DNA of 64,000 nucleotides from Octopus sinensis (Eukaryota), in the NCBI RefSeq assembly GCF_006345805.1, contig NC_043012.1, forward strand, positions 43,152,001 to 43,216,000, in the 5' to 3' direction. Below the pieces are notes generated by a model. The model was not told the DNA's origin and ran no database searches. It saw only the letters and a list, made by a program, of their open reading frames with translations. Each line of letters starts with the position of its first letter. Position 1 is the first letter of the stretch. Below, piece after piece: positions 1 to 64,000 of this stretch. Both the position numbers and the translations under genes were made by a program.

Positions 1-147
1 GGCATTCATTAGTACAACACTAAGTACAAAACCAAATATATGGCACCCTAGGCATAACACCAACATGAACTTCTAACTTGTCTCTTGAGGTCTCTGGGTG
101 AGACTTGGAGTCAACTTGTACAAATGCAAAGCAAAAGTCAAACATAA

Positions 148-150
<3 letters not shown>
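1..150 (+). mobile_element. LINE 3'-UTR-like repeat ending in (AAT)n
   Basis: Reverse-complement copy at 34652-34830; both abut AAT tracts. Confidence 0.6.
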
Positions 151-202
<52 letters not shown>

Positions 203-223
203 TAATAATAATGATAATAATAA

Positions 224-405
224 TCCTTTCTACTATAGATACAAGCCCTGATACCTGTGGGAGGGGACTAGTCGATTACTTCGACCCCAGTGTTTCATTT
301 AATCTATCGATCCGAAAGGATGAAAGGCAAAGTCGACTTCCGCGAAATTTGAACTCACAATGTGAATGCCGCTAAGCATTTTGCCCGGCGTGCTAACGAT
401 TCTAA
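224..405 (-). mobile_element. SINE family A copy
   Basis: Similar to 4670-4880. Confidence 0.85.
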
Positions 406-547
406 TAACAATATATATACATATATACATAAAAGAATATAAGGATAAACATCACGTTCATGATTTTAGCTGGAGTTTTTGGTAGTTTTAGAAGGTATCG
501 TCACTTCAAGCATGCTGGAGAAATGTCGTTTTCGCCCGAAAAATAAT

Positions 548-597
<50 letters not shown>

Positions 598-1163
598 TAC
601 ACACACACATACACACACACCGTTGGTTTGTGCATATACGCACACATGCACACACACACGCTGTTGGTTTGATTACGTCCCTGTTACTTAACTGTTCGAC
701 AAGACACCGATAAAATAGATATATCAAATACATGCAACAGACTATTTTTTCGGCTAAAACTCTGGAGCATTATTGCAGTCTCTTAGCTTCCACTGTAGTG
801 GTTACTGGGCCGCTGTAATTAGCAGCTTTACTAATTATGATTGTATAGTGGAAAATTACGATAAAACTAATAATAATGTTCCTACGTATATTTCAGTATT
901 GCAGTTATTTGGAACTCGGCATTGGATACAGAGATTTAGTATTGGTTTCAAATTTTGGCATGAGGCAAGCAATTTCAGGAGAGGGGGTAAATCGATTGCA
1001 TCGACTCCAGTGCTGAACATAAAGACGAACAAAATGCCACAAAGCATTTTGCTGTGTGTGCTACAGAGAGAGTTTCAAATAATGGGGAAAACATACGTGG
1101 GAAATATTTATATCTGTATATAAATTTAATTACGACAATATATATATATTTTTGGAATTCTTC

Positions 1164-1231
<68 letters not shown>

Positions 1232-1926
1232 TGTGAATTCTCCCCCCCTATATATATATATATATATATGGATATATATATGTATGTATGTATATATATA
1301 TATATATGTATATATATACACACATATATATATGTATATATACACATATATATATATATTATATATATATATATATATATAGTTGAAATTTATAGAAAAA
1401 CAAAAGACGAAGACAGGTGTATGAACCAGCAAGTGTATTAGTTTAACGTACGGGAAAATGAGAAAGTCTTTTACGTTTCGAGACTACACTCTTCAACAGG
1501 AGGGAATAAAAAAATCTTGTAGATTTAGCGGTCAAGCATGGTGACTGGTTGGAAGAAACGGTTTGACAGGAGAGGTCGAATGAAGGGGTTAAATACATAT
1601 ATATGTTTCTGTATATAACGAGATCAACGACGCTTCGTCGCTAGATAAGGTATTTAGTATTTTGTGAGTGGGGTGAATTTTCATCACTAGCTGGTGATTA
1701 GCACACGTTGAGGAGGGTAACCACCCAGAAACTCGAGTCCGTGTGTATCACTTAATGCTAGGGATGAGAGCAATGACCTCTCCTCGCAAATACTAATCGG
1801 ACAGAATCTGTGTCGTTAGCCAGCTGGAAGAGATGTCTTCCTGAGGCTATAAACGTCAGTAGCACTGTCCCGTATAGGACGCCACACTTGGTTGCCAATT
1901 ATATGTTACGATGTATATATATATAT

Positions 1927-2180
1927 CACCGTGATCACCGTGACCGACCAGGCTATCAGATGCTTCTACACATCGCTGGTCACCATGCATTTCGCATTGT
2001 TTTAGCCTTCTAATGACGCCACCCTGCTGGCTAAGCGAGCAGGCAAATAGAAGAAAGAGTGAGAGAAAGTTGTGGCGAAAGAGTACAGCAGGGATCGCCA
2101 CCAACCCCTGCCGGAGCCGCGTGGAGCTTTAGGTGTTTTCGCTCAATAAACACTCACAGCACCCGGTCTGGGAATCGAAT
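1927..2180 (-). mobile_element. Probable third SINE family, 5'-truncated at the B box
   Basis: Minus strand starts TTCGATTCCCAGACCGGG and ends in a CACGGTGA repeat; embedded in (TA)n. Single copy in the window. Confidence 0.55.
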
Positions 2181-2230
2181 ATATAATATATATATATTCG
2201 ATTCCCAGACCGGGCGTTGTGAGTGTTTAT
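2146..2230. repeat. Inverted repeat, ~40-bp arms around a TA spacer
   Basis: ataaacactcacagcacccggtctgggaatcgaat / attcgattcccagaccgggcgttgtgagtgtttat. Confidence 0.92.
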
Positions 2231-2250
2231 ATTATATATATATATATATA

Positions 2251-2296
<46 letters not shown>

Positions 2297-2312
2297 GTAT
2301 GTATGAATATAT

Positions 2313-2349
<37 letters not shown>

Positions 2350-2355
2350 ACATAC

Positions 2356-2446
<91 letters not shown>

Positions 2447-2461
2447 TGTATGTGTGTGTGT

Positions 2462-2625
2462 GCAGACGTGGGTGTGTGGTAAAAAGCTTCCTTCCCAACC
2501 ACATGGTTCCGGGTTCAGTCAGTCCCACTGCGTGGCACATTGGGAAAGTGTCTTCTACTCTAGTCTCGGGCCGCCCAAAGCCTTGTGAGTGGATTTGGTA
2601 GGCGGAAACTGTAAGAAGCTAGTCA
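2462..2625 (+). mobile_element. SINE family B 5' half
   Basis: GTGTGGTAA..GGTTCCGGGTTCAGTC..TTGGGAAAGTGTCTTCT. Confidence 0.8.
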
Positions 2626-2772
2626 TATATATATATATATATATATGTACATTTAAGCACAAAGAGGCGAGGCTTAACAGGTCGCCTTACATACAAGAAG
2701 GAACAGTCAAAATGTCCAAACCGCAGTTAAGAGCAATTTCGAAGGGAATGAAAAATAACATTTACCATGTTT

Positions 2773-2851
2773 TACAACCGGACCTTAGGTGTTTCGAACT
2801 TTAATTAGCAAATAAAATAATTTGCAAGGGGAAGTTCTTATCAGCGTTATA
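2773..2851 (-). ncRNA. Hammerhead ribozyme-like motif
   Basis: Minus strand: TATAACG-CTGATAA-GAACTT..AAGTTC-GAAAC..GTC-CGGTTGTA. Stem II perfect; stems I and III imperfect. Confidence 0.55.
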
Positions 2852-2998
2852 CGCCAAAACATTAACATATAAATTAGAGAGAAAAAAACATGTGTCTCAT
2901 CCTTCTATATTATAATTTTTCAAATCCTCCGCAGTTTCAATTGACAGCAAATATAAATTCCGATTAAACTTCAGAAATTGCTAAAAACATGTCTTAAA

Positions 2999-3166
2999 AT
3001 TAATATAGGGTAGGAAAAATTATAGAATTTTTTTCTTTCAGTGACCTAGCATGTATACAAAATAAATAGACATATTTTACATATAAATATAATATCTATT
3101 GACTTTGTATACATGCTAGACCACTGGTAGAAAAATTTCTATAATTCATCCTACCCTATATTAATA
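2999..3166. repeat. Imperfect inverted repeat, ~75-bp arms
   Basis: ttaatatagggtagga..ctagcatgtatacaaa / tttgtatacatgctag..tcctaccctatattaa. Confidence 0.9.
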
Positions 3167-3515
3167 TTAATATATATACACATATATATGTGTGTATATA
3201 TTAAATATATATATAGATGTGTGTGTGTGTATGTATGTGTGTGTGTGTGTGCGTGTGTGCGCTGTGTGCGTGCGTTCATGTGTGTGTGCTTGTATCTGTG
3301 TTTACGTCCACGTAAGGTATCGGTTCCCCAAAACAGATAAATAGATAAATTCGAATCTTAAAATTAAAAGTACTGCCGACGATTTATTCGGCGCTATATA
3401 GTGACTCAAGAGGTGAGAATTTCGTAAAACATATTTACTGTTTGTGTTAGCAAACCTAAAAATACGCTCTTATATATATATTAGATGCATATATATATAT
3501 ACATACATACATTAT

Positions 3516-3593
<78 letters not shown>

Positions 3594-4669
3594 ATATATA
3601 AATTTATATATTAATTTATATTATATTATATTATATTATATTATATTATATTATATTATATTATATATATATATATTCTTATAAACGTTTCAGCCCTAAA
3701 GCCGTGTCCATGGTAGGGTACCGCTACACACACACACACACACACACACCCACACACACACAACACATGCACGTATGTGTATTAATACATACGTATATAC
3801 ATATACATATTTAATTTATAGAGTCAGAAGTTGAGATCCAGATATATGTGTGTGTGTGTGTGTGTGTTTGTATGTATAAATGTCTATCTGTCTGCCCGTC
3901 TGTCTGTATCATTATAGAAAATGTGCATACACTTTCTTACTATTCGTATTTGAGACAACTCTAAAAGTTTACCGCTAAGTCTAGAAAAACTATATTTGTA
4001 TCGTATACAGCACATAAAAGATATTTCAGTGAATGTTACCTCGTTGTAGAAGGTATTCGGAATTGATATCTTAATGTCGACATCAGAAAAATGCCGCAAA
4101 TTTCCATTTTCTTGCGTTCTTTCCTATATAATGTTTTAATATCTTATGGAAAAGAAGCTGAACGTATGACATGTATTGAAATTGTTGCATATTAAGATTT
4201 TTGAGCTTGTTTCAGTTACTTGTAATCATTCCACTTCACATACTTCATCAAGAATAGAAACATTTGTTGGTACAGAACCACATTTGTTTGTCAGAAATTG
4301 AGTGACTTAATTATGTAGCTGATGGTACAATTTTACTTTATACAAAGATTTTCGTAAAGTAGAAACGGTCAAGTATCGAAATAACTACCTTACAGCATAA
4401 GTAATCTTCCTTTATGTTCTGAGTTAAAATTTTGTTGAGACCTACTACTGGAATCAATGAAATCGACTATTATTAGTAACAGCATTATTAGTGTTAACGT
4501 GAAAATATCTCTTGTGATGTACCACCATGTGACACCTAACATCAGTCATATCTTACGATGAATTTGATCAGTAAACTTGGAAGTAAATGAAAACTTCACA
4601 ATTTGCTTTTAGTTTTTTATATGATTTAGCTCGCTTGTTTACTTTTTATCAATAATAATAATAATAAAC

Positions 4670-4883
4670 ATTTCTACTAAAGGCTCACGGCCTGAAATTG
4701 GGGGAGGGGACTAGTCGATTACATTGATCCCAGTGTTTTACCGGTACCTAATTTATCGACCCCGAAAGGATGAAAGGCAAAGTCAACCTCGACGGAATTT
4801 GAACTCAGAACGTAACGACGGACGAAATACTGCTAAGTATTTCGTCCAGCGTGCTAACCAATCTACCAGCCCGCCGCCTTAAC

Positions 4884-4949
<66 letters not shown>

Positions 4950-5350
4950 CCTTTCTACTATAGGCACAAGGCCTGAAATTTGGTGGGAGGAGACTAGTCA
5001 ATTACATCGACCCCAGTGTTTCACTGGTACTTAATTTATCGACTCCGAAAGGATGAAAGGCAAAGTCGACTTCAGCGGAATTTGAATTCAGAACGTAGCG
5101 GCAGACGAAATACTTATTTCTTTATTACCTACAAGGGGCTAAACTTAGAGGGGACAAACAAGGACAGATATAGGTATTAAGTCGATTACATCGACCCCAG
5201 TGCGTAACGGCTACTTAATTTATCGACCCCGAAAGGATGAAAGGCAAAGTCGACCTCGGCGGAATTTGAACTCAGGACGTATCGGCAGACGAAATACCGC
5301 AAAGCATTTTGCCCGGCGTGCTAACAATTTTGCCAGCTCGCTGCCTTATC

Positions 5351-5391
<41 letters not shown>

Positions 5392-5541
5392 TTTCTACTG
5401 TAGGCACAGGGCTTGAAATTTATTGGGAGGGGGCAAGTCGATTACATCGACCCTAGTACTCACCTAGTACTTAATTTATCGACCCCGAAAAGATGGAAGG
5501 TAAAGTCCGCCTTGGCGGAATTTGAACTCAGAACGTAGCGG
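4670..5541 (-). mobile_element. Three tandem tRNA-derived Nin/Deu-domain SINEs (family A) separated by (AAT)n; the middle copy (4950-5348) is composite
   Basis: Head with B-box-like GAGTTCAAATTCC and the Nin-like core GCCTTTCATCCTTTCGGGGTCGATAAATTAAGTACCAG; (ATT)n tails. Confidence 0.88.
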
Positions 5542-5641
5542 NNNNNNNNNNNNNNNNNNNNNNNNNNNNNNNNNNNNNNNNNNNNNNNNNNNNNNNNNNN
5601 NNNNNNNNNNNNNNNNNNNNNNNNNNNNNNNNNNNNNNNNN
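5542..5641. other. Assembly gap (100 N)
   Basis: Run of n. Confidence 1.
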
Positions 5642-5791
5642 GCAGATAGACATACACATTCATTTGTTAATATAAATGTCCACAAGAGGCATTCCAGACG
5701 TTTTAAGACTTTTGCAGGAGAGACATCAATTTGAAAGAAGTACAAATCTCTAATCTCCTTCAAATTTACTTACCACACAGACACAGACACA

Positions 5792-5854
<63 letters not shown>

Positions 5855-6062
5855 GTATGCATATATATATATACATATATACATAGATATATGTGTGCGT
5901 ATGAATGTATATATATATATATATATATGCATATGTGTGTTTGTGTGTGATTGACAGGTATTAACTTAAACACCCGTGACTCGGAGTTTTAATGAAGTAC
6001 ATGTTAGTTCAAATACGCAATGAATGTCTGAACGATTAGACCTGTTTCGAGTGTATTTGAAT

Positions 6063-6110
<48 letters not shown>

Positions 6111-6161
6111 TAATAATAAAATTAAAATAATAATAATAATAATAATAATAAAATAAAAATG

Positions 6162-6195
<34 letters not shown>

Positions 6196-6275
6196 TTAAA
6201 ATATAATAATAATAATAATAATATAATATAATAATAAAATTAAAATAATAATAATAATAATACTAAAAAAATTAA

Positions 6276-6317
<42 letters not shown>

Positions 6318-6430
6318 CATAATAATAATATAATAATAATATAATAATCAATAAATAAAAATAATATATGCAGGTAGTGCTACTGAGTTAGTCATGGCCT
6401 GGGAATAATGCCCGAAAACAATTTAAATTT

Positions 6431-6461
<31 letters not shown>

Positions 6462-6499
6462 TATATATATTATATATATAATACATTGTTTAGTCCTTT

Positions 6500-6706
6500 A
6501 TCTTTTAATTTTTACTTATTTCAGTCATTTGACTGCGGCCAATGTGGGGCACCGCCTTGAAGAATTTCAATCGAACAGATCGGCACCAATACATTTTATA
6601 TCTTTAAACCTGGTACTTGTTCTATCGGATTCGTTTGCCGGACCTCTAACTTAAACACACTAACAGCTGTTGTCAAGCGGTAGCAGGTGATAAACACAGA
6701 TACAAA

Positions 6707-6784
<78 letters not shown>

Positions 6785-6920
6785 CACACACACACACGCA
6801 CACACACTCACACATTGATACATACATATACACACGACGGGCTTCTTTCAGTTTCCGTCAACCAAATTTACTCACGGTCGGAGGCCATAGTTGAAGGTAC
6901 TCACCACACAGCCACGCCTA
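6500..6920 (-). mobile_element. SINE family B, diverged
   Basis: Same tail, internal (CA)n and head remnant. Confidence 0.8.
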
Positions 6921-6947
6921 TATTTTTGTTCGAACATATTTTACACA

Positions 6948-6998
<51 letters not shown>

Positions 6999-7616
6999 GC
7001 ACACACACACACACACTATCCGATTACAAAAGTAGCAAAGAACATTCTGTAGAATTGCAGTTCAAAACCTTCTGGTATTGTGGCAAAAACAATTCTGTTT
7101 CCTCAGATGTTAAAAAAATTCCTCAAAAAGATGACAAAAAAAAACAAAAACAAACAAACCAAAAACTATTTTAAAGTTTAAAATTTTGAAGCAAAATTCA
7201 AAAAAAAAAAAAAATTTGGCTTTTGCTGTTTTATTAATCATTTTGTGTCGCACAAAATTTTGAGTATGTTTTACAAGATGCTCAGATTTGGATTTTTGAA
7301 AGGCTTAAGTGCCTGAAAATCCGCGGTGCACCTAGATATCTTTGTAGCTCACCTTTTCAGAACTATTATTCTAGAATATATAAAAATACTTAGGCATTCC
7401 ATATTAAGAATCTGAATTTTTTCCCCCCTTCTGAATACAGTCGTTTTAATCGTTCATATTTTTTACTAATGGTACTTATTTTATCAGTTTGAATATCTTT
7501 ATGGTATGTATTTTTAGGATCCTGGCTAAATGAGCAATAAAGTTGATTTCAATGATTAGAATGCAAATATGAACTACATACGATGACGATGACAATGACA
7601 TTAATAACCTCAAAAT

Positions 7617-7689
<73 letters not shown>

Positions 7690-8270
7690 TAATTATAATC
7701 AAAAGAAGAAGAAGAGCAACAATAAAAGATTCTATCATGAATCTGTCGAACGATTTTTACAGGCGCACATAAGTATGCACACACATATATGTACAAGGAT
7801 GTACATACAAACACGTTTGTGCATTTGTGGACAAGTAATCCGTTAAATAAATATGTATATTTAAATCTACTTTCGATATATACCCAGTGCATTGCATGTA
7901 AAACACAATAATACACGTATTTTTATACAAACGCATTCACTCATACGCGCATACATCCACACCTATATTTAATAGTCAATCAACTCAAAATTGCACAATC
8001 ATATTTATAAACACATATTATATATATATATATCCATATATACAAACACACAAATAACAGGTATATATATATATTCATACACATATAAACACACTAATAC
8101 ACACACACACACTCTCACACACGCAAACACACACACACACATCTGCATACACAGTGTTATAACCTAGCATAATGTCTACATGATAATTACATTTTAGGTA
8201 TTATAAGACAGTTTTAGATACCTGCATTTATTACTAACAGTCCACTCACACTTCTTGGCTATATGTTCAA

Positions 8271-9170
8271 TTAAGTTTTTGTATCGACATTATATGAAAG
8301 TTTTCTCTTTCTTCCAGTTCGGCGACGTCCTCGACCATCGATTGACGTAGTGTCTTTTATCAACTTGATGTCAGCGCCAGTACTCTTTAATATACTAGCC
8401 AATGCTGATATATAATGAATTGCTAATCGGAGAGTAGCTATCTTTGATAGCTTTTGGTGTTCACTTAGATTCGACTTAGGAACAACACGTCGAAGATCAT
8501 CGAAGGCGTCGTTAAGCATATGCATTCGGGTTCGTTCCCGCTCCGTGGCTCCCTCACGACTGCTGTCAGTAGACTTGGACATTTGTCTAATACGCGTTCT
8601 TCCTGGTCGATGGAAAATCGATAAACTGTTGTATTTAGAAGGACTGTGGCAAACTTCTACTGGAAACGATGTTGCTGATAAATCAATCTCAGCATTTTGA
8701 AGAGATGTGTGATGTTGCAAATTATATGTGTATTGGCCTTGGTGATGTAGTTCGGTCAATGGCGTTACGTGAGATTGTTGTTGTTGTTGCTGCTGCTGTG
8801 GTTGATGATGATGATGATGATGGTCACGTTGGTGGTGACTATGATGTTGATGAGTATTTTGTTGCAATGATGTTTGTTGCTGCTGTTGTATTTGCAAATC
8901 ATTAGGTTCAGCGAGTGTCGTATAATATCCAGTTGTAGCGTATTGCGAAGACACTGCATTGTCAAATATACTCCAGGGTAAATTTCTGTTAGTTTGGGCA
9001 TTTGGTCCTTCATTCAGCGAATTGTATGACCCAGACGGGGTAGAATCAATTGATGTATCTCGTAGGTGATAAACTGGATTTGCATCTATAGATTGAGAAT
9101 GCATTGTTTGGTACGGATCCCTATCTTCTTGGTATAAACCAATAGGGTAAGCTGTTTCAAAATCCATCAT
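8271..9170 (-). CDS. Group A bHLH transcription factor (atonal/twist-like superfamily), single coding exon, polyQ/polyH tract
   Basis: Uninterrupted 299-aa ORF with a C-terminal bHLH ([24 protein letters not shown]...[18 protein letters not shown]), a basic NLS-like tail ([11 protein letters not shown]) and Q/H-rich low complexity. Exact family not assignable by eye. Confidence 0.93.
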
Positions 9171-9467
9171 TTCGATGTTGTTGTAGAAAGTTATGTATGT
9201 ATGTATGTATGTATGTATGTATGTATGAACGTACGTATGTACGTATGTATGTATGTGTGTACGTATGTGTGTATATATGAATGTATGTATAAATGTCTGT
9301 ATGTATGTATGTATGTATGTATCTAGTTATGTATGTATCTTTTAAGTTATACGAATGGTCAACAGGATTTTTTGTAATTGTTTCACATTTCTGCAATTAT
9401 GCATGTATGTATGTGTGTGTGTGTGTGTGTGTGAGTGAATGTGTGTGTGTGTGTTGTGTGTGTGTGT

Positions 9468-9509
<42 letters not shown>

Positions 9510-10667
9510 TGTGTGTGCGCACGTGTGTGTGTTATGTTGTGGGTGTAAACTCGGGATTGAAAATACTATGAAATGTTATACATATACGCATAAACTTACT
9601 ATTAGTATTAAAGGCACTTCAGAGTAAGTTTGCATTTACTTGGCTAGGGATATAAATTATGTTGTTATTTAACTCCAGTTCAGCTCTGTTGGCGCTAGCC
9701 TATGATGAAAGGCGTTTTAGGCGTGATCATTCCATCTTTTCTCTTCCCAGACATAGTATATCTCCACTAGATTGTATAAATGTAGATATTGGAGAACTTT
9801 TATATAATTTGAATGTACATGTAGAAAGAGAGATATCTGGAAGTTATACTTAACGTAGATGGATTATGATTTTTTACGTATTTTTCTCAGATGGCAAGGA
9901 GATTCTGGTTTTCTTTTTTGTAACCCAGGTTTTGATCTTTAAGTGAAATTTAACTTACGTTTATAATCATGATGATGAAATTCCATTTACGATTGTTCAT
10001 TGTCTACGGCATTGATACAATTTTTCTTTTGAATTTATTTTTCATTGTTTGTTCTTCTGAATTCTTAAAATTATTCTTTGGTACCTTCGGTTTGCATTAT
10101 TTTCTTCCCGTCTTTTATTCGTTTTCATATTGCTGTGGAGATTTTTTTTTTCAAATGAGAAATAGAATCCCATGGTATAGTTTTCTCGTTGACGTAATCA
10201 TTGTAACGATATAAAAGGAGTAAATAAGTATTTGTGAAAGCGTGGCAAAGAGGGTAGATGTGGGCGTGTATGAGTGCGTGCGCGCGCATATATTTTCGTG
10301 TGTGTGTGTGTGTGAAAAAAGAAATATATAAAGTGAATCTTGAAGAAGAAAATGAAAAAAAATAATAACAAAAATATATATTAAAGATCACTGAAATGGT
10401 TGATGTAGCCTAATGGAAGACTAACATTTTAAAAACTGCTCATTAATTTCTGTGAAAGTTAGGTAAGGATTCCATCCGATGCTTTAACGGCATGACGAAA
10501 AAAACAAATAAAAAAAAAGGGAAAAATACGTTACTGGATGATTTGGTCAAAGAACTTCACATGATACCAATAGTATTTCGGTATTCTAATAACTAAACTC
10601 TCGGCATTAAGGTCAGATTATTTTTTATTATCTTTATATTTTTCTGGTTTGAGAAATACAGATTTTT

Positions 10668-10699
<32 letters not shown>

Positions 10700-11497
10700 T
10701 ATCATTATTATTGTTGTTGTTGTTGCTGCCGTTGTGCTTGTTGTTGCTTTTGTTGTTATTATCATGCTATATATATCTCTTGAAATAATGGAACGGCCCC
10801 TTTAAACATTAAAAAGAAAGAAATCAATAGCAGCAAAGTATTTGCGGGTTTTATAGCATACTGGATCCAATGAAATGTCTTTTTGCACAGTCGCTTTCTC
10901 TTTCTTTTTTTTCTGTCTGTCTGTCTGTCTGTTACTGTCTCTGAAGAGAAAGAGAGAAGGAGGAAGGCTGAGACAAGAGACTAAAGAGCAAGGGTAGTAG
11001 GCGGAGTAGATGAAGATGAGGAATACTGCCAGGGCAGTTAAGGAGGTAGAAGAGAAGGGAAGGTGATACACGGAGGGGAGCAAAGAAAAAAAAAAGAAAA
11101 AGAAAAGTGAGGAAAGAAAGTAAGAAAAGTAGAAGAGAACGTGAAGAAAGGCGAGGAGGACGGAAGGAAGCGGAAAATATAGAAATGGCGGAAGAGGGAA
11201 GAGGGAAATAAGGGATGGTGATGACCCAGGACAGTGAAAGGGGTACGTGTAAACTGATTGATAGAAAGCGAGAAGAGATAGTGGTGTGTGTATGACCAGT
11301 AAGGCGACTATGATATGTTTGGGCGTGAATGAGTAAATGTACCTGTGTGTGTGTGTGTGACTGTTCGTGTGCGTATGTGTGTGTGTGTGTGTGTGTGTGT
11401 GATTGTACCCGTGTATGTAATTCCAGGCGGCACACAGAAAGAAAATGTGTATAAATATGTCTGTCAGTATATGTGTGTGTGAGTGTGAGTATATACT

Positions 11498-11785
11498 TTT
11501 CTTTTATTCTTTTATTTGTTTCAGTCATTTGACTGCGGCCATGCTGGAGCACCGCGTTTAGTCGAACAAATCGACCCCAGGACTTATTCTTTGTAAGCCT
11601 AGTACTTATTCAATCGGTCTCTTTTGCTGAACCTCTATGTTACGGTGACGTAAACATACCAACATCGGTTATCAAGCGATGGAGGGCGGGACAAATACAG
11701 ACACACACACATACACACACACACACACACACGACAGGCTTCTTTCAGTTTCCGTCTACCAAATCCACTCACAAGGCTTTGACGG
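11498..11785 (-). mobile_element. SINE family B, 5'-truncated
   Basis: Similar to 59862-60150. Confidence 0.85.
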
Positions 11786-11942
11786 CTAAGCAAGATATGT
11801 ATATATATATATATATATGTATTATGTGTATGTATGTATGTATATATGTATATATGTATGTATGTATGTGTGTATATGTATGTATGTATGTATGTATATA
11901 TATATATGAATATATATATATATATGTATATGTCTGTATATG

Positions 11943-12028
<86 letters not shown>

Positions 12029-14879
12029 GCACAAACACACACATACATACATATACATATGTATATGTATGCATAACTGATGTAATCTGTGCGTGTGTAT
12101 ATGTATATGCGTATACTGATTTCAGTAAGTAAATAAATGCCAAGAATTAAAAACTGATATGTGATGGGAGAAATAGAGAAAAAGCACTTTCGTTGATTTG
12201 TATAGACGAAATTGGGATAAACATCTACAATTCCCTAGATAGACCATGAAACACTTGTGAAATTTCTTCAGAAATGCCAAATAAGCAAATGAACTAAGGA
12301 TGTGAAAATGAGGCAATAATAGAAAGAGAAGAAAGGTATTTTAAAATTCGAAGTGAAAATCGGTATGCAAAGAAACTCCATTAAAATTAATTTCTTTTTG
12401 AGAAGATTTACAACTGCTCACACAATAAAATATATCTTCTAAAAAAACCCCCTCAGAGTATTACTGGAGGCGATTTTATGAAGAATATAAAGGACATTCA
12501 TTTGTTTTAATTCAATAAACTAAGCCAAATAGTAAGATGTTATTGTTATTTGTTTTATTGACAAAATGATGTATGACTGTTGTGCTGACAAAATTGTGAA
12601 TGCCTGTATTGGCAGATTAGGACATGTCGGGGTCATTGAGTGAATAAATCTGCTTGAGGTAATGACAGGAGATTTTAGCGAGGTAGGTTATATCTACGTG
12701 ATTAACGGAATAGTGTATAATTTTGATATCGACAAGTTAGGGTATGGATAAAGGAATGGGTATAACTGTAACATTAAGTATAAATGGAATATTGCCAGAA
12801 TGTTTTCTTCTAAGGTAGTATGATTTGAGGGTAATTTAGCAGTAGGTCGAGCAAACTAATAAAAGTTCCCCATCGACTTGTGATGAGTGTACATAAGTAG
12901 TTTTGAAAATATAGGACATGTTAAAGTATTGACATGAAACAGAATTACATGTATCAGCATATGATGACGTATGACTGATGTATCTTTTGAAATGTGACTG
13001 GATAACGTATATTGAGATGTTGATAAAACAGGGTACTGAAATATTGAGTACATGCAGTGTTTTGAAAATTTTAGGTATATCCAGGGTTATACTTCTGCAT
13101 AGAAGTTTCAGTTCTATCTGAGATTGCCTTGGTATTGAAAGTTTTCGGTATGCCTCAACCATTTGATGGTGATGAATTCCACATTCTTATTTACATTTAC
13201 GCAGAATCAGATAATTGATCCTAGCATGCAGTAAACGAAATATAGTCCTTTGAACAAACTTCTAAGAGCTAGGGCACTGCACTATTTCCCAGAGAAAGGC
13301 AAAGTGAAATTTACATGTAGTGGTATAAAGTGTTAAACTAGATTTTGTAAATCCTTAAAACTTGATGCTAAAATGTTCTAAACTGGAAGAATCTTGCAAA
13401 CCAAATCCCAAAACGAAAAAGTTCTGAAGTTCTATATTTACCATGATCATTATCAACGACAGTTAAGTGAAAACATCTTCACTTTAGGTAGAAATTGGAA
13501 ACGGTCATGATCACCAAAAACTTGCAACTACACTGCTATGCTTACTACATTAAGTTTAAGCGACACTAAGGAAGGTACAAAAGAACGTTTTCGTGTTGTT
13601 TTGTCTAGGTTCATGGGAGGAATCAAACTTAGCATGGCAAGGCAGTTGAAAATGAAGAATGTTGAAGTGCATCTCGCATACACTTCACATAAACTTCAGC
13701 ATATAGATTGTTGATAGCTACCCAGTTTCTCAACAATAATTTATAAGAAGCGCTGTGAAGTTGGGAGCATAATGTGTAAGTTTCAATTTTGAATTGTAAA
13801 CAGTTTTCTGAATGTTGTTTAAATTTTGAAGTCTGTTAAGAAGTTCACACTGTCTGATCGCTTTCTTTTATAATGTGAACAACGTTCACATTATAAAACA
13901 ATTCAGTATTAAGAGCGTATATAAACAAGTCAGTATTCAGAAAAGCTTTGTAATTTCATACACTTACATTTAGAGTTTAAATATCGCTGGTATTAACTTT
14001 GCATTTTATCGTTTCAAAATCATAATCTTTCAGCTCACTCGCTCTTATCAAATATATTGTTTCTACTTTTAATAATCTGACTCCAGTTCAATCGACTAAA
14101 ACCTCGTTTAAAAATTAGCGATTTCCTTTAAAAATAAATAACTATTTACAGAATATAAAGGGAGTAAAAATAGTAAAGCGAAATTTATTGTAATTAATAA
14201 ATCAGAGAAAGGACGTTAGTGCACATGAACTTTTCAGGCTCTCCTTGGTTTATAGTTGATATTTAATTTGAACTTCTCTCAGCCAACTTTTAGAGATTTA
14301 AGTTGGAAGTGAAGCAGATAATAAAATGTGATGCTTTTTTTTGACAAGTAATACTAATTATTATTTGAAGAGCGATGTTGAGAATTAAACAAAGTTTGTA
14401 ATCTGGAGAGAGGAAGAGAACACCTAAGCCGAGTCTTTACTTTTAGCATGTGTCACGGTACTTGGAAACGACACCCAGATCATAGTTATAGTTAGAGATA
14501 TATTAGATTTGACGAAGTAGGATCGACCCCGAGATGTCATGATTATGAAACGAACTCTTAAATACCTGAATAGGCCTGCGCCCACATAATCACACACACA
14601 AATACACTCACACATACACATGCACACACACATATTTATACATTTACACACACACAAATACATGCATACACACGTAATCGCAACCACGTGGTCTCAAATT
14701 AAGTCCATCTGCGCAGGACCTTGGGTAAATAACTTTTACTATGGCCACAGGCCAACAACTGCATCCAGATAGGAATTGCCTGACCGAAATTGTATGGAAG
14801 CGCTCTGTGTTTATGTGCGCGCGTATGTGTGTGCAAGTGTGTAATATTCTCTCTCTCTCTCTCTATCTAGTGTTTTTCA

Positions 14880-17210
14880 TATCATTGTGTTTAATTCATC
14901 TGCCTTAAGTATTCCCAGGTATTTATAGCGGGACTGAGGTTGAATTGCCTTTATTATCTCACCACTTGGCATTCATTCACCTTCTGTCTTGACAAGCTTT
15001 CATCGTCTCATCACCATCGTAGCACATTTTGAGAGCTCAACCTCCATGTTAATATCATTCAAGAAAATCTGCACAGACTGGACTAGGCTGTCCAGTTTTG
15101 CCTCAGTTTTTGTGAATTGCTTCAAGTTGTTCATGAATAGCATATGGTTCAGTTTTCCCCTACCTCTTCCCAGATCATATCCTTTTGCTTTCCTCAGAAT
15201 CAGTGTCAGTGGTTTCAAGCACAGTACAAAGATCAGTGGGGACATGCAGTCCCCTTGGAAGATGCCCCTCTTTATTTCTACTGTCCTTAAGCTTCCGTAT
15301 GCTGTCTGGTCCGTCCTCCAATTCGCCATACTTTTTCCAAGCAATCGCTCAACATTCGATGCAATCCCAAACAGGTTCATACATTCCATAATCCAATAAT
15401 GTGGGATCATATCATACGCCTTACGATAGTCGATCCATGACATGGCTAAGTTACTTTTCCTCCTCTTGCAGTCTCTGAGTACAGTTTTATCTATCAGGAG
15501 TTGATCCTTGGTACCTCTGCACTTACGCTTGCAACACTTCTGCTTATGTGGCAGGACTCCATTTTTTTCTAGATGTTCATACATTGACTCTGCGAGTATT
15601 CCAGTCAATAACTTCCACATAAGTAGCAAACAGGATATCGGTCTGTAATTGTCCACCGTATTGCCTTTTTCGATGTTTTTCAGGTACAGCACTGTCCTAT
15701 CCAATGTCATCTACTCTGGTGTTGCTTGGTCGGCATTTAACAAAGTGTTGAGTTGCGCAGCTATTCGTACATCACATTCATCAAATCTTTTGATCCAGTA
15801 GCCTTGAACTCCGGGGCCTTCCAGTTGGCCATTTTTTTGCTAATTTCCTTCACTTCCCTAACTGAAATTACAATTTCTGCCTGTTTTGAACAGACTACTG
15901 TTTGTTTCAGTTCTTGCAACCATTCAGCATCCTTCTTGTGCTCCTTGTCTTTACTCCAGATGTCACTCCAAAACCTTTGACATTCAATGTTATCTGGTAT
16001 CAACTTTTCATCTGTACACTCTCCATTTATTTCTTTATAGAATCTCTTCTGATCTACTCTGAATAAACTATTCTGGTGGTAACCCTTCATTCTTTGATCG
16101 TATCTTACCATCTTTGCCTTCTTTGCAACGAGGCGTTGTTTCAGTTTCTCAATTACTACTTTCAGACCCTTTCTTTCAATATTATGCTTCCTTTTCAGCG
16201 CCCTGTATTTTTGTTCGCCTTTAAGCTCCTCTTTCTCTTTTCGGTCTTACACAGAAATATCCTTTGAGAGCATGTCTAACCCTGGCTGTATTCTTCTTTT
16301 CCGCCATGGATCTTTTCTTTTGTCACTCCCATTATATTTCTTTTTCTAAACATCAACACCCACGTTTTCTGTTACAACAATACTTGTTGCCCTGATCAAA
16401 TTATTTGTTTCTGTGATGTTGTTTGTTCTGATGTATTTCAGAATTTCATTGTTATTTTTCGTTTCTTGGTTCAATTTCCATCGATCAACCTTTTTAAGGT
16501 TGCAAATAATGTCGCTATCGTTCTCGTGTAGTCTTACATTATTCTGTCGTTGATTGCCTTTTGTTCATCTATCATGTCACTATTAGTTTTATCGTCTTCT
16601 TTTAAATCATCTATATGTCTCTCATCAAGTAAGCTACCACTGCTTCTTTCCTGTGCTATGAGATTACTCTTATTAGTAAGAACTGTATTTTCATTCTTAT
16701 CTATGCTGCTATTGTCCACGACCCGTCTTTTGATAGCTTCGAGCTCTACTTCTGTGAACCAACAATCTTTTCTTATTGCTCTAGCTTGATCATATAGTCG
16801 CTGTTCCGTGAGTTGAAACAATCCCTTTTCTCTCCAATGATCGAACATATGTTGTCGGTAACTCCTAATTTGAGCGCCATTTTCATCTACCGGTTGCTCA
16901 GGTAGTAACACTCCATTACCACAGCATTAATTTGCTTGCTCCATCTACGCCGTGTGTGGTGATCCCTTTCTGGATATCGACAGGCTGGAGCCGGACCAGA
17001 ATCTCTGAGCCTACCGGGTGTAACACTGTCACCATCATTGGCTTCAGTTTCATCACCACCGTTATTCACAATATTTTGTTTTTTCCTTGTCACTCATATG
17101 AGGTAGCGATTATCAGGTTGCGCAATTACCAGTGTTTTTATTGCGACACCATCACCAGATGTATCATTAGTCAGCCCATGAGATGGAGGAATCTCCACCC
17201 GTTTCCTTTC
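14880..17210 (-). mobile_element. Decayed R4/Dong-like LINE (N-terminus to RT)
   Basis: ORF pieces [47 protein letters not shown] and [11 protein letters not shown], with multiple stops; 5' end at an (ATT)n tract. Confidence 0.85.
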
Positions 17211-17796
17211 ATTATTATTATTATTATTACCATCACTGATATCACTGATATTAGTTTTTATGTGAAGTAGCAGCAGTGGTTGCAGCAACAGTAGCAGGGG
17301 TGGGGTAGTGGTAATTGTGGTAGTTAGGCCTCAGATTCCTGTGCTATCATAATAATAGTAGTGGTAGTATTATTGTAGTATTAGTAGTACTTAGCATCAG
17401 CAGCTGCAGTATTTTATTTTTATTTTTATTGTTTTCATTATTACCATCACCACCACTACCATTGTAGTTGGGCATCAGATTGGTGAATAGATCATATTCT
17501 ACAGGTCTAGAAATAGATTTGGCAGATGGTGGAGAGGTCAGCCATAGAGATAAAAGGATCTTCGCACCCCTTCGGTTCAGCAGAGGTCAAATGTGTTTAC
17601 TACAACCAGAGGCTCCTGACACCTCTGCCTTGAAAAGAAGCAATTCAGCCTGTCCTACTCCATCGTCCTTTTGTTTTGTTATAGTTTCCCTTTTACACTC
17701 ATTGACAGGTGTTGATGTTTCTTTCGTATTCATAATTATTATTGATGTGTAAGTGAGAGACCAAGAGACAGCAATGTGCAAACACACACACACACA

Positions 17797-17839
<43 letters not shown>

Positions 17840-18055
17840 TCAATTTTGGGGGATTAATCGATATGCGGGTATTCTATTTTAGATAATACAAAAATAACCT
17901 AATGAGTATATCTGACAATAAACTCATGGTACCAGTTTGCATAATATCACGAAATAATACTTAAAGGATATAACCAAAATTACCAGCTGGGTATATATTA
18001 TACTTCATTAATTATATCATACTTTAGTTAATACTTATATTTATTAAATATGAAG

Positions 18056-20431
<2,376 letters not shown>

Positions 20432-23400
20432 TATTTCAAAATATTATATATCTAATTTTACATCCTTTTAAAAATAAGCAATACAATTAAGCATTAAAGA
20501 TTAAAAATTACGAATTAAGAATTAAGAGTAAAAAATTATACTTTGTAATATTAATAATTAAAATCTATAAATTATACATTATAAATATGAATTAGTATAT
20601 ATATCAATCATGTAAAATCAAGAATATGTCAAATACAGAATGTGAGATATAAGATTAAACATCAGAATAAAAATGTGTTTAAATGTGATATATTACAAGA
20701 ATACATATCTTCAAATACATATCTTCCTTTTTTTTATTGCTGGTACTAAAATGGTGATTTGAGGAAGAAGATAGCAGGGAACTATGGGTATTTATAGGTG
20801 ATTAGTACCAAGGGGGTAATTACAATATACATAGTTTTAATTTTAATTTTAATTTATCCTCTATTATTTTCAAATTTACCTATATTGGGAGGTAAATCTA
20901 ATTTCTTATATAATTTTTGTAATATTTAATTCATATATTTATTTTATTTAAATTATTGCATTATTTATTTAGTTATTATTTATTTAATTATATAGTCTAT
21001 TCAAGTGCTTTATAAATAAAATTACGTGGTTAGTTGATTCAGGGGTTGGGGGTTCAGTACTTCATTTTACTAAATGTAAAATCACTTCGGTGCCTATATT
21101 TTACTTATCGTTCATCATGTGTGATTAGTAATTCATCTCTAGACTGTAGTAGTTTCATAAATTCAGTTATGCATAATAAACACATTTATTCCCATTATTA
21201 TAGGAGTGGGCTCTACCTATAATACTCCAATTAAGGGTGTACTCTTTTTTCTAGATTTTAATTCCCATATATATTTACTTAAGCCTGTAGACTTACTTAA
21301 ATTGCAACTTTTAAAGGTCCGGTAGTGTTGGGATATTCTTTCTTTAATTTCATTAACTGTTGATCCAATATAAGCCGTATCTATAATGTTATTATTATTG
21401 TTCATAGAGCTAACTATGCATTTATAAATTACATTATCTATATTACAATTATTAGAGACCTTACATTTAGTCTTATCCCGACATAGACATTCCTCTATAT
21501 GTTGATTAAGTCTTCTATCACTATCGGTTATATTGTGGCTAGAGCTATTATTTATTATGCTATTATAATAATTATTTGATTTCTTATTATTTATAGAGGA
21601 AATGTTATTGCCTACATTCCTCGATGTTGAATATCCCACTCTTATGGTTTTATTGGAAAATATATTTGAATAATTATTGTCCTTTTTAAAAACCATTTTT
21701 ACTATTTTAAGTGTCTCCTTAATAATATTAGTCATAATTTGGTCCCCATACGGAACAATTAACCGTATAAAATCCTTTTTATCATTGTTAGTAGACACCA
21801 TCGGTATTAAATTGTTATTCTTAGGTATATTATATCTATTTATATTTACATTACTATGTTTCTTACTATTGCTCATATTCTCATTATCATTATTTCCATT
21901 ATTATTGTAACCATTATTAACAACTGTATTATTTATATCTTTATTTAGTGTTATATTGTCTTTTATTATTATTATTATTATTTATATTTTTACTGTTAGA
22001 CTTATTATTAGTTTTATTAGGAATACTTGTAATAGTATTATTATTATTAATGTGTTCATAATAATTAAATAATTTTATATTAGAGTTGCATCCTACCTCT
22101 TTTAATGCTTTATCATAATATGCGGCATGTTTATTAAAAGTGTCATAATATGAGGATAGCATAGATATTCTTTTACCTATATTATTTATTAAGGCTTCTT
22201 TAACTGATTCAGGATGGTTACTTGAAGAACTAATATACTTTAGGCTTTCATTCAACTTATGGAATGGATGGATCTTATTAGTGACTAGATTAAGGTTGAC
22301 GTCTAGTAGTTTACTGCATAATGCTCGTTCTCTATAGATATTCCTAGGCCATTATTCTTAAAGAACTTGTACATTTTCTTCTTAAGGCATTCTAATGAAC
22401 TATTAGTACAATTCCTAGTTATAAGTAATACAGAAGGTGGTCTTTAGACCACCCTCTATATTCGTGAATTCTATTTCTAGTTCAGATAAGAGACATCAAC
22501 CTACAAGAGCGGTAACCTCGGCTGAATCCGGGGCACCCATGGGTATATCAAAACAATCTATAGTGTCTTTCCTTGCCCATAGTTTATATTTATATTTTAT
22601 AATGGACTTCCTCGCGCCGAACACTACTTTCACTTCTTTAAATGACATGTTTACCTTTCTCATGGCATATGAGAGGGCCTTATTTAAAACCACTTCATTT
22701 AAAATTGAATAATAATTCTCTATATCAATTTGAAGAAATTTACATCTATTTTTATCCTTAATATTGTTAAATCCTTTTATAGTATCTCGGGTACAATTCC
22801 AGAGTTTAAGGTTACCTAACTTATTTAATTTACTTATATATTTATCCAATATTAATTTACTAAGTCTACCTATATCTGACTTGCTCGGGCTTATTAATCT
22901 TACTTGTGGGGTTGAGTAAAAATTATCCTTATGGTCTTTAATCGTTATTCTTGGATGCATCGGGACATATGGTTCAGTTCTATTTTCAATACCATATTTA
23001 ACCATGATTTATTTTGGAAATTATGTTAATATTATCTAAATAATTTTTATTAACTACCTTATATTTTTTCATTATTATCTTTTCTAGTAGTTTATCATAA
23101 AATGGTGTATCCAGTCTATATAAATTCCTGATCTTATCAGATTGCACTATAACTCCATCCTGGTTCTTTAATATGTCTATTTTTCTAGCTAAGTTGCTGA
23201 GGTGCTTGTGTCTGTTAGGATATTTTTTGAATTTGATATTTTTCATCATATTCCATATTTTCTCCTCAAAGTCCTGTATAATTCTATTATTGAGAGGTCC
23301 CTGCTTAGATTTGAAGTTTCTCTTTATATAGTCTATATCTTCCATGTTAGTATTATTCTTATTAGGATTGTTGTTATTGTAGTAGTGAGCCTTCCATTTC

Positions 23401-23579
23401 ATTCTATTTATAAAGTTTTTTAGCTGGTTAATTAGGTCCTGTATATATTCTTTCCTGCTGGGAATAGGTATATCCTTCAAAGATGAGTTCCACTCTATCA
23501 TCTCAATCCTACCTGAAAGATCCATTTTTGATATATATAAAAAGTCCTAGTGGTAGAACCAGTTGTATGATTAATATAA

Positions 23580-23791
23580 ATAATTTGGGAAAACAAATTT
23601 CCAAATCAATCGTGTGCAACCGTTCAGCGTTATATGCATCTACATATTGTACTTTGGGGTCTTATTTATCGTATATTTATATATTTATCTATAAATATAT
23701 AATAAATAAGACCCCAATGTACGATATGTAGATGCATATAACGCTGAACGGTTACACATGACTGATTTGGAAATTTGTTTTCCCAAATTAT
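23580..23791. repeat. Inverted repeat, ~100-bp arms
   Basis: taatttgggaaaacaaatttccaaatc... / ...gatttggaaatttgttttcccaaatta with few mismatches. Confidence 0.95.
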
Positions 23792-24051
23792 ATATATATC
23801 GAGAGAGAGAGAGAGAGGGAGGTTTTTTATGAATATGGATGTCTATGTAATTAAAATATTAAATTTAATATTCTACTCACAAATTTGCAGTTTTCGTATA
23901 GATATATTGCAATCCATGTGTTTACATTTTCACGCACGTGTTGTTGTGGCGGCGTATCTGAGGGAAGTTATTTTTTTGTATATATATACCCCAGATCGCT
24001 TACATTAGAACATAGTTTCCTTTCATTGTTCTTGTGGATTCTTAATTCCTG

Positions 24052-24131
<80 letters not shown>

Positions 24132-24132
<1 letters not shown>

Positions 24133-24415
24133 GAGTGAGAAAGCAGTGCATGCCTTGAAAGTGACACTGGGGTAAAATATAGGAAGCCCAGTATACCCAT
24201 CATGACTACCCGACTGATAAGGATACACTAAGCACATGCATCACAACCATGTGTGCGCGACATGGTGATCGCATATCAAGATAAACAGCACATGACCTTG
24301 CAGGTGCGACTTAGTTAGAATTTTCTTCTGGTCGCTTAACCCATCCCGCTCAAAAGGTCCCTGAATAAGGGTTGTTTAAGGATGTTCAACGAAACACCCA
24401 TGTTTCCAGAGGTGA

Positions 24416-24420
<5 letters not shown>
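24132..24420 (-). mobile_element. 5'-truncated copy of the 34016-34572 repeat
   Basis: Direct similarity to 34016-34305; flanked by (ATT)n. Confidence 0.75.
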
Positions 24421-24498
<78 letters not shown>

Positions 24499-24503
24499 CA
24501 TCA

Positions 24504-24534
<31 letters not shown>

Positions 24535-24537
24535 CAT

Positions 24538-27500
24538 TGTCATTTACTTTTAATCTGCATGTTTGATGCAATCACCTGCCGGGGCACACCCAGCGCCCTA
24601 GGGCAAGTGAAGGTTAAGAGTTGTTGAAATATAGCTGAAAGCTTGGGGAGGGGAAGTAGAGATATATCTCCATGTAATGCAAACACAGACATTTACATTG
24701 ATAGGGTTTTTCTAAGGATGTGGGCAGTACTTGTTAGCACAATCTTTTGGATTTCCTTGAGACATGGTTTTCCAGGGATATTGTCTAGGTGTTTCTGACA
24801 TCCCTTTTTTATCATACCTAGGGCACCTACAATAACAGGAACAGTTTTTGTTTTAAGATTCCACATCCTCTGTATTTCGATTTCCAGGTCCTTATATTTA
24901 CTAAGTTTGTCAAATTCCTTGACAGATACATTTTTATCAGTGGGGACGCTTACTTCTATTAGTCTGCAGGTATTTTCTTCCCTGTCTTTAACAATTATGT
25001 CTGGTCGATTAGCCTTGATCGTTCTGTCAGTGTTGACTGGAAAATCCCAGAGGATGGTGACATCTTTACCATCAACAACTGGCTGAGGATGGTGTTCATA
25101 CCAGTTAGCAGGAGTGTCGGATTTGTAGTGTTTACATATCTTCCAATGTATATACTGTCCTACCCTATCGTGGCGATTTTTGTATTCGTTTGGTGTCAGC
25201 ACAGGACATCCCGAAACGAGATGGTCTATCGTTTCGTCAAATGTGTCGCAGAATCTGCATTTAGGGTCAGTACCGTTTCGGAGAACGTTAGCCTGGTAAT
25301 TTCTGGTAAACAAGCTTTGATCTTGTGCTGCCATTATGAAACCTTCAGTCTCTGCTTTCAATCCAGAGCTCTTCAGCCACTGATGGGTTGTTGCTTGGTC
25401 TACATCAGCATTTTGGCTTCGGAGAATATATTGTCCATGCAGGGACTTCTGGCTCCACCGCCTCTCAATTTGATTCTGCCCGTTCTTTTTTGCAGTCTGC
25501 TTGATTCGCTTTGCTTGCTTGGTAGCAGTGGTTTCCGGCTCTTCATCTGATTCAAGGTTAATGTCTAGTTCCCTTTCGAACTTATAAGCTTCCTTGACAA
25601 TAGAATGCAGCTTTTTGTTGCTTTCGTGTTCGCACACAAGTCGCAGCATCCAGTCCTTTGTACTAGATAGGTACCTGTTCATTCCTACAGTAGAGGTCTT
25701 ATAGCACAGCTCTAATTGCATCATTCCTCTCCCCCCGCTGCTTCTAGGTAGGTACAAGCGGTCTACATCTGCCTTAGGGTGGTGCATGCTCTTGGATGTC
25801 AGTAACTTTCTTGTCTTCCTGTCTAAGCGTTGGAGTTCCGTAAGGTTCCAGTTAATGATATTAAAACTGTACTGGACTACTGGAAGTGCCAGGGTGTTAA
25901 TGGCCTCAATGCAATTTTTGGAGTTGAGTTCAGTCTTCAGTACAAGCCTTATTCTCCTATAGTATTCCTTTCTTATTTTTTCCTTCATAGTAGCATGATG
26001 TATACCATCTCCTTCGTTGATTCCTAGGTATTTGTAACTTTCCTGTGGGTCAAGTTCCTTGATGGTAGTGTCAATATCTAATTTAACAGAAGCTGTTTGC
26101 CTGAGCTTGCCTCTTACAAAAGTTGCTTTAGCACACTTATCAAGGCCAAAATCCATTCCGATATCATTGCTAAACTCTTTAACAGTTGTTAGCAGCCCTT
26201 CTAGCTCTTGGTCATTCCTGGCAAACAGCTTTAGGTCGTCCATATAGAAAAGATGGTTTATTAACTTACGAAAAACTTTGTACCCATATCTGGTACTATC
26301 CAATTCGTTTGAGAGTGGGATCAGTGCCATGCAAAAAAGTAATGGAGAGAGGGAGTCACCTTGAAAGATGCCTCGTTTGATGTTGATGCTGTTGGACTGG
26401 CTCATCCCATTACTATGGCTTAGAAAGAGACGTGTGTTCCACATGGTCATGCTATTCTCTAAGAATTTTGAGACGACAGGAGAGATCTTGTATATCTCAA
26501 GGGCCTTGAGTATCCATTTATGTGGGACACTGTCATACGCTTTCCTGTAGTCTATCCATGCCATACTCAGGTTTTTGTTTTTGCTCCGGCAATTCTCTAC
26601 AATCATTCTGTTTATGAGCAATTGGTCTTTGCACCCATAAGAGTTTCTTTTACAACCTTTTTGAGCTTGTGGAAGGATAGAATTTTGTTCAAGGAAAGAG
26701 TACATTCTCTCCGTTATTATGGATGTGAGGATTTTGTAGGTGGTGTTGAGACATGTTATTGGCCGGTAATTCTTTGGGTTTTTTGTGTCTTCGGTTTTAG
26801 GTAATAGGTAGGTGGTTCCTTCAGTCAGCCAAGCAGGTATTTGCTCTGGGTTCTGAATGACATCAGACAGAGATGCAGCGAGATGTTCGTGTACCTCTGT
26901 CAAACAATCCAGCCAGAAGTTAGGGATCCGATCCAGTCCTGGGGTTTTCCATTTATGAGCCTTCCTAAGGACACACCTTAGCTCCTCTATTCCTATTGCT
27001 TCCCATTTCTGTTCTTCAAGTTCATCCAGTCTCTCTTTCTCACGTTCTATCCAGTCAGCCTCAGCATTAAACTCTTTTTCGTTGCTCCATACCTTCTTCC
27101 AGAACTCCTCCACTTCCTCAATCTTAGGTGGATCTTCTATGTGTATTTTATTTTTGCCAATTTCCCTATAAAATTTCTTTGCATCTGTCTTAAAAAATTT
27201 ATTTTGTCGATAAAATTTGTTTCTTTTGTCATACCTTCTAAGCCGTTGGGCTTTCAACTGTATCCGTTGTTTCAACAGTTCCTTAGTTGCAGGGAGGTTT
27301 ATGAGATCTTTGATTTTATATTTTTGCTTGATTTTTCTAGCTTTTCTCGGCTTAATATTCACTCCTCTAGCAAGCTCATCGAGAACTGAAACATCCGTCC
27401 GCAGAGATTCAATCTCTTTTTGTATCGCTACTTTCCACTTAGGAGGTTCATTGACATGCCTGGCCTTTTTCTTTGTCATCTTAATACCTAGTTGGGTAGT

Positions 27501-28272
27501 TACTACTTTAGCAGTGGAATAAATGAGATTATTTAAGGTTGTCAAATCATTTCCCTTATTTCTTAAGATCTGTCCTAGGGCAACGTTATATGTCATGATT
27601 GTGTTGTTATTTCTTGTGCCATTTGAAAACTTTGGTAGTGGTTCTCTATTAACCATGTCAGTGAGCTCAATCTTGCCGAGTTCTCTCATAATGTCCACTT
27701 TTGCTTCCATAATCTTTTCTCTATTATTCACCTCAAATTCTATGTCATATCTATTTTGGTTTTCTTGAGGAAGGTCTACGTTCTCCTCTTTTTTCAAATC
27801 TCTCGTCTTCGCTATTCTTTGTTTAACTTCCCCATTGGGAAGTTGATTTGCCGCTTGTACACTGGCTTCTGTGCTACTGTTACCTATTTCGTCTACATTG
27901 TTGCTGTTTTCTTTTGGTCTACCATGAGCTATCAGTGTCCTAATTTTGTCAATTTCAGCGTCAGTTAGTCTTTTGTTTTTAATTATATCTCTGCGTACAT
28001 TACTTAATTTATTTGCGTCTATATATCTACGTACGTCATTGCCTACTGAATTTCTCCATGAGATGTATGTTTGTACACTGAGGTTATTATTTGGGTTTAG
28101 TTGGGCTGTATAAAAAGCTTTCAACACATCTCTATAGTCCTCTCTGGTCCATTTTATACGTTTTGCTTTAGGTGGTGTTTTTGGTGGTGTCACTACAAGT
28201 CCAGAGTTAGAAGTATTCTGGTTCTGGTCACCTGGTAGATCGTCTTTTTGAGAGTTTGTTCCAGCAGCAAAC
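24538..28272 (-). mobile_element. Near full-length R4/Dong-like LINE (family A) inserted in (AAT)n
   Basis: The ORF above plus a ~150-bp 3' UTR, bounded on both sides by long (ATT)n tracts. Confidence 0.9.
24693..28193 (-). CDS. R4/Dong-type non-LTR retrotransposon polyprotein: reverse transcriptase + CCHC finger + restriction-like endonuclease
   Basis: 1166-aa open ORF. RT motifs: [41 protein letters not shown]-terminal motifs: CRFC..TIDHLVSGC, RHD, RPDIIV, KLSKY. Confidence 0.95.
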   Translation of the reverse strand: MTPPKTPPKAKRIKWTREDYRDVLKAFYTAQLNPNNNLSVQTYISWRNSVGNDVRRYIDANKLSNVRRDIIKNKRLTDAEIDKIRTLIAHGRPKENSNNVDEIGNSSTEASVQAANQLPNGEVKQRIAKTRDLKKEENVDLPQENQNRYDIEFEVNNREKIMEAKVDIMRELGKIELTDMVNREPLPKFSNGTRNNNTIMTYNVALGQILRNKGNDLTTLNNLIYSTAKVVTTQLGIKMTKKKARHVNEPPKWKVAIQKEIESLRTDVSVLDELARGVNIKPRKARKIKQKYKIKDLINLPATKELLKQRIQLKAQRLRRYDKRNKFYRQNKFFKTDAKKFYREIGKNKIHIEDPPKIEEVEEFWKKVWSNEKEFNAEADWIEREKERLDELEEQKWEAIGIEELRCVLRKAHKWKTPGLDRIPNFWLDCLTEVHEHLAASLSDVIQNPEQIPAWLTEGTTYLLPKTEDTKNPKNYRPITCLNTTYKILTSIITERMYSFLEQNSILPQAQKGCKRNSYGCKDQLLINRMIVENCRSKNKNLSMAWIDYRKAYDSVPHKWILKALEIYKISPVVSKFLENSMTMWNTRLFLSHSNGMSQSNSINIKRGIFQGDSLSPLLFCMALIPLSNELDSTRYGYKVFRKLINHLFYMDDLKLFARNDQELEGLLTTVKEFSNDIGMDFGLDKCAKATFVRGKLRQTASVKLDIDTTIKELDPQESYKYLGINEGDGIHHATMKEKIRKEYYRRIRLVLKTELNSKNCIEAINTLALPVVQYSFNIINWNLTELQRLDRKTRKLLTSKSMHHPKADVDRLYLPRSSGGRGMMQLELCYKTSTVGMNRYLSSTKDWMLRLVCEHESNKKLHSIVKEAYKFERELDINLESDEEPETTATKQAKRIKQTAKKNGQNQIERRWSQKSLHGQYILRSQNADVDQATTHQWLKSSGLKAETEGFIMAAQDQSLFTRNYQANVLRNGTDPKCRFCDTFDETIDHLVSGCPVLTPNEYKNRHDRVGQYIHWKICKHYKSDTPANWYEHHPQPVVDGKDVTILWDFPVNTDRTIKANRPDIIVKDREENTCRLIEVSVPTDKNVSVKEFDKLSKYKDLEIEIQRMWNLKTKTVPVIVGALGMIKKGCQKHLDNIPGKPCLKEIQKIVLTSTAHILRKTLSM

Positions 28273-28296
28273 TTATTATTATTATTATTATTATTA

Positions 28297-28335
<39 letters not shown>

Positions 28336-28340
28336 CATCA

Positions 28341-31445
<3,105 letters not shown>

Positions 31446-31466
<21 letters not shown>

Positions 31467-31877
31467 ATTATTAATCATTAGTTGATCTTTATATTAATCA
31501 TTAGTTGATCTTTATATTAATCATTAATTGATCTTTATATTAATCATTAGTTGATCTTTATATTAATCATTAGTTGATCTTTATATTAATCATTAGTTGA
31601 TCTTCATATTAATCATTAGTTGATCTTTATATTAATCATTAGTTGATCTTTATATTAATCATTAGTTGATCTTTATATTAATCATTAGTTGATCTTTATA
31701 TTAATCATTAGTTGATCTTTATATTAATCATTAGTTGATCTTTATATTAATCATTAGTTGATCTTTATATTAATCATTAGTTGATCTTTATATTAATCAT
31801 TAGTTGATCTTTATATTAATCATTAGTTGATCTTTATTATTAATCATTAGTTGATCTTTATATTAATCATTAGTTGT
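31446..31877. repeat. 23-bp tandem repeat (tattaatcattagttgatcttta), about 18 copies
   Basis: GATC recurs every 23 (occasionally 24) bp. The unit equals the LINE coding segment KDQLMIN on the minus strand. Confidence 0.95.
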
Positions 31878-31891
31878 TATAGTTGTTATAA

Positions 31892-31956
<65 letters not shown>

Positions 31957-32027
31957 GTTATTGTTATTGTTATTGTTGTTGTTGTTGTTGTTGTTGTTGT
32001 TTTTGTTTGTTGTTGTTGTTGTTGTTG

Positions 32028-32064
<37 letters not shown>

Positions 32065-32120
32065 TACTATTATTATTATTATTACTATTATTATTATTAC
32101 TATTATTATTATTATTATTA

Positions 32121-32174
<54 letters not shown>

Positions 32175-32175
<1 letters not shown>

Positions 32176-33900
32176 TCTCTTTATTACAGGTTTTGTTGGA
32201 GTTCTTGGAGCCTTGCATGCGTAGCAGGCTTACTACCTGCAGCCTACAGTAACATGATATTCGGCTTTTTTTTCCAGTTATCTAATGCTTTCCTGATTAT
32301 TCTGGACGTGTTAAGGAGGCAAACCTTTTGTAACAGTTCTACTGGGCACTCTATTTCAATTTCCATTATGTTCCCCTCGATGCCTTCTGATACTGTTCCC
32401 AAGGACCCAACAAATAATTGGCACTATCTTCACCTTCATTTTGTATGGCCGGGCTATTTCGTACTTAGTATTTATCTAGGTTTTCGCCTTCCTTCTTGAC
32501 AATTCGTAGGTCAAAGGGGCATACAATATCAACTATATAGCATATGTGGTGCACCTTGTCCACCACCACTTAGGTCCGGTCTGTTATAATCTAGCACTTA
32601 ATCTATTTGGATTGGGAAATCCCAGAGGATTTTGCTAATCTCCGACTCCGCTACTCTCTGCAGTTTGTTCTCATATCACGTCTTGCCTCTCTCTAGCTCC
32701 CACTTTTCGCAGTTCCCAACATAGAACTTTCATTACCTGATCGTGGTTTTGGGCAAGTCTGGAGCATTTGTTTAGGTTTCTCATCCTCAGTACTTTCTTC
32801 TCCACTATTTATTTGGTTATTAAATCTCTTCTGGATTGTCTCTAAACTTTTCTGTTGCTACTGATCTATTCTTTTCTGATATCTGGAAAGTTTACCTGCT
32901 ACTGCTATGGTATGTTTCAACTCTTCCATGACTGTCACAAATCCTTTCTCTTTGACTAAGTATATTTTCTCAAGAGAAGATTTGCATCTTGCGTTTCCTA
33001 GCTTGTTCACTTTCCAGCCTTCTATTCTACTCAGATCTTGTCTTAATGTCTTCATTTTATTTTGTAATCTCCTTTTCCACATTTGCTCTTTTTTAATCTT
33101 CCCTTGTGGAAACTACTACCCCTCCTTATTTATTGATAAATAAGATAGTATCTCCTATATTTTTAGGATCTATCCTACTGATAACAGAATCTACTTTCCT
33201 AGTCATATCTAGCAGCTTCCTTCTGATGGTACCTTTAATGCTGGCAATCTTTTTCTTACTTCTTTACTCATTTCTTCCTGAAACTCATCTAAAATCTTCT
33301 GATCTCCCTCACTTAAATCACTTAATCGCTGGTGCCAGTCCTCCCTTCCATATTGATAGCGCTATTATTAATAATTTTTTCTTTGATCTCTTCTTTGGTT
33401 TTGAGATCTATCATTTATGTTGTTTTTTGCCTTTCCTATTGCCCAGACATTCTTTTCCAGTTCTCTTGTGATCTTTTTCACCTCCAGTACTGTCATCGAC
33501 TCTCTTCTGATAGTATTAGCTTGATCTACTTATCTCTTCTCAGTTACTTTAAACATAACCTTCTCTACCCAGAGTGTTAACATCCGTTTTCTATAGCCCC
33601 ATCTTTTAAGTTCACTTTCTAAGTAGCACTGTATCACTATCCTGTTTTCTTCGCTGGTCCACTTCCTGCTCCTTACTCTGTTATCTACTGATGTTGTATT
33701 AGGATAACAGCCGTGGTCAGCCTGCATCTTTACTGAACCACTTCCGAGTGAGAGGCCTTCCCTAAAAGTCCAACGTCATTTTCGCTGTTACAATCAGAAT
33801 TTTTCGGAAACTCCTGTCTCTCATAAACTGAAGAAAGGTCAAATTTGTCACCAACGTCGTCGCCACAATTATTTTCCGACATCTGATAGTTTCAAGCAAC
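32175..33900 (-). mobile_element. Decayed, internally deleted R4/Dong-like LINE (family D)
   Basis: Fragments SRKWTSEENRIVIQCY, MWKRRLQNKMKTLRQDLSRI, KILWDF and LLQKVCLL. Confidence 0.75.
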
Positions 33901-34015
33901 TTTCTATTGCATCGTTTGCTGCACTTTTTGGCTGGTGAAGTTTTATTGTATTGTTGTGCGGTTCAGTTTGAGTCTTCTCTTGCATTAGTTTTTGTATTGT
34001 GTGTGTTCTTCTTCT

Positions 34016-34572
34016 TGAGTGAGAGAGTATTGCATGCCATCAAGGTGATACTGGAGTAAAATATACGAGGACCAGTATACCTATCATGACTACCTGCCTG
34101 ATAGGGGTACCCCAGGCACATGCATCACAACCATATGTGCGCGAAATGGTGATCTCACACATCAAGATAAATAGCCCATGACCTTGCTGGTGGGACCCAG
34201 TTAGAATTTTCTTCTGGTCGAGTAGCCCATCCCGCTCAAAAGGTCCCTGAATAAGGGTTATTTAAGAATGATGAACAAAACGCCCATGTTTCCAGAGGTG
34301 AATTATTCAAACCCCAAAGAATCCTTCTCAACACATGGCTATGATGCTCCCCCATTAATTCTGCTCGTGATCAGAGATGCACATATCGTCAGCCACCAAG
34401 GGACACGCTCAACTGGTTACGGTCAAGCAACTGACAAACAAATTTGTGGTATTTAGCAGAATATTTGCTGTAGCCCATCTTTTATACCAAGACAAAGCAA
34501 TGTACATGATAACACTTCCAATCAGTTAAGATCAGAAAGCACGTAGGCCACTGCCTGGTACTGCAGCAGCGC
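34016..34572 (-). mobile_element. Non-coding (AAT)n-associated repeat sharing its 5' part with the R4/Dong family C leader
   Basis: Homologous to 24132-24420 and 37600-37965 (cccatcccgctcaaaaggtccctgaataaggg...). Confidence 0.75.
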
Positions 34573-34612
34573 ATTATTATTATTGTTGTTGTTGTTGTTG
34601 TTGTTGTTGTTA

Positions 34613-34651
<39 letters not shown>

Positions 34652-34653
<2 letters not shown>

Positions 34654-34825
34654 TTATGTTTGACTTTTGCTTTGCATTTGTACAAGTTGACTCCAAGTCT
34701 CACCCGAGACCTCAAGAGACAACAAGTTAGAAGTTCATGTTGGTGTTATGCCTAGGGTGTCATATATTTGGTTTTGTACATAGTGTTGTTCTAGAGAATG
34801 TTTAAGAAACCATAAGAAAATTGTG

Positions 34826-34830
<5 letters not shown>
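34652..34830 (-). mobile_element. LINE 3'-UTR-like repeat (same family as 1-150)
   Basis: High similarity to 1-150; lies between (ATT)n tracts. Confidence 0.6.
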
Positions 34831-34904
<74 letters not shown>

Positions 34905-34908
<4 letters not shown>

Positions 34909-36248
34909 TATTTACTTTTAATCTGCATGTTTGTTACAATCACTCGCCGAGACACACCCAGCGCCCTAGGATGAATGAAGAATAAGTGATGTTACAGTAT
35001 GACTGAAAACTTGGAGAAGGAAAATAGCAGGGACAGTAGCGAAATATCTTCATGTAATACAACATAGACTTTTAAATTGATAGGGTTTTTCTAAGGATGT
35101 AGGCAGTACTTGTCAGTACAATCTTTTTGGATTTCTCTGAGACATGCTTCTCTTGGGATGTTGTCTAAATGTTTCTGGCATCCCATTTTTTTTTATCATA
35201 CGTAAGGTAGCTACACTAACAGGGAAAGTTCTTGGTTTAAGATGCCGCATCATTTGTATTTCAATTTCCAGGTCCTTACATTTGTCAAATTCCTTTACAA
35301 GTATGTTTTTTTTATCAGTGGGAACACTTACATCTATTAGTCTACAAATATTTTTTTCCCTGTCTTTAATAATTATGTCTCGTCTATAGTGACAGAGAAT
35401 AGTAACATTTTTACCTTCAGCGACTGGCTCAGGATGATGTTCACATCAGTAAGTAGGAGTGTTGATTTTGTAGTGTTTACATATTTTCTAATGTAAGTAC
35501 TGTCCTACCCTACCGAGGAGATTTTTGTATTCGTTTGGTGTCAGCAAAGGTCATCCCGAAACGAAATAGTCTATTGTTTCATCAAATTTATCCCAGACTC
35601 TGCATTTAGGGTCAAAGCCGTTTTGAAGAACGTTAGCTGGGTAGTTTTTGGTAAACAAGCTTCGGTCTTGTACCGCCAATATAAAACTTTCAGTCTCTGC
35701 TTTCAATCCTGAGCTTCTTAGCTACTGATAGTTTATGCTTGGTCTACATAAGCATTTCGGCTTCGAAGTATATACTGTCCATGTAGTGGCTTCTGGCTCC
35801 ACCGCACCTCAATTTGTTCCTGTCCGTTCTTTTTGTCAGTCTGCTTGATCCGTTTTGCTTGTTTCGTGGCAGTGGTTTCAGTTTCTTCATCTAATTCAAG
35901 ATTAATGCCGAGTTCCCTTCCGAATTTGCAAGCTTCGTTGACAATAGAATTTGACTTTCAAGTTTGCACACAAGCCGCAGCATCTAGTCCCCTATAGTAG
36001 ATAAGTACTTGTTCCTTGTTATTGTGGAGATCCTATAGCACAGCTCTATCTGCGTCATTCCTCTTCCCCATTACTTCTAGCTGGACACAGACGATCAACG
36101 TCTGCTTTTGGGTGGAGCATGTTCTTAGATGTTTCTTGTCTTCCTGTCTAGGCGTTGAAGCTCCGTAGGCTTCCAGTTAATGATATTCAAACAAGGTTTT
36201 AATGGCTTCGATGCAATTTTTTCTAGTTCAGTTCAGTTTTCAGTATGT
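34905..36248 (-). mobile_element. Decayed copy of R4/Dong family A (3' part)
   Basis: Colinear nucleotide similarity to 24538-25940, including the 3' UTR. Confidence 0.85.
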
Positions 36249-36249
36249 C

Positions 36250-37965
36250 TTATTTTTATCACGTGCTTTCACTGTACTACCAAGCAGAGGTCTGTGTGTC
36301 TTGGGTATGTGCAGTAGTTTGTTATGGTGCTCTTAATTACACTGTATTGAAAGTGTGCGGTGCCTAGTAGTGCTTTTACAATTTGTTATATATATATATA
36401 TATATATATATATTCATTTCAAATTCCACCGAGGTCGAATTTGCCTTTCCTCCTTTTGGGTTCGATGAAATAAGTACCAGTTACGCACTGGGGTCGATGT
36501 AATCGACTATCCCCCTTCCCCCCTAAATTTTCAAGGACTTGTGTCTAGAGTAGAAATAGTTATATATATTCGTAAGTAATGGTTATGTATTTGTCTGAAT
36601 TTTGTTATGTATTTGTCTGAATGTTTTATAATGATACCTAATGCGCCTATTATTATAGGAATTGTTTATATTTTTAGACTCCACATTTGGGTTACTTCTA
36701 TTTCCAGATCTTTGTATTCTGAGAGTTTCTCCGTTTCTTTTAAAAATACGATTAGAAGGCATTTTTTCTTGGTCATCTCTAACAACTATATCCAGTCTAT
36801 TAGCCTTGATTTCTCTAACTGTGTGTATTGGCATATCTCAGTGTATGTTTGCTTTGTCATTTTCTGAGACCTTTTTCTGGGTTGTGTCTATACCATCTTT
36901 TTTTTGTTATCATTCTCTAGAGTTGGCATAGCTTCCAGTGTATATAGGCCCCAACTCGGTTATGTCTGTAGATATATTCCTTAGCCAGGACGAGGCAACC
37001 AGAGACAATATAATTTATTGTTTCTTCCCCATCACCACATACTCTGCAGTTACTTGTATTTCTCTTCATTATGTGTTTCTGGTGATTTCTCGTGGAGAGG
37101 CTTTTTATTTCTGAGTATTATTTTTTCTGGGTATTATTTTTCCATAGTGTTTGTTTAGATTATGATACTCCTGTTTGGAGGGGTTTGAGAGTGTATCCGG
37201 CTTTTTTTGTGGCCGCAGAGCCTGTTGCATATATTACATTATTTAACTCGATCATATTGATGTTTGTTTCTGGTGATATTAGTTCTGTGCCGGCCAGATT
37301 TATGTTATTTATTATTGTTGCTGTCTTATCAACTTTAATTTTTGGGAGATACACTCGGTGGTCTATACTGAGATCTGTGGCTTTTAAATCCTTGATTATC
37401 CTCATTTTTCGAGTATCATAATCATGGATTCATTCTTTCCAGTTTCTAGGTTTGTTCCACGTTCCTTCCCATTTATAGTTTTGTCTGAGGTGTTCTGGTT
37501 TGGTGCATTTTGCTCATCATTATACATTCTTACAGTTTGTTGTGCTTCGTTACTTACTTCGTTTTTGTTGCGCATGTTACGTCTATCTTTTACAGTCCCA
37601 ATATGTGCACGAGATGATGATCTCATATCATGATAAAAAGTGCGTGACCTTGCAAGTGGGGCCCAGTTAAAATTTTCTTCAGGTCGAGTAGCCCATCCCG
37701 CTCAAAAGATCTCTGAATAAGTTTTGTTCTAAGGATGATGAACAAAACACCCATGTTTCCAGAAGTGAATTATTCAAACCCCAAAGAGTTCCTCTCAACA
37801 CATGGCTACTTCTGCTCGAGATCAGAGATTCATATATAGTCAGCCACTAAGAGACATACTCAACTGGTTAAGGTCAAACAATAGACAAGCAAATATGTAG
37901 TATTATACCAAGATAAAACAATGTACATGATAACACTTCCAATCAGTTAAGATCAAAAACCGTCA
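36250..37965 (-). mobile_element. Decayed, internally deleted copy of R4/Dong family C, interrupted by (TA)n + SINE, with a putative 5' UTR
   Basis: Similar to 29440-30140 (MPIHTVREIKANRLDIVV); N-terminal ORF fragments 37160-37626. Confidence 0.75.
36414..36558 (+). mobile_element. Truncated SINE family A copy
   Basis: Nin-like core and tail. Confidence 0.8.
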
Positions 37966-37967
37966 GG

Positions 37968-38006
<39 letters not shown>

Positions 38007-38089
38007 TATTATTATTGCTATTATTATTATTATTGTTGTTGTTGTTGTTGTTGATGTTATTCCTGCCATACTGGGAAGATACAGAAACT

Positions 38090-39766
38090 TGAAGCTCTGC
38101 CAACACTACAAACACGAAATCAAGTGAGAGTGCTAAACCAAGCCAACAAAAGTGGTTTACTCCCGCGGAAAAGTAAGCTTCTCCTTAACAGCAACAATGA
38201 CATGAACCACAAATGCAGCCCAGTTCACAACCGCTATAGTGAATAACGAAGATCGGATTGCACTCATGAAAAAATACAAGACGGACATTGTGGTCTTGAG
38301 AAACAGATTGATATAAGTAAGTTGAACTCAAGAATGTTTAACTGTAATGAATTAATGTTTTAAAAAGTGTGTTAAAAGAGTTAAATGAGGTCGCTCGGAT
38401 TGTTGGGTCGAATGGCCTGCATTCCATTTCCCATTATTCATAACCATCTTTTCATTCATTTTTATTTCCACCCCACCCAATTATATGTTTGTCTGTCCTT
38501 GTATTGTCCTTCTTCGTCTAGCCTCTTGTCGGTAATAAAGAAATCACAGTCGATTCCATCTCTTGTTACGGTCTGTTATATATTTATTATCAGAACTTTA
38601 TTGTGAATTTCTCCAAGCCATTTTACGGGGGAAGGAGCTAACGTAAGGGTAACTTCCCACCAAGGAAGTAATGAAAAAAATAAAGAAGAAAACGGTGATA
38701 TACAGGACGCTATCTCTGCAGACCAAATAGATAGAGGTAGCGTCCACAGAAGAAATAGAAATGGCATTGAAGCCTATTACGTATAAAATAGCTTTTGTAA
38801 AACGTAGAAAAAAATATGGTACAGTGGAGGCTCAGTTCATAGCTGAGACTAATGCCAACATACCTCGGCAAAAGAACAACAAAACTGTTCTTAAAAGGTT
38901 TCGCACCGGAAATCAAACCGACATGGCACTTGGTAGCCGCCTTCGCTAATGTAAAAGGGGAGGTAACATTTATGGAGATGAAGGAGAGAAGTGTCCGGAA
39001 CTGGTGTGGTAGGGCCGTAACAGCAACGATTCAAGCCACACCAGCAGACAACATACCAGAATTCATCATTCTTCCGAACGATACGGTGCTGAAGGTAGCC
39101 ATTCAGGGCAGAATTCCAAAGTGGTTCGGGTGTGGACAGAAGGGGTACATAAGAAAAACGCGCCCCCAGACTCTACAACCTGAAGCACGGGGAGAAAAGC
39201 AGGAGGACGCCAGTGTGCAGTAGGAGAGAGTGGAGGAGGAGGAGGTCTCAGGGGAGAAGGAGAAGAAGCAGGAGGAGGTGATGGGGGAAGACGCACCGTC
39301 GATTTCAGCGTCTACAGAAGAGGAGGTGATGGTGGAGAGAGAGATGGTCGAGACGAGAGAGGGCACACCGTTGACTTCAGCGTCTACTGAGGTAAGTAAC
39401 GGTGATTAGAATGGTGTTGGGAGGAAGAGAAAATGAAAAACACTCGTTCGCTCCCTTCCACAAACAAAAAAGTTTTAAAACAAATGGACATTCAAACAAG
39501 AACACACAAGATCACAAAACATCACAGACAAGTGGAAACTCAAAGAAAAGACAAGATAAAAAAACTGTAGCAACACTAAGTAAAGTATAAAAAAACATGA
39601 AAATTTATTTACGTTTAAAAATGTTCAATGATGTTGTTGGGCCCGGGTGACCATCGTTTCATCTTTCTCATTTTTATAATCATTCATTTTCATTTGATTT
39701 TCTTACCCCACCTCTAATGTCCTGTACTGTCCCTTCTTTGTTTGGTCCCTTCGTGGATAATAAAGG
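38090..39766 (+). mobile_element. Two further divergent Tx1/L1-type ORF1 units (end of one to ~38572; second 38580-39766)
   Basis: QGRIPKWFGCGQKGYIRK knuckle remnant; 3' UTRs at 38380-38545 and 39615-39766 align with those at 41940 and 43777. Confidence 0.6.
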
Positions 39767-39779
39767 GGTTTAGTTACGG

Positions 39780-40875
39780 CCCTAGTGGTCTGGCTCTGCT
39801 TCTCGAATTTTAGCAGCGAGATTGGCGCTCAAGCAACACCTCTAGCCGAAACACGAGGGATGCATTGTCAGAGCTAAGTTACGTGCAATGGAACAAGTGA
39901 GAATCAACATTGCTGGAGTGGCTCGTGTGGTAGAGGCCCAACGTGGCAATGATGCAATAAGGTTTTTCGCGGATCAGAAGGAGCGTTCGGTAAACAAACT
40001 CAAGTAGATGTGTAAGTTTGTTCATGAACAATTCGCCCAACTAATGGGGGGGGGGGGGCTGGAGCGGAGAGAGGACCTCACGGACTTTCTCACCGGTATG
40101 CTGCGTCTCTCGGGGCGAGAAGCAGAGTGCTGTGAGGGACCGATCACAGCTACGATGGTGGAGGAGGCTTTATCGGATTGCGGTGGAGACAAGTCGCCGG
40201 GACTCGATGGTCTACCCTTTTAAGCTGTTATAGTATGCCAGACTTGTTTGGGCGTCTACACTAACTACCACAGAATGGATACATAACTAGATCTGTGAAC
40301 CAAGGGGTTGTGGTGCTGCTTAGAAAGGACTTAAACAAGGGGGAAGTAATGGATAATTTTAGGCCCACCTCTCTGCTTAAAACAGAGTTGAAGATTTTGG
40401 CGAAGGTGTTAGCAAAAAAGGTTGGAGCGGGTAGTGGGTGAACTTGTGGGAGAGATGCAAACTTGCGCCGTCCCTGGCAGGTCTATTCGTGACAATCTCC
40501 ACCGTATACGCTACACCTAAGGACGCTTATAGGATTCCAGGTAAAGGTGGGGCTTTGGTCCATTTAGATCAGTCTAAAACATTTGATAGGGTTGACCATC
40601 GGTACCTGGCAGCAGTCCTCGAAGCGGCTGGGTTTGGACCGACCTTCCGTGGATGGATCGCCGCTCTTTCGGGTAAACGGTTTCCTTTTGGAGCCGTTCT
40701 ATATCGAGTGCTCGATCCGGCAAAGATCTCCCCTCTCATCTCTGCTGTATGTGTTGGCTCTCGAGCCTTTACTGCGGAAATTGGAGTGTATGAGGGACGC
40801 TCCGTGAGTTCTCGGATGTGGAAGGTCAGTTATGGCATATGCGGACGACATCACCATCATCGTATCCGTGGCCCA
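39780..40875 (+). mobile_element. Decayed Tx1/L1-clade ORF2 (RT) fragment
   Basis: KSPGLDGLPF, FRPTSLLKTELKILAK, LDQSKTFDRVDHRYL, SIRQRSPLSSLLYVLALEPLLRKL, AYADDITI. Confidence 0.85.
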
Positions 40876-41149
40876 ACACCAACAATGGACTGTTATAACA
40901 CCTACGTCGGGCTGTTATAATGCCCACTCCGGTATAACAGTATAATTAGTTAGACAAGTAAAACACGACTATCTATGACTAACTTTCCGACGTCACAGTA
41001 TTTGTAACAACTATGACATTCCATTGGTCACGTGGGAGGGGTGTACCACTATTATTATTATCATCCTCATAACATCTCCCCTTTTAAGTTTTTTTTCTTA
41101 GGGAGTGTAATTTTATTTCTTTTATTAGCAATAAATTTTTCATCATCGA

Positions 41150-42141
41150 TGTTGTCTTGCTTGTGGCGGCGATATTGTAAGGATTGTGGTCTTCCAGGCG
41201 ACAAGTATACCATAGAGAAATTGGTACGGGTAAGGTCTGGAGATGGTCTTCCAGGCTGCTCCGGAGACCTGGAGAGGATAGTCGACACCATAACGGTGGG
41301 CGACGAAGTAAAATTAAGTGTTATGGTGGAAGGCAGGAAGCCCTGTTGTTACAAGTGTGCCAGAAAGGCTACATAAGAGCGGAGTGCCCTCTCCCGCAGT
41401 AAATGCAACAGCGGCACTACCTTCTGCGACGACAAATGCGGTGGGAGCCTGGCGAAAAGTAAAGGAAGGAGGACCAAGTGAAGGAAGAAACAAAGGATGA
41501 GTGGAAAACGGTCAGTATAAGAAAAAGATGATGTTAACCCCCACATTACCCCCACCCGCCCCCTTCAGACACCAACCTTCACCCTGCCTCGCCAGACACT
41601 GACCCCCATCCCTGTCCCTACAGATACACAAGCAAACACAGAGGAGTCTCAAATCCTCCAGCCCCCACTCCGAGAAAAGTGCCGCATTGTTATGTACAAT
41701 GCCTTGAGTAGGAAATAGAAAATTTGTATTCCTTTGTAAAAGTTGATATTTCGTTGTGTGAGGGGATTCCCTCTCATATAAGATGCGCACTTATTTAAAA
41801 AGAGAACTGTCAAAGACCTAAAGAGACGTTCGGAGAGAATATTGCCTCCCTGGAAAGGGAAGTTGACATCGACGGAGTACCTTTAACGGTTAAGTCTATG
41901 CGATATATATTCATAGACTTGAAAAGGACGTTTAATTGTATTAAAGAGTTTCAATGAGGTCACATGAAATGTGGGGTTCAAGTAGCTTTCATTTCACCCC
42001 TTCATTAATTTCACCACATCCTTTTGTTTCATTCGTTTTTATTTCTTCCCCACATGTGCTGTCCTTGTGCCGTTCCATCTGCGTTGAGACCCTTAGTGGT
42101 TAATAAAAAATACACAATCGATCCCATCACTCGTGTTACGG
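41150..42141 (+). mobile_element. Truncated Tx1/L1-type ORF1-only unit
   Basis: VMVEGRKPCCYKC..KGYIRAEC; colinear with 42900-43965. Confidence 0.7.
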
Positions 42142-42149
42142 TAAGTGGA

Positions 42150-43965
42150 TTATTTTCAAGGTTTATTGTTAATTAATTTACGTTGAATTTTTTTGCAGGT
42201 TTTTTCTTGGGAATTCCTTTTCAGGCTTGTTTTCCGTTGTTTCCTCCGTTTGGGGGCGAATCATTTATATTTTGTGTAGGTTGTGTCTACACAAAATGGA
42301 TGACGATATGTCGTACAAACTAATGGAAAGCGAAGTTGATTCGGAATATACCAGTGATTCTGGTGATAGCAATGATAATTACGCGGCCGCGGTAAGCAGG
42401 CGCTTTAAGTGCTATAACATCAAGCCAGAAACTGTAAGAAAGTTCCAGACAATTGTACAGGGGGAGGGAACAAACGTAAGGTTGTGTCTTCCCAAGGAGG
42501 TCATGGAAATTACGAAGGAATCTGTTGTGTAAGGCGGGAGTTGGAGAGGTGCAAGGATATAATGAGAAGAGAGGGGCACGAAATTAAGGTGAGCCCGCCT
42601 AGCGAGGTTACAAAGTCTACGACGTTAAAGACAATTGCGTACAGAACGTACAATTTGAAGTTAAAAAGAATTGAGGTTACAACAAAGCAACAGGTGGAAA
42701 TGGCATTAAAGTCCATCTGGCAGGACGTTTGATACCTTGCCAGAGGGAAGAAGTGCACAACAGTAGAGGTGAGGTTGCAAACCGAGGAGAAAGCCAGGCA
42801 GCACTCAGTGACCTCCATTAGGACAGACGAGGTGGTTCTTCTGCCAATTTACTTTGGAAGGTGTGCTACCAGGGTAAGGGTTGAAGAAATCCCTCCAGTA
42901 GTCGATGTTGCCTGGCTTGTGATGGTGCCAGGCTGGAGGATAGAATTGTGACCCTCCAGGTTATAAGGATACCGCAGAGAAACTGGTAAGGGCAAGGACT
43001 GGAGATGGTCATCAAGGCCTCCCCGAAGGATTTGGAGAATATTGTAGATACTAAGGTTTGTGGTGGATGGCAGAAAGCCCCGTGGTTTCAAGTGTGGCCA
43101 AAAAGGCTACATAAGTGCAGAGTGCCTTCTACCGTCCCGGACATGTATCATTGGTCCTTCAGGTCAGGAAAGAAATCGCACCTCCACCTCCTGCGATGAC
43201 AAATGCAGTGGGAGGAGCCTTGCGACAAAGAAAAGAAGGAAAACCAAGTGGAGGAAGTAGCAGAGAATGAGTGAAAGACAATAAAAGGAAGACAAAAAGC
43301 AAGAGAAGGACCCAATCTGTTGATGTTTACCTCCACCTACTCCCGCTTTACCCCACCCTGCCCCACTCAAACCCACCCTACCCCTACAGACACCAAGCCT
43401 CATCCTACCCCACCATACACTAACCCCAACCCTGCCCCCACAGATACACAAGCAAACACAGGAGCCTCAAATCCCCAGTCCCGACCCCGAGAAAAGTGTT
43501 GCATTATATCATACAATGCCCATAATGAAGGGCTGTTGAAAGAGTTGGAGAAAGTAAACACCATGGAAAAAAATTGATATTTCTATGTGCGAGGGTTTTC
43601 CACACATGTAAAATGTGTTCTTATTAACAGCTAGCACTATTGTAAACTGAGAGAGACGTTCGGGGCGACTCTTCATTCCGTAGAAAAGGAAATCGCCATG
43701 GAAACACTACTTGCAACAGTGAATCGACAAGATTTTATTTCATAGACTTTGAAAGAACTTAAAAGTTATAAATTGTGTTAAAAAGTTTCAATGAGGTCAC
43801 TTGGAATATGGGGGTTCGAGTGGCTACCATTTCACCGTTTCGTTAATTTCATACCATCCTTTTTTGACATTCATTTTTATTTTTCCCACTTTGTGCTATC
43901 CTGTGTTTAGATCCTTAGTGTTCAATTAAAAATAAACGATCGATTCTATCGCTACAGTATCACGG
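42150..43965 (+). mobile_element. Tx1/L1-type ORF1-only unit (decayed ORF1 followed directly by the 3' UTR)
   Basis: MDDD..YAAAV start, RVRVEEIPP, knuckle-like GRKPRGFKCGQKGYISAEC, Pro-rich tail, then the shared 3' UTR. Confidence 0.7.
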
Positions 43966-44709
43966 TTGATGGTGTCACCCCTTCTCATACGTTCTGCTGT
44001 TGGTTGTGCATCCGCAGTTTACGGCTATTTGATCCTTGTTCCTATACCTGTGCCTATGGAATCAGCAAATTACAAAACTTGAGCTCATCGGCGCCGCTGC
44101 CGTTGTTGTTTATTACCAAATCTTTTTTCGGAAGCTGCGTGAATTTGTACTTTGTTTTCCTTATTATAAATCTTTTTTGTTGATTTTATTGTTCTATCTT
44201 GTTTCTTAGCTGACCAGAGCCATAAAGCTTTTAGTTACTTGCTTGACGGAGCTAAATTTCAAAAGAGTGAAATTGTTTTTCGAGACATGAAAATAATTTC
44301 AAAATGGCGTAGTCTTCGTTTCTGAGCCAAGAAGAGAAGAAGGTGAGACAAGGTTTTGAATAGAAATCGTCTTTCACTGACAGCTTCTCCTGCATCATTC
44401 TTCTGACCTTATTAAAAATAACAATAACAATATCAGTAACCACAACAGCACTAATAACAGCAATAGCAGCAACATGTCAAGCAAAGATGCTCAAAAAAAT
44501 AATAATCAGCAGCAGCAGCAACAGCAACAGAGGCAAGCCGTGCATTGTCAACACTACCACTACCATCAACACCACCACCACCACCACCATGAATATCATT
44601 ACCGCCGTCACTGCCATCATCACCATCATCATCATCATCAACGGGCAAATAAGTAATAACGAGTCTGACACTCAACAGTTGTAAATGCCACCCAAAATTA
44701 CTTCTATTA

Positions 44710-46170
44710 CACTGGTCTGCATGATTTTTTTTTATTGGCTGTATGGTATCTTTTTCTGAATATATATGAAAAACAACAAGTCATTGTGTTTTTTATGCAT
44801 CTCTATCACATCAGGTTGTCAAGTTATACGCAGACGTTACTTTTCTCTTTTTGTATGACATAAGTTAACGATAAATTCAATATTGACTTAAATATTAAAT
44901 CTAATATATATATATATATATATATATTTTATTTTGAGTTTGTGAATATGTCTAGAAGCTGCATCAATTCACCAGATATATTCTGCTGTGTCTGCGGATA
45001 ACTCACCCCTTCAGATTCCCGGAGAAATGTTACTCCTTTCTTGAAGCGCTGCTATTTAGCTTATTTTGGCTGCAAATTGGGAGACTAGGACAAGCCATTT
45101 GCACCTCACAAAGCTTGCAAGAGTTGCATCAGTAAGCTTCAAATGTGGCTAGTTGGAAAACCTAAATGTATGCCCTTTGGAGTACCAATGGGAGTAGATG
45201 AACCATTATGATGACTGCTACTTTGGATTCAACAAGAAGATGAAAGATCGCATATACCCAAATATTCCTTCAGCAATAAGGCCTGTTCCACACTCAGATG
45301 ATATTCCTGTACCTGTGACACCTGAGGCACGGGAAATTTCATCAGAGTCTGATACTGCTGATACGAATGAGATGGAAGTAGACTATGAGCCACCAACAAA
45401 TGACTATCCCAAATTCTTCAACCAATTTGAGCTCAATGAATTGGTTAGAGACCTCAACCTTCCAGAAGAAAGTGCTCCGTTACTTGGTTCTAGACTGCAG
45501 GAACACAAGCCTCTAGCTCCAGGAACAACATTGACTTGGTACCGTCATCATGAAGCAGAATTCACTCAGTTCTTTGAGAAAGAGGATTCTTTAGTTTCTG
45601 TTCAAATATTTCTGGCCTTATTGAACACATGGGGATGTTGTACAAAGAAGATGAAGGGCGGCTCTTCTTTGATTCTTCTAACAAAAATTTAAAGGCTGTT
45701 CTTCTCTACAGTGGCAACACAACTGCATCTGTGCCAATTGGCCATAGTGTCCAAATGCCAGAAACTTACGAAAATATGAAGACAATAGTAACTGCAATCA
45801 AATACCATAATCACAATTTTCTCATTTGTGGTGATTTAAAAGTTATTGCTCTCCTACTAGGTCTTCAAGGGGGATACACTAAGTATCCCAGTTTTCTGTG
45901 TCTTTGGGGTCGTAGGGCAGACAGCCAGCACTATGAACAAAATGACTGGCTACCAAGAACTAGCTTCTTACCCCGAAATCAAACGTGAAAGCTGTTCCAC
46001 TAGTTGCCCCACCCCCAAATTCTACTGCCACCACTCCACATCAAATTAGGGCTTATGAAAAATTTTGTGAAAGCCCTAAACAAAACTGGAGCTTTTTTCA
46101 ACTACCTGGAGTCAAAGTTTCCTCGTATAAGTGAATGCAAGCTAAAAGCTAAAGTGGGCATACAGATTTG
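44710..46170 (+). mobile_element. Chapaev3-like (CMC) DNA transposon remnant with decayed transposase
   Basis: CAC 5' end. ATG at 44948 (MSRSCINSPDIFCCVCG), then YPNIPSAIRPVPHS, ELNELVRDLNL, DSSNKNLKAVLL, GDLKVIALLLGLQGGYTKYP, LLPPLHIKLGLMKNFVKAL. No 3' end seen. Confidence 0.8.
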
Positions 46171-46559
46171 ACAATCGACCATTCAGTTTATTCATTTACA
46201 TTTTGCAGAGCCATGCATGCATTCTGATGAGATTACTTTTACATTTTTGTCCAAAGTGACTAAAATGCCCAACATGGTTGCCTTTTGTTGTTGGTGTTAG
46301 GGGTTCATATTCCGCCGGTTCAGTTTTGCTTTTCAGCATTCCACTCTGGAGTTTTTAGCTAAAATACTAGCCCTGTTCTGGCTAAATATAATTGTTTATA
46401 CTCAACCCTCTTATTTTTTTCTGGGAAGGCGGTTGACACCTCTCCGTTGAGAGGTCTTTTACAAAAATCTTACATTGAAAACTTACACTTCCGAATTTCG
46501 GTTAAAATATCTTTTGCAAGGAAGAATACCAGACATCATTACCGAAGCTGCGTATTAAC

Positions 46560-48050
46560 CAATTTTTCAGTGACATGACTATGCTTCTCATAGTAGACCA
46601 AATGAAAACAGCAACGATGCTGCTGAAATAGATAACAGAAGTACAGAACCCAGTTTACGAGCAGTATATCCCAACGAGAAAGCTCAACAAAGAATAGAGG
46701 AGAACAGAGATGTGGAAAAAGAGGAGAACGTAGACCTCCCTCAAAAACACCAAAATGCATATGACACAGAATTGGAGGTGAATAATAGAGAAAAGATTAC
46801 AGAAGCAAAAGAAGACATTATGAGAGAACTGAGCAAGTTTGAGTTTAGTGACTGGATCAATAGAGAGCTTCTACCAACGTTTTCAAACAGCACAAAAATA
46901 ACAGCATAATCATGATATATAGCTTTGCTCTTAGACAGATTTGAAGAAATAAGGGAAATGATCTAACAACCTTGAATAATCCCATCTATTCCACTGCTAA
47001 AGTAGTAACTGCTCAACTAGGTATTATGATGACACAGAAAGCGGAAAGCAGCAATACAAAAAGAGATTGAATCTCTGCGGGTGGTTGTGTTAGTTCTCGA
47101 GGAACTTGCTAGAGGAGTAAATATTAAGACGAAAAACGCTATAAAACCCTAGCAAAAATATAAAACCGAACATCTTATAAACCTACCTGCAACTAAAGGA
47201 TTGTTGAAACAGCATGTACAGTTGAAAACCCGACGGCTTAGAAAGTATGTCAAAAGAATCAAATTTTATTGTCAAAACAAAGTATTCAAGACATGCAATA
47301 AATTTTATAGGGAAATTGGCAAAAGTAAGATAGAGGTAAAGGAGTCACCGAAGACTGTAGAAGTGGAAGAATTCTGGAAGAAGATATGAAGCCTGGAGAC
47401 TCGATGAAATTGAAGAGCAGAAATGGGAGGCAATAAGAATAGAAGAGCTAAGATGTGTTCTTAGAAAGTCGCATAAATGGAAAACAGCAGGACTGGACTG
47501 GTTCCCAAACTTCTGGATGAATTGTTGGACAGAAGTACACGAAAATCTCGCTATATCTCTAACTGATGTCATTCAGAACCAAGCAAATACCTGCTTGGCT
47601 GACTGAAGGAACTACATACCTACTACCAAAAACAGAAGACACAAAAAAGTCGAAGAACTACCAACCAATAACATGTCTCAACAAAAATCACCTACAAAAT
47701 CCTCACATCCATACTAACTGAAAGAATATACGCTTTCTTTGAACAGAACTCTATCCTTCCACAAGCTCAAAAAGATTGTAAAAGACGTTCTTACAGGTGC
47801 AAAGACTAATTACTAATAAATAAAAGGTTTGTAGAGAATTGTCAGAACAAACACATGAACCTGAGTATTTCGCTACTGCCTCCACCACTTCCCGTCCCCA
47901 AGCTTTCAGTTATACTGTAATATCTATTATCCTTTACTTGCCCTAACGAGCTGTGTGTCTCTGGGCAAGTGATTGCAACAAAAAATAACATCATCAGCAG
48001 CAACAAGAACAAGAACAAGAACAACAACAACAATTATAATAATAACAATA
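46560..48050 (+). mobile_element. Decayed, internally deleted copy of R4/Dong family A
   Basis: EENVDLPQKHQNAYDTELEVNNREKI matches the 1166-aa ORF. The sequence jumps near 47865 to the family-A 3' UTR and ends in AAC/AAT repeats. Confidence 0.85.
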
Positions 48051-48294
48051 AGCAGGACCTGTGGGAATTCAACGGTATAAGTCAACACATTTGAACACAA
48101 ACTAGGAGTTTCAAAATATTCTTTTGATACCCTGCCATTTAATAAGGTATTGCTTACTTACCTCCTTGTAATATGTTTGATAGATATAAGGAAATAAAAG
48201 ATGAATTAAAAAAATAAAAGTCAATCATATATATTGATTAACTGTTTATTATTTACAATTTTGTTAAATATCTGTCCCTGTGCCTTATTTATTG

Positions 48295-48415
48295 CCAGCC
48301 TTTCAGGGAAGGTTGGTGTCATTTGGAGTCAGCTTCATGCGAGGTATTAGGATGCGTATTCCTTCTTGTGCACCTGTTATTGAAGTGGCTTCAATGCAAT
48401 TATTGTGGTGGCTGA
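48295..48415 (-). mobile_element. Helitron-type Pif1 helicase fragment
   Basis: HNNCIEATSITG..RILIPRMKLTPNDTNLP resembles the conserved Pif1/RepHel C-terminal segment. Confidence 0.55.
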
Positions 48416-48910
48416 TACAGTCTCCATGTAGTATCTCCTGATTTAAAAAAAAATAATCCTCTTTATTTTCTCTCTTTTTAGCTAATATCGTCAATAGTTA
48501 TTCATATTTTATAAACAAATGTTTTGATTGAATTAAAGGCACATGTGTTAAGTGAGGGAATTAAAAAAAGTAAAAATATATAAACAAACTACACTGTTCG
48601 CTGTTCCACCATCAACAAGGCTCAATCCGAGTTATTTACAAATACAGAATACTTACAGTTCTTGGCATACCTCCACATCTGTGTCCTTCGACTTTGTTAC
48701 CTCATAACTTGCAGAAACTGGATATTTTTCAAAGGAATTTTCGGCAAATATATTTCAGATAGGGTACATTGCGATTATATCACAATTTCTGATGATATTT
48801 TTTTCTGAGAGTGGGGAGAGAGTTTCGGAAATCTCACACGAGTCGGTTTTGTTTCCTCATAACTTTCGGAAAAATGAATATCTTTTGAATAAAATTTGCA
48901 ATAAGTACTT

Positions 48911-48972
<62 letters not shown>

Positions 48973-49651
48973 GGAGGGAGGGAGAGAGAGAAAGAGAATG
49001 GATAGGCGGAAAAGAAAGAACGAAACAGCGAAAGAACAGCAAAGAAAAGAACGAAAGGGAATAGTTGAACCAGTGAAATATATATATATATATAAAACAC
49101 CGTTGCCCCTGCAATGGAACACATAAAAGATAAAAGTGTAACTTCCATACCCAAGTTAATTCCACTTTAACTATATATCGACATATCTTTGAAAACATAA
49201 AATGATAGTTTCATTACATTAACCATTTCGATCGTACCTGCGTTTATAACAGACAAATGCGGAATAATATAAATCTTCTATGTCCCCTTCACTCTCTGTA
49301 TTAAAATAGAATTCTGTCTGTCTGTCCGTGTGTGTCTCTCCTTGTTGTGATGAAAATTACGATGCCCCCTTGCAAGAGATAGAATGGTCCGAGTAAAGTA
49401 TAAATAGTAACGATCCGAGTGAGTTCATAGTTCAGAGTCGAGTGAAATTCGTGTTAGTTCGCAGTGAAGTCGGAAGGTGTCGGTTAGTTAGTTCAGAAGG
49501 AATTTTGATTATTGGTTTGTAAAGAGATTTGTTAGTTTGTTACATTGTTTATCTTATTTATTTTACGTAACAATAAACATCTGGTGACGAGTGTTTCGAA
49601 GCTGACGTAGGTTATTTAACAATTTATTCATAATACAACTTGTTAAATAAT

Positions 49652-50035
49652 CTTTTCTACTCTAGGCACAAGGCCTGAAATTTTTGGGGAGAATGCCAGT
49701 CGATTAGATCAACTCTAGTAAGCAACTGGTACTTAATTTATCGACCCCGAAACGATGAAAGGTAGAATCGACCTCGGCGGAATTTGAACTCAGAACGTAA
49801 AGACAGACGAAATATCTATTTCTTTACTACCCACAAGGGGCTAAACACAGAGGGGACAAACAAGGACAAACAAACGGATTAAATCGATTACACCGACCTC
49901 CAGTGCGTAACTGGTACTTAATTTATCGACCCCGAAAGGATGAAAGGCGGAATTTGAACTCAGAACGTAACGGCAGACGAAATACGGCTACGCATTTCGC
50001 CCGGAGTGCTAACGTTTCTGCCAGCTCGCTGCTTT
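49652..50035 (-). mobile_element. Composite SINE family A copy with 15-bp TSD
   Basis: AACTTGTTAAATAAT at 49637-49651 and 50036-50050; same composite layout as 4950-5348. Confidence 0.92.
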
Positions 50036-50132
50036 AACTTGTTAAATAATGGAAGACCTATTAGCTTCCATAGTACAATTGCAAAAGCAACAACAAGAGC
50101 AACAACAGAAGTTGCCGAAACAGCTATAACAG

Positions 50133-51068
50133 TGTAGCAATATTGTTTTCTTCATTGCTATCTTCACTGTTTGAGAAAAATATTAAGAATGATCTCGTTT
50201 GAGATTACAAACATCTTTGGCTAGTTTAACCTTGTTGTGTCCACTATTATGATTGGTTAGCATCTAAGCGCGGTCCGTCTCTATACTTATTTCGCGCCAG
50301 TGTGTAAACTGACCAATCACGGCTTTCGGATAGGACTTTTCATTTGAGCCAACACGATTCAACGTCTTTCGGCTTAAGACCTTTTAAGGTCTTGGTCGGA
50401 GACCACACACAGCTTACTCAACCAGGTTCCAGTTCGAAAGGCAGACGACAGCCAAGCCAACCATAATATGAAGACGTTATTGTAAACCAGCGACAGACAT
50501 AACGTCATCACCAACATCGAGTGTTTGTTGGATGTCACTGAACTCCACGACACTCACTCTTTTGAGACATCGGTAATTTTCATGCCATTTCTAAAGTTAA
50601 TCACAAGTCTATTTTGATTTGTTGGTTAATGTATTAGTTAGAATTAAGAAATTAGTTAATGAATTTATAGTCGTTCTTCTACACGACAAAGTTATCTTTC
50701 TTTCCTACTGTAAATAATATAAAATGTTATATTTATATAATAAAACTAATTAAAAGAAAATGTTTCTCTTCACGTTTGTTTTTCAACTAAGCATAAATAA
50801 TTATGCAATTCTGTAATCCTTAATTTATGTTTTCTTATAGCGGTTAAAAGGACACGAAGAAAATATTCAACATACATGTCATTAATATTCATAGCGTTTC
50901 ATGTGTATATGTCTCTATGACGTTATATACTGTAGTTAGGGTTTTAGGTATAATGATAACACTTGAGTATAAGTGACGTTAATCATTATATTCTCCCTTA
51001 CTCAGAAAAAAGCCACATCAAATAATATAAACTAAGAGAAAGCTTAAAGTTTAAAACAAAAACCGCCA
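50133..51068. mobile_element. ~935-bp TG...CA non-coding insertion (solo-LTR-like) within Gypsy gag
   Basis: TAACAG direct repeat at 50127-50132 and 51069-51074; the Gln-rich gag sequence resumes afterwards. Confidence 0.6.
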
Positions 51069-53003
51069 TAACAGCAACAACTACAACAAAAATTATTGGA
51101 GCTATATTCAAGTTCGTTTTCGCCAGAGGGCGTTTCGAACTCGATTAATGAATTCAGTTATAACCCAGATAACTTTTGCATCATACTACAGAGAGTACGA
51201 GGAGATTTTTAAGCAAGATTTCAAATCAAGGCCGAACGAACAAAAAGTGAGATTGCTATTGCGAAAATTAGCTCCATTAGAGCGTGAACGTTACTGTAAT
51301 TTCATATTGCTCAAATAAACCCAATAAAATCTGCTTTAAAGAAACAATAGAATTAGTGTCTAACATATTCAGCGATAAAAACTTTTCTATTTAACACCCG
51401 TATGGAGTGTTGGAATACAACGAAAATAGAGAATAAGGATTTTGTTACATACGCAGGAACAGTCAACAGGATGTGTGAAAGGTTTAAACTCAAAGAACTT
51501 ACACCTGAGATGTTAAAATGTCTTATTTTCGTACAAGACCTTACAAGCAAGCGAAGATACAGAAATTCGCGCAAGAATTCTTTCTAAATTGGATCAAGTG
51601 AACCAAGATCTAACCTTACAGTCCGTGACAGAAGAATGTCAAAAGATAGAAAAGCTGAAACACGATGTAGAGAAAATTCAAGAAAAGGATTTCTCAAAAA
51701 TCCAACCGGAAAAGTACTACAAAAAAAAAAGAAAAAAGAAAGAGTACCACGTCCTAATCTTGGATGTGGGGGCATAAAAAATGTTACAGTTGCAAAAGAA
51801 TTGGTTACAAGGGTTCACACTGCAGAACAAAATTACGATGGTCAAACGTTAAAAATCCTAGAATGCTCTCAGCAGAAACAAAAATCGACTCCCAAATAAG
51901 AAAATTCGAACACGTATAAATAAATGGAATACATATTAAACTTCAATTGGATACTGGAAGTGATATCTCTATAATAAATATGGACACATGGAAGAAAATA
52001 AGAAAACCTGTGTTGAAAAAAACAGCAAAATATGCTCGTAGCGTGACGGGCGACAAATTACCTTTCATAGGCGAAATGCGAACTGTCACATTTCGAGGGA
52101 AAACATGCAAGGCAAAAGTCTTCGTCGTTAAAAATGCAACCGATTTGTTTGGTACCGATTGGTTAGAATTGTTCAATTTATGAGACCTCTCTATGAATCT
52201 CTATTGCAAAAACGAAAATTATTCGTCTGAAAATTTGGAGAGAAAATTTTTTAAAATGTTTCCGCAAGTACTCTCGGACAAACTAGGTCTATGGACAAAG
52301 ACTGAAGCGTGTTTTGAATTAGATGATAACGTTACAATTGTGTTGAAGCCTAATAAGAAAGTGCCTTTTGCGGCAACAAAGCAAATGGACAATGAGTTGG
52401 ACAGATTGGAAAAAAAACGGAATCATTGAAAAAGTAGATGACGCGAAATAGGAAGTTCCGAATGTATGGATAAAAAAGAAAAATAACAAAATTAGGTTGT
52501 CTACCGATTTTTCGACCAGTTTAAATGACTGTTTAAAAATGAACCACTATCCACTACCGACCCCAGAAAATATTTTTACAAAACTAAACGGAAGAAAAAT
52601 ATTTTGAAAACTCGATCTGTCTGACGCATATCTACAAATAAAAGTAGATAAAAATGCTCAAAGATGTTAAAGGTCAAGACGCACAGAGGTCTATACAAAT
52701 ACAATAGACTACCTTTTGGGCTGAAGGTAGTACCTGCAATATTTCATCTGGTGATAGACTGTCAATTTGCTATTCCTTTCCCTGATGACGAGTTAATCAA
52801 AAGCAAATCGCGGAATGAGCAGATCAACACGTGAAGTGTGTCGTTAAAATAAGTAAGGATTATGGTTTCACATTCAGTGAAGAGAAGTGTGAATATTTTT
52901 GCCTAAAATCAAATACATAGGTCAAATCGTAGATAAGAGTGGAAGAAGTCCTGACTCGTTGAGGGTAGAAGCAATGAAGAATATGCTTCCGCCAACGAAT
53001 ATA

Positions 53004-54288
53004 CGAGGGACGTTCAATAAGTAATGCCTCTGACCCACTTGCAGTTGTTGGATCTAGCTGAAATTTTGCATGTGCAATCATTTATATCTCTATAGAGTGA
53101 GTAAGTGGCAAATTACAGCTCTGAATTAATTGTGGTTTCTGATTTACAGGTGTTTGAACCGAGTCAAGTGTGAAATGGAGCCTGTTGAGTGTCGAGCAGT
53201 GATCCGGTTTTTGTATTTGAAAGGACGCATACCACGGGAGACTTTTGATGAAATGAAAGTAACTTATGGTGATGATGCCCCATCATATGACCTTGTAAAA
53301 CGCTGGCATCGTGAATTCAAACATGGTCGGAACTCTGTGGAAACAGCTCCCAGATCTGGTCGCCCCTTCTGCCATTGATGAAGCATCTGTCCGCCAAGTT
53401 GAGGCTGCCATCTTGGAAGATCGACGCATAATTATTCGCCAAATAGCCCATGAGGTCAAGATTAGTACCGGGTCTGTGGAAACTATAATTCATGACCATT
53501 TGCATATGCAAAAGGTGTCTGCTAGATGGATTCCCAGGTTGCTCACGCCTTTCCAGAAGCAAGAACGCGTCGAGTGCTTGAGGGAGATATACCAAGAAGA
53601 TGAGTCAAAATTTTTCAAAAGACTGATTACACAGGATGAAACCTGGGTCCATCATGATGATCCAGAGACCAAAGCCCAGTCAATGCAGTGGAAGCACCGT
53701 GACTCACCCCCTCCAAAGAAGGCAAGGGTGCAGCCCTCCGCTGGCAAGGTCATGCTCACAGTCTTCTGGGACCAGGACAGAGTAGTGATGACAGATTTCC
53801 TGGCAAAGGGTACCACAATTGCAGGAGCCTATTATGCTTCACTTTTGAGGAAATTAAGAGAAGTTATCAAAATCAAGAGGCGGGGCAAGATCAGCAAATA
53901 CATCCTCCTCCTGCAGGACAACGCTCCGGTCCACAACTCGCGTGTCGCCAGATCAGAAGCACAGGCGTATGGCTATGAATTCCTCCCCCATCCCCCTACT
54001 TTCCTGACCTTGCACCCTCTGATTTTCACCTGTTCCCAGTCATGAAGTTGTTTTTGAAAGGAAAGCGTTTCCCAGATGATGCAGCCTTGATTTCTGAAGT
54101 CACGTTCAGGTTGGAGGACCAAGCTGGGGTCTTCTACAAAAACGGTCTCCAGAGCTGCATCAAACGATGGGAGAAATGCGTAACTCTGTGTGGTTCCTAT
54201 GTAAAAAAAGACTAATAACTGTGCCAAGTTCCGTTGCTCTACTGCTATGGGAAGTGGGTCAGGGGCATTACTTATTGAACGCCCTTCG
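53004..54288 (+). mobile_element. Full-length mariner transposon with frameshifted transposase (53175-54215)
   Basis: TIRs CGAGGGACGTTCAATAAGTAATGCC / GGCATTACTTATTGAACGCCCTTCG; TA duplication; motifs WIPRLL, TQDETW, QDNAPVH, (S)PDLAPSDF. Confidence 0.95.
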
Positions 54289-54979
54289 TACCGACATTAC
54301 AAACTTTCTTTGACCTTGGAGATTACTATCAACAGTGCATTCCAAATATATATATAAATTGAGAGCACCATTAAACAATTTACTAAAAAAAGGAAATAAA
54401 ATGGAATAAAATATATTGGTCAGTAAAGTGCCAAAACGCATTTGAAGACATAAAGAAAATACTAGTTTCTACTTGTCACTAGTGCATTTCGATCCTAGAA
54501 TGGACATTGCTGTAGCGTCCGATGCGTCGGAGTATGGAATAGGAGAAGTCTTGCTACACGAGTATAAAGATGCAAATAGCAGCGGAAAAAATGTATAGTC
54601 ACATAGAGGAGGCTCTATCGATTATTTTTGCAGTAAAAAAATTTCCCAAATTTCTACATGGTAGAAGCTTTTTGTTAAAAACTGACCATCGACCGTTACT
54701 ATTAATTTTTGGATCAAAAAAGGGATTGTCTACCCATACAGCGAACCGACTACAATTTTAAGATGCAGTATATTCCGACGAAGAAAATTGGTCATGTTTA
54801 TCAAGGCTAATTCCCAAGAGCGTGATAGCGTCATTGCAGTCAGAAAATGAAGTAAGAAGTATTGTGTTTGATGTAATCTAGGAACTGCCGGTGACAGCGC
54901 ATGATATAAAAATGAAATATGTAGAGGGTAGTTACATTACAAGACTGAAAAAAATTTGAAAAAATAAGCATAATAAATA

Positions 54980-55660
54980 TACGGTGGTCCGGATCACGAA
55001 GTTGAAATTGATGAAAATTTACTCTTCAAAAAGAAGAGCAACGTCGGCAAGATGGGCCATCAACCGTAGGTGGTCGGCTGTTATGACACCACTGTAAAGA
55101 AAGTTTTCTTACAGCGCATCCGAGACAGGAGCACAGCAACACTCGAAGCTGTGATAAGAAAGAATGTGTTGCCAGGCACGGTCATTTATACAGATAAATG
55201 GGCCATCTACCACAATTTACATGATCTCAAATATGTTCACCGAACTGTAAACTATTCTAAAAACTTTGTGGATTCGGACATCGGCGCCTGCACGAACCAC
55301 ACTGAGGCCTATTGGTCAAGGATAAAAAGACGAGATCAAGTACGTCAGTGGATCCTTGGGGGATATGAAATGGGCTCGTGTGGATGAATCTATGTGCAGA
55401 GAAATTTAGGACTTCACAACCAGAAATAAATTTCAAAATTTCGATAAATTTCTTAAACATATTGCCGAGATTCTTACTCCCTAAATCCAGCTACCTCTTA
55501 AATACAGATGTTCCGACGCTTCTACGTAACCCTAACCCTAAAAGCTAATCCTAAAACTAACCCTAACTAACTCCAACCCTAATCAACCCTAAAACTAACC
55601 GTAACCCTAACTAAATCTAATCCCAACGAGTGGGCACTGTAAAAACATCATATCGTTACG
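54980..55660 (+). mobile_element. Merlin/IS1595(ISXO2)-like transposase remnant with TAACCC-like subterminal repeats
   Basis: EVEIDE, VIYTDKW, HRTVNYSKNFVD, TNHTEAYWSRIKR; degenerate (TAACCC)n at 55527-55625. Confidence 0.8.
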
Positions 55661-56559
55661 TAGATGCATCAGGACCTTTGTTTTTAAGTAGTGTCTAAAT
55701 TCCAACGGCACACAGGAAGTGTTAAACCAGCTTGCTCCGGAATTTCGATACATTGCTAAAACATATCGCCGAGGTTTATCCCTCGAAAATACTGCGCCTC
55801 ACTTCACGAGGCATTAAACCACTCGGTCGTAAAAAAAAAAAACAAAAAAAAAAAACAAAAAAAAAAAAAAAAACCAACACTTTAGTTTCAATTTGTGTCA
55901 CAGTATACCTCATTTTACCCAGGGAAATTTCTCTGAAAGGCATCTTTGCCGAAAGATGAGTAGACTGATTACATATTTCTTTCATTATCTTATCGCAAAT
56001 ATCCATTTTTTGTGAAAGTTATGAGGAAACAAAGTCGAGGAGGAACACTTGAGTAAGAATGCGTACAAAGTATGTACGTGTGTGCCAAACAGGTTGTCGG
56101 AGATTTTATTAATGTGTGGTGAGAGATGAGGTGAAATTGAAATTAAAAACATTTTTTGTATAACTCGACACCATTCAATACCCTTGGCAAAAATCGGCAT
56201 TTCAAAATTTCAATTTTACACCCATCTCACCCCACCCAATTTCTTCATGTTTCACGCTTTTCAAAATTTTTATGAGGTGAAATACCTCTTTTGGATTACT
56301 GTTTTCGCTATCGGAATTCACGATTTCGCAAAAACAGGAAATACCTTTTAATTTCAATTTCAATAAAGGGTCACGTGAAAAGACTGCTTGAAGGGCTATG
56401 TAATGCGCGAGTTGGAAAAGCCCTACACATGCGCAATGACCGAAAGGTTTTAAAAACATCCTGTACATACTGTACATTGGCGAGGGGTGGGGTGAGGGAT
56501 TTTTTTCTTAAATTGAAATTTTAAAACATTTTTTTTCCAGGTTCATAATCTCCGTATTT

Positions 56560-57335
56560 TTCCACATATTTCGCACACCTGTTCACCGTCATGGAAGCGC
56601 TGGAGATATAATCTTAGCGCATGCATGCACATAATCAACCACGGTACGCCCAGTTCACCACGCAACGGATGTTGACAGTAGACAGAAAGTCTAGAATTCG
56701 TCCCTTTTTCTGGGTGAGAGTAGTCTTCTTGCTCGTTACCCAGTCCCAGTTTTTGTCTATCAGGAGGTCCGAACCGAACCAGGCCCTGAGCAATTTAACC
56801 GGTCCGTCCGTCGAACGCCCAACAACGCAGTTGGACTGCGTGGACATTCTTCTCCAGGTGCTGAGCCCACTAACTATTCCTGGTTAATTTTCGCTCCTGA
56901 TACCACCTCGTAGTCCCTGAGAATGGTGCCAGTTATTTCACTGTGTTTATTTTTCGATACCACCAGGGTGACGTCGTCGGCATATGCTGACACAGATCTC
57001 CCACAACGTAGGTCACGCGGGTGGGCCCATCAACATTTCCAGCTTCTGTAGCTGTAGTTCGAGAATCAGTAGGTACAACAGAGACGAGAGGGGTAACAGT
57101 GGTGGGCCAAGCGCATGATGTTGAATGGTTCCCAGATCACTCTGACCACTGAACAGATGCCACTGTGCATTGCAATGATCCGTCCTCTGGATACAGGCCC
57201 GGAACCGGCTGCCTTCAGGACCACCGTCAGGTACAGACGGCCAACCATATCGAAAGATTTGAGTTGATGTAAATTGATTAGGAACCACCTGTGCCAGGTT
57301 CTTCAGCCACCTTCTTTATCATGTATGACATATGG
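56560..57335 (-). mobile_element. Decayed Tx1/L1-clade ORF2 (RT) fragment
   Basis: YLTVVLKAAGSGP, SLLYLLILE, AYADDVTL, VKLLRAWFG; same type as 39780-40875. Confidence 0.75.
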
Positions 57336-57791
57336 TTGAGTTGTTAGAGTAGAATCTCTTCTACATGTGTCATATATATTGCAACTTACCTAAAATGATA
57401 GGTCTTAGCTACTCCCAAACAGGCAATACTGTTAGATATATAACAACAACAGATAAATACCTCCTAGTCATTATGCTGTGTAAAACTTTCGGACACGCAG
57501 TTTGGAAGATGTTCCAGTTGATATTTATATCAACTGGAAAATTATTGGAAAAGAATACGTATATTATGGAGTTACTTGGATTAAACAAAATAAATAATGG
57601 GAAAAAGCTTCAAATTGCTATCCAATTTTTTTTTCATTTCTGCCAAAGAAATTTTATCATATTTTCGGAGTTTATTTTAGCTAAAAACAAACGAATTGAA
57701 TGTATTTTACGAAAATATAGTCAGTAGGAAAACATACAAGAAAGATAATTCTATTTTATTTTTTAGAGTTAATTCCCTTGTCATTATTTTA

Positions 57792-57990
57792 AGGCGGCGA
57801 GCTGGCAGAATCGTTAGTATGCCAACCAATATGCTTAGAGGCATTTCGCCCGTCTTTATGTTCTGAGTTCAAATTTCGGCGAGGTCGACTTCGCCTTTCA
57901 TCCTTTTGGGGTCGATAAATCAGGTACCAGTGAGACACTGGGGTCGATGTACCCGATTTGTTCCCTACCCACAAATTTCAGGCCTTGTAG
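57792..57990 (+). mobile_element. SINE family A copy
   Basis: GGCGGCGAGCTGGCAGAATCGTTAG head plus the Nin-like core. Confidence 0.88.
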
Positions 57991-58272
57991 CTTTAGCCGA
58001 ATGCTGCACTAATTCCCTTTTTATTATAAAATCCCGTCCTTCGAACTGTAGACCAATAAGCACCTCCACCAATTCTATTGAAATGTTTCTGCAGAAGTCA
58101 TAAGTTCTCTTCGAGCCTTGTCTTCCTTAAGGGATAATTTCTGTCTCTTACTCTTTTTTGTTTTTCCGCACCATTATATTACATCTACTAAAATTCGTTG
58201 TGTCCCTTAGATGTTCGTTGTAATGCGATTCACTCTATTATGAATGCTTTGGTTTTACTTTAGTGTTTAAAT

Positions 58273-58716
58273 ACGAAGGGGTACCCAAAAGAAACCGGAA
58301 TTTTAAAATAGTTTATTCACCCAGTTTTACAGGTTTACACTTTTTCGCCTTCAAAGTATTCTCTGTTTGACGCAATGCATCGGATTGGAGGCGTTTTCCA
58401 CTGTCCGAAGCAGTGCTGGAATTCTTGCAAAGTGATGCCTTTCAACGCCTACGTCGTTTTTTTCTTCACCTCTTCAACATCTGCAAATTACGTAGCACCA
58501 GCTTTCATCATCAGTGATGACTTTCAACAGAAGGTGCAGTTCAATTTCCAACTGTTCTTTCGGTTTACGATACGCATTTATCTGTGACTGCTTTTGATCT
58601 TCCGTGGGCAACTTTTGTCATTCGCAATTCCTCGTTCAAAATTCGTTGGAAGGAGCTCCAGGACATACCAGTCATATCAAAGAGTTCGTCAATTGTTCGG
58701 TGATGGTCCTCCAAGA
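58273..58716 (-). mobile_element. Internally deleted mariner remnant (different family from 53004)
   Basis: TA-CGAAGGGGTACCCAAAAG terminus; HTH fragment ILEDHHRTIDEL..SFQRILNEELRMTKVA. Confidence 0.7.
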
Positions 58717-58721
58717 TTATT

Positions 58722-58890
58722 CTTTTACTTGTTTCAGTCATTTGACTGTGGCCTTGCTGGAGCACCGCCTTTAGTCGAGCAAATCGACACCAGGACTTAT
58801 TCTTTGTAAACCTAGTACTTATTCTATCGGTCTCTTTTGCTGAACAGCTAAGTTACGGGGACGTGAATACACCAGCATCGGGGACAAACA
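58722..58890 (-). mobile_element. SINE family B 3' part
   Basis: Similar to 59875-60035. Confidence 0.8.
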
Positions 58891-59596
58891 CATACATACA
58901 CATACATACAAAATTCTTCATATATTTGCCTCACAATTAAAAGCTACTACTACACTTTGTACTTCCTCTACCTCTTAACCCACCCCCATTCATTTATCAT
59001 TTATACTATAATACCTTTCTATCTCTATCCCCACCCCTCCTTTCAAACTATCTCCACTGACCACTGACCAACCTATATCCTAATTTTTTCTTTTTTCTTT
59101 TCCTTATGCCCTTTATTTATACCATCAGGGGTTTTATTCTTTATTATATTTTTTGTTTTTACTAATCTTCTTTCTTCTTTCTCTTTAATTCTTTCTTTCT
59201 CTCCTCTTTTTTCTCCCCCCACCATTTTTTTGTCATTCCTCTCTTCCTGTTTTCAAATTGACCATTCTAATACACTCCCTATTTCTAGGTCAGTTTAAAC
59301 GCAAACCTCGAATCTACTACACTCTATATAAATTCCCTGTTGGGAATTACCAACTTTAAGAGAATCTTACATTGCTTATAAACTCTATATCTGGGTGGAC
59401 TCATATTAAACTCTGTTGGACTTTTGGATTTTACTCAAAGGATATTGGAATATTACACATATATACCATGATGCCTATAAAACGGATTTACGAATTCAAT
59501 AACCATACGTATCTTACATCTATTTTCTTTCCACCACTTCACTCTCTATTTGTATCACATCGAAACTGACTATGACTTAATTTTTCCTCTCACACT

Positions 59597-59651
59597 GTCT
59601 CCGATGAAGGGACATTATTATTAATTAATATCCTGGAAACAGCTGTAAGAC
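59597..59651 (+). ncRNA. Hammerhead ribozyme-like motif (variant core)
   Basis: GTCT-CCGATGAA-GGGACATTA..TAATATCCT-G-GAAA-CAGCTG-TA-AGAC. The core has CCGA instead of CTGA. Confidence 0.72.
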
Positions 59652-59734
59652 CTTCTATCTATAAATGCTCTAATACCTATACAGCCTTGGTTTTTATCTC
59701 ATTACGCAAAAAAAATTCTATCTATCTATCTATC

Positions 59735-59783
<49 letters not shown>

Positions 59784-59798
59784 TATCTATCTATCTAT

Positions 59799-59837
<39 letters not shown>

Positions 59838-59861
59838 CATATATTTTTTAAATATATATTA

Positions 59862-60266
59862 CTCTCTTTTTTACTCTTTTACTTGTTTCAGTCATTTGAC
59901 TGCGGCCATGCTGGAGCACCGCCTTTAGTCGAGCAAATCAACCCCGGGACTTATTCTTTGTAAGCCTAGTACTTATTCTATCGGTCTCTTTTGCCGAACC
60001 GCTAAGCGACGGGAACGTAAACACACCAGCATCGGTTGTCAAGCAATGCTAGGGAGACAAATACAGACACACAAACACACACGCATATACATATACATAT
60101 ATACGACAGGCTTCTTTCAGTTTCCGTCTACCAAATCCACTCACAAGGCATTGGTCGGCCCGGGGCTATAGCAGAAGACACTTGCCCAAGATGCCACGCA
60201 GTGGGACTGAACCCGGAACCATGTGGCTGGTTAGCAAGCTACTTACCACACAGCCACTCCTGCGCC
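59862..60266 (-). mobile_element. tRNA-derived SINE family B, full length
   Basis: Head GGCGCAGGAGTGGCTGTGTGGTAAG..GGGTTCAGTCCC, internal (GT)n, tail GGCGGTGCTCCAGCATGGCCGCAG..(GTAAAAGA)n. Confidence 0.9.
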
Positions 60267-60778
60267 TATATTATTATTATTAATATAAGGAAATCAATAT
60301 TGAACTCATCATAAAGATATACCCGTGTGAAAGACCTTATTGTATTAAAAATATATATAAATAAATAAATATAAATATAATGTATATGACAAATTCGATA
60401 GTTTAAAAGTTTTTAATTAATTTTTTAAGCATCTTACGATCGTTTCATATATACGACGGGCTTCTTTCAGTTTCCGCCTACCAAATCCACTCACAAGGCT
60501 TTTGCAATACATTAGTAAAATTGTTTGGGGTGGCATTCCAGAGAATGAAACAGAAAAGGGATAAGGAAAAAACGGTCTCGTCGTCTAGAACTGTGTAGCT
60601 TGTTTCTTCAAAAAAAATAAAATAAAAAACGCTCAATCATGTTGCAAGTTTAATGACTAGTTGTGTGGAACTATTTCCTTGATATATATATAGGCTCGAA
60701 ATGTAAAACACTTTCTCTTCTTCTCGAGCGTCAAACTAATACAGCTGCTTGTTGTTTTTCTGTAAATTTCAACTATAT

Positions 60779-61190
60779 TCTCTTTTACTCTTTTACTTGT
60801 TTCAGTCATTTGACTGCGGCCATGCTGGAGCACCACCTTTTAGTTGAGCAAATCGACCCCGGGACTTATTCTTTGTAAGCCTAGTACTTATTCTATCGGT
60901 CTCTTTTTGCCGAACCGCTAAGTGACGGGGACATAAACACACCAGCATCGGTTGTCAAGCAATGCTAGGGGGACAAACACAGACACACAAACACATACAC
61001 ATACACACACATATAAATACATATATACGACAGGCTTCTTTCAGTTTCCGTCTACCAAATCCACTTACAAGGCATTGGTCGGCCCGAGGCTATAGCAGAA
61101 GACACTTGCTCAAGATGCCACGCAGTGGGACTGAACCCGGAACCATGTGGTTGGTAAGCAAGCTACTTACCACACAGCCACTCCTGCGCC
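60779..61190 (-). mobile_element. SINE family B, full length
   Basis: Near-identical to 59862-60266. Confidence 0.9.
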
Positions 61191-61214
<24 letters not shown>

Positions 61215-61221
<7 letters not shown>

Positions 61222-61905
61222 TTCTTTTTTTTTTCTAGTTTCAGCTCAGAGCTGCGGCCATGCTGATGCACCGCCGTTTTGTGCTACACTGTTATTACGA
61301 CGAACCTCGTCTAATATGTGGCACTTGGTGAAGAATGGAGTTTGATACAGCTACTCTCATTTGCACCTCTTGCCGTGAGGTAGGTTCATCTGGGACTCTT
61401 GAAAGGAAGATGTCCAGCTTTGATTTAAAAACCGCTACATCTACTTTGTGCAAGTTCCTCAGAGTCTTTGGGAGAATATGAAAAAGCTGTGGGCCCTTGA
61501 AGCCCAGGCTGTTGCAGAAGCTGGTCCTGAAGCGTGATAGCATTGCTGGGATCTTTGGCACTATGCAGTGTCGTCCCGTTCTAGCATTGGTGTAGCTTAC
61601 AATGCCAGAATTTGGCACAATTCCTTCCAGGATCTTCCAGAAATATTACTGCATACCTCTCCCGTCTTCTCTCCAGGGAGTAGAGTCTTAGCTGTTTCAA
61701 CCTTTCCCAGTAGCTGAGCTGTTGCAAAGAGACGATCTTCTTTGTGAATCTCCTCTGGATTGCTTCAAGGTCCGCTGTTAATTTTACACTGGTGGGTGAC
61801 CATAGCTGTGAGCAGTAATCCAGGCGGCTGAGGACAAATGTCCGCCAGAGGACCATCATGGTTTCCTTATCTCTGGTTCTGAATGTTCTTAGGATACATG
61901 TTAGG
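61215..61905 (-). mobile_element. 5'-truncated CR1-group LINE (related to 61941-63165)
   Basis: LDYCSQLWSP, YSLERRRERY and FLSRVPDEP; the same 3' UTR motif ends in a poly-A tail. Confidence 0.9.
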
Positions 61906-61907
61906 AT

Positions 61908-61940
<33 letters not shown>

Positions 61941-61944
<4 letters not shown>

Positions 61945-63165
61945 AAACTGCGTAATCTTGGCATAGTTGGAAAACTGGGAGAATGGCTTCATGACTTTCT
62001 GAAGGATAGAAGTCAGGTGGTAGTAGCCAATGGGGCCACTTCCATTAACACGCAAATAGGTGTTCCGCAGGGCACTGTTTTGGGACCACTACTGTTCATA
62101 ATGGCCCTCTCAGACATGCCCTCAGCCACGCAGATAGCCACGATCACAAGTTATGCAGATGATACAAAAGTTTCACAGGCAATACAGAACCCTGAAGACA
62201 CTAAACACTTGCAATGTGAGCTGGACAAAATATACAAGTGGGCTGAAAAGAATAGCATGCAGTTCAATGCTGAAAAGTTTCAAGCTTTATGCTATCAGCA
62301 CGCAAAACTAAATGCAATACCCAATGAATACACTGGACCCGGAGGGATGCAATCCCAGAGGCACAATCAGTGCGTGACCTGGGTATTTACATGAGTGATG
62401 ACGCAACCTTTCATGTACATGTTGCTAAATTGGCAATGAAATGTAGACGACTGGCCGGATGGATTCTTAGAACCTTTAGAACAAGAGAACAAGAAACCAT
62501 GATGGTCCTCTGGAGGACACTTGTCCTAAGCCACTTTGACTATTGCTCTCAGCTATGGTCACCATCCAGTGTCAAGTTGATCACAGAACTTGAGGCGATC
62601 CAACGAAGCTACACGAAGAAGATAGCCTCTCTGCAGCATATAAGCTACTGGGAAAGACTCAAGAGATTAAAACTCTATTCCTTGGAGCGTAGGCGAGAAA
62701 GATATGCCATAATATACATCTGGAAGATCCTGGAAGGACTTGTCCCAAACTTTGGCATCGACTGTCACACAAATGCCAGAACCGGGCGCCACTGCGTAGT
62801 ACCAAGGACTCCAAATTTGCCATCAAGATGTAGGACAAGATATTGTGATAGCCTGGGCTTCAGAGGCCCACAGCTCTTCAATATCCCCCCCGAAGAACCT
62901 GAGGGACCTGCATGGGGTGGATGCGGATGTCTTTAAAGTAGGACTGGATCTCTTCCTGTCAGGTGTCCCGGATGAACCAACTTCACGGCAGGAGGTGTGG
63001 ATGAGGGCAGCTGCATCGAACTCTCTCATGCACCAAATGGCAGTTGCTAAAAAGCATTCGTGAAGTAAAATGATGTAGCAACACCAAATGGCGGTGCCCC
63101 AGCATGGCCACAGCTCGTGAGCTGAAACTAGATAAAATAAAAAAATAAAATAAAATAAAATAAAA
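61941..63165 (+). mobile_element. 5'-truncated CR1-group LINE
   Basis: GVPQGTVLGPLLF, YADDTK, DYCSQLWSP, LYSLERRRERY; 3' UTR followed by (TAAAA)n. Confidence 0.9.
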
Positions 63166-63183
63166 TATATATATGTATGTATG

Positions 63184-63228
<45 letters not shown>

Positions 63229-63529
63229 ATATATATATATTATATAATATATATATATATATATTATATATATATATATTATATATATATATATTATATA
63301 TATATATATAATATATATATATTGAAGTAGATAAATGAATTATCTTATTACGGATAATTCAAATGATAACCGATACCTGGGTAGCAAAAATCACAACAGA
63401 AAAAGCACGGTTGAGGTTACGACCATGGGGCCTAAAATCCGTGCCTTAGTGCGGAAATTTGAAGTTTTATATATTTAGTGTAGGAAGAAATGGAGCTGAA
63501 CGAAGATTTAACAAAATTCCTTTTTATTA

Positions 63530-63613
63530 TTTTCTACATATGTTTCAAAGGCTGCAAAGTCCCTAATTCGGATTGAATAAGGAGTCCACTTTGCAGCCTT
63601 CTCTTCAGGAAAA
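63530..63613 (-). ncRNA. Minimal type I hammerhead ribozyme (Penelope-type)
   Basis: Minus strand: TTTTC-CTGAAGA-GAAGGCTGCAAAGT[loop]ACTTTGCAGCCTTT-GAAA-CATATG-TA-GAAAA. Full core, 5-bp stem I, 14-bp stem II, palindromic stem III. Confidence 0.88.
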
Positions 63614-64000
63614 TCCAGGAACTTAATTCTCCAACAAAATGCACAGCAAGCTTTTCGACAAAACGCTCACGAGGAGCCCATGGAATAAATGGCACAAACT
63701 GTCTATCTATATGCGTTGACGCCAGGCTGGGTGAAAGCAGACGAGAAGGTCCGTTGAGATAATTCAAGGTCAAAATCCGGTTAGCAGAAGGGGAGTACAG
63801 GAAAATCAAAGAGTGTGAATGTATTCTGTATGACTGGTGTTAATATTTGAATTATTTTAAGAATGAGTGCTAGAGCGTTTGAGTGTGAGAAATTGCTTTC
63901 ATGTATGTGTGTGTGCGTCTATGTATGTGTGGCAGTGTGTTTCGAAGGCAGCAAGAGAGAGAGATATAGCAGGTATTAATGGTCAAGCAACAGAAAAGAC

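What the first reader, a model, noticed from the sequence alone, without database searches (positions are those of the whole stretch)
63530..63613. Textbook minimal hammerhead ribozyme in otherwise unannotated sequence, with an unusually long stem II
Seen: on the minus strand, the CUGAAGA and GAAA cores, a 5-bp stem I, a 14-bp stem II (extendable by ccttattc/gaattagg) and loop-less palindromic stem III CAUAUG before a GUA cleavage triplet. Known: Penelope-like elements and retrozymes carry such minimal type I hammerheads, which are thought to cleave as dimers through the palindromic stem III. Inference: 63320-64000 is a Penelope pLTR or retrozyme inserted next to (TA)n.
Basis: partly seen in the sequence, partly recalled or inferred. 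Interest (0 to 1): 0.72.

Follow-up and report, generated by a model that had tools for sequence, protein, structure and literature searches.

The report
Long-armed hammerhead in Hydra-type retrotransposon
This is a real hammerhead-ribozyme motif in the tail of a truncated copy of an abundant Penelope-like jumping gene; one arm is about twice as long as the published search pattern allows, it likely cuts the element's RNA best when two copies pair up (untested), and the element lands in TA repeats although it lacks the cysteine motif proposed to aim it there.

Summary
The motif is real: one descriptor hit in the window, no equally strict hit in 200 shuffles. It lies in the 3' pseudo-LTR of a 5'-truncated Penelope-like element whose RT + GIY-YIG-type frame starts just past the window end and carries the motifs of the Hydra group. 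It is not a retrozyme and not 'textbook minimal': the helix II arm is 55 nt (published descriptor at most 26; published Hydra motifs 12-26), and helix III is 2 bp plus a palindromic tetraloop. The 14-bp stem is private to this copy; the family has 12. The lineage has 7,874 motif hits against 0 controls; 7 of 12 proximal arm pairs covary. Copies end at two fixed sites about 150 nt apart, in TA runs, yet the CxCX5C linker is absent in 36 of 36 loci read. Cleavage is untested; dimer-assisted cutting is my best guess. The scan noted long-armed Hydra hammerheads before, in this and other genomes. New variant of a known kind.

The parts
63321..64000 (-). 3' UTR / pseudo-LTR and tail of a Hydra-type Penelope-like element; the element continues about 2.26 kb past the window end, where the RT+endonuclease frame (L031:991-3066, minus; 692 open codons, about 210 N-terminal residues missing) runs into (TA)n
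63529..63614 (-). type I hammerhead motif, from stem I to stem I
63602..63608 (-). core strand CUGAAGA (C3-A9)
   Evidence: invariant but for N7
63547..63601 (-). 55-nt helix II arm: proximal helix (63588-63601 with 63547-63560; 12 bp in the family, 14 here), internal loop, distal hairpin (63562-63587)
63535..63546 (-). GAA, palindrome ACAUAUGU (helix III) and A17; predicted cut between 63535 and 63534
63514..63624 (-). predicted extension of stem I beyond an internal loop (63617-63624 with 63514-63521)
   Evidence: constrained fold; 8 pairs, 85.6% of cells paired, 1 pair with double change; weaker in subfamily B
63489..63495 (-). CTCCATT, kept in nearly all subfamilies about 40 nt after the predicted cut
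   Evidence: alignment
63468..63480 (-). first fixed element end (+55 to +67 from the cut; AAATATATA), used by inverted arms and by most subfamily B copies
63402..63447 (-). predicted hairpin 1 of the ~150-nt tail
   Evidence: 6 sequences; little covariation
63336..63361 (-). predicted hairpin 2 of the tail, just before the second end
63321..63330 (-). second fixed element end (about +205 to +215), the one this copy uses
63165..63322 (.). (TA)n target array

Best explanation
The motif is a long-armed type I hammerhead in the terminal repeat of a Hydra-type Penelope-like retrotransposon, and it likely cuts the element's RNA after the GUA triplet, likely best when two copies pair through the 8-nt palindrome. 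Shown: full-length relatives are repeat-ORF-repeat units of about 3.6-3.7 kb with one hammerhead in each repeat, about 260 nt upstream of the start codon; insertions end at two fixed sites between the hammerhead and the start codon and run into TA arrays. Inferred: a transcript across the tandem holds two hammerheads that form an 8-bp shared helix III and are cut to give a unit-length (possibly circular) RNA; the element's protein nicks TA-rich DNA and starts reverse transcription inside that RNA at one of the two AU-rich sites, giving the repeat, the ~150-nt tail and the inverted arms. The long arm replaces the short loop 2; its fold is kept by paired changes, so it is likely structural, with a possible role as a protein-binding surface. 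This particular copy is 5'-truncated, holds one hammerhead and is likely an inactive insertion.
For: Element: L039, L155, L168 are repeat-ORF-repeat; 3637 nt between hammerheads in L168; motif match to the printed Hydra alignment. Selection on the fold: 11 of 26 pairs with double changes in 27 representatives, 7 of 12 in the proximal arm, central palindrome pair UA/UG/CG, score above 500 of 500 shuffles and all slid controls (similar on 14). Different palindromes and stems I in 26 sequence clusters. Genome-wide 26,059 long-arm pattern hits vs 471 reversed controls; 7,874 vs 0 for this lineage. Energies: monomer helix III +2.4, palindrome duplex -7.0, two copies co-fold at -68.0 vs 2 x -29.5 kcal/mol. 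Ends: 36 of 36, 37 of 37 and 33 of 35 motif copies run into a TA run, all but one at two sites. Precedents: low but real dimer cleavage of PLE hammerheads (PMC4209133), internal RT starts defining the tail (PMC11167929).
Against: No cleavage data. Unconstrained folding puts stem I pair probabilities at 0.05-0.06, so the active fold is not the predicted ground state. A 2-bp helix III with tetraloop is the form described for monomer-active invertebrate hammerheads (PMC7229834 passages). In the Anolis element the hammerhead cut only with protein, was not needed for insertion in vitro and left no RNA-seq ends (PMC11167929). This subfamily has G-U instead of the usual G-C at the base of helix II. 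The shuffle control ignores relatedness, and two of five measures were weaker (11/500 and 391/500). Another abundant Hydra-type family here showed no such motif downstream in 41 loci read. Pfam and PDB sequence searches gave no RT or GIY-YIG hit, so the domain calls rest on motifs.
Confidence: 0.7

Rival explanations
1. Same element, but the hammerhead cuts efficiently as a monomer: helix III is 2 bp plus a tetraloop, and the internal loop of the extended stem I docks on an irregularity of the long helix II in place of the usual loop-loop contact.
For: Stem I can extend past an internal loop after 6 bp; many relatives have a mismatch at pair 4-7 of helix II; a 2-bp helix III with tetraloop is called typical of invertebrate hammerheads (PMC7229834).
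Against: The loop stays self-complementary through three variants and across unrelated clusters, which a monomer would not need; this subfamily's helix II has no irregularity in 12 bp; monomer helix III costs +2.4 kcal/mol.
Confidence: 0.2
2. The arm is a sequence-specific docking site for the element's RT/endonuclease, and the hammerhead is a protein-assisted ribozyme that cuts only in the assembled particle.
For: Among four close subfamily representatives the distal 21 nt are 86-90% identical against 47-92% for the proximal strands and 31-65% for upstream UTR (A1/B1 Fisher p=0.003, B1/C 0.011); eight arm positions beyond the first three pairs are invariant in 27 sequences; the Anolis hammerhead needs its protein (PMC11167929).
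Against: In the wider set of 20 the distal part (0.70) is no better kept than the proximal helix (0.61-0.69) or the downstream flank (0.70) and is below the core (0.91); A1/C was not significant (p=0.33); other Hydra-type families here have unrelated arms or a 10-nt arm. Conserved bases could also be a DNA promoter element.
Confidence: 0.25
3. The hammerhead is a non-cutting relic or passenger that is simply copied with the terminal repeat.
For: No cleavage evidence; weak stem I; hammerhead mutants did not block insertion in vitro in Anolis (PMC11167929); one Hydra-type family thrives without a detected motif.
Against: Core identity 0.91 against 0.40-0.43 upstream, with compensatory changes in helices I, II and III across subfamilies.
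Confidence: 0.07
4. Non-coding retrozyme.
For: Tandem 400-450-nt hammerhead repeats of other families exist in this genome.
Against: This copy is continuous with a 692-codon RT/endonuclease frame shared by other copies at 90-97% identity; no tandem short units here.
Confidence: 0.02

Closest known systems
Hydra-clade Penelope-like elements (Craig et al. 2021, PMC8557442; read: section 11, passages, supplement parts 1, 2, 58 and a search of the supplement), including Hydra-1_Obim
   Same: C-terminal GIY-YIG-type domain without CCHH, DKT motif, CxxC and CxH, YRDD core, (TA)n insertion, type I hammerhead in the 3' end, inverted 5' arms.
   Different: Helix II arm 55 nt against 12-26 nt in the Hydra rows of File S2; RWL instead of RWK; CxCX5C linker absent, replaced by about 150 N/S-rich residues and a conserved non-cysteine segment; ORF 902-903 aa, unit about 3.6-3.7 kb (paper: generally under 3 kb); by eye a different family from Hydra-1_Obim.
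Minimal hammerheads of metazoan PLEs (Cervera and de la Pena 2014, PMC4209133; read: text parts 1-2 of 4, supplement passages)
   Same: Type I, in pLTRs, palindromic helix III region, presumed dimers.
   Different: Descriptor allows stem II 3-7 bp, loop 3-10 nt and GAAA-NN-UH; this motif has a 55-nt arm and six bases between GAAA and UH, and no extra base between A9 and G10.1.
Poseidon element PAc of Anolis (Frangieh et al. 2024, PMC11167929; read: text parts 1-2 of 4)
   Same: Two fixed ends downstream of the hammerhead that define a tail; AT-rich targets.
   Different: There the tail is described as 30-40 nt and the starts lie inside the ORF; here the ends are about 150 nt apart and lie upstream of the start codon.
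PLE-X1 hammerheads of spike mosses (PMC8557442 File S2)
   Same: A PLE hammerhead with a long helix II arm (9-bp stem, 35-nt loop in PLE-X1_sMoe), so long arms are not unprecedented in PLEs.
   Different: Plant, endonuclease-less elements flagged there as deviating; not Hydra; no covariation analysis given in the table.

Membership tests
Type I hammerhead ribozyme | CUGANGA and GAAA cores, NUH triplet, three helices open at stem I | tested here: met
Type I hammerhead ribozyme | helices supported by covariation | tested here: met
   (related sequences; controls are not probabilities)
Type I hammerhead ribozyme | self-cleavage at the predicted site | not testable with these tools
   only contigs of runs guessed to be RNA were available
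Type I hammerhead ribozyme | match to an Rfam hammerhead model | tested here: not met
Minimal PLE hammerhead (Cervera 2014) | stem II 3-7 bp with loop 3-10 nt | tested here: not met
   55-nt arm; descriptor
Minimal PLE hammerhead (Cervera 2014) | GAAA-NN-UH, no helix III loop | tested here: not met
   GAAA-CATATG-TA
Penelope-like element | single ORF with RT and C-terminal GIY-YIG endonuclease | tested here: met
   motifs against the printed alignment; Pfam/PDB gave no hit and the fold prediction did not finish
Penelope-like element | pLTR tandems, inverted 5' arms, optional tail | tested here: met
Hydra clade | DKT motif; no CCHH; CxxC and CxH in the endonuclease | tested here: met
Hydra clade | RWK motif | tested here: inconclusive
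   RWL here; RWR and RWM occur in close relatives
Hydra clade | CxCX5C linker before the endonuclease | tested here: not met
   0 of 44 readable rows (36 distinct loci); present in 88 of 98 complete relatives. So: Hydra-like, a deviant lineage rather than a member by every listed feature
Hydra clade | insertion into (TA)n | tested here: met
   (queries for subfamilies A and B favoured such ends)
Hydra clade | placement in the Hydra branch of an RT tree | not tested
   named reference proteins could be read but not brought into a tree
Non-LTR retrozyme | non-coding tandem units of 150-450 nt | tested here: not met

The most novel reading that the evidence does not exclude
A very successful Hydra-type lineage has lost the zinc-binding linker thought to aim these elements at TA repeats and has shifted that job to its RNA: reverse transcription starts at two AU-rich sites that pair with the nicked (TA)n target, and the long hammerhead arm with its neighbouring conserved motifs is the docking platform that positions the protein and gates a protein-assisted cut.
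Probability: 0.15. Interest if true: 0.68.

Novelty: new variant of a known kind. Interest (0 to 1): 0.38.

Why it matters
Hammerheads in Penelope-like repeats are known, so the class is not new. Two points add something. First, long-arm forms outnumber short-arm forms about two to one in this genome by matched patterns (26,059 vs 11,551 hits) and lie outside the published descriptor, so ribozyme counts in such genomes are likely too low. Second, this lineage keeps TA-repeat insertion without the cysteine linker that Craig et al. associate with targeting, and intact-looking full-length copies exist (L155), which makes both the targeting question and the open question of what PLE hammerheads do directly testable with the published in vitro assay.

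Tried and rejected
Rfam: no hit. A first loose pattern with a 10-40 nt gap missed the motif and matched at chance level. Pseudoknot between the arm's apical loop AAUCC and GGAUU upstream: rejected, the loop changes in subfamilies B and C without partner changes. tRNA T-loop/B-box reading of the apical loop: rejected by eye, subfamily C lacks the purines. 'Distal arm as conserved as the core': seen in 4 representatives, not upheld in 20. 'Arm length fixed at 53-58 nt' (20 of 20): not used as evidence, because 14 of the 20 were picked by a pattern that fixes the length; one copy has a 14-nt deletion in the arm. Inverted copy of the flanking LINE tail beyond the 5' end as a target duplication: rejected, that tail has many 98-99% copies genome-wide. 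Pfam and PDB sequence searches: no informative hit. Structure prediction had not finished; no result. Expression: no RNA holder listed on record; contigs of four runs guessed to be RNA cover the stretch but cannot show ends or strand. A long degenerate pattern was one base short and counted mostly one subfamily; replaced. Lunse et al. (PMC5785218) was not held; I saw only its title and a review's summary (PMC6765202 passages), so its range of stem II lengths is unchecked; file 1 of the Cervera supplement was not searchable. Literature searches for a long-arm form: 'hammerhead ribozyme'+'long stem II' 0 papers, 'hammerhead'+'extended helix II' 1 paper, which meant helix III, 'hammerhead ribozyme'+'octopus' 5 papers, 4 listed, only Craig et al. 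relevant, 'Hydra'+'Penelope-like'+'cephalopod'.

Full report
Observation. The motif is at the stated place on the minus strand (coordinates). A descriptor asking for both cores, stem I, stem II and a self-complementary helix III finds it once in the window; 200 dinucleotide shuffles give 3 loose and 0 strict hits. Three details differ: stem I has 6 bp and can extend; the 14-bp stem is due to a change private to this copy, the family has 12; and ACAUAUGU can form 2 bp with a tetraloop, so it is not loop-less. Rfam does not detect it.

What it belongs to. The 531 bases around the motif have 2,379 candidate sites in G000; the 40 scored match at 91-100%. The neighbouring stretch (L031) shows, on the same strand upstream, 692 open codons that run into a TA array. 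The protein has FDI..FYPSI, PMGS.D, YRDD, a YQC...YIG endonuclease-type region, CxxC and CxH. Full-length relatives have 902-903 codons. They read like the Hydra-clade proteins printed in Craig et al. 2021 (PMC8557442) and align with 120 unnamed relatives listed (17 of them aligned). Pfam and PDB searches gave no informative hit, so the domain names rest on motifs, and no tree was built. L039, L155 and L168 have a hammerhead on both sides of the frame (3,637 nt apart in L168), with the start codon 256-265 nt after the predicted cut; several copies carry an inverted second arm. The window's copy lacks about 210 N-terminal residues and the upstream repeat. The host is probably an octopus; that rests on earlier scan notes and my recall of its SINEs, not on a test here.

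How common the motif is. A core pattern with a 40-66 nt arm has 26,059 hits against 471 for the reversed pattern; with a 10-39 nt arm 11,551 against 584. A pattern for this lineage has 7,874 against 0. In the loci then held, 130 distinct motif sequences fell into 26 clusters, 19 of them with arms of 44-61 nt, with different palindromes and different stems I. One other long-arm family was traced to a Hydra-type frame with a normal cysteine linker; one Hydra-type copy has a 10-nt arm. The others were not traced.

Is the long arm real structure? In 14 representatives 8 of 36 named pairs show double changes, 5 of 12 in the proximal arm; in 27 representatives 11 of 26, 7 of 12 in the proximal arm, with the central palindrome pair read as UA, UG or CG. 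Paired fraction, changed cells and score exceed all 500 shuffles and the slid controls; the count of pairs (11/500) and of pair types (391/500) are weaker, and the sequences are related. The distal hairpin is kept in sequence, not by covariation. It looked as conserved as the core in four representatives but not in twenty (0.70 against 0.91), so a sequence-specific role is possible, not shown.

Comparison with published motifs. The minimal descriptor of Cervera and de la Pena allows stem II 3-7 bp, loop 3-10 nt and GAAA-NN-UH; this motif fails both. Hydra rows of Craig's File S2 have arms of 12-26 nt; two spike-moss PLE-X rows there have long arms and are flagged as deviating. My four searches for a described long-arm form found none; Lunse et al. 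could not be read.

Insertion anatomy. In three subfamilies the sequence after the predicted cut runs into a TA run in 36 of 36, 37 of 37 and 33 of 35 motif copies, at +50-69 or +200-229 in all but one; the two exceptions inspected continue toward the next frame. A TA run starts within a random 20-nt interval of the window 3% of the time. Caveats: the queries for subfamilies A and B favoured these ends, and a few loci overlap. Both ends are AU-rich, and two hairpins are predicted in the tail. This mirrors the two internal reverse-transcription starts shown for the Anolis element (PMC11167929), with a longer tail.

The missing linker. Craig et al. list a CxCX5C linker as a Hydra feature and link it to (TA)n targeting. 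It is present in 88 of 98 complete relatives (at least one of the ten has a longer-spaced version) and absent in 44 of 44 readable rows, 36 distinct loci, of this lineage, where about 150 N/S-rich residues and a conserved cysteine-free segment stand in its place. So the linker is not required for TA insertion in this lineage; what replaces it is not shown.

Mechanism. Shown: structure of the element, position and conservation of the motif, fixed ends. Inferred: transcription across a tandem gives an RNA with two hammerheads; monomer helix III costs +2.4 kcal/mol while the palindrome duplex gives -7.0, and two copies co-fold through it; cutting at both sites would release a unit RNA, linear or circular, on which the protein starts reverse transcription downstream of the cut. 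Against: stem I is poorly populated in unconstrained folding; 2-bp helix III motifs can act as monomers (PMC7229834 passages); in Anolis the cut needed protein and was dispensable for insertion in vitro. The RNA data at hand are contigs of runs only guessed to be RNA and say nothing on ends.

Earlier notes of the scan. Seven unreviewed notes report long-armed Hydra hammerheads in this and other genomes, split between 'docking site' and 'tolerated bulk'. I reached the identification before reading them; they are not independent support. None of the listed notes mentions the missing linker.

Verdict. Real, well-supported hammerhead motif in a Hydra-like Penelope element; a new variant of a known kind. 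Identification about 0.95, dimer-assisted cleavage about 0.6, interest 0.38.

Noticed in passing
L031:4039-4219 (minus), about 3.8 kb upstream of the window's hammerhead: A solo end of sister subfamily B with its own hammerhead (palindrome ACACGUGU) on the same strand; 1,490 candidate sites genome-wide.
   Followed up: yes
L170-L199, L260-L270: An abundant Hydra-type family with a normal cysteine linker shows no type I palindromic hammerhead within about 1.5 kb (30 loci) or about 5.4 kb (11 loci) downstream of the endonuclease; its 3' region runs into mixed microsatellites. Craig et al. call hammerheads universal in Hydra. A permuted or variant core was not searched for.
   Followed up: partly
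window 61230-63145: Two LINE fragments (RT with YADD; CR1/L2-like by recall) lie back to back around a TA array; the right one belongs to a young family with many 98-99% copies, and another copy of its tail lies beyond the Penelope element's 5' end.
   Followed up: partly
L065, L093/L094 and G000:C1:4297863-4299124, C1:4621805-4622757: Tandem 400-445 nt hammerhead repeats with 44-45 nt arms: retrozyme-like families.
   Followed up: no
L005-L007: A different hammerhead (6-nt palindrome ACGCGU, 54-nt arm) is joined directly to the endonuclease end of this family, suggesting a template switch between families.
   Followed up: no
L039:2270-8039: A gypsy-type element (by recall of its motifs) is inserted in the frame of a full-length tandem copy.
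   Followed up: no
L036:3734-6076 (minus): A 781-codon Penelope-type frame of another clade (GLKF, DKG and a CCHH-type endonuclease by eye) next to a family copy.
   Followed up: no
window 63665-63682 (minus): CATGGGCTC followed by a small hairpin about 75 nt upstream of the core is kept in subfamilies A, B and C but not in more distant ones.
   Followed up: partly
L031:6753-8309 (minus): Host exons beyond the element: an SRCR-like domain (by recall) and a Thr/Ser-rich stalk with a membrane-like segment.
   Followed up: no
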